53,572 nt of DNA from a virus (lineage: Duplodnaviria > Caudoviricetes): IMG/VR virus record IMGVR_UViG_3300031705_000005, positions 1 to 53,572 of that record, one strand, 5' to 3'. The translations under genes were made by a program, and so were the position numbers. The notes below the pieces were generated by a model. That model made no database searches and was not told the origin of the DNA. It was given only the letters and a program-made list of their open reading frames with translations. Shown one piece after another: positions 1 to 53,572 of the stretch. How positions within the stretch are numbered: position 1 is the stretch's first letter; the number at the start of each line of letters is the position of its first letter.

Positions 1-2
1 AT

Positions 3-335
3 TACTATGGTACATCTAAATTCGAATCCGAAACACCTTATGTAGAATACGAACGAAGTATCTATGAAAGGTTAAGTGGTGAGGATGATGATGGAACGAC
101 TGGTGATGATTCACCACAGGCTGAATTCGATAGGATAGATAATTCCATTGTACTCTATTACCCTAAGATGGTTAGTAGAAAACATATCATTCAATGTTTA
201 GTGCATGAGTATCAACATTACCTTCAGTCACCTATCTGGATGAAACGTTACTATACTATGGGTCATTCTTATTCCAGCCACCCATACGAAGTAGCTGCAT
301 ATAAGGAAGAGGATAATTATAAATTATTCTCATAA
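3..335 (+). CDS. 5'-truncated zincin-like metallopeptidase domain protein
   Basis: Manual translation of frame 3 is open from the window edge to TAA at 333-335; contains HEYQH (HExxH) and downstream HPYEVAA. Not in the ORF track. Confidence 0.7.
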   Translation, partial: YYGTSKFESETPYVEYERSIYERLSGEDDDGTTGDDSPQAEFDRIDNSIVLYYPKMVSRKHIIQCLVHEYQHYLQSPIWMKRYYTMGHSYSSHPYEVAAYKEEDNYKLFS

Positions 336-342
336 TGAAACC

Positions 343-398
343 TTAACAATTTGTTAACATTAGAAATTAGGAATACCGATACAATTGTTGTATCTTTA
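343..398 (+). promoter_or_regulatory. Early promoter with TTAACA-N5-TTAACA operator
   Basis: TTAACA 343/354, TTAGG 367, 19-nt spacer, TATCTTTA 391; Bacteroidota -33/-7 architecture. Confidence 0.8.
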
Positions 399-464
399 TT
401 ATGTAATAAGAAAACGGGTTAGTTGTATCCCCATAAGATACCTCAGAATATAAACCATTAATAT

Positions 465-647
465 ATGTCAGATTTAAAAGAGTTAAATGAGTATGTAAAC
501 GAAGTGATGATGAGACACCCATCGCTTAAAGAAGAGGTAGTTGATTTGTTTCAACTAGCGATATCCGAAATCTCTGATGGGGAATCGGAATGGAATGAGT
601 GCCAGTTAGCAACAGGCAGTATAATGGATTTAATAGAAGAATTATGA
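465..647 (+). CDS. hypothetical protein
   Basis: 60-aa acidic ORF directly downstream of promoter. Confidence 0.7.
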   Translation: MSDLKELNEYVNEVMMRHPSLKEEVVDLFQLAISEISDGESEWNECQLATGSIMDLIEEL

Positions 648-916
648 GATACACAACAGACAACAGAGAGTTAACCGAACTTAAATCGGTAGGTGCTTGG
701 TTAGATACCGATAACATAATCGTTTATCCAATTCAAATTTCAGGCGCATTCTCCCCAGAGGATGGAGTATCCCTTATAGAAGAAGGGTTAAACCAAGAGT
801 GGTGGGATACATTATCCAAAGAGGATAAAACTATAATCGATAAAGCCCAATTAGCTAAAGTAGATATGATTGGATTCGAAGGAACTTGGAAAGCATTGGA
901 TGCTATTAAACTATAA
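644..916 (+). CDS. hypothetical protein
   Basis: Track ORF 599..916; ATG 644 overlaps the upstream stop (ATGA), so it is the likelier start. Confidence 0.7.
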   Translation: MRYTTDNRELTELKSVGAWLDTDNIIVYPIQISGAFSPEDGVSLIEEGLNQEWWDTLSKEDKTIIDKAQLAKVDMIGFEGTWKALDAIKL

Positions 917-920
917 CAAT

Positions 921-1145
921 ATGAAAACATTACAAATGAAAGAGTACGAAACTGAGATTAATGTGAATAACATAATCACATTACTGAACCACATAACTGA
1001 TAATTTAAGTTGTGTAGATGGTGAAACCTTACAATACATTATAGAGAAGGTTGGTATGAAAGAACAAATGTTAAGACAGTTAATGATGAGTTCCAATCTC
1101 AATGAGGTATCATCTTTATATAATGAACGTAAAACTATACTATAA
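921..1145 (+). CDS. hypothetical protein
   Basis: Track ORF 870..1145; ATG 921 lies just after the upstream stop. Confidence 0.65.
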   Translation: MKTLQMKEYETEINVNNIITLLNHITDNLSCVDGETLQYIIEKVGMKEQMLRQLMMSSNLNEVSSLYNERKTIL

Positions 1146-1345
1146 TGAAAATTACTAAGAAATCAATGTTATCGGGTGTTACACATACAATGGATATGGA
1201 TGTAACTACCGACCAAATGAAACGATATGAACTAGGTGTGGAATTAACCCAACTTATATTTCCAAATGTAACTCCAAACGAAAGGGAGTTTCTAATCTCT
1301 GGTATTACACCAGAAGAGTGGACAGAAGCTTTCGGTGATGAATAA
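1145..1345 (+). CDS. hypothetical phage protein
   Basis: 66 aa, TAATG coupling; C-terminal EREFLISGITPEEW. Confidence 0.75.
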   Translation: MKITKKSMLSGVTHTMDMDVTTDQMKRYELGVELTQLIFPNVTPNEREFLISGITPEEWTEAFGDE

Positions 1346-1355
1346 ATTATAAGCA

Positions 1356-1712
1356 ATGGATTTAAAAGAAAATAAGATGAAAAAATTTAAAATGATAGAT
1401 GTAGAAGAACAAAGAGAAATGGTTTGGGAAATCGTTAGAGATTATTTCAATGATAATAGTATGCATGTTGGGCTTCATAAATTATTTGAAGATAGTGTAG
1501 AGCATGTTATTGATACCGGAGCAAGTATTTTATGTACCAAATGGGGTATTGGATATGAAGGTGGTAGTTTTGTACAAGCCGTTGTCGCTAATGATTTAAT
1601 GAGAGCAGTAGGTTCTGCTGATTACATTAACGCTAACGCATTAAAGTTCTATACTCAACTAATGTATAATGTAGGTAAACCAATTTGGAATGAATCTACC
1701 ACAACCGTTTAA
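1356..1712 (+). CDS. hypothetical phage protein
   Basis: 118-aa ORF in a tightly packed run. Confidence 0.75.
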   Translation: MDLKENKMKKFKMIDVEEQREMVWEIVRDYFNDNSMHVGLHKLFEDSVEHVIDTGASILCTKWGIGYEGGSFVQAVVANDLMRAVGSADYINANALKFYTQLMYNVGKPIWNESTTTV

Positions 1713-1716
1713 TGAT

Positions 1717-1920
1717 ATGAGAAAGAAAGTCGAAGGGAATGAATTAAGAGAGTTAGCCAAACAGATTGTACTAACTACAAATGAATGTACGAATGATTAT
1801 GATGCCGTTGATGATGTAATGGTATTACTATCTAAACATTTCAAAAGAGAGAAACGAATGGCAATGAGTTTTTCACACAAACTAAAATTAACTAAACTGA
1901 ATAACCTATGGGAATCGTAA
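1717..1920 (+). CDS. hypothetical protein
   Basis: Track ORF 1690..1920; ATG 1717 preferred. Confidence 0.6.
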   Translation: MRKKVEGNELRELAKQIVLTTNECTNDYDAVDDVMVLLSKHFKREKRMAMSFSHKLKLTKLNNLWES

Positions 1921-2093
1921 AGAAACTGAAGAGTAAATTATTAACCAAATTATTTGTAGATTGGGTAAGTGAAACGAAGGATTTAGAAGCACTACAATTT
2001 TCAAAAGAGTTGTTAGAGAAAAGATACAATAGCGTTAACGGACACAGACCTATAATGGGATTTGTGATGAACAGTACAACCGTAATTGAGTAA
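1908..2093 (+). CDS. hypothetical protein
   Basis: 61-aa ORF overlapping the upstream stop. Confidence 0.6.
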   Translation: MGIVKKLKSKLLTKLFVDWVSETKDLEALQFSKELLEKRYNSVNGHRPIMGFVMNSTTVIE

Positions 2094-2097
2094 GGGT

Positions 2098-2463
2098 ATG
2101 AAGAGTGATTATGGACCAACAGTAAGTAGTAGGATGTGGAAGTGTTTAGCGATACTCACCGATAACTGTATCGGTACACCATGTTCGATTAACTGCCCGA
2201 TTCAAGGTAAATGGGAATTGGTTTGTAATAGAGAAGATACTATAGTAGAGTACGGTTCATTCCGATTAAATAATCTCATAGATACGGAAATGTTCTCTCA
2301 CTTCATTAACCCTTCCGATTTATATAAGGAACTAAGAAAACACCCACGGATGAGAATCGTACTTAGAACGATGATTGAATACTATAACCATTCCGTTGAA
2401 ATAAATAAAACAGTAAAAAACAAAGATTATTATGAAAGCAGAAATATTAAAACATTACGGTGA
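2098..2463 (+). CDS. hypothetical protein
   Basis: Track ORF 2086..2463; ATG 2098 preferred. Confidence 0.6.
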   Translation: MKSDYGPTVSSRMWKCLAILTDNCIGTPCSINCPIQGKWELVCNREDTIVEYGSFRLNNLIDTEMFSHFINPSDLYKELRKHPRMRIVLRTMIEYYNHSVEINKTVKNKDYYESRNIKTLR

Positions 2464-2701
2464 TACTGATACCATTCTATTTGCGGATGGGTTTGATAAA
2501 TGTATAATTGGATTCGAACCTAACCTATGGAAAGTGGTGTACTCTCGGAACTTATGTATCCAGCTGATGGTGGATGATTTAATGGATGAGGTGGAAGCAG
2601 TTGAGTATTTAGAGTTTAATACATTCAACGCACATATGGGTGATAAGACTCCTATATGGGTTGAGGATTTTAAATGGAATACACAAACTAATAGTTTCTA
2701 A
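2432..2701 (+). CDS. hypothetical phage protein
   Basis: 89 aa with an LFADGFD..IIG / EAVEYLEFN / MGDKTP pattern. Confidence 0.75.
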   Translation: MKAEILKHYGDTDTILFADGFDKCIIGFEPNLWKVVYSRNLCIQLMVDDLMDEVEAVEYLEFNTFNAHMGDKTPIWVEDFKWNTQTNSF

Positions 2702-2720
2702 ATTAAAACAAAAGTAAACT

Positions 2721-2831
2721 ATGAGAAAGTTAATATTTGAGTTATACAGTACGAATCAAATTTCAGAAGAAGTAGCTCATCAACTTTTAGATGAGTTGTA
2801 TAATAGAAAAAGTAAAGATTATAAATTATAA
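2721..2831 (+). CDS. small hypothetical protein (36 aa)
   Basis: Manual translation MRKLIFELYS...KDYKL with A-rich leader; fills a gap. Confidence 0.55.
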   Translation: MRKLIFELYSTNQISEEVAHQLLDELYNRKSKDYKL

Positions 2832-2834
2832 GAT

Positions 2835-2990
2835 ATGGAAGAGATGTATAAGCAAGGTCAATTAGATTTGATACGTAAGATTAAAGAAGATGTAGCTAAG
2901 CTAGTTGCATCAGAACCAGAAGGGTTTGATTTAGCATTGGATATAATCCATCTGTTACAACGTATCAAGCCAATCGAAATTGTAAATTAA
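2835..2990 (+). CDS. small hypothetical protein (51 aa)
   Basis: Manual translation MEEMYKQGQL...IEIVN; fills a gap. Confidence 0.6.
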   Translation: MEEMYKQGQLDLIRKIKEDVAKLVASEPEGFDLALDIIHLLQRIKPIEIVN

Positions 2991-2995
2991 AGGAT

Positions 2996-3271
2996 ATGAA
3001 AATAACAGAAAATCAATTAGCAGCGTTACAACGAATGTGTGATTCAGATGGTGCTTATAATTGTGATGGGTATCGTATAGTGAGGTATGGTGTGGATGTA
3101 TTCCAATTAGAATTAGGAACGGGTACATACGCAGTTCCACAAGTATGTGGAATCAAGCGTGATACAAAGTTACCTATTAGCATTCAATCAATACTCAGAC
3201 AATTATACAATAGCTGGGAACGAACTCCATCTAGATTAACTGATAACACAGAGCAACCTTTAGAATTATGA
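2996..3271 (+). CDS. hypothetical protein
   Basis: 91-aa ORF. Confidence 0.65.
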   Translation: MKITENQLAALQRMCDSDGAYNCDGYRIVRYGVDVFQLELGTGTYAVPQVCGIKRDTKLPISIQSILRQLYNSWERTPSRLTDNTEQPLEL

Positions 3272-3405
3272 AGATAACAACACAAAGTATATGTGGGCAG
3301 ATTTATATAATCCCTACTATAAAAATAACATATGATAAATTCCTTAACGGAGATTATGAAGTGATATTCGTTTGGTATAAAACCGCATTGGTAATATCAT
3401 TTTAA
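3268..3405 (+). CDS. small hypothetical protein (45 aa)
   Basis: ATGA overlap; MKITTQSICG...LVISF. Confidence 0.55.
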   Translation: MKITTQSICGQIYIIPTIKITYDKFLNGDYEVIFVWYKTALVISF

Positions 3406-3409
3406 TAAC

Positions 3410-3465
3410 TTAACAATTTGATAACATTAGAAATTTGGCAGTCTCAACTATTATCTGTATATTTG
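3410..3465 (+). promoter_or_regulatory. Early promoter with direct-repeat operator
   Basis: TTAACA 3410, ATAACA 3421, TTTGG 3434, 19 nt, TATATTTG 3458 (canonical TAnnTTTG). Confidence 0.8.
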
Positions 3466-3529
3466 TATTGTAGGTTAGAGAGGGGGGAGATACCACCCGA
3501 ACCGATTACTAATTAAAAAATAAATAGAA

Positions 3530-3721
3530 ATGGAAAATAACAAATTTGAAGAGCAGGTGTTTTGGAAAGATGGATTTAGTGGGGAAGCCGAAGGTGGAAT
3601 GCACTTCCGTTCATTTGATTTAAACAAATTCATTAAGAAGGTCGAATCCGCTGAAGAAAATGGTGAGGTCGTAGGGATTAAGTTTGAAGGTAATAATTTA
3701 GAATTAATCATTAAAAAATAA
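3530..3721 (+). CDS. hypothetical protein
   Basis: 63 aa, first ORF after promoter. Confidence 0.7.
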   Translation: MENNKFEEQVFWKDGFSGEAEGGMHFRSFDLNKFIKKVESAEENGEVVGIKFEGNNLELIIKK

Positions 3722-3724
3722 CAT

Positions 3725-4015
3725 ATGAAATCATTTAAAGATTTAACATTCAAACCTCATCAGATGGGTGAGGGTATTCAAGCTCATTATGTATTCGATA
3801 ATGATTACGAAATTAGTGTTGCAGCTGGGAAGTTTTGTTACTCAACACCAAAAGCTGAAGTTCCATTAGGGGCATATACCGCATTTGAAGTAGCAATCTT
3901 TAATTCAGATGGTGATTTCTGTACAGGTGAATTATGTGCTTCTACTGATGATGTTGTAGGTTGGTGTAGTAGAACTGATATCGATAATTTGATGGAAATA
4001 GCACAAGAACAATAG
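3725..4015 (+). CDS. hypothetical phage protein
   Basis: 96 aa with FEVAI / DDVVGW motifs. Confidence 0.75.
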   Translation: MKSFKDLTFKPHQMGEGIQAHYVFDNDYEISVAAGKFCYSTPKAEVPLGAYTAFEVAIFNSDGDFCTGELCASTDDVVGWCSRTDIDNLMEIAQEQ

Positions 4016-4043
4016 GTTAAACCAATGACCAAACGTGATGAAT

Positions 4044-4514
4044 GATTCTTAATTGATGATTAGCGTTAAATAAAGGTAGAATATAAATTGTGTTAAAGTA
4101 GATTAAGTTCGAATATATACTGTTTGGTATGTGCATAATAAATCTACCAAGTGTACCAACTGTATTGTAATATGTTGGATAAATAAATTTATAGGATGCT
4201 CAATTTGCGAGGGAAGGCTTACACAACCCCTGCACCAAAGGACAACTGTTAAGACAACCATTTGAGAGTTTAGTGTGGGTAAAGTCACAGGAAGCTAATT
4301 TATTAATACACTTAGGAGTTTACAGCAAGAGATAATAGTAAAGCTGATTAAATTGAGATTAAGGTAAAGGTTAACCTCTCATTCATGCAGTAACCTCGAA
4401 AGACCCGAAAGATTATCTCGTGACCATTTATAGTAGTGATAACCAGAACAAAGCTAAATAGCACAAAAGGTTATAGGAGATGCTAGCTATTATAGATGGT
4501 GCTAATAAAGAATC
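4044..4514 (+). ncRNA. Putative large structured non-coding RNA (~470 nt), family unknown
   Basis: No credible ORF; end-closing helices 4044-50/4508-14 and 4059-65/4500-06, many internal helices and two potential pseudoknots; an internal domain is duplicated at 9563-9662. Confidence 0.7.
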
Positions 4515-4516
4515 TT

Positions 4517-4614
4517 AATTGTTAATAACTTTTGAAAATAAACTGAAAACCATTAGGAATTTCAATTTAAATTGCGTATCTTTATTATATAATAAGAAAG
4601 GGGCAGAGTTGAAT
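4517..4614 (+). promoter_or_regulatory. Early promoter repeat (near-identical to 15013-15110)
   Basis: TGTTAATAA 4520, TTAGG 4553, 19 nt, TATCTTTA 4577, conserved TAATAAGAAAGGG leader. Confidence 0.8.
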
Positions 4615-4634
4615 CTAATTAACAAATATAAATT

Positions 4635-4949
4635 ATGAACAAAATAGAAAACTATTCACTTCTAAATGGAACAAGCTTTCATGGTAGTGTAATTAAAACA
4701 ACACCAAATGCTTTAATCAAATTAGCCGAATCACTTGGTGGGGATTATAATTCTGATAACGGTGGTGATGATAAAACTAATTTCGATTTTGGATTTGAAA
4801 CTGATAATGGAATTTCGTTCTCAGTATATGATTGGAAAGAATACAGGTCATTAGACTTGTCCGAAGTGGTAACGTTCCATATAGGAACTCACTCAAAGAT
4901 GGATGGGATAACGGCTAAAGAGGAACTTACAAATACATTAAATAAATAA
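4635..4949 (+). CDS. hypothetical phage protein
   Basis: 104 aa with FSVYDWKEY and FHIG motifs. Confidence 0.75.
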   Translation: MNKIENYSLLNGTSFHGSVIKTTPNALIKLAESLGGDYNSDNGGDDKTNFDFGFETDNGISFSVYDWKEYRSLDLSEVVTFHIGTHSKMDGITAKEELTNTLNK

Positions 4950-4953
4950 GATT

Positions 4954-5640
4954 ATGAAAATATGGCACATAAGTGATACACATACTTATCACGACTTACT
5001 AACAATTCCAACGGGAATAGATATGGTTATCTTTAGTGGTGACTGTTCTAACCCAAGAGACCCATATACCAATGAACCTGAAGTAAGAGGGTTCATCGAT
5101 TGGTTTGGCTCGTTACCTATTAAACATAAAGTGTTTGTAGCAGGTAACCACGATACCTCAATTGAAAAGGGATTGGTGACTAAAGATGATTTTGATTCTA
5201 ATTGTATTCACTACTTAGAGAATACCCATATTACTATTGAAGGTATTAAAATATTTGGTTCACCATATACTCCATCATTTGGAATGGGGTGGGCATTTAA
5301 CAAAGCAAGAAATAAGTTAGATAGAATTTGGGCTAGTATAATTGATACTGATTCAGATATTATTATAACACATGGACCACCAAAAGGAATATTGGATATG
5401 GGTATTGATAGACTGAACGTAATGGAGTTTTGTGGATGTAAAAGTTTATGGAACGTTGTTAAATCAATCAACCCTCAACTGCAGTTGTTCGGTCACATAC
5501 ATAACTGTAAAGACATTATCAACGCAGGGACTCGAACTGTTGATGGATTGGATACTATCTTTTCAAATGGCTCAGTAATAACCGATGGAAAATTCGGTAA
5601 GTTAAGTAGTAACGGAAATATATTAGAAATAAACAAATAG
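4954..5640 (+). CDS. Calcineurin-like metallophosphoesterase
   Basis: Motifs SDTH, SGD, GNHD, THGPP, FGHIH. Confidence 0.92.
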   Translation: MKIWHISDTHTYHDLLTIPTGIDMVIFSGDCSNPRDPYTNEPEVRGFIDWFGSLPIKHKVFVAGNHDTSIEKGLVTKDDFDSNCIHYLENTHITIEGIKIFGSPYTPSFGMGWAFNKARNKLDRIWASIIDTDSDIIITHGPPKGILDMGIDRLNVMEFCGCKSLWNVVKSINPQLQLFGHIHNCKDIINAGTRTVDGLDTIFSNGSVITDGKFGKLSSNGNILEINK

Positions 5641-5646
5641 AAAGTT

Positions 5647-6078
5647 ATGGCAACATTAGAAGTAAACAATAAGCAATTGAGATTAATTCAATCAGCATTA
5701 GATTTATATTCAAGGATAGGTATCGGACAATTTGAGGTGATTAAAGAACACCCAACATTTGAAAGACATTTAGCAAACCAACTTATAGATAAGGATGGAA
5801 AAACTGATTATGGACAATACCATACAGTTAGAGATTCAGTAGATTTGATGTTAGTTCAACCTAGGAATATGTTAATACAAGAACCTAACCACCCACAGAA
5901 TGGGAGTTGGGGTATTCATAATCCAAAGGTAGACGAAACCTGTAGAGATGCATATGATTTGATTCAAGTAATCAGACATGAATTTTGGAAAGCTCAGAGT
6001 GAACCAACTAATCACACAGTCGATTCATCGGTTCATTTAACAAATGAGGATTCAAATAATATAAAAGTAACGCTATGA
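5647..6078 (+). CDS. hypothetical protein
   Basis: 143-aa ORF. Confidence 0.75.
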   Translation: MATLEVNNKQLRLIQSALDLYSRIGIGQFEVIKEHPTFERHLANQLIDKDGKTDYGQYHTVRDSVDLMLVQPRNMLIQEPNHPQNGSWGIHNPKVDETCRDAYDLIQVIRHEFWKAQSEPTNHTVDSSVHLTNEDSNNIKVTL

Positions 6079-6407
6079 GTAAATTAGAACAGAAAAAGCT
6101 ACACTTAACTTTAGATGAGCTATTTGATACAGTCGCTAGGCCAATAGAAGATGATAATTGGAAGTTGGTAAGAGAGAGGGATGATTTAACTTTATATTCA
6201 GCCGATGTAATGTGGTTAGAATTTAATGAAGATAGGACGTACAAAGCAAAGCAAGAGCAAATTGGTATTGGGTGTAGTTTACTCATGTCACCATTCACCT
6301 TCCAATTCACATGGCAGACTACAATGGTAACTGAAATTGTAGAGGTTACTAAAGAATATACTAAATTCAAAACAAAGAATAGTAATTACATATTATATAA
6401 GATATGA
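6075..6407 (+). CDS. hypothetical protein
   Basis: 110 aa, ATGA overlap. Confidence 0.75.
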   Translation: MSKLEQKKLHLTLDELFDTVARPIEDDNWKLVRERDDLTLYSADVMWLEFNEDRTYKAKQEQIGIGCSLLMSPFTFQFTWQTTMVTEIVEVTKEYTKFKTKNSNYILYKI

Positions 6408-6811
6408 AAACAGAAACAATTACAAATAGATATAACGATGAATTTACATTCACCGAATTAAAGGATGGGAACATCCAATGGGCTGGTAACTTTGAGTACG
6501 CTCGTTGTGGATTTCCAAATGATTACTCAAACGCATATAAAGTATTTAGTGAGAATAAAGATGAAGATTCATTATCATTAGAAGAATTTATATTTGAAGT
6601 ACATCAAAGTATACATGATGAAGATGGTAAGTATATATCACCCGGACCAATCGCTGATGGGTATAGGAATTTAGTTACCTCCAAAATACACGTTATAGAT
6701 ATGGTTGACCCAAGTGGTGGACCATACATGTCAGCGGGAATGAACTTGATGGGTAAAACTATTGTAGAATTTAAATCTAATAAAGACGGATACTTAATTA
6801 TAACTAAATAA
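6404..6811 (+). CDS. hypothetical protein
   Basis: 135 aa with a VDPSGGPY motif. Confidence 0.75.
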   Translation: MKTETITNRYNDEFTFTELKDGNIQWAGNFEYARCGFPNDYSNAYKVFSENKDEDSLSLEEFIFEVHQSIHDEDGKYISPGPIADGYRNLVTSKIHVIDMVDPSGGPYMSAGMNLMGKTIVEFKSNKDGYLIITK

Positions 6812-6817
6812 AAAGAA

Positions 6818-6967
6818 ATGAAAAAGAATATAGATAAAAACTTAACACAGGGTAGAACTCATAAGCAAGTAGAGGATAACGAACTGACGATGGGATTGAT
6901 ATTAAAAGCAGCTGTTGCTTTCATATGTGGTTCAATTATTTACAACGTAGTTACATACGGTATTTAA
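6818..6967 (+). CDS. small membrane protein (49 aa)
   Basis: Manual translation; one C-terminal hydrophobic helix. Confidence 0.55.
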   Translation: MKKNIDKNLTQGRTHKQVEDNELTMGLILKAAVAFICGSIIYNVVTYGI

Positions 6968-6971
6968 TAAT

Positions 6972-7100
6972 ATGGATATATACAAACACATTAAAACTGA
7001 ATCTAAATATAACGAGCTTTTAGCAAGTGGTATGTTTTGGGAATTTCACCCTGAGCTTATGGGGACTTGGAAAATCGATACGCTTGTAATAAACAAATAG
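6972..7100 (+). CDS. small hypothetical protein (42 aa)
   Basis: Manual translation containing LLASGMFWEFHPELMGTW. Confidence 0.55.
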   Translation: MDIYKHIKTESKYNELLASGMFWEFHPELMGTWKIDTLVINK

Positions 7101-7117
7101 GTTACATTATTAATACA

Positions 7118-7288
7118 ATGGGAATGAATAAATCATATGTGCCTGAATTAGAAGTAATCAGAGAGTGGAGTATTGAACGTATTTATAAACGATATCACAA
7201 AACAGAAATGTATGTAGGTAGCTCGGATAGCATTAGATACATAGAAGAACAGTTAATCAAATTTGAAAAATCAAAAAACGATGAGTGA
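7118..7288 (+). CDS. hypothetical protein
   Basis: Track ORF 7067..7288; ATG 7118 preferred. Confidence 0.55.
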   Translation: MGMNKSYVPELEVIREWSIERIYKRYHKTEMYVGSSDSIRYIEEQLIKFEKSKNDE

Positions 7289-7667
7289 GGAATCAACAGA
7301 AACACAGAGCCCGATTTATGTAAGACGGTGTGAGACTTGGACAACAACTGCAGCCACCAAACCAATCAAAGTGGATGTAATTAAACTCCGAAAATGTACA
7401 CCACCATATAGTGGGACAATGAACGATGAGCTAATGTTATATCTTACCGATGAGGTATGGAAAAGCGAAGATTGGTATGAACGAAATAAAGAAACCTATG
7501 GGGATGGAGAAGCTTGGGACTTGGTATTTGTGTTTGGTTCGTTAGATGAGTATTGGGATTCCCGCAACAAAGGTTGTGATGATTGGATAGAAGTTGGTGT
7601 TCCAAATAAAATACTCAGCAAGCGTGGGGACTTCGAATGTTTCGAAGGTTCAAATTTATATAGTTAA
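7281..7667 (+). CDS. hypothetical protein
   Basis: Track ORF 7263..7667; ATG 7281 preferred. Confidence 0.7.
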   Translation: MSEESTETQSPIYVRRCETWTTTAATKPIKVDVIKLRKCTPPYSGTMNDELMLYLTDEVWKSEDWYERNKETYGDGEAWDLVFVFGSLDEYWDSRNKGCDDWIEVGVPNKILSKRGDFECFEGSNLYS

Positions 7668-7678
7668 AAAAAGAAGTT

Positions 7679-8242
7679 ATGGCAAATCACATTACAAATT
7701 ACATTGAAATTAGAAATAGTAATCCATCTGTATTAGCAGAAGTGGAGAAGATATTTAAAACAAAAGAAGGTCAGTACGATACTGATACTGAACAATTAGC
7801 TCAAGGAGTTTATGGGGATGAGTATCCCGGTGAATACGAAAGGAGTTGGATAATTGAAAACTGTGGCGCTAAGTGGTTTCACGGAATGATTGATGAGGGT
7901 GGAGAAGATTATATCAATATTCAGATGGAATCCGCATGGGATGCCCCATCCGAGTGGGTTGTAAAACTTACTGAGAAGTTGGTAGCAATCAAATCTGATA
8001 TTATTATTACTAACACATATGAAGATGAGGGTTATAATTTCGTAGGTGTACACTTATGTGCTAAGCATGAGGATGAACATTTACAATTAGATATGGAAGA
8101 GTACGATTTAGAGAAGGTATGGGATGATGATGACGTGCGTGATAGGTTATATGATGACCAATATACATTAAAAGATGAATTACTTGCTAATTATGCTGAG
8201 TTATTATTAGATATGGAGAAGAATCCCGCAGATTATAAATAA
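7679..8242 (+). CDS. YubB/DUF1281-like ferredoxin-fold phage protein
   Basis: MANH..N start, NCGAKW and ESAWDAP motifs resemble this family (recognised from memory). Confidence 0.55.
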   Translation: MANHITNYIEIRNSNPSVLAEVEKIFKTKEGQYDTDTEQLAQGVYGDEYPGEYERSWIIENCGAKWFHGMIDEGGEDYINIQMESAWDAPSEWVVKLTEKLVAIKSDIIITNTYEDEGYNFVGVHLCAKHEDEHLQLDMEEYDLEKVWDDDDVRDRLYDDQYTLKDELLANYAELLLDMEKNPADYK

Positions 8243-8247
8243 ATATT

Positions 8248-8421
8248 ATGACAACATACCAACATTCAGTAGCAATACTACTAATATCACTATTATTATC
8301 AGGTAGTGATTTGATATCATTTAAAATAGTAGGTGGAATTTTATCAGTAATAGCACTCCGTTTAGCCAGAAGGTCTGGTATTAACGATGGAAGTGAGTAT
8401 GATGAGGAAAATAATGAATAA
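8248..8421 (+). CDS. small membrane protein (57 aa)
   Basis: Manual translation; two hydrophobic segments and an acidic tail. Confidence 0.55.
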   Translation: MTTYQHSVAILLISLLLSGSDLISFKIVGGILSVIALRLARRSGINDGSEYDEENNE

Positions 8422-8445
8422 AATTAACGATTTTTGTCAATAAAA

Positions 8446-8477
8446 TTAGGAAATTCAATAATTAATTCGTATATTTG
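8446..8477 (+). promoter_or_regulatory. Promoter of RNA/tRNA cluster
   Basis: TTAGG-N19-TATATTTG. Confidence 0.8.
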
Positions 8478-8490
8478 TAAAAGAAATGAT

Positions 8491-8656
8491 AAAACGGCCT
8501 GATTCCGATGCATAGGATAGGGAACGAAGCTCACGGATGACGGATTTACTTAATATTAAACCTCAACTATCTTCGGATTGATTGAACTGTTAAGTAGATT
8601 GGCTCGGAGGCCGGTCGAATCGTTTGTCGGATTAGTTGGTAACTCTAAGGCGTTTT
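8491..8656 (+). ncRNA. Putative rod-shaped ncRNA (~165 nt, 6S-like architecture)
   Basis: Starts just after the promoter; closing stems 8491-8510/8625-8656; 13-bp helix 8543-55/8588-8600; apical C(UUCG)G at 8571-76. Confidence 0.55.
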
Positions 8657-8669
8657 TAAAAGTTACAAT

Positions 8670-8751
8670 GGAAGAGTGGACAATGGTTGTTAAACTGTCT
8701 TGAAAACAGTCGGGTGTTAAAGCTTTGTAGGTTCGAATCCTATCTCTTCCG
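8670..8751 (+). tRNA. tRNA-Ser(TGA)
   Basis: GGAAGAG/CTCTTCC acceptor, ACTGT-CTTGAAA-ACAGT anticodon arm, long variable arm, GGTTCGAATCC, G73; short D-loop; CCA not encoded. Confidence 0.9.
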
Positions 8752-15802: not shown

Positions 15803-17080
15803 ATGAGTAAAGCACAAAGAAGCGTATTTTGTAAAGTTGTTAGAAACGCGAACAACGAATTGATATTGGTAGATACCAATGGAGTTGAATTTTTAGTACC
15901 TCAATTGAATGAGGTTGGTAGTTCTCTTTATAAGAGAGCAGTTGCTTCGGCTAACAACCCAACTAAGTACTGTTTCAAAGTTAGAGTTAATGGTAACCTT
16001 ACTGAAGGTTCGGTTGAATTCGGTAGAGTGCCGGGTGAGAAGTTCAATGGAGCAGAGCCGGTTGGAAATTTCGATAAACCAAATGGTGGGTTGGAACAAT
16101 ACCAAATGAAATCAACTTCGAACTCAACACCCACAGAGGCTGTTGCGGCTCCATTAGAAGAAGAATTCTTTAACTTTATTCATAACGAAGCTAAGGATTT
16201 AAAACCTCAAATGTTATTTATGAATGAATTGAAATGGAAATATTTAATTCGTAACATTATCAGAGGTAAAAATATAATGATGACTGGGCCAGCTGGTTGT
16301 GGTAAAACAATGGCCGCTAAGGCAGCAGCGAATTCAATTGAAGGTTACCATATGGAAATCTTTAACTTAGGTTCAACGCAAGACCCCAGGGCAACGTTAA
16401 TCGGAAACACTCAGTTCGATACTAAAAAAGGAACTGTGTTTTCACCTTCACCATTTGTTCAGGCGATTCAAACACCAAATACGGTTATCGTATTGGATGA
16501 GATTACCAGAGCACACCCTGAGGCTCACAACATTCTGATGAGTGTGCTTGACCAGGGACAACGTTACCTTCGATTGGATGAGGCCGCTGATTCACCTGTT
16601 GTGAAAGTTGCTGATGGAGTTTCCTTCATCGCATCGGCTAACATCGGAAATGAATACACCGCCACTCGACAATTAGATAGAGCAATTATTGATAGGTTTC
16701 AAATTATTGAAATGGATACCTTAACTAAGGATGAGGAAACTAATCTACTTCAAATGATGTACCCATCAGTTGATTTAACCCAACTTGAAAATGTGGCTAA
16801 CATCACTTCAATGACTCGGTTAGAAGTTAAGAAAGACGCACCACAGTTAACTAATTCACTTTCAACTCGTACCGCAGTTGAGATTGGTTCTCTACTTTAT
16901 GATGGATTCACATTGGAGGACGCTGCTGAAATCACAATCTACCCACTATTCGATGATGCTGGGGGAGCACAATCTGAAAGAACTTATATCAGACAATTCG
17001 TTCAAAAGTTCGTTGGAACTGTTGATGAGGAAAATCTTTTCAATGTTGATTCTGATGACTCTTTAAATAACCCATTTTAA
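15803..17080 (+). CDS. MoxR-family AAA+ ATPase (CobS/CbbQ-NirQ-NorQ-like)
   Basis: Walker A GPAGCGKT, Walker B IVLDEITR, sensor ASAN, LDRAIIDRF, STR. Confidence 0.92.
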   Translation: MSKAQRSVFCKVVRNANNELILVDTNGVEFLVPQLNEVGSSLYKRAVASANNPTKYCFKVRVNGNLTEGSVEFGRVPGEKFNGAEPVGNFDKPNGGLEQYQMKSTSNSTPTEAVAAPLEEEFFNFIHNEAKDLKPQMLFMNELKWKYLIRNIIRGKNIMMTGPAGCGKTMAAKAAANSIEGYHMEIFNLGSTQDPRATLIGNTQFDTKKGTVFSPSPFVQAIQTPNTVIVLDEITRAHPEAHNILMSVLDQGQRYLRLDEAADSPVVKVADGVSFIASANIGNEYTATRQLDRAIIDRFQIIEMDTLTKDEETNLLQMMYPSVDLTQLENVANITSMTRLEVKKDAPQLTNSLSTRTAVEIGSLLYDGFTLEDAAEITIYPLFDDAGGAQSERTYIRQFVQKFVGTVDEENLFNVDSDDSLNNPF

Positions 17081-17101
17081 TAATTAAACAATAATTAAAC
17101 T

Positions 17102-17311
17102 ATGCATGAATTAAATCAAACGTATGAAATACAATCAGCTGAGCCTGAGTTACACTACGAAAAAGAATTACTAAATGCCTTGGATATGATATGGAAAAAT
17201 CGTATGTTTGTAGAACCTTCTGATATAGGATTCTTAGAACGGTTCTCTAATAAGGGAAGTGAAGTGAATTGGCTAGGTAGCCAGAAAATTAAAAATAATA
17301 ATCAAAAATAA
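17102..17311 (+). CDS. hypothetical protein
   Basis: 69-aa ORF. Confidence 0.6.
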   Translation: MHELNQTYEIQSAEPELHYEKELLNALDMIWKNRMFVEPSDIGFLERFSNKGSEVNWLGSQKIKNNNQK

Positions 17312-17316
17312 CAATT

Positions 17317-17724
17317 ATGAACAAAGATGAAAATCAGATTCCGGAAGATTATTGGAATCAACTATCGGATACCGATAAAGAATTAATGGCTAAGGCTATG
17401 GATGAGGCAGAAGATTACCTTATGGATGAGCAAGAATGGGTGGAAATGGATGAGGGTTACTACTCGCATCTTAGAGAACGATTTGGTAAAGGTGCCGATG
17501 AGATTGGCCCTAGGAATTTTAAAACTTACCTTTCAAAGGGTATCCCATTTTGGATGATGGTTATACCAGCCGGTAAACAGGCCCTAAGTGATAATCCGGA
17601 TGTAAATGTTCAACACTTCCATACTATATGTGAAGATATGGAGCTTGGTGAGTGTAACGGAGCATACGAACTTATTACAGAACAACAATTAGAATCGAAA
17701 TTTAACATTAAATATAACAATTAA
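17317..17724 (+). CDS. hypothetical protein
   Basis: 135-aa acidic ORF. Confidence 0.7.
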   Translation: MNKDENQIPEDYWNQLSDTDKELMAKAMDEAEDYLMDEQEWVEMDEGYYSHLRERFGKGADEIGPRNFKTYLSKGIPFWMMVIPAGKQALSDNPDVNVQHFHTICEDMELGECNGAYELITEQQLESKFNIKYNN

Positions 17725-17735
17725 AAAAAACAATT

Positions 17736-17936
17736 ATGAAATATTATATCGCAAAAGTAAAAGTAGTAATGGTAGATGATAAAGGTCGCCAAAAGAAAAT
17801 CGTAGAACAGTATTGTGTAAACGCAGTATCCGTAACAGATGCAGAAACAAAGGTGCATGAGGAATTTAAAACTGATGGATTGGAGTTTGAAGTAACGCAT
17901 GTTAATGAAACTAAGATTATTAAGGTTATAAAGTAA
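17736..17936 (+). CDS. DUF4494-like protein
   Basis: G..KK..E.Y.V.A.S.T.AE pattern resembling Bacteroidota DUF4494 (recognised from memory). Confidence 0.6.
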   Translation: MKYYIAKVKVVMVDDKGRQKKIVEQYCVNAVSVTDAETKVHEEFKTDGLEFEVTHVNETKIIKVIK

Positions 17937-18157
17937 TGATAACTCAGTACACATCCGGTGACACAGTCATCGTTTCAGCATTCGACACGTTAAAGGTTGG
18001 AATAATAATAGAGAAAACTTTAGTGAAAGCTGGTCAACGTTACCTCGTTGAAACCGAAGATGGTAGAACATACGATAATGTGTATGTTGATGTCACCGAT
18101 GGTGTTGATACATATATTAATAGTTCATTTACAAAACACTTTTTAAAAAAACAATAA
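17936..18157 (+). CDS. hypothetical (SH3-like beta) protein
   Basis: 73 aa, TAATG coupling, GDTV..G.I..Y.V pattern. Confidence 0.65.
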   Translation: MITQYTSGDTVIVSAFDTLKVGIIIEKTLVKAGQRYLVETEDGRTYDNVYVDVTDGVDTYINSSFTKHFLKKQ

Positions 18158-18456
18158 TGATAATAGATAAATCCAAATTTAAACGAATCAAAAACAAAGT
18201 TCTAAAGAAATACCCATTAGCATCAACTAAGATGAACGCCAGTGGTAAGTTTATTGTATCGGATGGTGAGGGTAATACTTTACTTGACCAATATATGATA
18301 CCACCACAACAATCAGTTGCAATGGCATGGTTTTGGCTAGGGGAGATTGTTCGTATCGATAAAAATATTGAGAGAACTAATCCAATTAGAACCGGGTATA
18401 CGTTTGATGAAAAGAAATTCAATAGAGTTTCCAATCGTAATAAACGTAAAAAATAG
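18157..18456 (+). CDS. hypothetical basic protein
   Basis: 99 aa, TAATG coupling. Confidence 0.7.
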   Translation: MIIDKSKFKRIKNKVLKKYPLASTKMNASGKFIVSDGEGNTLLDQYMIPPQQSVAMAWFWLGEIVRIDKNIERTNPIRTGYTFDEKKFNRVSNRNKRKK

Positions 18457-18476
18457 GTTTGTTTAACTATGGGTTT

Positions 18477-18484
18477 ATATTTAT
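18477..18484 (+). promoter_or_regulatory. Candidate late promoter ATATTTAT
   Basis: Intergenic, 22 nt before ATG 18507; motif recurs before late genes. Confidence 0.45.
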
Positions 18485-18506
18485 TAATAACTAATTAAGG
18501 ATAAAT

Positions 18507-18932
18507 ATGAAACCAGATGAACTGTTTCAACAACTTGGGCATGGTGATGCTGAAATGAAGGAGGCTCGTGATTGGGTTTCATATAAGAAATTTGGCGACA
18601 CTATTCCTGAGGTGTTATTATTAGATGAGTATGTGAATACTGTATTTAAGAAAACTTTCTCAGCTGAACAGAAACCACAGTTATGGTTTTCTGAGCGGTA
18701 TATGATTGAGTTATATTTACAGAATGATATTCCAGCATCAGATGATTATATTCGTAAGATGTTGGCTCGTATTGAAATATTAAAGAATGATATTCAAACT
18801 ACAGAGGCATTCTTACATCTACACCAATTTTTAAAGGTGCTTACTGAGCACATTTCTACTAAGAGAACAATCGTATCCAAAGATGTTTTAGAATATTTAA
18901 ACAAATTGTATAAGACAAAAGGGATAAAATAG
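18507..18932 (+). CDS. hypothetical protein
   Basis: 141-aa ORF. Confidence 0.7.
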   Translation: MKPDELFQQLGHGDAEMKEARDWVSYKKFGDTIPEVLLLDEYVNTVFKKTFSAEQKPQLWFSERYMIELYLQNDIPASDDYIRKMLARIEILKNDIQTTEAFLHLHQFLKVLTEHISTKRTIVSKDVLEYLNKLYKTKGIK

Positions 18933-18944
18933 ATATCTATATAT

Positions 18945-19154
18945 ATGAAAGTAAACGACATCAGCGAACCGTACAAGTCTAAAGTAATAGACATATTAAC
19001 ATCAGAAAACGATTCTGATGCAATAGCTAACGCATTAAAGTTGTATGTTCTTAGAGAACCGTACTTCAAAGAATTGTATTCCGAACCAACTTATATAGCT
19101 AATAGCATTTTTATAGAAAATAAGGGATATTATGATGGCAACAATCGAAGATGA
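18945..19154 (+). CDS. hypothetical protein
   Basis: 69-aa ORF. Confidence 0.65.
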   Translation: MKVNDISEPYKSKVIDILTSENDSDAIANALKLYVLREPYFKELYSEPTYIANSIFIENKGYYDGNNRR

Positions 19155-19536
19155 TTATTGGGATAATAGTGAATTTAAATTCTTTAATACATTAGAGGAT
19201 GAGGATAAGTTATTATATTTATATGATTTACTTATAGGGGCTGATTCTAATGGGTTTTTTGAATTAGATGGCTCTGAGGAGATGGATTTCCCAGACTTTG
19301 AGTTTGAGTTTGATGACAATGAATCGGAAATACGACAAGAAGTAACTGCAATATATGATGATGATGGGTATCTTGCCTTAACCGGGGCTCGGATTGAGGT
19401 TTTAGAAAAAGTAGCACATGATATGATGATGAATGGTGTAATTTTAACGGACCGGGAAGATAGGATTGCAGAATCGGGCCTGGCGTTAATCACATATAAT
19501 GTAGTGGGGACGGGACCACCAATTTCAGTTAACTGA
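19132..19536 (+). CDS. hypothetical highly acidic protein
   Basis: 134 aa, D/E-rich. Confidence 0.7.
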   Translation: MMATIEDDYWDNSEFKFFNTLEDEDKLLYLYDLLIGADSNGFFELDGSEEMDFPDFEFEFDDNESEIRQEVTAIYDDDGYLALTGARIEVLEKVAHDMMMNGVILTDREDRIAESGLALITYNVVGTGPPISVN

Positions 19537-19598
19537 CAATTTGACAGTTTTTCTGACAGAATTACCGATATAAATATTATAAATGAAAAGGTTAAAAA

Positions 19599-19817
19599 AT
19601 GTTTTGTAAAGAAGTTTTAAACATATCAGATACATTGTATATTGTCTTACGAAAAATAAGGATTAGTGATAATCCTATTACGGCGACATGGAAGGAACAT
19701 CTAAGAGCTGATAAGGTTTTTAGGAAAGAACCATACTTTTATTTCTGCGAAGAGATTATTGAAGTAGTTCCTATAGAAGATGATGAATCTATAGAAGAAA
19801 ATATTACATCAACTTAA
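19599..19817 (+). CDS. hypothetical protein
   Basis: 72-aa ORF followed by a terminator. Confidence 0.7.
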   Translation: MFCKEVLNISDTLYIVLRKIRISDNPITATWKEHLRADKVFRKEPYFYFCEEIIEVVPIEDDESIEENITST

Positions 19818-19821
19818 CCAT

Positions 19822-19853
19822 ATGGGGGGCTTTTAATTAAGCTCCCCATTTTT
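19822..19853 (+). terminator. Rho-independent terminator
   Basis: ATGGGGGGCTT/AAGCTCCCCAT 11-bp stem followed by a T-run. Confidence 0.85.
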
Positions 19854-19864
19854 ATGCGAAAGAT

Positions 19865-19920
19865 TTAACAATTTCTTAACATTGGAAGTTTGGTAATACC
19901 ACATTTTAATCTTACATTTA
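19865..19920 (+). promoter_or_regulatory. Promoter of uvsE with direct-repeat operator
   Basis: TTAACA 19865/19876, TTTGG 19889, 19 nt, TACATTTA 19913. Confidence 0.75.
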
Positions 19921-19963
19921 CATAGTAATAAAAATTAATAGTTAAACATTAAAAATAAACAAT

Positions 19964-20872
19964 ATGCAGAATTTAGGATACGCATGTATCAACGAAACAT
20001 TGGGTTCACAGAAACCCAAAATTACTACCAATCGTAGTATGATTAAGAGAACGTTCAAAGAGCGTGGTGTAGAATACGCATCAGAGCTGGCCATTCAGAA
20101 TTGTAGAGATTTGATTGAGATTATCAAATGGAATCATCAAAATGGTATTAACTTCTTTAGAATGACTTCAGGTTTATTTCCGTGGTATTCTGAATATAAG
20201 TTATCAGATATGCCACATGCCAATCGTATCAAAATCCTATTAGAAGGTGCTGGTGCTCTTGCTACTAAGTACGGTCAACGTATTACAACTCATCCTGGCC
20301 CATTCAACGTATTACCATCACCAACTGATAGTGTAGTACAAAATACTATCAATGAACTAACAGACCATGCTGAAGTGTTCGACCTTATGGGGTTATCACA
20401 AACTCCATACAATAAGATTAATATCCATTGTAATGGTGTTTATGGTAATAAGATTACTGCTATGGATAGATTCTGTAAGAACTTTGATAGACTCCCTCTA
20501 TCTGCACAAAACAGATTGACAGTAGAGAATGATGATAAGGCTAGTATGTATTCTGTAACAGATTTAATGTACATTCACGAACGTATCGGTATTCCAATTG
20601 TTTTTGATTATCATCATCATAAATTCTGTACAGGCGGTTTAACTGAAGAAGAAGCTCTTAAACTTGCAGCTAGTACTTGGGGTGATATTAAGCCTGTAGT
20701 TCATTATTCAGAATCTAAATCATTACACGAAGAGAATGATAAGATTAAACCACAAGCACATTCAGATTACATTTCAGAATATATAAATACTTATGGATTA
20801 GATGTAGATATTATGATAGAAGCTAAAAAGAAAGAATTAACCCTATCTCAGTACAAAAACGTGCACGCATAG
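19964..20872 (+). CDS. uvsE: UV DNA damage endonuclease (UvsE/UVDE)
   Basis: LGYACIN, FFRMTS.LFPW, HPGPF, VENDDK, VFDYHHH, HYSES, AHSDY, IMIEAKKKE. Confidence 0.95.
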   Translation: MQNLGYACINETLGSQKPKITTNRSMIKRTFKERGVEYASELAIQNCRDLIEIIKWNHQNGINFFRMTSGLFPWYSEYKLSDMPHANRIKILLEGAGALATKYGQRITTHPGPFNVLPSPTDSVVQNTINELTDHAEVFDLMGLSQTPYNKINIHCNGVYGNKITAMDRFCKNFDRLPLSAQNRLTVENDDKASMYSVTDLMYIHERIGIPIVFDYHHHKFCTGGLTEEEALKLAASTWGDIKPVVHYSESKSLHEENDKIKPQAHSDYISEYINTYGLDVDIMIEAKKKELTLSQYKNVHA

Positions 20873-20919
20873 TATCCGGTTTAGCTTGTTTTATTATTTA
20901 TTTTATTTAATTCTTTTAT
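20860..20919. repeat. Direct repeat, copy 1 (copy 2 at 21670-21722)
   Basis: CGTGC..ACGCATAGTATCSGGTTTAGCTTGTTTT...TTATTTAATTCTTTTAT. Confidence 0.85.
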
Positions 20920-20928
20920 ACGAAAGAT

Positions 20929-20984
20929 TTAACAATTTGTTAACATTAAATGTTTGGAAAAGTACAAAATATGTATTATCTTTA
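20929..20984 (+). promoter_or_regulatory. Early promoter with direct-repeat operator
   Basis: TTAACA 20929/20940, TTTGG 20953, 19 nt, TATCTTTA 20977. Confidence 0.8.
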
Positions 20985-21011
20985 CAATGTAATGATAAAG
21001 GGGGAAATACT

Positions 21012-21164
21012 ATGAGCGATAAAACAGAAGAGGGTAAAGGTAAATTAAAATTAATTGAACTAACGATTCAAGAGTGGTTCGATGGGATGAGAACCCCAGC
21101 ACCACATAGAAATAAAAAGAAATTCTATAGAAAAACTAAACATAAAAATAAAACAAATGAATAA
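21012..21164 (+). CDS. small basic-tailed protein (50 aa)
   Basis: Track ORF 20886..21164 runs through the promoter; ATG 21012 preferred; tail HRNKKKFYRKTKHK. Confidence 0.65.
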   Translation: MSDKTEEGKGKLKLIELTIQEWFDGMRTPAPHRNKKKFYRKTKHKNKTNE

Positions 21165-21618
21165 ATCAGTAATTTTTGACTTAGATGGAACGCTTGCTCT
21201 TATAGATAAGAGGAGAGCCCTATCAGAGAAACCAAATGGGAAAATAAATTGGAATACTTTTTTTGACCCTGAGAATATTAAGTTGGATGAGCCTAACCAC
21301 TCGGTGATTAAAATGGCTCAGGTACTCAACGAATCCGGTCATACTATAGTTATACTTAGTGGGAGGAGTAAAGCTACTAAGGAAGCAACTGTAGATTGGC
21401 TGAAGCAATATGATGTTCCTTATAATGTTCTAAAGATGAGACCTACAGGTCAGCATTGGGCTTATATGCCTGATGATGATTTAAAAAAGGGATGGCTCGA
21501 TGATTTATTCCCTGATAAGAATAATATCCTATGTGTATTTGACGATAGAGATAAGGTCGTGAATATGTGGAGAGATATGGGGTTAACTTGTATGCAAGTT
21601 GCTCCAGGTGATTTTTAA
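21157..21618 (+). CDS. HAD-family phosphatase (T4 PNK/PseT 3'-phosphatase-like)
   Basis: IFDLDGTL, LSGR, LKMR, K, FDDR..VV.MWR..G..C.QV motifs. Confidence 0.9.
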   Translation: MNKSVIFDLDGTLALIDKRRALSEKPNGKINWNTFFDPENIKLDEPNHSVIKMAQVLNESGHTIVILSGRSKATKEATVDWLKQYDVPYNVLKMRPTGQHWAYMPDDDLKKGWLDDLFPDKNNILCVFDDRDKVVNMWRDMGLTCMQVAPGDF

Positions 21619-21669
21619 CATTAAAAGAAAGAAAGGAAAGATGTGGAAATTAAGCTTTAACAAGTCATC

Positions 21670-21722
21670 CGTGCTAACGCATAGTATCGGGTTTAGCTTG
21701 TTTTTTTATTTAATTCTTTTAT
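21670..21722. repeat. Direct repeat, copy 2
   Basis: Matches 20860-20919 with small indels. Confidence 0.85.
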
Positions 21723-21836
21723 TTTTAATATTTATTAGTCAAGTTGTCGTTGTTATCAACTCTGCTTATTAATTATAATAGATTTATATATACATATCAT
21801 TTACAAAGTTAGTAAAACTAAAAAATAGAAAAAAAT

Positions 21837-22925
21837 ATGGGAATTGTTAATAACTTTTTTACAAAACGTACTGGATTCGGTGTTTTGATGGTAATATCCA
21901 CAATAACATTATCAGGTTCAGCAGCTTATTATTCAGTCATTGGATTAAGCTCATTATTTGCAGGAGCAAAAACAGAAGTAATCATAATGGCATCAGCGCT
22001 GGAATTCTCAAAGCTAATAGTAGCCTCCTATTTACATAACAATTGGAGTAAAATTGGAATACTGTTAAAGGGATATCTGACTACGGGTGTTGTTATCCTA
22101 ATGTTAATTACATCAGCTGGGATATATGGATTTCTTACATCGGCATATCAGATTACATCAGACCAATTAACTATTATGGATAAGCAAATCGCAGTAGTTG
22201 ATTTAAAGAAAGGTAGGTTTCAGGAATCATTAGATGATTATAAGTTGGAAAAGATTCAATTGAACGAATCAATTTCGGAATTATCAAAAGGACTCTCTAA
22301 CAACACTATTCAGTATAAAGATAAAGAGACAGGGGAAATCATTACGACTACCTCATCCTCAACAAGAAGAGTTCTACAAGCACAATTGAAGGAGAGTAAA
22401 TCTCAGAGATTAATTGTATCTACTAAAATGGAATCATTGAATGACTCTATTACAAAATTAGATATTCAAGTACTTGATATGGAATCGAATAATGATGTTG
22501 CAGCAGAAGTTGGTCCATTACGTTACCTATCTAAGATTACTGGGAAATCGATGGATGTGATTGTAAATTGGTTTACATTATTAATTGTATTTGTATTTGA
22601 CCCGCTAGCTGTAGCAATGGTGATTGCAATAAATAAATATTTCGGAAACACTACACCACCAAATCCAATACGAGATGAAGATGTAGATGAAGATGAAGAT
22701 GAAGATGAGTTCGATGAAGACCACGCCCTTGATATGGTACTGAATGGAATGGTTGATGATATGACTGATGATGAAATCGCAGAACTTATTGATAATACAC
22801 AAGATGAAGTCGAAGTGGTTACTGATGTGGTTACTCCTAATAAGCCGGATACAGTTTACGGTGGGTTATCAAGGAAATATAATGATTCATTGGGTACTCA
22901 AGGTGATGGTGGAAATAAATCATAA
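21837..22925 (+). CDS. membrane-anchored coiled-coil phage protein
   Basis: Three N-terminal TM helices, coiled coil, EVGPL.Y, TM with VFDPLA, acidic tail. Confidence 0.8.
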   Translation: MGIVNNFFTKRTGFGVLMVISTITLSGSAAYYSVIGLSSLFAGAKTEVIIMASALEFSKLIVASYLHNNWSKIGILLKGYLTTGVVILMLITSAGIYGFLTSAYQITSDQLTIMDKQIAVVDLKKGRFQESLDDYKLEKIQLNESISELSKGLSNNTIQYKDKETGEIITTTSSSTRRVLQAQLKESKSQRLIVSTKMESLNDSITKLDIQVLDMESNNDVAAEVGPLRYLSKITGKSMDVIVNWFTLLIVFVFDPLAVAMVIAINKYFGNTTPPNPIRDEDVDEDEDEDEFDEDHALDMVLNGMVDDMTDDEIAELIDNTQDEVEVVTDVVTPNKPDTVYGGLSRKYNDSLGTQGDGGNKS

Positions 22926-22929
22926 AAAG

Positions 22930-22961
22930 TTTGGTAATTCGGATTATTTTTCGTATATTTG
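22930..22961 (+). promoter_or_regulatory. Promoter of clpP-groES run
   Basis: TTTGG-N19-TATATTTG. Confidence 0.8.
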
Positions 22962-22990
22962 TATAACAAATTAAATAAAGACAAACTGTT

Positions 22991-23629
22991 ATGAGTGATT
23001 TATACAATGATAGTCGTAATACGACAGCCGGAAACGTAGATGTTAGCTATGATAAGGTAATGAAGGACGGAACGGAGAAATGGTTTCAAGAGTTCAGAGA
23101 ATTAGATTACGGAATTGATATTAAGGATAACCTTATATTAGTACAAGATGAGATATCAGCTGGATTAACATTTGATATTATATCTAAAGTGAGATTATTA
23201 AAAAAGATTAACCCATCATTAGAATCATTAACTATGTTACTTAACTCACCCGGTGGTGATGTTGTTGAAACACTTGGGTTAATAGATTACATCAGAACAC
23301 TAAAAGATGAGGGTATCAAAACAAACATAGTATGTAGAGGTTCAGCAATGTCTGCTGCAGCATTACTACTAACCGCTGGGACTGGTCTTAGAGCAGCATC
23401 CAAACATTCTAAAATAATGGTACATCAATTATCATCTTATGCAGTAGGAAAGTTATCTGATTTAAAATCAAATGCTAAATTCGCTGAATCATTAGAAGAT
23501 GATTGTAATAACATTATGGCTGAGTGTACAAATAAGGATAAGCAGTGGTGGATGGAAAAGCAACAGAATGATTACTTTCTCAACGCAGAGGAAGCATTAG
23601 AATTAGGAATAATAGATAAAATAATATAA
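22991..23629 (+). CDS. clpP: ClpP-like serine protease subunit
   Basis: LNSPGG, AMSAAA (Ser), IMVHQ (His), NDYFLNAEEALELGIIDKI (Asp). Confidence 0.9.
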   Translation: MSDLYNDSRNTTAGNVDVSYDKVMKDGTEKWFQEFRELDYGIDIKDNLILVQDEISAGLTFDIISKVRLLKKINPSLESLTMLLNSPGGDVVETLGLIDYIRTLKDEGIKTNIVCRGSAMSAAALLLTAGTGLRAASKHSKIMVHQLSSYAVGKLSDLKSNAKFAESLEDDCNNIMAECTNKDKQWWMEKQQNDYFLNAEEALELGIIDKII

Positions 23630-23632
23630 GTT

Positions 23633-23941
23633 ATGGAAGTAAATTACAGACCCTTAGGGGATAGAGTAGTCGTAGAGATTACAAAAAGAAATGATGATAA
23701 AACATCAGGTGGATTATACAAACCACAAGGAAACGATACAACTATGACAGGGACTGTTGTAGCAATTGGTATCGGATTATATACACATACTGGGATGCAG
23801 ATTCCAATGAGTGTAAAAGTTGGAGATGTAGTATTGTTAGATGGTACTGGATTCAAACATAAGAATGGTAAGAAAACATATAACATTTACAGAGAGAGCG
23901 AGTTGTTCTCTATATTAGATGAAGTTGTAACTAATTCATAA
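23633..23941 (+). CDS. groES: GroES-like co-chaperonin
   Basis: PLGDRVVV, TSGGLY mobile loop, GTVVAIG.G, VKVGD.V. Confidence 0.9.
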   Translation: MEVNYRPLGDRVVVEITKRNDDKTSGGLYKPQGNDTTMTGTVVAIGIGLYTHTGMQIPMSVKVGDVVLLDGTGFKHKNGKKTYNIYRESELFSILDEVVTNS

Positions 23942-24023
23942 TCAGTTAGTTACCACTATCATAGCAATCATAGTAAACACAACAACAATAAAAATTAATT
24001 ATTTAAAATAAAAAATAAAAATT

Positions 24024-24797
24024 ATGGTACATTTATTAGATGAAACACAAATCGCAGATAACTACGAAAAACTTCGTAAGTTAATTAATCAAACGTTTAC
24101 AGGCGAACGTTTAGAATCCCTTAATAAGATGTATGACCATCTTGAGGATAGGATTGTTTTAACACCAGCCTCATCAACTGCACATTTTCATAACGCATTT
24201 GCTGGTGGTTATATAGACCACGTTTTAAGAGTTACTCTTAATGCAGTAAAGGTGTTTGAGTTATATTCAGAAGCTGGTATAGGGATTGGTGACTATGATA
24301 AAGAAACTGTAATCTTTACCGCATTACATCATGATTTGGGTAAGATTGGGAATGCTGATGAAAGTTGGTATATCCCAAACGATTCCCAATGGCATGTTGA
24401 GAATCAGGGGAAAGTATATAAAACTAACCCAGAAATGCATTGGATGAATCTTAATGATAGAACGTTTTGGATGTTAAATCATTTTGGTATAACAATTTCA
24501 GAAGTAGAGTACTTAGGTATCAAACTTACTGATGGGCTATATGATGATGGTAACAAGCCGTACTTTATAGCATATGGTGCTGATAACGCTTTGAAATCAT
24601 CACTACCATTTGTAATGCATCAAGCCGATATAATGGCTGCTCGATTTGAAAATGAGAGATGGGTGAAATTACAAAGTGGTGGAAAGCCAACAAAGAATGT
24701 TGGTGGTAGACCCGCAAAGAAAACAAAATTAGAAACTATTAAAATGCCAGAGAAAGTTGATTTCAAATCAATCTTTGGTGATATAGAGGAATCATAA
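24024..24797 (+). CDS. HD-domain phosphohydrolase
   Basis: PAS...HNAFAGGYIDH, ALHHDLGKIG, HQAD. Confidence 0.88.
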   Translation: MVHLLDETQIADNYEKLRKLINQTFTGERLESLNKMYDHLEDRIVLTPASSTAHFHNAFAGGYIDHVLRVTLNAVKVFELYSEAGIGIGDYDKETVIFTALHHDLGKIGNADESWYIPNDSQWHVENQGKVYKTNPEMHWMNLNDRTFWMLNHFGITISEVEYLGIKLTDGLYDDGNKPYFIAYGADNALKSSLPFVMHQADIMAARFENERWVKLQSGGKPTKNVGGRPAKKTKLETIKMPEKVDFKSIFGDIEES

Positions 24798-24798
24798 T

Positions 24799-25095
24799 AT
24801 GGAATATATAATTTTAGGTTTAGTGGTATTGATATTAATAATAACTTACGCTCTATGGAACTCATTACGAAAGTATGAGATTCTGGAGCTAGAGTTGAAT
24901 GATACTGATACACTAATTGAAACAGCACACGCTTCAATGAAGAAAGCATTTTTAAGAATGACATCAATCGATAGATTGGGTGCATTTGAAGCAGATGATG
25001 AGAGTGGATACATCTTTGAGCAAATTAAAGATGCAATGGAACTATTAAATAACGAATATAACTTAGATGGCGAAGAGCAGAAAGAAACGAAGTAA
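24799..25095 (+). CDS. membrane-anchored hypothetical protein
   Basis: N-terminal TM helix; GAFEADDESG.IF. Confidence 0.75.
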   Translation: MEYIILGLVVLILIITYALWNSLRKYEILELELNDTDTLIETAHASMKKAFLRMTSIDRLGAFEADDESGYIFEQIKDAMELLNNEYNLDGEEQKETK

Positions 25096-25789
25096 AAGAT
25101 ACTTTACACAAATAACTGAAATCGCTATTAATGCGTATAATAATTGTGATGATGATAGACTTAAGAATAAAATCTACAACAGATTTATTCACTACCCATT
25201 TGATAAATTATCAGAAAACGTAATTCATACTTATAAGACGTACTACTTTAATGACCCATATGAGGATATCAAAGCAAATGTAGTAGCATTCTTAAATGAA
25301 AAGATTGATAGGTTCAATGGGGATAACGGTAGGGCATTTTCATACTTTACAGTAGTAGCTCGTAACTATTTATTTAATGAGAACAACGCTAACTACGCTA
25401 GAATGAAATCGAGAGATGACTTAACAGCAGTTGATTCATCCAGAAATATTATCAATGAAGTAGTAAGTGAGGCAATGAAGGAAACTAAATCCGATTTTAT
25501 GGATTACTTCGTTGAGTATATTGATTATCATTTATATGAATTATTCACTAAAGATAGAGACCGTGCAATTGCAGATGCAATAAACGAGTTATTTAGAACA
25601 CGTGCTGATTTATATTCGTACAATAAGAAGGCATTGTACATACTTATAAGAGAACGTACAGGCGTTCATACACAATACATAACTAAGGTGGTTGGTAAAT
25701 TAAAAGGATTATACGCTGAATTATTTGAAGAGTATAATAAAAATGGATATTTATCAGTAACACATACGTTGAAGGAGAAAAATGGATAA
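25067..25789 (+). CDS. Phage sigma-factor-like protein (T4 gp55-like, probable late sigma)
   Basis: Region-2-like KIDRFNGDNGRAFSYFTVVARNYL; located immediately before the virion genes. Confidence 0.65.
   Translation: MAKSRKKRSKRYFTQITEIAINAYNNCDDDRLKNKIYNRFIHYPFDKLSENVIHTYKTYYFNDPYEDIKANVVAFLNEKIDRFNGDNGRAFSYFTVVARNYLFNENNANYARMKSRDDLTAVDSSRNIINEVVSEAMKETKSDFMDYFVEYIDYHLYELFTKDRDRAIADAINELFRTRADLYSYNKKALYILIRERTGVHTQYITKVVGKLKGLYAELFEEYNKNGYLSVTHTLKEKNG
25747..25754 (+). promoter_or_regulatory. Candidate late promoter ATATTTAT
   Basis: 27 nt before ATG 25782. Confidence 0.4.
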
Positions 25790-26144
25790 GGATACTGAAT
25801 TATTTAAAGGTAAGACATTTGCAGATATAATGTCGGATGTATATCACAATTCTAAAAAGAAAGATAGGCAACTGAAATTACTAATAGCTCAACTCGAACC
25901 GTTAGTTAAAAACATTAATGATGCTACTATTGTCGTGCCGTTAATAAAAGAGTATATGGAAGTTTCCATTAGAAATGATGAACAAATAGTTAAACTTGCC
26001 GCAATCGTTCAGAGAATGATGAAAGATGCAAACTCCGATGATGGTGGTGGTTTAGGTTTATCAGAAGAAGAGAAAAAACAATTAATGGCAAACGCTAAAG
26101 CTATTGATGAAAAAATAGATGTATTACAATCGGGAGATGAGTAA
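25782..26144 (+). CDS. hypothetical helical phage protein
   Basis: 120 aa, overlaps the upstream stop. Confidence 0.8.
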   Translation: MDKDTELFKGKTFADIMSDVYHNSKKKDRQLKLLIAQLEPLVKNINDATIVVPLIKEYMEVSIRNDEQIVKLAAIVQRMMKDANSDDGGGLGLSEEEKKQLMANAKAIDEKIDVLQSGDE

Positions 26145-27857
26145 ATGGCTAGTACAAAAATAACCAACGCAACTGTAGTCAGTTATAGTTTAGTTGATGA
26201 TGATGTAAATAACATATACGAAATAAGTGCAGCATCAGTTGGTAGTAATAATACAATTACGAAGGCATACCCCCTTGATGTCAATATAAAGCGAGTACCT
26301 ATTCTTGGTGAATCCGTAATACTAATGACATCAGATTCAGCTGAAACGGCAGGTGGTTCGAACACAACTCGAACTTACTATATGAATTCAGTTGGGATTC
26401 AAAACAACATACATACTAATGCACTTCCTGGTTCTAAGGCTACTAAGTCCGGTGAATCTGATGCTGGGTATTCTAAAACAGCCGCTGGTAATCCAAACGC
26501 ATCGGGAAATTCCGATGGTGATGTTGATTTAGGTGATGGGTTTGAAGAGCGTGATGATGTGGGTTCATTACAGCCATTCTTAGGTGATATATTAATTGAA
26601 GGTAGATTCGGACATTCTCTTCGATTCGGATACTCTCCCAAAGGTTCGGGTGGTACGCTAGACCCTTCTTGGTCGGCATCAACAACTAATGACCCAATTA
26701 CAATTCTATCCAATGGGCGTGGTTCTGCTGGAAGTTATAATAAATTTACTATTGAGGATATAACCGCAGATAAATCATCTATATGGTTAACCTCATCTCA
26801 AAAAATTAAATTAGGGGTATCAAATAAAATCCCATCTGATATCAAATCACAAGCTGATTTCGATACTCCAACAATAATATTAAATTCAGACCGACTTGTA
26901 TTAAACTCCAAAACTGATTGGGTTGTATTAAGTGGTGCTAAATCAGTTGCCGTAGCAACTCCGGGTTGGGCAATGGATATGGATAAAATGTTCACAATCA
27001 TAGAGGGATTAATACAACAACTTTCAGATTTAACATCAGCTAAAGCAACATATGCTACTGGTGTAGGTCCAACTGGGCCTGCCACAAACGCAGCAGATGT
27101 TGCAAAGCTACTTAGTGAATTTCAATCAATGGGTGGTGGTTCTAATGAATCCCCAACCCCATCGGCTGGTTCCGGTGGTGGTTCATCTAATGGGGGTTCA
27201 TCTAATGGGGGTTCATCCCAATCGGGTCGAGGTCCTCGAACATCTACTAAAAGTGGTAATGATTCTAATTCAAACGCGGGTTCAGCAAACCCATTCACAC
27301 CAACCTCTGATGCAATGGGTGGTGATGATACAGGTGGGCTTGACCCTACAATTGGGTTAAGTGATTCTGTATGTGAGGGTGGGATTCCACCAACATGGGA
27401 TACTAAATATACGGATAAGAGAATATTAAAATTACACCCAATCATTAGATGTGATGCTGCAAATATGATTAATGAAGCAGCTGCGGCTGGCATGAATTTC
27501 AGAGTATCACAAGCATTACGAACAATCGAAGAGCAGAATAAATTATACGCTAAAGGTAGAACTACGGCTGGTGGTATTGTAACCAACGCTAGGGGTGGTT
27601 CATCCTATCATAATTATGGGTTAGCATTTGATGTGGTACTAATTAAAAATGGTGGCGTAGTATGGAAAGGGCCTGATTACGCAAAATTAGGACAAATCGG
27701 TAAGAAGTATGGATTTGAGTGGGGTGGTGATTGGACTAGTTTCAAAGATAAACCACACTTTCAAAAGAAATTCGGAAAAAGTACACGACAATTAATGGCA
27801 TCAGTATCACATCAATCATCTCCGTATCCATCGGAATCATCATTGGGGATAGCATAA
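26145..27857 (+). CDS. Baseplate hub/spike (gp5-like) protein fused to M15-family (L-Ala-D-Glu type) peptidase
   Basis: N-terminal P.LGE.V and GD.LIEGRFGHSLR, beta-repeat region, G/S linker; C-terminal RT.EEQ..LY..GR, SYHNYGLAFD, WGGDW, DKPHFQ. Confidence 0.75.
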   Translation: MASTKITNATVVSYSLVDDDVNNIYEISAASVGSNNTITKAYPLDVNIKRVPILGESVILMTSDSAETAGGSNTTRTYYMNSVGIQNNIHTNALPGSKATKSGESDAGYSKTAAGNPNASGNSDGDVDLGDGFEERDDVGSLQPFLGDILIEGRFGHSLRFGYSPKGSGGTLDPSWSASTTNDPITILSNGRGSAGSYNKFTIEDITADKSSIWLTSSQKIKLGVSNKIPSDIKSQADFDTPTIILNSDRLVLNSKTDWVVLSGAKSVAVATPGWAMDMDKMFTIIEGLIQQLSDLTSAKATYATGVGPTGPATNAADVAKLLSEFQSMGGGSNESPTPSAGSGGGSSNGGSSNGGSSQSGRGPRTSTKSGNDSNSNAGSANPFTPTSDAMGGDDTGGLDPTIGLSDSVCEGGIPPTWDTKYTDKRILKLHPIIRCDAANMINEAAAAGMNFRVSQALRTIEEQNKLYAKGRTTAGGIVTNARGGSSYHNYGLAFDVVLIKNGGVVWKGPDYAKLGQIGKKYGFEWGGDWTSFKDKPHFQKKFGKSTRQLMASVSHQSSPYPSESSLGIA

Positions 27858-28465
27858 TGGCAGTAATATGGCCCACATTCATATCATCCGTTGGTGAATA
27901 TCTTAATGATTCATCTGAGGGGAAATCCCACGATGAAACGGCGGAGAAGATTGCATCTGAATATCATAATGCAGTAAAGGCTGCCACTACATCCCTTCAT
28001 ATGAATGGTGTAATGGTTCAAGCTCCATATACTCCTATTAAAATGGCAATAGAAAGGGTATTTGATGATATTAGAAATTCAGAGGGAAATCCTCAACTAA
28101 TCCATTTTATGGATTGGGCAACGCAAATATCAACATATTGGTTATCAGCAACAATGAACCCAATGCCATTTCACCCAATTAATATGACAACATCAACTGG
28201 AACGGCCGGAGTACCAATCCCAATATCACATATCATAAACAATGGAGGAGTAATCCCAGCGCTACAATCTGATTTATTGAACGCATTTACACATACATCC
28301 GTAAATCAGCCATATGGGATACCATTCGCTACGAAATTATCAACTGCATTCATAAACCACCTATCGATGGTTGGTGGTTTACAAACAGCAACAGTCATAC
28401 CCGGAACACCAACAACACCGGGCCCACCATTTCCATTACCATCTATGTGGCTTGGCATGGTGTAA
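27857..28465 (+). CDS. probable baseplate-associated protein
   Basis: 202 aa with a Pro-rich internal duplication, coupled to the spike gene. Confidence 0.6.
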   Translation: MAVIWPTFISSVGEYLNDSSEGKSHDETAEKIASEYHNAVKAATTSLHMNGVMVQAPYTPIKMAIERVFDDIRNSEGNPQLIHFMDWATQISTYWLSATMNPMPFHPINMTTSTGTAGVPIPISHIINNGGVIPALQSDLLNAFTHTSVNQPYGIPFATKLSTAFINHLSMVGGLQTATVIPGTPTTPGPPFPLPSMWLGMV

Positions 28466-28479
28466 AACAAAAGTTTTTA

Positions 28480-28487
28480 ATATTTAT
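28480..28487 (+). promoter_or_regulatory. Candidate late promoter ATATTTAT
   Basis: Intergenic, 15 nt before ATG 28503. Confidence 0.5.
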
Positions 28488-28502
28488 ATAAAAGTAAAAC
28501 AA

Positions 28503-29024
28503 ATGAAAGCAAAAGAATTAGCACAACTATTAGAATTAATCGTAAGAAAGGTAGTACGAGAGGAACTAAAACCGTTATTAAAAGAGGTTAAATTAAACTC
28601 TAAGCCTATTATTAAGGAGGTTCGTAAAACTCCCCACGTTATTACTCGTAAAACTAAAGAGGTAGACCCATTGGATGTATCTCATATTTTAGGTGCCGCT
28701 CCAACTACTATAGTAGAAAAGAAGCAAACTGAATATACCAAAAACTCAATGTTAAATTCTATATTAAATGAAACCGCAGATGAGGGTGAATGGAAAACTA
28801 TGGAAGGTACATTCAAACAGAATCAATCTCAAGGGTTTAATTATAGAGCTGGAATGCAAGAAGCAATTGGGTATGGTGATGCTCAATCGAATATGATGCC
28901 AACTACTGATATAGATGGTAGACCGGTTGATACTAACAATGCACAGGTTGCTGCAGTTGGCGCTGCATTAACAAAAGATTACTCAGCATTAATGAAAAAC
29001 ATTAACGCTAAAAAGGGGAAGTAG
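28503..29024 (+). CDS. hypothetical virion-module protein
   Basis: Track ORF 28371..29024; ATG 28503 preferred; RKVVREEL and ALTKDYS.LM motifs. Confidence 0.75.
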   Translation: MKAKELAQLLELIVRKVVREELKPLLKEVKLNSKPIIKEVRKTPHVITRKTKEVDPLDVSHILGAAPTTIVEKKQTEYTKNSMLNSILNETADEGEWKTMEGTFKQNQSQGFNYRAGMQEAIGYGDAQSNMMPTTDIDGRPVDTNNAQVAAVGAALTKDYSALMKNINAKKGK

Positions 29025-29027
29025 TAA

Positions 29028-29468
29028 ATGGCTAAGCAACGTAAGGAATTTAAAATCAATCCTAATGATTTTCAAAAGGATGTAGCCGTTGGTATTAAAT
29101 TACCATTCGGTAAAGTTAAAGGTGTATTTGCTCAGAGTTATACAACTGAAGAGCAGGTTATTTCTAACTTAAAGAACTTATTATTAACCCGAAAGGGTGA
29201 ACGTCCGTTCCAACCGTTGTTCGGTGCAGATGTATATACCTTAATGTTTGAGCCAATTGAATCTGGGTTAGCCGGTCAAATGGAAACTTCATTAGCAGAG
29301 GATATTGAATATTGGTTACCATATATAATCATCAGTAAGATTAACGTAGAATTCCAACCTGATAGGAACTATGTAAGTATATCATTGAAATTTAAAATAT
29401 CAGAAGAGGGTGCAAACCAGGAAATAATAATATTTATAGATTCAGCAGGTGTAGGTTCTATACAATAA
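29028..29468 (+). CDS. Baseplate wedge subunit, gp25-like
   Basis: NLKNLLLTRKGER.F.P.FG, IEYWLPYI. Confidence 0.88.
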   Translation: MAKQRKEFKINPNDFQKDVAVGIKLPFGKVKGVFAQSYTTEEQVISNLKNLLLTRKGERPFQPLFGADVYTLMFEPIESGLAGQMETSLAEDIEYWLPYIIISKINVEFQPDRNYVSISLKFKISEEGANQEIIIFIDSAGVGSIQ

Positions 29469-29481
29469 TAGGTAAACAATT

Positions 29482-31422
29482 ATGGCAAAAGCAAATAAAA
29501 CGGATATAGTCCAAAAGGATGTATCATTAATCGGTAAAGATTTCGGAGAATTAAGAAAAACATTAATTGATTTTTCAAAGAATTACTTTCCAGAAACTCA
29601 TACTGATTTTAACGAATCATCACCTGGTATGATGTTTATAGAAATGGCATCGTATGTAGGTGATGTTCTTTCATTCTATACCGATGTTCAATTAAGAGAA
29701 TCTCTATTAACTACAGCAGAGGAAAAACCAAATCTATTTAACCTTGCATCCGCATATGGGTATAAACCAAAAAACGTAACACCTGCCGCTACTGTAATGG
29801 ACGTGTTCCAACTAATCCCAGCAATGGGTAGTGGTGATGATGTTAGACCCGATTACTCATACGCAATGACGGTTGATAAAGGGATGCAAATCGGTTCTAC
29901 TGAATTCTCGGATGTTGAGTTCAATACAGTATCTCAAATTAATTTCGGATTTTCATCATCGTTTGAACCAACTGAAGTATCGGTATATCAAATTGATGAA
30001 TCCACTAATGAGCCTGTATATTATCTTTTAAAGAAAAAGGTAAAAGCTTCAAGTGGTAAAACTAAAACAGCAACGTATGAATTTGGTTCTCCAAAAATAT
30101 ACGATAAGATAAAATTAGAAGAACCTAAAATTATCAGAGTAACTTCTATTAAAGATGAAGATGGTGATGTTTGGACTAATGTACCGTTCTTAGCACAGGA
30201 TACTGTGTTTGAGCAAATAGAAAACAACGAAGATAACTCAAATGATATGAGTCAATTCAATAGTGATACTCCATATCTATTATCATTGAATAGAGTTCCA
30301 AAACGATTTATAACTAAATTCGAAGATGAAAAAACAATGGTTATACAATTTGGAGCTGGTATATCATCAAATGCAGATGAGGAAATTATTCCCAATCCAG
30401 ATAATGTGGGTTCATCATTATATAATGTTGTTGGTGATATTGACCAAGGAATTGACCCATCAAATTTCCTATATACTAAAACATACGGAGTTGCTCCATC
30501 AAATACTACACTTACAGTTAAATATTTAATTGGTAATGGTTTAATTGATAATGTACCTGCGAAGGATTTGGTAAATATTTTAGGGGCATCTAAAGAAGTT
30601 GCCAATGAAATTAATTTAGATAAAGATTTATTACGATTTATAAAAGGTTCATTGGCAGTATCAAACCCTGAAGCCGCAATTGGTGGGAGGAGTGAAGAAT
30701 CGATGGATGAAATTCGTAACAACGCAATGGCGTGGTTCGCAGCTCAAAATAGAACGGTTACTAGAGAAGATTATGTAATGAGATGTTACGCATTACCACC
30801 ACAATTTGGTTCGGTAGCAAAAGCATACTTAGCACAAGATTATCAAATGGAAACTAAGAAGAAAGATGGTACAACATTATCAGAAGAGATTCCAAACCCA
30901 TTAGCATTGAATTTATATACAATGGGGTATAATAATCAGAAAAAGGTAGTACCATTAAATAAAGCAACTAAAACTAATCTTAGAAATTACATATCATATT
31001 ACAGAATGTTAACTGATGCAGTTAATATTAAAGATGCACATATTGTTAATTTAGGAATTGATTTTGAAATAACAGTATTACCTGAATATAATTCTAATGA
31101 AGTTCTATTGAGAAGTATAGCAGCATTAAAGGATTATTTTAATATTGACAATTGGAGAATTAATGAACCAATTAATTTATCTAAGGTTTATGTATTATTA
31201 GATAAAGTTGATGGTGTACAGAGTGTACCAAGACCCGATAAAGAGGGTAATGGTGGATTGCAAATATACTGTAAATTTAATGGTAATTATGCACCTAATA
31301 AATATAGTACCAAAAACGCAACTAAGGGTGGTATTATATACCCACCGAAAGACCCATCAATATTTGAAATTAAATTCCCTAATAGTGATATTAGAGGACA
31401 GGTTATTACCCAATCATTCTAA
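29482..31422 (+). CDS. Baseplate wedge subunit, T4 gp6/baseplate J-like
   Basis: DF..L...L, DFNESSPG, YVGDVLSFY.D, IQFG.G, GG..EES..EIR, QNRTVT.EDY. Confidence 0.9.
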   Translation: MAKANKTDIVQKDVSLIGKDFGELRKTLIDFSKNYFPETHTDFNESSPGMMFIEMASYVGDVLSFYTDVQLRESLLTTAEEKPNLFNLASAYGYKPKNVTPAATVMDVFQLIPAMGSGDDVRPDYSYAMTVDKGMQIGSTEFSDVEFNTVSQINFGFSSSFEPTEVSVYQIDESTNEPVYYLLKKKVKASSGKTKTATYEFGSPKIYDKIKLEEPKIIRVTSIKDEDGDVWTNVPFLAQDTVFEQIENNEDNSNDMSQFNSDTPYLLSLNRVPKRFITKFEDEKTMVIQFGAGISSNADEEIIPNPDNVGSSLYNVVGDIDQGIDPSNFLYTKTYGVAPSNTTLTVKYLIGNGLIDNVPAKDLVNILGASKEVANEINLDKDLLRFIKGSLAVSNPEAAIGGRSEESMDEIRNNAMAWFAAQNRTVTREDYVMRCYALPPQFGSVAKAYLAQDYQMETKKKDGTTLSEEIPNPLALNLYTMGYNNQKKVVPLNKATKTNLRNYISYYRMLTDAVNIKDAHIVNLGIDFEITVLPEYNSNEVLLRSIAALKDYFNIDNWRINEPINLSKVYVLLDKVDGVQSVPRPDKEGNGGLQIYCKFNGNYAPNKYSTKNATKGGIIYPPKDPSIFEIKFPNSDIRGQVITQSF

Positions 31423-31433
31423 GGAGATAAATA

Positions 31434-33479
31434 ATGATATATAGAACATACGCACAAAAAGATACTACCATATACGAGGAACGCTCTCGTACAAACCAAA
31501 ATACTGGAGGTGACCAGATATTAGAAGTATCTAAGATATTTAATCCGATTACTAATAACTGGGTTGGTAACAGTCGGATACTTTCTAAATTTGATATAAG
31601 CGCCATATCACAATCAATTGTGAATGGTTCGATATCCGGTAGTGGTGATACTGAATTCTACCTTAACCTAACATCAGTTGAGGAAGTGGAAGTAAATGCT
31701 GAGTATAGCTTGGAGGTATTCCCTATATCACAAAGTTGGGATGGTGGTGTTGGTCAATATAATTACAACCCACACTCGAACGATGGTGCAAGTTGGGTAT
31801 ATAGGACTGGTAATACTAAATGGAACATAACTAATCCGAGTGTATTTAATGAGGTATCCGACCGAGGAGTACCACTCGATGGTATTATTTTATATGAAGG
31901 GTTTGGTACTGTATCGACTGGTTCGGCTTATTTAACCGAGTCAATTAATGATATGGCGGGTAATCCCCCATTTGCGTTTGTACAAGATGATAAATTAATT
32001 ATATCAGCATCGCAATTCTCCGGAACAACATTAGTATTCCCAGCTCAATTAGAAGAAAACAAAACATACGGATTACAATTCCAATTGGATCCAGGTACCT
32101 TTACTGATGTTCAGTTTAGACTTGAAGACCCGACTGGTGTTGTAAAAACTGATGGTGCGTTTGGGAACTATGAAAGTTTTACAATGACACAGCCTGCTAC
32201 TCAATCATTTCAATTAACATCAACAATGAGTGGTGTTCATAAACTTAGATATACATTCTTTGATGCAAATGAAACACTATATCCAACTAAAACTGCATCA
32301 TTTGATGAGGTATATGTATATGAGATAGAGGGTGATACTGTAGCTTGGGAAACGTTCGCATTAAACACTGGTGGATTTGCATTGAAAAATGTTATCAAAA
32401 ACACTAATGGGGTGTTACCAACGATGGCTGTATCTGAATCCAAATTAACATTGGAATCAAGTAATATAGGTGGCGGTGATGCTACATTTAATAAGATATT
32501 AGATTCTACATTAGAATACACAGTAACGACCTTAATTGATAATGGGACATTCCCTGAAATCGGATTTGCTCTATATAATCCATATGGTATAAAGATGAGA
32601 AGTGGGATTACAAACCTCACATCATCATTCACAACACCAACAACACAAAGTATCACATTCACTCCGTTACAATCTGGTAACTATACATTTGCATATACTT
32701 TCTTTGAAAGTGGTTCAATCGTAGGTGGTAGGACTGGTTCGATTGATGATTTTAAAATAACATCATCAGGCTCATTACCAACCGTAGAAACTTCTGCTGC
32801 TGGATATCATCAACAATCGGGTGGTGCAACTTGGTACACATCATCAGTTGATAACACAAATGTATCACAGATATTCAACAAATACACAACCGATTTAAGT
32901 GTAAACGTTACATCATATGTTAATGATTGGATATCGGGTGGTAGACCTAATGATGGGTTCATTGTAAAAAGACCAGCAACCGCAGAGAGTGGTTCAACTC
33001 GATATGGTTCATCTAAATTCTTTTCATCTGAAACGAATACTATTTATGTTCCAACATTGGATGTTCGATGGGATGATTCACAATTCAACACCGGTTCACT
33101 ATTACCATTGGTATCTACTAACATTATAGTATATCCAAAGAACTTATTGGCAGAATATAAAGAAACATCAAAAGCTCGTATAAGAGTGCTTGGTAGAGAG
33201 AGATTCCCACAACGAACTTTCTCATCAACATCTCTATTAACTGATGTAAAATATTTACCACAAACTACTTATTACCAGATAAGGGATGCAGAAACAAATT
33301 TAGTGATAGTTCCATTCGATACAAAATATACCAAAGTGAGTTGTGATGCTGATGGTAATTATTTTGACTTTTGGTTTAACACATTTCAACCTGAACGATT
33401 TTATCAACTTGAATTTAGAGTTGATAATGGAAGTACAAAATCGTATTATGATGGTAACGTATTTAAAGTAGTTAGATAA
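31434..33479 (+). CDS. virion structural protein (DNRLRE-like N/C regions with inserted beta domains)
   Basis: KDTTIYE..N.G.D..LEV, SRILSKFD; within the baseplate cluster. Confidence 0.65.
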   Translation: MIYRTYAQKDTTIYEERSRTNQNTGGDQILEVSKIFNPITNNWVGNSRILSKFDISAISQSIVNGSISGSGDTEFYLNLTSVEEVEVNAEYSLEVFPISQSWDGGVGQYNYNPHSNDGASWVYRTGNTKWNITNPSVFNEVSDRGVPLDGIILYEGFGTVSTGSAYLTESINDMAGNPPFAFVQDDKLIISASQFSGTTLVFPAQLEENKTYGLQFQLDPGTFTDVQFRLEDPTGVVKTDGAFGNYESFTMTQPATQSFQLTSTMSGVHKLRYTFFDANETLYPTKTASFDEVYVYEIEGDTVAWETFALNTGGFALKNVIKNTNGVLPTMAVSESKLTLESSNIGGGDATFNKILDSTLEYTVTTLIDNGTFPEIGFALYNPYGIKMRSGITNLTSSFTTPTTQSITFTPLQSGNYTFAYTFFESGSIVGGRTGSIDDFKITSSGSLPTVETSAAGYHQQSGGATWYTSSVDNTNVSQIFNKYTTDLSVNVTSYVNDWISGGRPNDGFIVKRPATAESGSTRYGSSKFFSSETNTIYVPTLDVRWDDSQFNTGSLLPLVSTNIIVYPKNLLAEYKETSKARIRVLGRERFPQRTFSSTSLLTDVKYLPQTTYYQIRDAETNLVIVPFDTKYTKVSCDADGNYFDFWFNTFQPERFYQLEFRVDNGSTKSYYDGNVFKVVR

Positions 33480-34501
33480 TGGCAGAAAAGACAATAGATA
33501 TAGTAGCTGAAAAGCTAGAACGATTGGAGATTAGACGTAACACTTCTAATCAAATAATCTCATATACATTACCTGAAGAAACTCCAATGAGTTATGGGTA
33601 TGTAAAATTAGGGGGACATCGAACCTCATTTGTAATTACCGATTATAATAAGGTGTTACATTCAGCTCCATATATGCTAGTTGAACCGATACCGGAATTG
33701 GAACTTGATATTATACGAAGTTCTCATTTAGCATTAAATAAGTTCGTACCACCAAGCGCTCCATTTGTAGATGATACTGAGCTTGATTTCGAAGATGAAG
33801 ATGGGGTAGAATTCATTGATACATTCAGCGCTAGGTATATGATAGATACATCACACAACACCCCACCAAATGGGAATGTATGGGGGTTATTGAACTTTCC
33901 GAATCTAATTAATAACAACTCAGCTGTAAATCATAACCACGCCGTATATCAAACTTTGAAATTTACAAAAGTGGTATATGGACCAACTCAAGTGACTCCG
34001 GGTAGATATCTAATCACCCCTGAGCTTATTGAATCTGGTCGTGATTTAAAAATGAAATATGTGACTAGCCTTAAAAATCAAAATATAACTGGGAATGTGG
34101 AAAACTCAGTAGGGTTACATCGATTCAGAGCAAGTGGTAATTCAGCCCATATGGGGGAATCGTATGAAACAACCAACGCAACTACTGATTATAAATCAAT
34201 GACATTACAAAGTGATATTGTTATTAAAAATGAAGATATGATTGCATATGATGAGTGGCAATTACAAGGTAAGTCATCAGCACCAACGGGTCAGTTCATA
34301 CGAAGTGAAACGAGTGTTTGGGAAATTGAAGTATCAGATGAGGGTGAGGTATATAATACACAACCCACTAATGTGGTTAGTGAGGCACCCGAAATCACTA
34401 TGAGTGCTGGTTCAAGTGTAGCAGCAAGTAGATATAATACAACATCACATCAATCATCGGAAAATCGAAGAGACGATAGAAGAGATAATAGAAGAGGTTA
34501 A
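33479..34501 (+). CDS. probable virion protein
   Basis: 340 aa, TAATG coupling, Arg-rich C-terminus. Confidence 0.65.
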   Translation: MAEKTIDIVAEKLERLEIRRNTSNQIISYTLPEETPMSYGYVKLGGHRTSFVITDYNKVLHSAPYMLVEPIPELELDIIRSSHLALNKFVPPSAPFVDDTELDFEDEDGVEFIDTFSARYMIDTSHNTPPNGNVWGLLNFPNLINNNSAVNHNHAVYQTLKFTKVVYGPTQVTPGRYLITPELIESGRDLKMKYVTSLKNQNITGNVENSVGLHRFRASGNSAHMGESYETTNATTDYKSMTLQSDIVIKNEDMIAYDEWQLQGKSSAPTGQFIRSETSVWEIEVSDEGEVYNTQPTNVVSEAPEITMSAGSSVAASRYNTTSHQSSENRRDDRRDNRRG

Positions 34502-34502
34502 T

Positions 34503-37500
34503 ATGGCAATAGATAGATTTGAAAATAAAAATATATTAACGACATCAAAAGTACCAGTTGAACACACTCAAGTGTATTCAAAGAGTGATACAATTCGAAT
34601 GGGTAAAACTACTACATCAATCCCATCGGATGATTTAGTATTTGCTAAGGTTGAGAAGCACGTTTATTCGGGTGATATTTTATTATCATCGACTGAGGAA
34701 TCTTTAAATTGGATACCATCAACTGATACTGAAACTAAATCAACTTATGATATATTAATAAACCCAGAGTATGATGTAAGGTTAGCTGATATACAAAAGG
34801 GTTATTACAGTATTGTATATAATTTTGTTGATACATTAACTGACTTCGTAGATATACATAGGATTTCATCAGACCGAACTGAAATCGAATTATCGGTAGA
34901 TGGTGGTAATTCATTTGGTGATTTATACTCAGCTATAAACCCAACCACACCATTACCTTATAAAGATGAATTGGTTTTAAATTTTGGAGAAAATGAAATA
35001 ATTCCCATAATTGGTATTGATTTTAATAATAATCCTAGAGTAGGTGAAACTGTATCAGATATACCGTATCCAAAAAGTACGGCTGAAAACGGAGTTACTA
35101 CTACATTCTACCCCATAACCAATAATGATGATAACTTTTGGATAGAAGTTAGAGATGCTGTATTATTAGATAGCCCACTTCAACGTGAATCATTTGGTCC
35201 AATGAGTAAGAGGTATATTAAAAATAAAACGGAACGTACTGCTACTGGTCGTGCTGCAAAGTTTAATCTTATAGCAGCCGGTGCTATCCCCGAATTTATG
35301 CAAGAGCATGATACGAACAATGAACCAATATATTATACACCCGGTGATATGGAAGGGCGTGATTGGGATGGTCCAACTGATGGTTATAGAACTAATCAAG
35401 CATATAAAGATACGGCTAAAGTTCGTTACTTCAATCCAACGTTAACTAACACATCTGAACTACAACGAGTTGTGGTTAAACTATATAAGCCATTAAAAGA
35501 TTCACTACATATACACCGACCATCAATAGCACGATTAGTTAGAGATTCGTATATAGAGCGATTATTAGTATATCCATTTGCAGTAGCTGAGGTGACTGAT
35601 AACTTCTCATCTCCAAACTTTAAGATAGATATGGGTAACTATGGTAAATCACAGGGTACGGATTTAAAGACATGGAATACTTTATTAGATACTAACTTAT
35701 CAACATCACAGCAGATTATAGATAAATATGTGAGTTCATCATCAGGTGGTTCAACATTAAATATCGATTATTCAAACTTTACAAACTTTGTTAATTACTC
35801 ATCGGCCGTAGAGCGAGTTAATAATTTAAAATATAAATTAGAACTAATAGAATCGTATGAGAAGAGAATTAATACACTTAACCATACATCAGGTTCTGAA
35901 GCGCTAACTAACATATCACAATCATTAAATAGAAAATCAAATGTAATAAGTGGTTTTGATGGATGGGAAAAGTGGATGTACTATGAATCGACTGGTTCGT
36001 TATATACACATTATAGTTCATCTGCATATACAATGGAGCCGTGGCCTAAATACCAAGAATACCCTAACATAAATTATAGTGTAACAGCATCACAAGCTAT
36101 AACTCATTATAATGGGTTGATTGATTCGGCTAGTATATTTGATGCATTTAATGATGCTCGTTTAACAAAAATGATTCCTGCTGCAATTGTAGAGGACCCG
36201 CAGAATAGTGATTATGTTTTATTTATTGATATGATAGGACATCATTATGATATAACTTGGAGTTATATTAACTCATTAACTACCCTTAACGAACGTGAGG
36301 AGCATCCATATGATGGTATGCCGAATGAGATGTTATATGAAGTTGCATCAAGTATGGGTTGGAAATTAACTCAAAGTAAAGACCGTTCTGAATTATGGAA
36401 TTATGGGGTGGGTACTGATAAGTTTGGTAACTACATTCAAAGTGGAAGCTTACCTACTAAATCACATGAACAGTATAATAATGAAATTTGGAGAAGGATT
36501 GTAAACAACATCCCGTATCTATTGAAATCAAAAGGTTCTGCTAGAGCAGTAAAGGCATTAATTGCAACGTATGGTATCCCACAAACATTTCTATCGATTA
36601 GAGAGTATGGTGGTCCGATGGTTGATGATGTTAGACCGATATGGGAACATGATAAGTTTGTATATCATTTAAGATTTGATACTGATAACTACATTACGGC
36701 ACCTTGGGGTAAGATAAATGATATTGACCCTGAAACGTATAATAATCGTGAACCTAATCCAATTGATACGTTGGAATTACAATTTCAACAAAATGAGTTA
36801 AGTAGAACCACATCAGTATTACATAAGGGTGATGACTTTGCAGTTACATTAGAACCATCTGGAAGTAAAGTTGGTAGAGGTAATATTCATATGTACCTTA
36901 GTGGTAGTGCTGGGTATAAATCAGCATCTATATTAGATGTACCTATCTTTGATAGACAAATGAGTACTCTATTAGTACAACGTGAAGTATCTGTAGATGA
37001 TATCACTAAAGATAATACATATAAATTACAGTACAGACGAAATCGAAAGGATGTTATTACTATATCCAAATCAGCTAGTATTGATATCGATGGTTCAACT
37101 GAATCATCATACAATGCTGCGTGGACTGGTAGTGGGGTTCTTAATATAGGTAAAGCTGTACCAGCCTCATTAATCCCACATTGGGGTTCAGCAAATACAT
37201 TAAGTGGTTCTATACAAGAGATTCGTTATTGGGCAAATCCATTAAAAGATATCGTTGTTGATGAGCATACCTTATCGAGAGAAACGTATCATGGTAACTC
37301 AGCAACCTCATCTTACTTCGATTTAAAATTTAGATTCATTCCAGATTCTCAACTTAAAAATGTAATACACTCATATGATGGTATTGTATCTCAACACCCA
37401 AATAGGAAAATAACTACATTAGAGGATGGTATCACGATACTATCAGCATCTCTTTTCAATTTTGAGCCGGATGATTTAAGAGGAGTTACTGAGGAGTACT

Positions 37501-39203
37501 ATACAAAAGTACCATCGGCTGGAGCTAACAATATTATGAATAATAAAGTTAGACTTGAAGCGAGTGAATTAACTGGGATATTAGACCCCGAACATAAAAA
37601 GGAAAAATCCAAATATGATTCAGCACCCGTTGATTCAAATCAAGTTGGTGTATATCTATCTGCTACAAAAATGTATAATGAAGATATCTACAATCATACT
37701 GGGTATTTTGAAATAGATGATTATATTGGCGACCCGGACAGACGAAAGGGATACACCGAACAGAACGAGGATTTAGACCACGTTCGTAGACAGGTATTTA
37801 AAAAATATAGTTCTAGGAATTTAATCAATACTGTAATTGATACACTATCGAAATATGACTTTTCGGTGTTTGAACAGATTAGACAAACTATGCCCGCTAG
37901 AGTTGATTACAATTCGGGTATCTTAATTGAACCACATATATTAGAACGACCTAAAGAAAAATCACAAACTAACTTAGGATACACAAATCCACAGTATAGT
38001 ACTGTTATTACGCCGGAAATGCCAATATCAAGTGTATTCATACAACATGAGGCTGTGATACCAACTCCATACAGCCAATCAGCTGATTATATATTACATG
38101 AGGGTAAAATTCTACCAGCATACAGTCAAAGTGCTGAGTATATTAATCATAACGCTAACATATCGTTAATCGATAAGGCTTATGTTATAAACGCATCAGT
38201 ACATGATTATACTTCGAGTATTAGTACAATCCCACTAAACGCAATAACATCTAATAGAGTTGATTTAGAAAGCATGGGTAACCCAATTGTTAGGTCGATG
38301 TATGACGCATCTGTATATCAATATACTATATTAACACCATCGGCTAGCGCTGATGTTGGTTATGGTATTGGGTGGAACACTGGTTCAAATGGATATTGGA
38401 ACTACAACGCTATTGCAACATCCGTTGTGGATAGTAAAAAATCAAAGTACGGTATGAAGCCTGTTTATTTCTATAGTACAGCAGCATCGGCATCGTTACG
38501 ATTGAGTAGCTCATCATCATTAGTACCATCGGATACTTCAACTGATGAATTATCATTAGCATCAGCTAATCTTAGATTCAATGGGTGTAAAATGACATCC
38601 GATTCGTTAACATCAAATTCACCGGATACCCCGGATGGGCGTGGTGTAATTGAATTATTCACAGCAGACCCTAGTGTATTAATTTACACATCACAGACTG
38701 GTGATAAGGGTAATTTAAATGTGGATTCTAAAACAAATATATCTACAGTAGATTTAAAAGAACTGTATGTATGGAAATATATTGTATATGAGCTTAGAAA
38801 GGAGTATGATATTGAAGTAAGAGCATTTAGACGTAAATTGGCAAAGCTAATAGAAATTGAAAATGCTAGACATGATGAATTTTTAGTTCGAATTAAAAAA
38901 GAACAGTTTAGAGGTGATAAAGAAGAACGAAGGCGAGCTGAATTTGATATAATCAATAAACCACAATTCACAGGTGGGGTAAAACCACTTCCAATGAGTG
39001 AGGATATATTAACTACAGAGGATGAAATGAATATATCCATAGAGAATGATAAAATGCGTGATGCTAATGATCGTGGTTTAAATCCCGATGATATCAGAAC
39101 CGTTAAGCGTGATACGTTTAATCATAGTGTAAGGAATTCTCGCCGAACTGATGGTAGAAAAGAAAATGATGATAGTGATAACCACAAACCACTTAGTAGA
39201 TAA
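34503..39203 (+). CDS. large virion/baseplate structural protein
   Basis: 1566 aa; F..MIGHH.D..W, NNIPYLLKSKGS.R.V.ALI..YG.P baseplate-wedge-like segment. Confidence 0.7.
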   Translation: MAIDRFENKNILTTSKVPVEHTQVYSKSDTIRMGKTTTSIPSDDLVFAKVEKHVYSGDILLSSTEESLNWIPSTDTETKSTYDILINPEYDVRLADIQKGYYSIVYNFVDTLTDFVDIHRISSDRTEIELSVDGGNSFGDLYSAINPTTPLPYKDELVLNFGENEIIPIIGIDFNNNPRVGETVSDIPYPKSTAENGVTTTFYPITNNDDNFWIEVRDAVLLDSPLQRESFGPMSKRYIKNKTERTATGRAAKFNLIAAGAIPEFMQEHDTNNEPIYYTPGDMEGRDWDGPTDGYRTNQAYKDTAKVRYFNPTLTNTSELQRVVVKLYKPLKDSLHIHRPSIARLVRDSYIERLLVYPFAVAEVTDNFSSPNFKIDMGNYGKSQGTDLKTWNTLLDTNLSTSQQIIDKYVSSSSGGSTLNIDYSNFTNFVNYSSAVERVNNLKYKLELIESYEKRINTLNHTSGSEALTNISQSLNRKSNVISGFDGWEKWMYYESTGSLYTHYSSSAYTMEPWPKYQEYPNINYSVTASQAITHYNGLIDSASIFDAFNDARLTKMIPAAIVEDPQNSDYVLFIDMIGHHYDITWSYINSLTTLNEREEHPYDGMPNEMLYEVASSMGWKLTQSKDRSELWNYGVGTDKFGNYIQSGSLPTKSHEQYNNEIWRRIVNNIPYLLKSKGSARAVKALIATYGIPQTFLSIREYGGPMVDDVRPIWEHDKFVYHLRFDTDNYITAPWGKINDIDPETYNNREPNPIDTLELQFQQNELSRTTSVLHKGDDFAVTLEPSGSKVGRGNIHMYLSGSAGYKSASILDVPIFDRQMSTLLVQREVSVDDITKDNTYKLQYRRNRKDVITISKSASIDIDGSTESSYNAAWTGSGVLNIGKAVPASLIPHWGSANTLSGSIQEIRYWANPLKDIVVDEHTLSRETYHGNSATSSYFDLKFRFIPDSQLKNVIHSYDGIVSQHPNRKITTLEDGITILSASLFNFEPDDLRGVTEEYYTKVPSAGANNIMNNKVRLEASELTGILDPEHKKEKSKYDSAPVDSNQVGVYLSATKMYNEDIYNHTGYFEIDDYIGDPDRRKGYTEQNEDLDHVRRQVFKKYSSRNLINTVIDTLSKYDFSVFEQIRQTMPARVDYNSGILIEPHILERPKEKSQTNLGYTNPQYSTVITPEMPISSVFIQHEAVIPTPYSQSADYILHEGKILPAYSQSAEYINHNANISLIDKAYVINASVHDYTSSISTIPLNAITSNRVDLESMGNPIVRSMYDASVYQYTILTPSASADVGYGIGWNTGSNGYWNYNAIATSVVDSKKSKYGMKPVYFYSTAASASLRLSSSSSLVPSDTSTDELSLASANLRFNGCKMTSDSLTSNSPDTPDGRGVIELFTADPSVLIYTSQTGDKGNLNVDSKTNISTVDLKELYVWKYIVYELRKEYDIEVRAFRRKLAKLIEIENARHDEFLVRIKKEQFRGDKEERRRAEFDIINKPQFTGGVKPLPMSEDILTTEDEMNISIENDKMRDANDRGLNPDDIRTVKRDTFNHSVRNSRRTDGRKENDDSDNHKPLSR

Positions 39204-39215
39204 TAATTATTTCCA

Positions 39216-39223
39216 ATATTTAT
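39216..39223 (+). promoter_or_regulatory. Candidate late promoter ATATTTAT
   Basis: Intergenic, 4 nt before ATG 39228. Confidence 0.45.
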
Positions 39224-39227
39224 AGAT

Positions 39228-40433
39228 ATGGCAAGAAGCAATAGTAGAGGTAATGGCAGAATTAGTAGTAACTCACGTAATAAGCGTAATGTTACTACTA
39301 AACAGAGTGCTGTAGTTAATGATAATATCAGTTTGGTTAAACCACAACGTGATGTTGTAACTGAGTATTTAGAAGAAGCATATTCAAAGCCTTTAATTAA
39401 AATTAAAAACGAACATCAAACTGAGGATATTAAATTAGCTGATATTATAAAACCAGCCGAACCTATAGTGGATACTGGTATTGTAATTAAAGACAATATA
39501 ATAGTGGATGATTCGGATAAAACCAAGTTAGATGATTTAATCAAAATATTATCAACTGAGGTAACGCCAGACCCATCACCACCAAAGGTTATTCGTGTAT
39601 TTGGTTATTCTGATGAAGAAGCTGAACGTATCTTTAAGGAAGAGGAAAAGCGAAGGTTAATAGAGGCTGAACGTAAGTTGGACTATGAGAGAGCTATTAC
39701 TGATGAAAATGTACGACATTCTTTATTTTTAGAGAAAATCGAACTAATGCAGTTAGAATTCAATATACACCTTCAGAAAACATACCCATGGTTTGTGGCT
39801 GAGCGTACTATTAAAACTATCGATATTGATAGGAAGGTAGAAGAAGTAGAAAAGCGAAAGAAGGAAAATAAGGCTCAGCAAATTATAATTCAAAAATTAA
39901 AGATTGAACGATTGGCTAATGAGAAGAAGCGAAAGCAGAAAGAGTTGGGGTTACAATTAAATAAATTAGATGAGAATGAAATTCAATCTTTTTTCGAAGA
40001 GGATATACTTATAGAACATAGAGTAAAACATGCTGAGAATGAAGAGTTAGATGGCCTTACTAAAGTTGAGAGGTCAATCAAAGAAATGAAGGAAATGGAA
40101 CTACGATTGGGTCGACCTATAATTCCACATAGGGATATAGTTGAGAGTGATGAATCCGATTTCGATGTGAATTCAATAACAACTTCAGATGATATACTTA
40201 TACGACCTTCTAATAGAATTGAGTTAGCAAATGATGATATCAAAAAGGAGCTCATATTTACGGATTTAAGGGAACGGTTGAATGCTAATAACACCGAATC
40301 TGATTACATTTTACTAAAAGAAAGTGGTGTATCGGTTAGAGAGCTTGAGATGATGAAAGTTCAATTAACATCCGATGAAGTTCAATTACAATTAATGGAA
40401 CGAGCTGGTGTATCGATGGATAGGCTTAGCTGA
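39228..40433 (+). CDS. charged coiled-coil hypothetical protein
   Basis: 401 aa, Arg/Ser/Asn-rich N-terminus, E/K/R-rich helices. Confidence 0.7.
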   Translation: MARSNSRGNGRISSNSRNKRNVTTKQSAVVNDNISLVKPQRDVVTEYLEEAYSKPLIKIKNEHQTEDIKLADIIKPAEPIVDTGIVIKDNIIVDDSDKTKLDDLIKILSTEVTPDPSPPKVIRVFGYSDEEAERIFKEEEKRRLIEAERKLDYERAITDENVRHSLFLEKIELMQLEFNIHLQKTYPWFVAERTIKTIDIDRKVEEVEKRKKENKAQQIIIQKLKIERLANEKKRKQKELGLQLNKLDENEIQSFFEEDILIEHRVKHAENEELDGLTKVERSIKEMKEMELRLGRPIIPHRDIVESDESDFDVNSITTSDDILIRPSNRIELANDDIKKELIFTDLRERLNANNTESDYILLKESGVSVRELEMMKVQLTSDEVQLQLMERAGVSMDRLS

Positions 40434-40553
40434 TTATTACATAGGTAATGGTAAAATAATTAAGATTTATATTAAATACAACACAAACTAAAAAAGTTTT
40501 TATCTTTAAAGGAAGGTAAATTCTAAAAAATTAACTTAAAAAGATTTATTCTC

Positions 40554-40561
40554 ATATTTAT
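40554..40561 (+). promoter_or_regulatory. Candidate late promoter ATATTTAT
   Basis: Intergenic, 34 nt before ATG 40596. Confidence 0.5.
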
Positions 40562-40595
40562 TATTAGAATAAAATTGTAAACAGAGAAACACATT

Positions 40596-41258
40596 ATGGG
40601 ATATTTAGACAATTCATCGATAACAGTAGACGCAATTCTAACCAAAAAGGGTAGAGAGTTACTGGCAAAAGGTAGGGATTATTTTGTAATTAGTCAATTT
40701 GGATTGGCTGATGATGAGGTAGACTACGAACTATGGAATCCAGCACATCCGCTAGGTTCTGATTACTATGGTATAATCATAGAGAATATGCCGGTGGTAG
40801 AATCTGTTACTGATGAGAACTACTCATTAAGATACAAGCTATTAACATTACCGAAAAATACAATCCGTATTCCAATTCTACAAACGAATCCAGGAACACT
40901 TAAATTAGAAGAAGGTGGTAGACGTCAAATCGTTACTATTGAAACTAAAAACGGTGGGAATGAATCATTAGGATATACTGTTACATTATTAAACTCAGAT
41001 GCAGCAACACTTATTGGTGATGGTGCTGGAATTGGGCCGAATGAAGATTCAGTTGGTTCAAATGAAGATAGAAGAAGTGTAACTGTTAGTACAAGTGCAA
41101 CGTTTACAATACTTTCTAAAGTATTAGCAGATAACACAGATATCCAAACTAAGATATTCGTAGTAGGAAATGAAACAGGTGGTCGTTCGGAAATAGAATT
41201 GACTGTAACAAATAACCCAGATATATCGGTAGGTAATACAATCGATTCAACATTATAG
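40596..41258 (+). CDS. virion structural protein (baseplate/tail)
   Basis: MGYLDN....VDAILTKKGRELLA, F.LADDEVDY. Confidence 0.7.
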   Translation: MGYLDNSSITVDAILTKKGRELLAKGRDYFVISQFGLADDEVDYELWNPAHPLGSDYYGIIIENMPVVESVTDENYSLRYKLLTLPKNTIRIPILQTNPGTLKLEEGGRRQIVTIETKNGGNESLGYTVTLLNSDAATLIGDGAGIGPNEDSVGSNEDRRSVTVSTSATFTILSKVLADNTDIQTKIFVVGNETGGRSEIELTVTNNPDISVGNTIDSTL

Positions 41259-41280
41259 AAAATATTAAAAGGAAATAGAT

Positions 41281-42363
41281 ATGGCAGTTTTACCAGCAGG
41301 TTCGTTTAATACATCAAAAAGAGTTTACACAGCATTCAAAGTGGGTGATGTAGTAGAAGGTGGTGTAGAGAAAGTAACAAGAGGTTTATGGAGTGGTAAC
41401 GTTGGTACGTTAACTACATTTCATACATCATCAGCACAATCATCAACTCAAAAACAATACTATTATGAAGTTTTTGATGGAATTTCAACAGATTCTACAT
41501 CTGAAGCACAGTTCTCAGTAACATACGGGCATAACGCTGGTAGTGGTTCATTAGGATTGAATGAAGATTCACCATCAAACGCAATATATTCACAATACGC
41601 TCAAATATTACTTCCTGATAATCAGAGAGTATTTAAATTTAAAAACATAGCATCACAACACATTTACGCTATAAATATTAACAGAGCGAGATTAAAGGAT
41701 AGATTAGATCCTGGTAACTTCCAATTGAATTTGGCAAAGTTAAGTGATACTACTGTAAACAGTTCAAACACTGGTTCGAACGTTTCACCTCACGCATCTA
41801 ATACAATCACATCATTAATTGATGATTCAGCTGATACACAACAAGCATCAACACAGATTGGTAGACACTACAACTTAGTATCGGGTTCTATTTTAAATGG
41901 GGTTCACTCAGCATCTCCTGTATATGGAACTGTATTCCCAGAGCAGGGTGTTATTATATTAAACGCTGATGCAATGAATAAGGAGAATTTAAACTTCGGT
42001 GCTGTGACTGGTTCAAACATTAACGGTGATAATCATATGAAAGTACTAACCTCAATCAGCCATTCGGCTACAGTTGATGTTAATTTAGGATTTGCTGCAA
42101 GAAATGAAGAGAGAGTTCAATCTACTTATTATTTCGTAAGAGCTAAAAATGGTGAATATAACTTTTCAAATAACCCATCATTTGTAACTGGTTCTAATGG
42201 TTCATTTAAACAACCAACATTCGCAAACAATCCAAAAACATATATAACAACAGTTGGTTTATACAACAGTAATCAGGAACTTTTAGGAGTTGCTAAATTA
42301 TCTAAACCAATTTTAAAATCATTCGCAAACGAAGTATTAGTTAAAGTTAAATTAGATTTTTAA
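41281..42363 (+). CDS. virion structural protein (tail-collar-like C-terminus)
   Basis: C-terminal NPS...P.TYITTVGLYN...ELL.VAKLSKP...VKLDF; paralogous to the next gene. Confidence 0.7.
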   Translation: MAVLPAGSFNTSKRVYTAFKVGDVVEGGVEKVTRGLWSGNVGTLTTFHTSSAQSSTQKQYYYEVFDGISTDSTSEAQFSVTYGHNAGSGSLGLNEDSPSNAIYSQYAQILLPDNQRVFKFKNIASQHIYAININRARLKDRLDPGNFQLNLAKLSDTTVNSSNTGSNVSPHASNTITSLIDDSADTQQASTQIGRHYNLVSGSILNGVHSASPVYGTVFPEQGVIILNADAMNKENLNFGAVTGSNINGDNHMKVLTSISHSATVDVNLGFAARNEERVQSTYYFVRAKNGEYNFSNNPSFVTGSNGSFKQPTFANNPKTYITTVGLYNSNQELLGVAKLSKPILKSFANEVLVKVKLDF

Positions 42364-42381
42364 GAATTACAATGATTTCAA

Positions 42382-44238
42382 ATGGCCGAAGCACTAAAAC
42401 CAATAAATGGGGGTGGGTTACAACTCACTCCCTTTAACACCCATAAACGATGGATTGTTACTGATGTTAATTTTCGAACAGATTATCATCAGATATCTGT
42501 CCTAAAGGGTGTATCTCCTGGATTTAATGAGAAGATAAACGTTTCAGAATCAGTACACTTACCTGCATATAGGGAAGTTGACCAGCAGGATAATACATTA
42601 TCCAACTCTACTTCATTTTTACAATCAAAACATCAAAAGGTAATTTACTCTGGATTAAATCAGATGTTCTTTAAGCATAGAACAAATTCCGAAAGGGATT
42701 TATATGCATCGGCATCTATATTTTCAATTCCCCATAATAGAATGGGTGATGGTGTAAAACCTGGAAGTGTATCCATTACGGATTATAGTATTAGTTCATC
42801 ACTTTTAGATGAATTAAATATCATTGATGTTAAATTGGATGAATACCATGGATACCTTACTGATACTAATCTAAACACCAGCTCATATGTAGCATTTGGT
42901 GATTTAATTGGATATTGGGGATTCAATGATGAGGTTGTTTCTAGGAACGCTAATACTGATTCGGTTATACAAGATAGAAGTGGTCATTCAAATCACGCAT
43001 CCGGAAAGAGTTTATGGTACAATGATGGAATTTTAACAACTGGTCAGGAGCAAACTCCGACTGGAACTAAAGTAACATTTAATGGCTCGGACTCGTATAT
43101 TAGAGTAGACCATAATAAACAGTTAGATTTCTTCAAATCTAGCGATTACGCCATTTCATTATGGACGATATTACCAACATCACAATCAGATACTACATCT
43201 AACTATAATTCTATTATAAGTAAGAATGGTACTGAGAAAGATTATGGTATGACTAAAAAGGGCACGAATATACTACGACGTAGAAATATCGAAAGTCCTA
43301 TATTCCCATTCGATTTAAAAGTTGTTAACCAAAACGGTGAAGCTGATAATGGTAAAATTGTAGCATCTATTTCAGATGGAATCAAAACCGTTGAAGCTAT
43401 ATCAACTACCCAAGTAAACGATACAGCACAACATCATATTGTTTTTAATAAAACCGGCTCTCTTTTAGAGTTATATATTGATGGTGTTAAGGAAGTATCT
43501 TCTTCGGTAAATTTAAAAGAGCAAACATCAAATACATATGATATGTTATTTGGCTCAAAGTTCACATCAGATAAAGACTGGGATAAGAAATCAAACTTCA
43601 ATTCATTAAGCGGCTCATTAGATGAGATTCGTATATATAGAAAGGGGTTAACTCAAACTCAAATATCAAGCCTATCGAATAACGATTACGTTACAGGCTC
43701 AGCATACCAATCAAATGTTATAGGTGAAGTATTCTATAAACATGGTATTATGGTCGTATCAGACCCAAGACCAATATATAAAAACGTATGGGTAGGTGAT
43801 GATAATTGGGAATACGGTTCTAATAATGGATTTGTTACTAAATATAAATCATCAAAGCAACTACATGAAATCGCATTATTATGTGAGATTGGTGCTAATG
43901 AATTTAACGTATCACAAAATCCATCATTAAAAAAGAATAACGATATAAATAGTGAATTTCTACAACCATTCGTAACAGGTTCAGATTTCGCACCATATAT
44001 TACAACAATTGGGTTATATAATCCAAATGGTGATTTAATAGCAATTAGTAAATTAGCATCTCCTATCAAAAATAGAGGTGATGTTGATATTACAATCAAA
44101 GTACGATTAGATTTAGATGGACCATTCGGAACACCTAATACTGGTTCATTACAACCAAATACTAACACTACTGTTTATAAGAGAACTGATGGTAAGTTTG
44201 TTTGGAACAAATTAGATAAGCCGGATATAGGCGTTTAA
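42382..44238 (+). CDS. virion protein with LamG/concanavalin-like domain
   Basis: YW.FND, FNGSDSY, HHIV, LYIDG, GSLDEIRIY; shares PYITTIGLYN..AISKL C-terminus with 41281. Confidence 0.78.
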   Translation: MAEALKPINGGGLQLTPFNTHKRWIVTDVNFRTDYHQISVLKGVSPGFNEKINVSESVHLPAYREVDQQDNTLSNSTSFLQSKHQKVIYSGLNQMFFKHRTNSERDLYASASIFSIPHNRMGDGVKPGSVSITDYSISSSLLDELNIIDVKLDEYHGYLTDTNLNTSSYVAFGDLIGYWGFNDEVVSRNANTDSVIQDRSGHSNHASGKSLWYNDGILTTGQEQTPTGTKVTFNGSDSYIRVDHNKQLDFFKSSDYAISLWTILPTSQSDTTSNYNSIISKNGTEKDYGMTKKGTNILRRRNIESPIFPFDLKVVNQNGEADNGKIVASISDGIKTVEAISTTQVNDTAQHHIVFNKTGSLLELYIDGVKEVSSSVNLKEQTSNTYDMLFGSKFTSDKDWDKKSNFNSLSGSLDEIRIYRKGLTQTQISSLSNNDYVTGSAYQSNVIGEVFYKHGIMVVSDPRPIYKNVWVGDDNWEYGSNNGFVTKYKSSKQLHEIALLCEIGANEFNVSQNPSLKKNNDINSEFLQPFVTGSDFAPYITTIGLYNPNGDLIAISKLASPIKNRGDVDITIKVRLDLDGPFGTPNTGSLQPNTNTTVYKRTDGKFVWNKLDKPDIGV

Positions 44239-44253
44239 ATAAAATAGTTATAA

Positions 44254-44679
44254 ATGACAGTAGGGAAATATTTACAAAAAATCAAAGATGTCTTAGTCTA
44301 TTTTGACTTTGAACCTCTTTTATTCATGTGGGTAGCTAGTGATATTCTAAATAATATGGTTCTGTGGACAACATACTCATATTGGGAAGATTTAGGACAA
44401 CCGAATACATACTGGTTATACTTTACTTATCTGATAGGCAGTTTAGGTATGTTGGTATTTTTACATAACAAAAAATGGTTAGCAAGATTCATATCATTTT
44501 ATTTAATAATTTACCTATTCTCTACAATCAGATACTTAGTAAATATATTTGGTGCAGACGGAGAGGCTTTTACTGTTCTTGATGCTAAGAATATTCTTAT
44601 TACATGTTGGTATGCTTCTATGTGGGTATGGGTATTATTTAAAGTAAAAAAAGAAATATTACATAAATCGCTATTATGA
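44254..44679 (+). CDS. multi-pass membrane protein
   Basis: 141 aa, about four hydrophobic helices. Confidence 0.7.
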   Translation: MTVGKYLQKIKDVLVYFDFEPLLFMWVASDILNNMVLWTTYSYWEDLGQPNTYWLYFTYLIGSLGMLVFLHNKKWLARFISFYLIIYLFSTIRYLVNIFGADGEAFTVLDAKNILITCWYASMWVWVLFKVKKEILHKSLL

Positions 44680-44966
44680 GTGAAAATTTAACTACAATTA
44701 TAATTACAGCAATATCTGTTATCTTCGGGGCAGGTGGTTGGAAGTTCTATGAATTTTTGATTCGTAATAGACGCGAGACTGCAAAAGAGGCTAAATCCGA
44801 ACAAACTATTTATAGAGATGATTTAATCTCAAGAGTAGAACGCTTGGAAACGGATAAAGATAATTGTACTGATGTACTTATGGAAGTACGAGCCGAAGCA
44901 GCTGCCCTATCGGTAAAAGTAGAGTTTTTAGAACGAGAACTTGATAGGATAAAGTACAAACACTAA
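44676..44966 (+). CDS. single-TM coiled-coil protein (holin-like candidate)
   Basis: N-terminal TM ending GAGGWKFY, then a coiled coil. Confidence 0.6.
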   Translation: MSENLTTIIITAISVIFGAGGWKFYEFLIRNRRETAKEAKSEQTIYRDDLISRVERLETDKDNCTDVLMEVRAEAAALSVKVEFLERELDRIKYKH

Positions 44967-44986
44967 TTAATAAAACAAAATAAGTT

Positions 44987-45409
44987 ATGGCAAAAGGTAA
45001 TTGGAGCCACATTCAAAAATCAAAAGGCCACAAAAGTGGACTTGAGACACGAATCAATGAGCAACTTTCAGCTCAAGGGATTGATGGTGAATACGAACAA
45101 CACGATATAAAATATATCATACCACAAACAAATCATACTTATAAGCCTGATTTTAGATTACCAAATGGTATCTTTATAGAATCAAAGGGGTGGTTTCTCC
45201 CAGAGGATAGGAAGAAGCATTTACTTATCAAAGAACAGAATCCTGATATTGATTTAAGGTTTGTTTTACAATCACCCAATGGTAAGATATATAAGGGTTC
45301 AAAAACCACATATTCCCAATGGTGTGATAAGCACAAAATCAAGTGGGCCGCTAAGGTGATACCCCAAGAATGGATAGACGAAAAAGAAAATGTGAATTTC
45401 TTTGGATAA
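44987..45409 (+). CDS. T7 endonuclease I-like Holliday junction resolvase
   Basis: SGLE, Y.PDF.LPNGI.IESKG.F, DRKKHLLIKEQ.P..DLRFV, KGSKTTY..WC. Confidence 0.93.
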   Translation: MAKGNWSHIQKSKGHKSGLETRINEQLSAQGIDGEYEQHDIKYIIPQTNHTYKPDFRLPNGIFIESKGWFLPEDRKKHLLIKEQNPDIDLRFVLQSPNGKIYKGSKTTYSQWCDKHKIKWAAKVIPQEWIDEKENVNFFG

Positions 45410-45432
45410 CTCAATTATTATTCGTATATTTG
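45401..45432 (+). promoter_or_regulatory. Promoter of primase/SbcDC genes
   Basis: TTTGG-N19-TATATTTG, 7 nt before ATG 45440. Confidence 0.8.
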
Positions 45433-45439
45433 TTCTCAT

Positions 45440-46375
45440 ATGGAAGATAGACTATTAACCTTACTGGAATCGGTGATAGGTGTTTCGAAGAAAACATCGG
45501 GAAATAACTATGCGTTTTACTCTCCATTCGTAGACCACTACAAGCCAAAGTTAGAAATTAACATTAAGTTAAACGCTGAGGGTAATAACCCATGGCACTG
45601 TTGGATATCGGATGAAAAGGGTAAGACTATTAATTCACTATTCAGAAAGCTAAAGGTATCTAAGGATGTTTGGGATGAGCATAACTCAATATTCAGTAAG
45701 AAATACAAATATCAAACTACACCCACTACTGAGCAAGTTGATACTGTAGTAACACTTCCAGCTGAATACCAACCATTATGGAAATCAACCACATCGGTAT
45801 ATAGAAAGCATGCGTTAAATTACTTAGATAAGAGGGGAGTTTCCCCATCTGATATTGTTAAGTATAATATTGGGTTTTGTGAGGAAGGTGTTTATAAGAA
45901 CAAAATAATCGTACCATCATACGATTCCAGTGGTAGATTGAATTATTTTGTAGGTAGAAGTTTTTATGAAAGTGCATACAAACATAAGAATCCTGATGCA
46001 TCTAAAGATGTAGTTGGATTTGAGATGCTTGTTAATTGGGATTTACCAATTGTTATATGTGAGGGTGTTTTTGACGCAATCGCAATTCGTATGAACGCAA
46101 TACCGCTATTTGGTAAATCACCACAATCGGAATTACTTAAACAAATACTATCTAAGGGTGTAAAGAAAATTTACATCGCATTAGATTCGGATGCATTCAC
46201 CAACGCACTAAGATTCGCACAGAATCTAATGAATGAGGGGATTGATGTCCATATAATAGAAATGAACGATTCAGACCCATCGGATTTAGGGTTTGATGAT
46301 TTTTATAAATTAATGATGAATACAAAAGAACTTACTCTAATGAAATTAATGGAGTACAAGCTAATGGGAGTATGA
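45440..46375 (+). CDS. DnaG-type DNA primase
   Basis: YL..RG, YFVGR, TOPRIM CEGVFDA and ALDSDA, DPSD; degenerate Zn-binding N-terminus. Confidence 0.88.
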   Translation: MEDRLLTLLESVIGVSKKTSGNNYAFYSPFVDHYKPKLEINIKLNAEGNNPWHCWISDEKGKTINSLFRKLKVSKDVWDEHNSIFSKKYKYQTTPTTEQVDTVVTLPAEYQPLWKSTTSVYRKHALNYLDKRGVSPSDIVKYNIGFCEEGVYKNKIIVPSYDSSGRLNYFVGRSFYESAYKHKNPDASKDVVGFEMLVNWDLPIVICEGVFDAIAIRMNAIPLFGKSPQSELLKQILSKGVKKIYIALDSDAFTNALRFAQNLMNEGIDVHIIEMNDSDPSDLGFDDFYKLMMNTKELTLMKLMEYKLMGV

Positions 46376-49300
46376 GGAAAATAACTAAAATTAAATACGC
46401 TGGAAAGATAATTAAGATTTATCATATAGCAGATGTGCATATTAGAAATTTAAAAAGACACTCTGAATATAGAGAGGTATTTGAGAATTTATATAAACAT
46501 ATCGAAGAAACAAAAACGGATGATTCAATTATAGTTTTAGCAGGTGATATAGTTCACGCTAAAACTGATATGACACCTGAAGTAATAGAAATGACACAAA
46601 CATTTCTAAAAACATTATCGGATTTACTACCAACGGTATTAATACCAGGGAATCACGATGCAAACTTAAATAACCCATCGAGGTTAGATGCACTAACTCC
46701 AATTGTTAATGCGCTAAATCATTCAAATTTACATTATCTAAAAGATGATGGTGTATGGGAAATGGGTGGATTGACATTTTCACATTCATCGGTATTCGGT
46801 GAATCAAAGGAAATAATCCCATCGGATGAAGTTGATGGTGATTTTAAAATAGCACTATATCACGGGCCTGTAGATAGAGTTGAAACAGAACATGGATTCC
46901 AAATTGAGAATAAAAATGTAAACGTAGAATCATTTGATGGTTACGATTTAGTTCTATTGGGAGATATTCACGTCCCAAACCAATCACTAAATTCAGAGGG
47001 TACTATTAAGTATTGTGGTTCAACTATTATGCAAAACCACGGAGAAGCTAAATACCCAGAGCATGGTATCTTAGTATGGGATGTTCCAACTAAAAAATCT
47101 GAGTTCGTTCCTATTCACAATGATTATGGGTACGTTACAGTAGATGTAGAGGGTGGAACTATAGTTGGTAACCCAATCATACCAAATAAGCCTAGAATGA
47201 GGGTTAGAGTGAAGGATACAACTCAATCTGATTTAAAGAAACTATTATCGGATATTAGAGTTGGTAGAAAGGTACAAGAAGTTGCTATCCAAAAGGTAAT
47301 AACTGATACAAAGGATTCAAACGGAAGTGGTTCTGTGATTTTACAAAACGTAAGAGATGTAGGGTTTCAGAATAAACTTATTGAAGATTTCCTATCAGAC
47401 CGATTTGTGGTAAGTGATGAGCATTTAGAGGTAATTCGTAATATAAATACCGATATAAACTCTAAACTAACACCAGCCGTTGGTATGAAGAATATTATGT
47501 GGAAACCAAAAACATTTGAGTTTTCTAATATGTTTTCATATGGAAGTGATAACACAATAGACTTCAGCCAAATGAAAGGTACATATGGAATCTTTGCTCC
47601 AAACGCTAGTGGGAAATCATCTCTATGGGATGCACTTTCATTTTGTATATTTGATAAATGTTCCCGAACGGCTAAAGCACTTGATGTTTTAAATTATTCA
47701 AAGAATTCATTTGAATGTAAGTTTAACTTCGAAATCAACGGAATTGATTATTTTATTGAACGTGTTGCTAAGAAATCACCAAAGCGTGGTACTGTTAAAG
47801 TTGATGTTAATTTCTTCAGAATAAATGAAGATGGGGATACTGAATCATTAAATGGTGAAGAGCGTAGAGAAACAAATTCAATAATTAGACAGTATGTAGG
47901 TTCATATGAGGACTTTACGTTAACTGCGATGTCAAATCAATCTAATAATAGCGGGTTCATTGAGAAAACACAAAAAGAAAGAAAAGAGTTATTAGCTCAA
48001 TTCTTAGACATGGATGTATTTGAGGAGTTATATTACGTTGCAAACGAAGAAATCAAAGAATTAAGTACTTTACTTAAAGATTATAAGAATCAAAACTTCA
48101 CAGAGAAATTAGCAGAAGCTAAGGATAGTTTAGTAGAAAATGAATCTGTGTTAGCTGGAGTACAATCTAAGTTAGATACACATCGTGTATCGAAAGTGAA
48201 GATATCTTCACAAATTGAGTTATTAATTCAAAAGTTAATATCAGTAGATTCTACTATAATTGATATCAAAAAGTTAAAGATTCTCAGAGATTCATATAAA
48301 TCTTTATCAGAATCAAAGATTGATGAGTGTAGTAAATTTGCCGATACATTGGTGTTCACGTTGGATTCTCTATCAAAAGTAGAAACGGAATATGATACAT
48401 ATGATTTGCCTGATTTAAAGCAAAAGCATTTAAGATTCGTTAGATTCACTAATTTGAAATTAGATATACAGTCTATCATTACTAAGTTGGATTCTGATAT
48501 ATTGCATAAACAGACTCATTTAGATGGGATTGGTTCATTATCATTCGATGATGGGTGTGAGCATTGTATAGCAAATAAAAACACACCATTCGCAGAACAA
48601 GCGAAGACATTGGAAATTGATATTGCTGACTTAACTAAACTCAAAAAAACAAAATCGGCTGAACTTGCTGATGTTACTATCAATAAAATCAAATTTGATG
48701 TTACATCTACATTAGAGGTAGTTGGTAACTTAAAAGTTCAAATTGATAATTATGAGAATAAAATTGATAGATTGGAGTTAGAAAGTAAGTCGTGTAATTT
48801 AGAATTAACTGAACTACATTCCCGAGCAACTGCAATTAATGTCGATATTCAAACTTCAAAAGAGCAGAGAGAATCCGTAGAGTATAACACCACAATTCAA
48901 TTTGAAATTGATAGTTGGAAAGAAAACCTAAAAGAAATAGATGAACTTATTGATGAAACTAATGGTGAGTTAATTGATGTAAGTGGTAATATTCGTATTG
49001 CTAAGAACACAATTGAAACGGTTGATGATTCAATTAATAAGTTAGATTATATGGAACGTAAGTATGAGGGGTATGAGTATTACCTTAAATGTGTTAAGAG
49101 GGATGGGATACCATACGAACTAATATCAGATGTATTACCTAAGTTAGAAGTTGAAATTAATAATATATTACAACCCATAGTGGACTTTCAGATACTACTT
49201 AATACCGATGGGAAAAACATTAACTCATACATCGCATATGGTGATGAGGAGTATTGGCCGTTAGAATTGACAAGTGGTATGGAGAAGTTTATATCATCGG

Positions 49301-49545
49301 TGGCAATTCGTACCGCTCTAATTAACGTTTCAAACTTACCAAGACCAAACTTCATTGCAATTGATGAAGGATTCGGTTCATTAGATAGTGATAATTTCAA
49401 CTCTCTATATTTATTATTTGATTACCTAAAGAGTCAGTTTGATTTTTTAGTAACAATTTCCCATATCGATAAGACGCGGGATATGGTAGACCAGATTATA
49501 GATATATCAAAAGTTGATGGATTTTCATCTATTAGATATTTATAA
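46372..49545 (+). CDS. Fused SbcD/Mre11 nuclease - SbcC/Rad50 ATPase (gp47-gp46-like)
   Basis: ADVH, GDIVH, GNHD, GDIH; Walker A APNASGKS, coiled coil with CEHC hook, TSGME signature, IAIDEGFGSLD, ISH. Confidence 0.93.
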   Translation: MRKITKIKYAGKIIKIYHIADVHIRNLKRHSEYREVFENLYKHIEETKTDDSIIVLAGDIVHAKTDMTPEVIEMTQTFLKTLSDLLPTVLIPGNHDANLNNPSRLDALTPIVNALNHSNLHYLKDDGVWEMGGLTFSHSSVFGESKEIIPSDEVDGDFKIALYHGPVDRVETEHGFQIENKNVNVESFDGYDLVLLGDIHVPNQSLNSEGTIKYCGSTIMQNHGEAKYPEHGILVWDVPTKKSEFVPIHNDYGYVTVDVEGGTIVGNPIIPNKPRMRVRVKDTTQSDLKKLLSDIRVGRKVQEVAIQKVITDTKDSNGSGSVILQNVRDVGFQNKLIEDFLSDRFVVSDEHLEVIRNINTDINSKLTPAVGMKNIMWKPKTFEFSNMFSYGSDNTIDFSQMKGTYGIFAPNASGKSSLWDALSFCIFDKCSRTAKALDVLNYSKNSFECKFNFEINGIDYFIERVAKKSPKRGTVKVDVNFFRINEDGDTESLNGEERRETNSIIRQYVGSYEDFTLTAMSNQSNNSGFIEKTQKERKELLAQFLDMDVFEELYYVANEEIKELSTLLKDYKNQNFTEKLAEAKDSLVENESVLAGVQSKLDTHRVSKVKISSQIELLIQKLISVDSTIIDIKKLKILRDSYKSLSESKIDECSKFADTLVFTLDSLSKVETEYDTYDLPDLKQKHLRFVRFTNLKLDIQSIITKLDSDILHKQTHLDGIGSLSFDDGCEHCIANKNTPFAEQAKTLEIDIADLTKLKKTKSAELADVTINKIKFDVTSTLEVVGNLKVQIDNYENKIDRLELESKSCNLELTELHSRATAINVDIQTSKEQRESVEYNTTIQFEIDSWKENLKEIDELIDETNGELIDVSGNIRIAKNTIETVDDSINKLDYMERKYEGYEYYLKCVKRDGIPYELISDVLPKLEVEINNILQPIVDFQILLNTDGKNINSYIAYGDEEYWPLELTSGMEKFISSVAIRTALINVSNLPRPNFIAIDEGFGSLDSDNFNSLYLLFDYLKSQFDFLVTISHIDKTRDMVDQIIDISKVDGFSSIRYL
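49536..49543 (+). promoter_or_regulatory. Candidate late promoter ATATTTAT
   Basis: 28 nt before ATG 49572. Confidence 0.5.
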
Positions 49546-49571
49546 TAAACAAAAGAATATATGGAGTGTAA

Positions 49572-52500
49572 ATGCCGTTAATATTTAAGAAAGTAGCAAG
49601 AGAAGATTTAAGTAAGAGTTTAGCGATGGTTAGTGATAATTCACCAACATCACCACAATTCTTCAGAGTATCAGATGTACCGCAGGTTTTAACCAAAGGT
49701 AAGAATTTACTACGGATATCAGCACATCCTACTAACTTAGTGGATAACTCCCCTATATTAGTAGATGTGCGTGATTCTAATGGTAACCCTATTTATTTTG
49801 AAATTCCTGATTATTTAGAGGAAGATAAAAGTAGGGTGATTTCTATTTGGATTTATCACGATAAGGGTGATGATAATACACCAAATGGTGATGCTGTCAT
49901 TACATTGATGGGTATATCAAAAGTTGATATGAGCGGTTCATCGGTGCCAGCTGAGTGGATGGGTAAACCAAATGTAAAATGGCAAACTGTAGTTAATGTT
50001 GACCGTAATCGGCAAAACACATCAACTGTAATATTCAAATCTGATAATACGCCTGTTGTATTTATTTCTGAAAGTATAGAATCATATTCAAATTTACCAT
50101 CGAATGGGACTGGGGTTGAACTCACAACATTAACGGGTTTAAGTGCATCTTACATAAATAAGGGTACAACTCCGATTATTCAATTAGATAAGGGTAGTGC
50201 TACTTCGTTCAATTCTGAAATGGTAGGTTCTTCAATTATATTATCATCATTTGTAAAACCAGCAACTCCAATAGCAACGAAGGTAAACGCATTAAGCTCT
50301 ACATTCTATAGCGCATCAATATCAAAGGTAATAAATTCTAATACCATATTGCTGGAAACTCCGTTTACAACTTCATTCGATGGGTATGTTAATGAAACAC
50401 ATACATACGATGCCATAGAATCAGCTACATTTAATATACAGTACTTTCATAGTGGTTCAAATACCACAACGGAAAATCAACGCTCATTTGCTAATCTTAC
50501 TTTAAATTCAATCGACCCGATAGCCGGTGTAGTTGATAAGGTAAAGATACTGATAAAATCCGATGGATTGCCTGGTGATTATGAATTATTGAATGAGGTA
50601 ACAATCCCATTCAGCTCATCGATTAATGTAAAAGTACCAATCCCATCAGAAAACTTAGATGACCCAAAGCGATTAAAAATACAATACTTAAACGCATCCG
50701 GTGGAATTTCACGAACTGAAAGTGTAACTGAACCATTCGTATTCGCTGGTGGTAATTCTTACATTGGTGGTTCGAATAACCTTATAAGTGGTTCTATGTT
50801 TATCTCCAATGCAGTTGGGACTGGAATTGAAATGGGTGGAGTATCATCCGGATTTATTCGCTCAGTTGGATTTGATGGGAAAACCAACGCTGCAGCAGGA
50901 ACGGCACCCGGTGGATTTATAATCTATAGTGGTTCTGGTAATATGCAGATGGGGGAAGATACTCTTCATGGTGTAGGTATGCAGATGGTTGGTGATAATG
51001 ATGATAGGCATTTCATATTTTCAACGCATGATGGTGGTAATTTAGATATTAAAACTGATAAATTCTACATTGGTACAAACGATACTCAATTCATAAGTGG
51101 TTCTAATAATAACATTGAAATCAGTTCATCCTTATTTCACTTAGACCCAAAAAACAATAAATTAATAATTGGAGCAGGTACTGTAATAAACGCTGATTTA
51201 TCAGTTAATTCATTATTCACTCCAGCGACAATTGATGGTAATCAATCCACAATATTAAACGCATCATCATCAATCACATCAGATGGTTTCGCTAAATTCA
51301 CATCCGCTAGTATCGGTGGTTGGGATATAACATCCAATTCTATTGAAGGTGGTAATCTTTTAATGAAGCCGGAAGGTATATTACAAACAAAGGATTTCGC
51401 TAGTGGTTTAAAGGGTTGGAAGATATCATCGGCTGAAGGTGGTACTGCTGAATTCGAAAATGTTCGAATTAGAGGTACAATGAGAACTACTACATTCGAA
51501 AAGGAATCGGTTAATGCCGTTGGTGGTCAGTTATGGATTGCTAACTCAACAACAACAACAGGCTCAGTATCAGCTACTGATACAACGATGTCTGTGAAAA
51601 ATGTAAAGGGATTTGTAAGTGGTGAGGTATTATTAGCAAAGAGAGTTGATAGTACTGGATTCCAAACGGAATATATATTAGTTAATTCATCATCTATTGA
51701 GGGTAACCAAAGTAACGAAGATGAGAACTACGGTAACATTTATGTAACCCGAGCACATGGTAGTGGTTCAACTGGGAATTATGTAGGTGATATAGCATCA
51801 TCGGCTCAATCATATGAAGATGGGCAAGTTGTTGTATCTACTGGGAAAATTGGGACTGGGTATATTAAATTAAACGCTAATCCATCTGACACCGCTACAC
51901 CTTATATGGATATAGTTGAAAGAACCGGGTCATCTATATACGATGTAGCACTTGCTACTCGAATTGGTGATTTAAGTGGTTTAGCTGGCTCCGATTATGT
52001 TTTTGGTAACCCAACACCGGGGTATGGATTGGCTACAAATAACGTATTCCTACAAGGTGGGATACGGGCTAACACAGGTTCAATTGCTGGAATCAAAATG
52101 GATGCAGGTAAATTATTTACCGGAACAGGAACACATAACAATTCTAATACTGGGTTCTATATAGATTCGGATTCAAACATGTCACTTGGTGATAAGTTGG
52201 TTTGGGATGCATCCGCTCAGAGTTTATCAATATCAGGTTCGAACGCAACAATAGAAGTTGATACATTCTTTGTAGGTAAAAAAACATCACAGTATATTAG
52301 TGGTTCGAATGGGAATATTGAAATCAGTTCATCAAACTTCCATTTAAATAACAATGGTGATGTAACAATGCAGGGGACTGTAACCGCAACTGCTGGTAAA
52401 ATTGGTGGTATTAGTATGGGTTCTGGGAAACTATTTACCGGAGTGGGGACGCATAATAATTCTAATACCGGGTTCTATGTAGATTCTGAATCAAATCTAT

Positions 52501-53572
52501 CACTTGGCTCCAAATTAGTATGGGATGCTGACGATAGTACATTAACAATAACAGGTCATCTTAATTTAGCTAGTGGGATATCGGTTGAAGAATCCATTAA
52601 TTCGGTTACTGAATCGTTTACTGCTAAATCATTAACAATAGGAGTTGATTCTCAAGTATACGCATTTGATGATAATACTGATAATACAGCATCTCCTGAT
52701 AATATAATATTCACAATTTCACAACAGAACCTTTCATCAGATGTAATTGCTAGTGATATTATAATTACAAAAGCCGGTGGTGGTGTTATATCTACTCCGA
52801 ATGTAAGTGGTACAATATCAAGTGGTTCAGGTCAATTGACTGGTGCTATTTCATATAAAAATTTATCACTTTCTAAATCCGATTTACCATTAGCGGTAGT
52901 AGTTTCAAAAGATACTATATCAGATACAACCACTATTTTTAAAGTAGAAGGTGGTACTGATGGTACTGCTGGTAGTAAGGGTAATGCTGGAGCAGATGCA
53001 CTAACCACATTCTTAACCAACGAATCACATACGTTTGCATCAGCATACGATGGGAATGTTGTGAGTTTTGTGGGTGGTTCGACTGATATGGTGGTTTATC
53101 AAGGTATTACTGATGTAACTACACAATTCACAATTTCAGCATCAAATGGTATTGGGGTAACCTCGACCACATCCCCATCGGGGACAGTAACCGTAAATAC
53201 ATTAACTCACGATAGTGGTTCTGTAATAATTACAGCAACATCTGCTAGTGTTAGTTTAACTAAAACCATGTCGCTATCTAAATCAAAGCAGGGTGATGGG
53301 GGTGTTGATGGAATAACCCCTGTAAAGGGGACTGACTATTTCGATGGTTCGGATGGAATATCACCCGTTAAAGGTGTTGACTATTTCGATGGTTCGAATG
53401 GAACTGATGGTTCGAATGGAATATCACCCGTTAAAGGTGTTGACTATTTCGATGGTTCGGATGGAATATCACCCGTTAAGGGTGTTGACTATTTCGATGG
53501 TTCGGATGGTTCGAATGGAACTGATGGTTCGAACGGAATATCACCCGTTAAAGGTGTTGATTATTTCGATGG
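49572..53572 (+). CDS. 3'-truncated giant tail fibre / virion protein (>1330 aa)
   Basis: ATG 49572 (MPLIFKKVAR...); the same frame reads cleanly at the window end; S/G/T-rich, internal repeats, collagen-like GxxGISPVKGVDYFD repeats. Absent from the track because it has no stop. Confidence 0.85.
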   Translation, partial: MPLIFKKVAREDLSKSLAMVSDNSPTSPQFFRVSDVPQVLTKGKNLLRISAHPTNLVDNSPILVDVRDSNGNPIYFEIPDYLEEDKSRVISIWIYHDKGDDNTPNGDAVITLMGISKVDMSGSSVPAEWMGKPNVKWQTVVNVDRNRQNTSTVIFKSDNTPVVFISESIESYSNLPSNGTGVELTTLTGLSASYINKGTTPIIQLDKGSATSFNSEMVGSSIILSSFVKPATPIATKVNALSSTFYSASISKVINSNTILLETPFTTSFDGYVNETHTYDAIESATFNIQYFHSGSNTTTENQRSFANLTLNSIDPIAGVVDKVKILIKSDGLPGDYELLNEVTIPFSSSINVKVPIPSENLDDPKRLKIQYLNASGGISRTESVTEPFVFAGGNSYIGGSNNLISGSMFISNAVGTGIEMGGVSSGFIRSVGFDGKTNAAAGTAPGGFIIYSGSGNMQMGEDTLHGVGMQMVGDNDDRHFIFSTHDGGNLDIKTDKFYIGTNDTQFISGSNNNIEISSSLFHLDPKNNKLIIGAGTVINADLSVNSLFTPATIDGNQSTILNASSSITSDGFAKFTSASIGGWDITSNSIEGGNLLMKPEGILQTKDFASGLKGWKISSAEGGTAEFENVRIRGTMRTTTFEKESVNAVGGQLWIANSTTTTGSVSATDTTMSVKNVKGFVSGEVLLAKRVDSTGFQTEYILVNSSSIEGNQSNEDENYGNIYVTRAHGSGSTGNYVGDIASSAQSYEDGQVVVSTGKIGTGYIKLNANPSDTATPYMDIVERTGSSIYDVALATRIGDLSGLAGSDYVFGNPTPGYGLATNNVFLQGGIRANTGSIAGIKMDAGKLFTGTGTHNNSNTGFYIDSDSNMSLGDKLVWDASAQSLSISGSNATIEVDTFFVGKKTSQYISGSNGNIEISSSNFHLNNNGDVTMQGTVTATAGKIGGISMGSGKLFTGVGTHNNSNTGFYVDSESNLSLGSKLVWDADDSTLTITGHLNLASGISVEESINSVTESFTAKSLTIGVDSQVYAFDDNTDNTASPDNIIFTISQQNLSSDVIASDIIITKAGGGVISTPNVSGTISSGSGQLTGAISYKNLSLSKSDLPLAVVVSKDTISDTTTIFKVEGGTDGTAGSKGNAGADALTTFLTNESHTFASAYDGNVVSFVGGSTDMVVYQGITDVTTQFTISASNGIGVTSTTSPSGTVTVNTLTHDSGSVIITATSASVSLTKTMSLSKSKQGDGGVDGITPVKGTDYFDGSDGISPVKGVDYFDGSNGTDGSNGISPVKGVDYFDGSDGISPVKGVDYFDGSDGSNGTDGSNGISPVKGVDYFD
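53307..53572 (+). repeat. In-frame tandem repeat encoding DGISPVKGVDYFDGS with variable Gxx spacers
   Basis: Five copies of GGAATATCACCCGTTAAAGGTGTTGACTATTTCGATGGTTCG (first diverged, last cut by the window edge). Confidence 0.92.

Follow-up and report, generated by a model that had tools for sequence, protein, structure and literature searches.

A probable structured RNA of about 495 nt in a marine myovirus, with a conserved core and exchangeable modules

The question raised by this locus is what occupies the interval between two open reading frames (ORFs 3725-4015 and 4635-4949) in a fragment of a marine myovirus, 29% complete, whose entire analysed stretch of 53,572 nt (IMG/VR record IMGVR_UViG_3300031705_000005) we call the window. 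The baseplate genes of this phage are of T4 type, and a baseplate gene is nearest to those of Microcystis phage Mel-JY01 (48%) and Flavobacterium phages (40%). An earlier note on this DNA, made from the letters alone, had described an ORF-free gap holding a single large ornate non-coding RNA on the + strand, possibly of a new class. The gap is as free of ORFs as the note had said, with + strand frames of 44 aa (4131-4265) and 39 aa (4519-4638) only and - strand frames all of 61 aa or fewer, and every complementary segment that it had listed is present at the coordinates given for it. A promoter-like repeat lies 3' of the proposed RNA, at 4517-4634, and has six further copies in the window.

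The earlier note had named two outcomes that would speak against an RNA, namely a lack of covariation among homologues and folding no better than that of dinucleotide shuffles, and the two tests disagree. The minimum free energy (MFE) of 4016-4634 is unremarkable on the + strand (z +0.41, with 13 of 20 dinucleotide shuffles folding equally well) and no better than chance on the - strand (z 0.05), which counts against an RNA; covariation speaks clearly for one. Since the RNA would fail the MFE test, the question had to be decided by comparison with relatives, and this comparison indicates that a structured RNA gene is really present in the gap, on the + strand. The strand is indicated by conserved G-U pairs (for example, in 12 of 14 sequences at one pair of helix P2) and by model matches that fall on the + strand only. 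We therefore think it very probable that 4014-4508 (+) encodes one structured non-coding RNA, some 495 nt long, which belongs to an uncatalogued family of large phage RNAs. None of the sequencing runs listed as carrying the window DNA is recorded as RNA.

Collinear relatives and the conserved core

A search of IMG/VR with the pattern TTATCTCGTGACCATT returned 40 loci, 30 of them distinct, and 19 of these 30 have conserved blocks in the same order as the window; the remaining 11 comprise seven members of one coding family and four chance matches. Two metagenome members, L281 and L275, share the block order, which gives 21 other contigs in total (19 from IMG/VR and 2 from metagenomes). L281 is nearly identical to the window and has another insert in slot 3. 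The 13 members with a recognisable 5' hairpin measure 342-497 nt, and an nhmmer profile built from these full-length sequences picked out, in addition, 29 significant stretches among 2.7 Mb of loci (E up to 0.0036); every one lies in a phage contig of the family, and one of them (L033) is a copy of the window region. The same profile search revealed tandem copies in L317. The window itself is among the sequences used to build this profile and the two covariance models described below, R1 and R2. Among 80 relatives of the window phage, collected through a neighbouring phosphoesterase gene, we found neither similar DNA nor the core of module A within 4 kb of that gene, so that the distribution of the RNA is patchy. 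A tRNA or tmRNA is present in 6 of 23 family loci, over the stretch covered for each locus, and one member (L310) is embedded in an island comprising 22 tRNA genes and a permuted tmRNA gene.

The features of the RNA gene, all on the + strand, are listed here by position in the window.

4014..4508, +, whole RNA gene, about 495 nt; the nhmmer profile of 13 full-length relatives (window included) aligns to 4014-4508
4015..4030, +, Pa, 5' hairpin GGTT [AAACCAAT] GACC, whose AAAC loop is conserved; 4-bp stem present in all 13 full-length relatives
4033..4066, +, H2 region, recognised by eye and uncounted; in relatives a GTGATTA...TAATCAC helix with a variable tip
4075..4148, +, Pb, helix GGTAGA (4075-4080) / TCTACC (4143-4148), enclosing slot 1 (4092-4138)
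4147..4154, +, P-LR, 5' strand CCAAGTGT of a long-range helix; partner at 4308-4316
4156..4178, +, Pc, hairpin CCAAC / GTTGG; full 5-bp stem in 18 of 19 relatives
4182..4304, +, module A in slot 2, 123 nt; 134.2 bits with model R1, the sole R1 copy in the window
4308..4316, +, P-LR, 3' strand ACACTT(A)GG, followed by invariant AGTTTACAGCAA
4329..4419, +, slot-3 helix, GAGATAAT (4329-4336) / ATTATCTC (4412-4419), holding module B (interior 4337-4411)
4420..4503, +, long 3' hairpin, with base GTGACCATT / GATGGTGC, then 4425-4437 / 4486-4498, a variable tip, and then the 3' tail TAATAA

The 5' end of the gene coincides with the stop codon of ORF 3725-4015, and its 3' end is GGTGCTAATAA. Its scaffold runs in the order Pa, H2, Pb with slot 1, AGTGTACC and Pc, slot 2, ACACTTAGGAGTTTACAGCAAGAGATAAT, slot 3, CGTGACCATT with the 3' hairpin, and GGTGCTAATAA, and the window carries all the blocks of the family in their order (Pa, Pb, AGTGTACC and Pc, ACACTTAGGAGTT..CAGCAAGAGATAA, the slot helix, CGTGACCATT, the 3' hairpin and GGTGCTAAT). 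Across 28 tested pairs in a plain MAFFT alignment of the 13 members, 97.4% of cells are paired as against 89.0% in shuffles, and 10 of the 28 pairs show compensatory changes where 3.4 are expected; none of 500 shuffles reached this count, and slid controls gave at most 56%.

The helix that bears most on the nature of the locus is P-LR, which RNAalifold found on the plain MAFFT alignment of the 13 members. All cells of its eight pairs are paired in the 13 sequences (100%), three pairs are compensatory and one of them is divided between CG (7) and AU (6), in an alignment that was not fitted to any structure. The 3' hairpin, which in the same 13-member alignment extends to GTGACC/GGTGC, has 16 pairs with 97.9% of cells paired and five compensatory; in a second alignment 6 of 12 pairs are compensatory. 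The four-pair stem of Pa occurs in five versions among its 13 members (GGTT/GACC, CGTT/GACG, AGGT/ACCT, GGTT/AACC and GGTC/GACC), with two of the four pairs compensatory in the plain MAFFT alignment, and Pc likewise occurs in five (CCACC/GGTGG, CCCTT/GAGGG, CCCTT/AAGGG, CCCTC/GAGGG and the CCAAC/GTTGG of the window). For Pb, a script recovered six or more of seven pairs in 10 of the 13 relatives, and the other three, the window among them, read GGTAGA/TCTACC by eye; its versions include GATAGA/TCTATC, GATAAGG/CCTTATC, GATAAAC/GTTTATC and GATAAAG/CTTTATC. The H2 region of the window is divergent and reads, by eye, ACGTGAT...ATTAGCGT. Comparative analysis thus shows an RNA with a conserved core, consisting of Pa, Pb, P-LR closing the Pc domain, the slot helix and the 3' hairpin, and with variable arms at the helix tips.

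Among the individual helices proposed in the earlier note, five were borne out and about half were wrong. CCAAC 4156/GTTGG 4174 is Pc, with compensatory changes, and CTCAA 4199/TTGAG 4262 and TGCGAGGG 4206/CCCTGCA 4228 are helices P1 and P2 of module A, again with compensatory changes. The 13-bp helix 4425-37/4486-98 is the one with 6 of 12 compensatory pairs in the second alignment of the 3' hairpin. The pairing GAGATAAT 4329/ATTATCTC 4412 reappears as GUAGUUA/UAACUAC in the Cellulophaga phage phi14:2, its invariance in window-type relatives having been pre-selected by the search pattern. The proposed pairing of the two ends of the gap (4044/4508 and 4059/4500) found no support, as the 5' partner is TAATCAC in relatives and pairs locally with GTGATTA. 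Nor was there support for GTCAC 4284/GTGAC 4420 or the pseudoknot 4217/4273, whose bases are taken up by pairings with better support (P3, the pseudoknot of the P2 loop, and the lowest part of the 3' hairpin), and GTAGATT 4098/AATCTAC 4141 competes with the conserved Pb (GGTAGA 4075/TCTACC 4143).

Two further pairings were considered and rejected. A pseudoknot of the Pa loop with UAGG/AAUG of the a4 block forms 52 of 64 pairs, a value reached by 43 of 2000 shuffles with two rows mis-extracted, and it clashes in window-type RNAs with the better supported P-LR. An alternative from RNAalifold, AGATAA of the a2 block with TTATCT, has one-sided changes only, in contrast to the compensatory ones in Pb.

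Modules A and B on several carriers

Module A, which fills slot 2 in the window, is predicted to fold into four helices and a pseudoknot around a long single strand, and module B has a second, free-standing copy in the window. The elements, again all on the + strand, are as follows.

4182-4189/4297-4304, +, P0 of module A
4199-4203/4262-4266, +, P1 of module A
4206-4213/4227-4234, +, P2 of module A
4274-4278/4285-4289, +, P3 of module A
4216-4220/4292-4296, +, pseudoknot of module A, P2 loop GGCTT with AAGCT
9566..9659, +, free-standing copy of module B beside a tRNA-Gln, with closing stem AAAGGGG/CCCCTTT and then a T run; outside the large RNA

The invariant single strand of module A (4235-4260) is 26 nt long and A/C-rich, and reads CCAGAGGACAACCGTTAAGACAACCA in most members. 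Pairing extends to 93.3% of module A cells in 14 sequences (67.4% in shuffles), and compensatory changes affect 25 of its 29 pairs, a count that none of 500 shuffles attained (slid controls at most 44%); the alignment consists of window-like copies fitted to model R1, which favours structure somewhat. R1 recognises all other module A variants (48 matches, 49 sources).

Copies of module A were found by several searches of different yield. A blastn search of phage records gave one match, of 73 nt and 82% identity, in the crAss-like phage cr126_1, where it falls in an unannotated gap of 120 nt between two tRNA-Lys genes and has compensatory changes in two helices; the same kind of search with a group-2 module A against 50,697 phage records gave zero matches. 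Scanning for the core pattern AGGACAAC..TTAAGA.AACC returned 26 loci in IMG/VR (17 distinct, 16 of them true), 12 loci in genomes (2 true) and 75 loci in metagenomes (58 distinct). Scans with 15-mers yielded mostly chance matches in coding DNA, with 2 of 31 loci true in one case and 2 new true ones among 82 loci in the other. A fixed expression identified 46 distinct copies of module A, window included.

These copies sit in varied surroundings, and 14 of the 46 have a tRNA or tmRNA within 300 nt. One directly follows a tmRNA (L061), and another lies within the intervening segment of a permuted tmRNA gene (L285). According to the intron mode of ARAGORN, the module A core replaces the anticodon loop of a tRNA-Leu-like gene in L046 and L058, and five more cases were recognised by eye; ARAGORN names the near-identical genes of L046 and L058 Leu and Lys, so that the tRNA assignment is unreliable. 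Cellulophaga phages phi4:1 and phi17:2 likewise carry the core among their arrayed tRNA genes, the phi4:1 copy lying between tRNA-Thr and tRNA-Val. Within the large RNA the module changes position: it is found in slot 2 of the window and of L281, in slot 1 of L275 and in slot 3 of L242, at the tip of H2 in L240, and in a 5' slot of both L290 and L289.

Several interpretations of module A were tried and rejected. Clustering of the ORFs within 4 kb of the 46 copies revealed no protein family in more than four loci, and a conserved protein partner was discarded on this ground. The idea of P2 as a mimic of a tRNA-Ala or tmRNA acceptor (G3-U70, ACCA) was dropped, given that the CCA varies (CACAAG, CAACAG, CAACAA, CACTAA), and so was that of the invariant strand as a tmRNA-like tag frame, because TTAAG/TTTAG variants shift the stop codon between frames. 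A tRNA intron is at odds with ARAGORN intron bounds that differ between the Leu and Lys assignments, and its removal would leave no anticodon arm. The fold of HDV-like or theta ribozymes was set aside since the helix order differs (by eye).

Module B is about 90 nt long, and its two copies in the window (4329-4419 and 9566-9659) are 84% alike. Further copies, in L222-L225, begin 5-8 nt after a tRNA and have differing closing stems that covary. The earlier note had suggested a pseudoknot between AGGTTA 4368 and TAACCT 4391, and these letters are invariant in 4 of 4 copies of module B. A B-like stretch also occurs in phi14:2, inside an unannotated tmRNA (Rfam 46 bits, E 7e-16; ARAGORN tag GSSVQKLAMVA), after its tag frame.

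Exchange of both modules is visible between close strains. In 4 of 4 runs of marine metagenomes we found contigs with forms that skip exactly 4180-4304 and so lack module A, and one contig of run X8 is identical to the window across 3900-4179. Some metagenome contigs carry other inserts in place of 4337-4411, the interior of module B, and module B of the window sits where L242 has module A. The comparisons thus show modules A and B as autonomous folds, predicted to be pseudoknotted, that also occur on other carriers and are swapped between close strains.

Relation to a phi14:2 transcript and to known RNAs

A relaxed blastn search gave weak matches of the gap in the cultured Cellulophaga phages phi4:1, phi17:2 and phi14:2. 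For phi14:2, Drobysheva et al. (bioRxiv 10.1101/2020.03.07.982082) describe rightward transcription of the g004-g005 and g005-g006 intergenic regions at a level that exceeds that of most genes, is seen at the earliest time point and does not fall afterwards; the g004-g005 transcript is reported there as an abundant early long non-coding RNA, to which the preprint attaches neither a structure nor a function. We found that R2, a covariance model that represents the 3' domain and is based solely on 14 sequences of the window type, matches phi14:2 (L303 906-1082) over its full model length with 51.7 bits and E 1.6e-10, E-values being rough because of a shortened calibration. This is the sole match in the 100-kb phi14:2 genome, at 3185-3361, and g005 appears to be the phi14:2 ORF 3590-3910, which would place the match in the g004-g005 junction. 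R2 gave 27.1 bits for L242 and 22.6 bits for L240, and zero matches on the whole records of Mel-JY01, Flavobacterium phage immuto, phi4:1 and cr126_1.

In phi14:2 the slot helix (GUAGUUA/UAACUAC) and the 3' hairpin are retained with different letters, and CGTGACC and GGTGCTAATAA are retained as such. By eye, phi14:2 also retains a 5' hairpin with AAAC in its loop, a helix of H2 type, and P-LR as TGTGTTGT/ACAACACA, and the flanks of module A in L290, L289, L240 and L242 share blocks with both the phi14:2 g004-g005 region and the window, also by eye. The full-length sequence profile did not reach the phi14:2-type RNAs at E <= 0.01 in the 2.7-Mb search and gave them E 0.0066 at best in a 40-kb search. 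As the sequence profile misses phi14:2, the link rests on R2 for the 3' domain and on the blocks recognised by eye for the 5' half. The two RNAs are alike in having variable arms in the same places, and unlike in that phi14:2 has other slot inserts, a diverged 5' half and a crAss-like phage as its host genome, as opposed to a phage with T4-type baseplate genes. By analogy with the phi14:2 transcript, the window RNA would be made early, in abundance, and be stable through infection. The 21 collinear contigs, the covarying P-LR and the R2 link to this transcript all agree with the single large + strand RNA of the earlier note.

Searches with models of known RNAs left the gap unassigned, which is in keeping with a possibly new class, as had been suggested. 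Rfam 15 on the whole window at gathering score gave four tRNAs only, all outside the gap, and Rfam on 3900-4750 at E <= 10 gave one chance snoRNA match only. The models of GOLLD, which we take to be Rfam RF01998, and of ROOL, presumably RF03087, had no match in the gap at E <= 10 or in eight family loci at E <= 1. The Rfam models tmRNA and tmRNA_permuted did not match in the gap, ARAGORN found nothing in it, and ARAGORN on 3901-4700 with introns of 0-400 nt allowed found no tRNA or tmRNA. Group I intron, hammerhead, twister, hatchet, pistol and HDV models of Rfam likewise had no match in the gap (by model search only). By model search, then, the window RNA is not GOLLD, ROOL, a tmRNA, a tRNA, a group I intron or a member of a known ribozyme family.

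In kind it resembles GOLLD and ROOL, as a large ornate phage RNA. GOLLD is described as a large ornate phage RNA that is often encoded close to tRNA islands and whose 3' region is conserved, whereas its 5' region varies and can hold tRNAs; ROOL is described as an RNA of phages and prophages with many pseudoknots and no known protein partner (PMC12286853). The likeness to GOLLD extends to the family member L310 in its tRNA island; unlike GOLLD, which exceeds 800 nt, the window family measures about 340-500 nt and most of its members lie away from tRNAs. ROOL is similar in size, but the window RNA has different helices and conserved blocks. Free-standing modules A and B are comparable with rnaC and rnaD of phage T4 as small RNAs encoded among phage tRNA genes; they differ in that rnaC has a T-arm and rnaD ends in CCA, both of which the modules lack, and R1 had no match in the rnaC/rnaD region of T4. 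In contrast to tmRNA and tRNA-like scaffolds, neither an acceptor/T-arm domain nor a tag frame is present in the window RNA. Theta (minimal HDV-like) ribozymes adjoin viral tRNAs in gut phages, as free-standing module A adjoins them, yet module A is about twice as long, has its ends joined by a closing stem and has a different helix order (PMC10879173; helix order compared by eye). We found no description in the literature of the fold or of modules A and B; parts of the family may figure in the list by Fremin et al. 2023 of 10,006 structured RNA candidates from viruses.

Alternative readings and possible roles

The locus was initially read as a succession of small RNA genes or cassettes independent of each other, co-transcribed and cut apart like a tRNA array, with no functional large RNA, because modules A and B occur alone elsewhere (in cr126_1 and phi4:1, and B after a tRNA). 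The 14 of 46 module A copies near a tRNA or tmRNA, the loss or replacement of either module in close strains and the non-significant MFE of the whole region are points in its favour. That reading was overturned by the scaffold family, P-LR and the relation to phi14:2, and we now regard it as unlikely. Between the modules, the scaffold has the same order of blocks in all 21 other contigs; the modules themselves are placed at the tips of helices, and A changes slots on a scaffold that stays; and the phi14:2 relative is reported as a long non-coding RNA (bioRxiv 10.1101/2020.03.07.982082). The main argument is the covarying helix that spans 4147-4316 across module A: since P-LR encloses both Pc and module A, it would tie the two halves into one fold. 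Cleavage of such an RNA into pieces may still take place after folding.

Two other explanations would do without a free-standing RNA gene. It is highly improbable that the conservation acts on the DNA, as it would if this part of a T4-like hyperplastic zone were a hot spot of recombination or a region of regulatory cassettes whose inverted repeats served recombination or protein binding. Near-identical strains do exchange modules, and the promoter-like repeat next to the gene recurs in the window; against this, the helices persist through G-U pairs, which are not complementary on the other strand, the stems covary while their sequences differ between genomes, as is unexpected for DNA repeats spread by copying, and the phi14:2 relative is an abundant transcript (bioRxiv 10.1101/2020.03.07.982082). 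A long structured 5' leader or 3' trailer controlling a neighbour gene, or a hidden gene for a small protein, is scarcely credible, even though the region begins at the stop codon of ORF 3725-4015 and includes a 44-aa GTG ORF (4131-4265). The neighbour genes differ between members, no family being shared by more than 4 of 46 loci; the 44-aa ORF crosses module A, where substitutions track base pairing rather than codons; and the downstream gene is preceded by a promoter-like repeat of its own.

GOLLD, ROOL and OLE are examples of large ornate RNAs, a rare kind whose roles are still being worked out. For the single structured RNA preferred here, we tentatively propose that the core could be a nuclease-resistant scaffold displaying modules, and that the displayed modules would bind a host factor belonging to the tRNA, tmRNA or translation machinery, or titrate it; this is one possibility among several. 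A binding or decoy role fits best because the module is autonomous, has an invariant strand, is borne by carriers that would be abundant and stable, and has no partner gene. Self-assembly of the RNA into a larger particle, as in GOLLD and ROOL, would follow by analogy with these and is rather unlikely, and putative catalysis by one of the modules is very doubtful.

More speculatively, and with somewhat greater doubt than attaches to the display scaffold, phages might shuffle RNA domains as proteins do. The core of the large RNA, tRNA-Leu-like bodies, tmRNA genes and tRNA-array spacers would then be interchangeable carriers for a limited repertoire of autonomous RNA modules. The putative active part would be module A, whose invariant 26-nt strand is held by a pseudoknot, and it would act as either a new small ribozyme or a decoy against a host factor or defence acting on tRNA or tmRNA, and the large RNA would be a platform for several modules, made in bulk from the first minutes of infection.

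A new family of large ornate RNAs would bring with it a host and a phage in culture, Cellulophaga baltica and phi14:2, that are genetically approachable and for which abundance of the RNA has already been reported (bioRxiv 10.1101/2020.03.07.982082). RNA domains appear to move between large RNA, tRNA-like bodies, tmRNA genes and tRNA arrays, and the function of each module is for this reason testable separately. Module A also accounts for unannotated gaps in the tRNA arrays of sequenced phages, among them the human-gut crAss-like phage cr126_1 and Cellulophaga phages phi4:1 and phi17:2.

Module A in tRNA-like genes and tRNA arrays

The core of module A, a pseudoknotted side module of the large RNA, was also found at other phage and metagenome loci (L-numbers) within tRNA-Leu-like genes, and unannotated copies of the module lie in tRNA arrays, including that of a human-gut crAss-like phage, cr126_1.

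L046 10333-10491: tRNA-Leu-like gene with module A core
L058 3188-3345: tRNA-Leu-like gene with module A core
L001 2997-3111 (cr126_1 53736-53850): module A copy in tRNA array
L304 2449-2560 (phi4:1): module A copy in tRNA array

The tRNA-Leu-like carriers, with more cases identified by eye at L241, L261, L262, L282 and L302, have a 7-bp acceptor stem, a class-II D-arm, a T-arm and A73, with a 12-bp helix bearing the module A core in place of the anticodon arm and conserved GGAGACAGAGATGTTAT at the position expected for the long variable arm. The tRNA array of phi17:2, a Cellulophaga phage like phi4:1, likewise contains an unannotated copy. At L208 (~9940-10010), a 20-nt insertion interrupts the single strand that is invariant in other module A copies.

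The window itself carries a tRNA (10099-10173; Rfam tRNA, 46.7 bits) whose anticodon was left unassigned ('tc') by ARAGORN, and its anticodon loop may be odd.

tmRNA genes and mini tRNA-like units

Module A and a module-B-like segment also occur in tmRNA genes, and at two loci module A is followed downstream by units reduced to an acceptor stem and T-arm.

L285 1316-1707 (-): permuted tmRNA gene, called by ARAGORN and scoring 66.8 bits against Rfam
L303 1752-2223 (phi14:2 record 4031-4502): tmRNA, unannotated in the RefSeq record
L062 1798-1904 (-): mini tRNA-like unit
L041: mini tRNA-like unit

In the permuted gene, module A lies within the segment separating the acceptor piece from the coding piece. 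The tmRNA of phi14:2, a cultured Cellulophaga crAss-like phage, scores 46 bits against Rfam, 1 bit below the gathering score, with an ARAGORN-predicted tag of GSSVQKLAMVA and a module-B-like segment 3' of the tag frame; it is probably the second abundant 'long non-coding RNA' of this phage, at the g005-g006 junction. The L062 mini unit weakly matches tmRNA (22.5 bits).

Surroundings of the large RNA

Window 4517-4634: intergenic promoter-like repeat, immediately 3' of the large RNA
Window 4566-4593: sigma-70-like site within this repeat
L317 238-1167 (-): large RNA, 2.5 tandem copies (nhmmer)
L322 11550-11664: large RNA, partial second copy (nhmmer)
L242 2050-2129: sub-threshold RAGATH-1 hammerhead match (42.2 bits), directly upstream of the large RNA
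L325 2303-2357: sub-threshold type-P1 twister ribozyme match (39.8 bits), 1.4 kb upstream

The large RNA may share its neighbourhood with self-cleaving ribozymes. Other copies of the promoter-like repeat occur in the window at 366-429, 12396-12443, 12688-12804, 15013-15110, 15160-15210 and 15708-15788, with 75-96% similarity.
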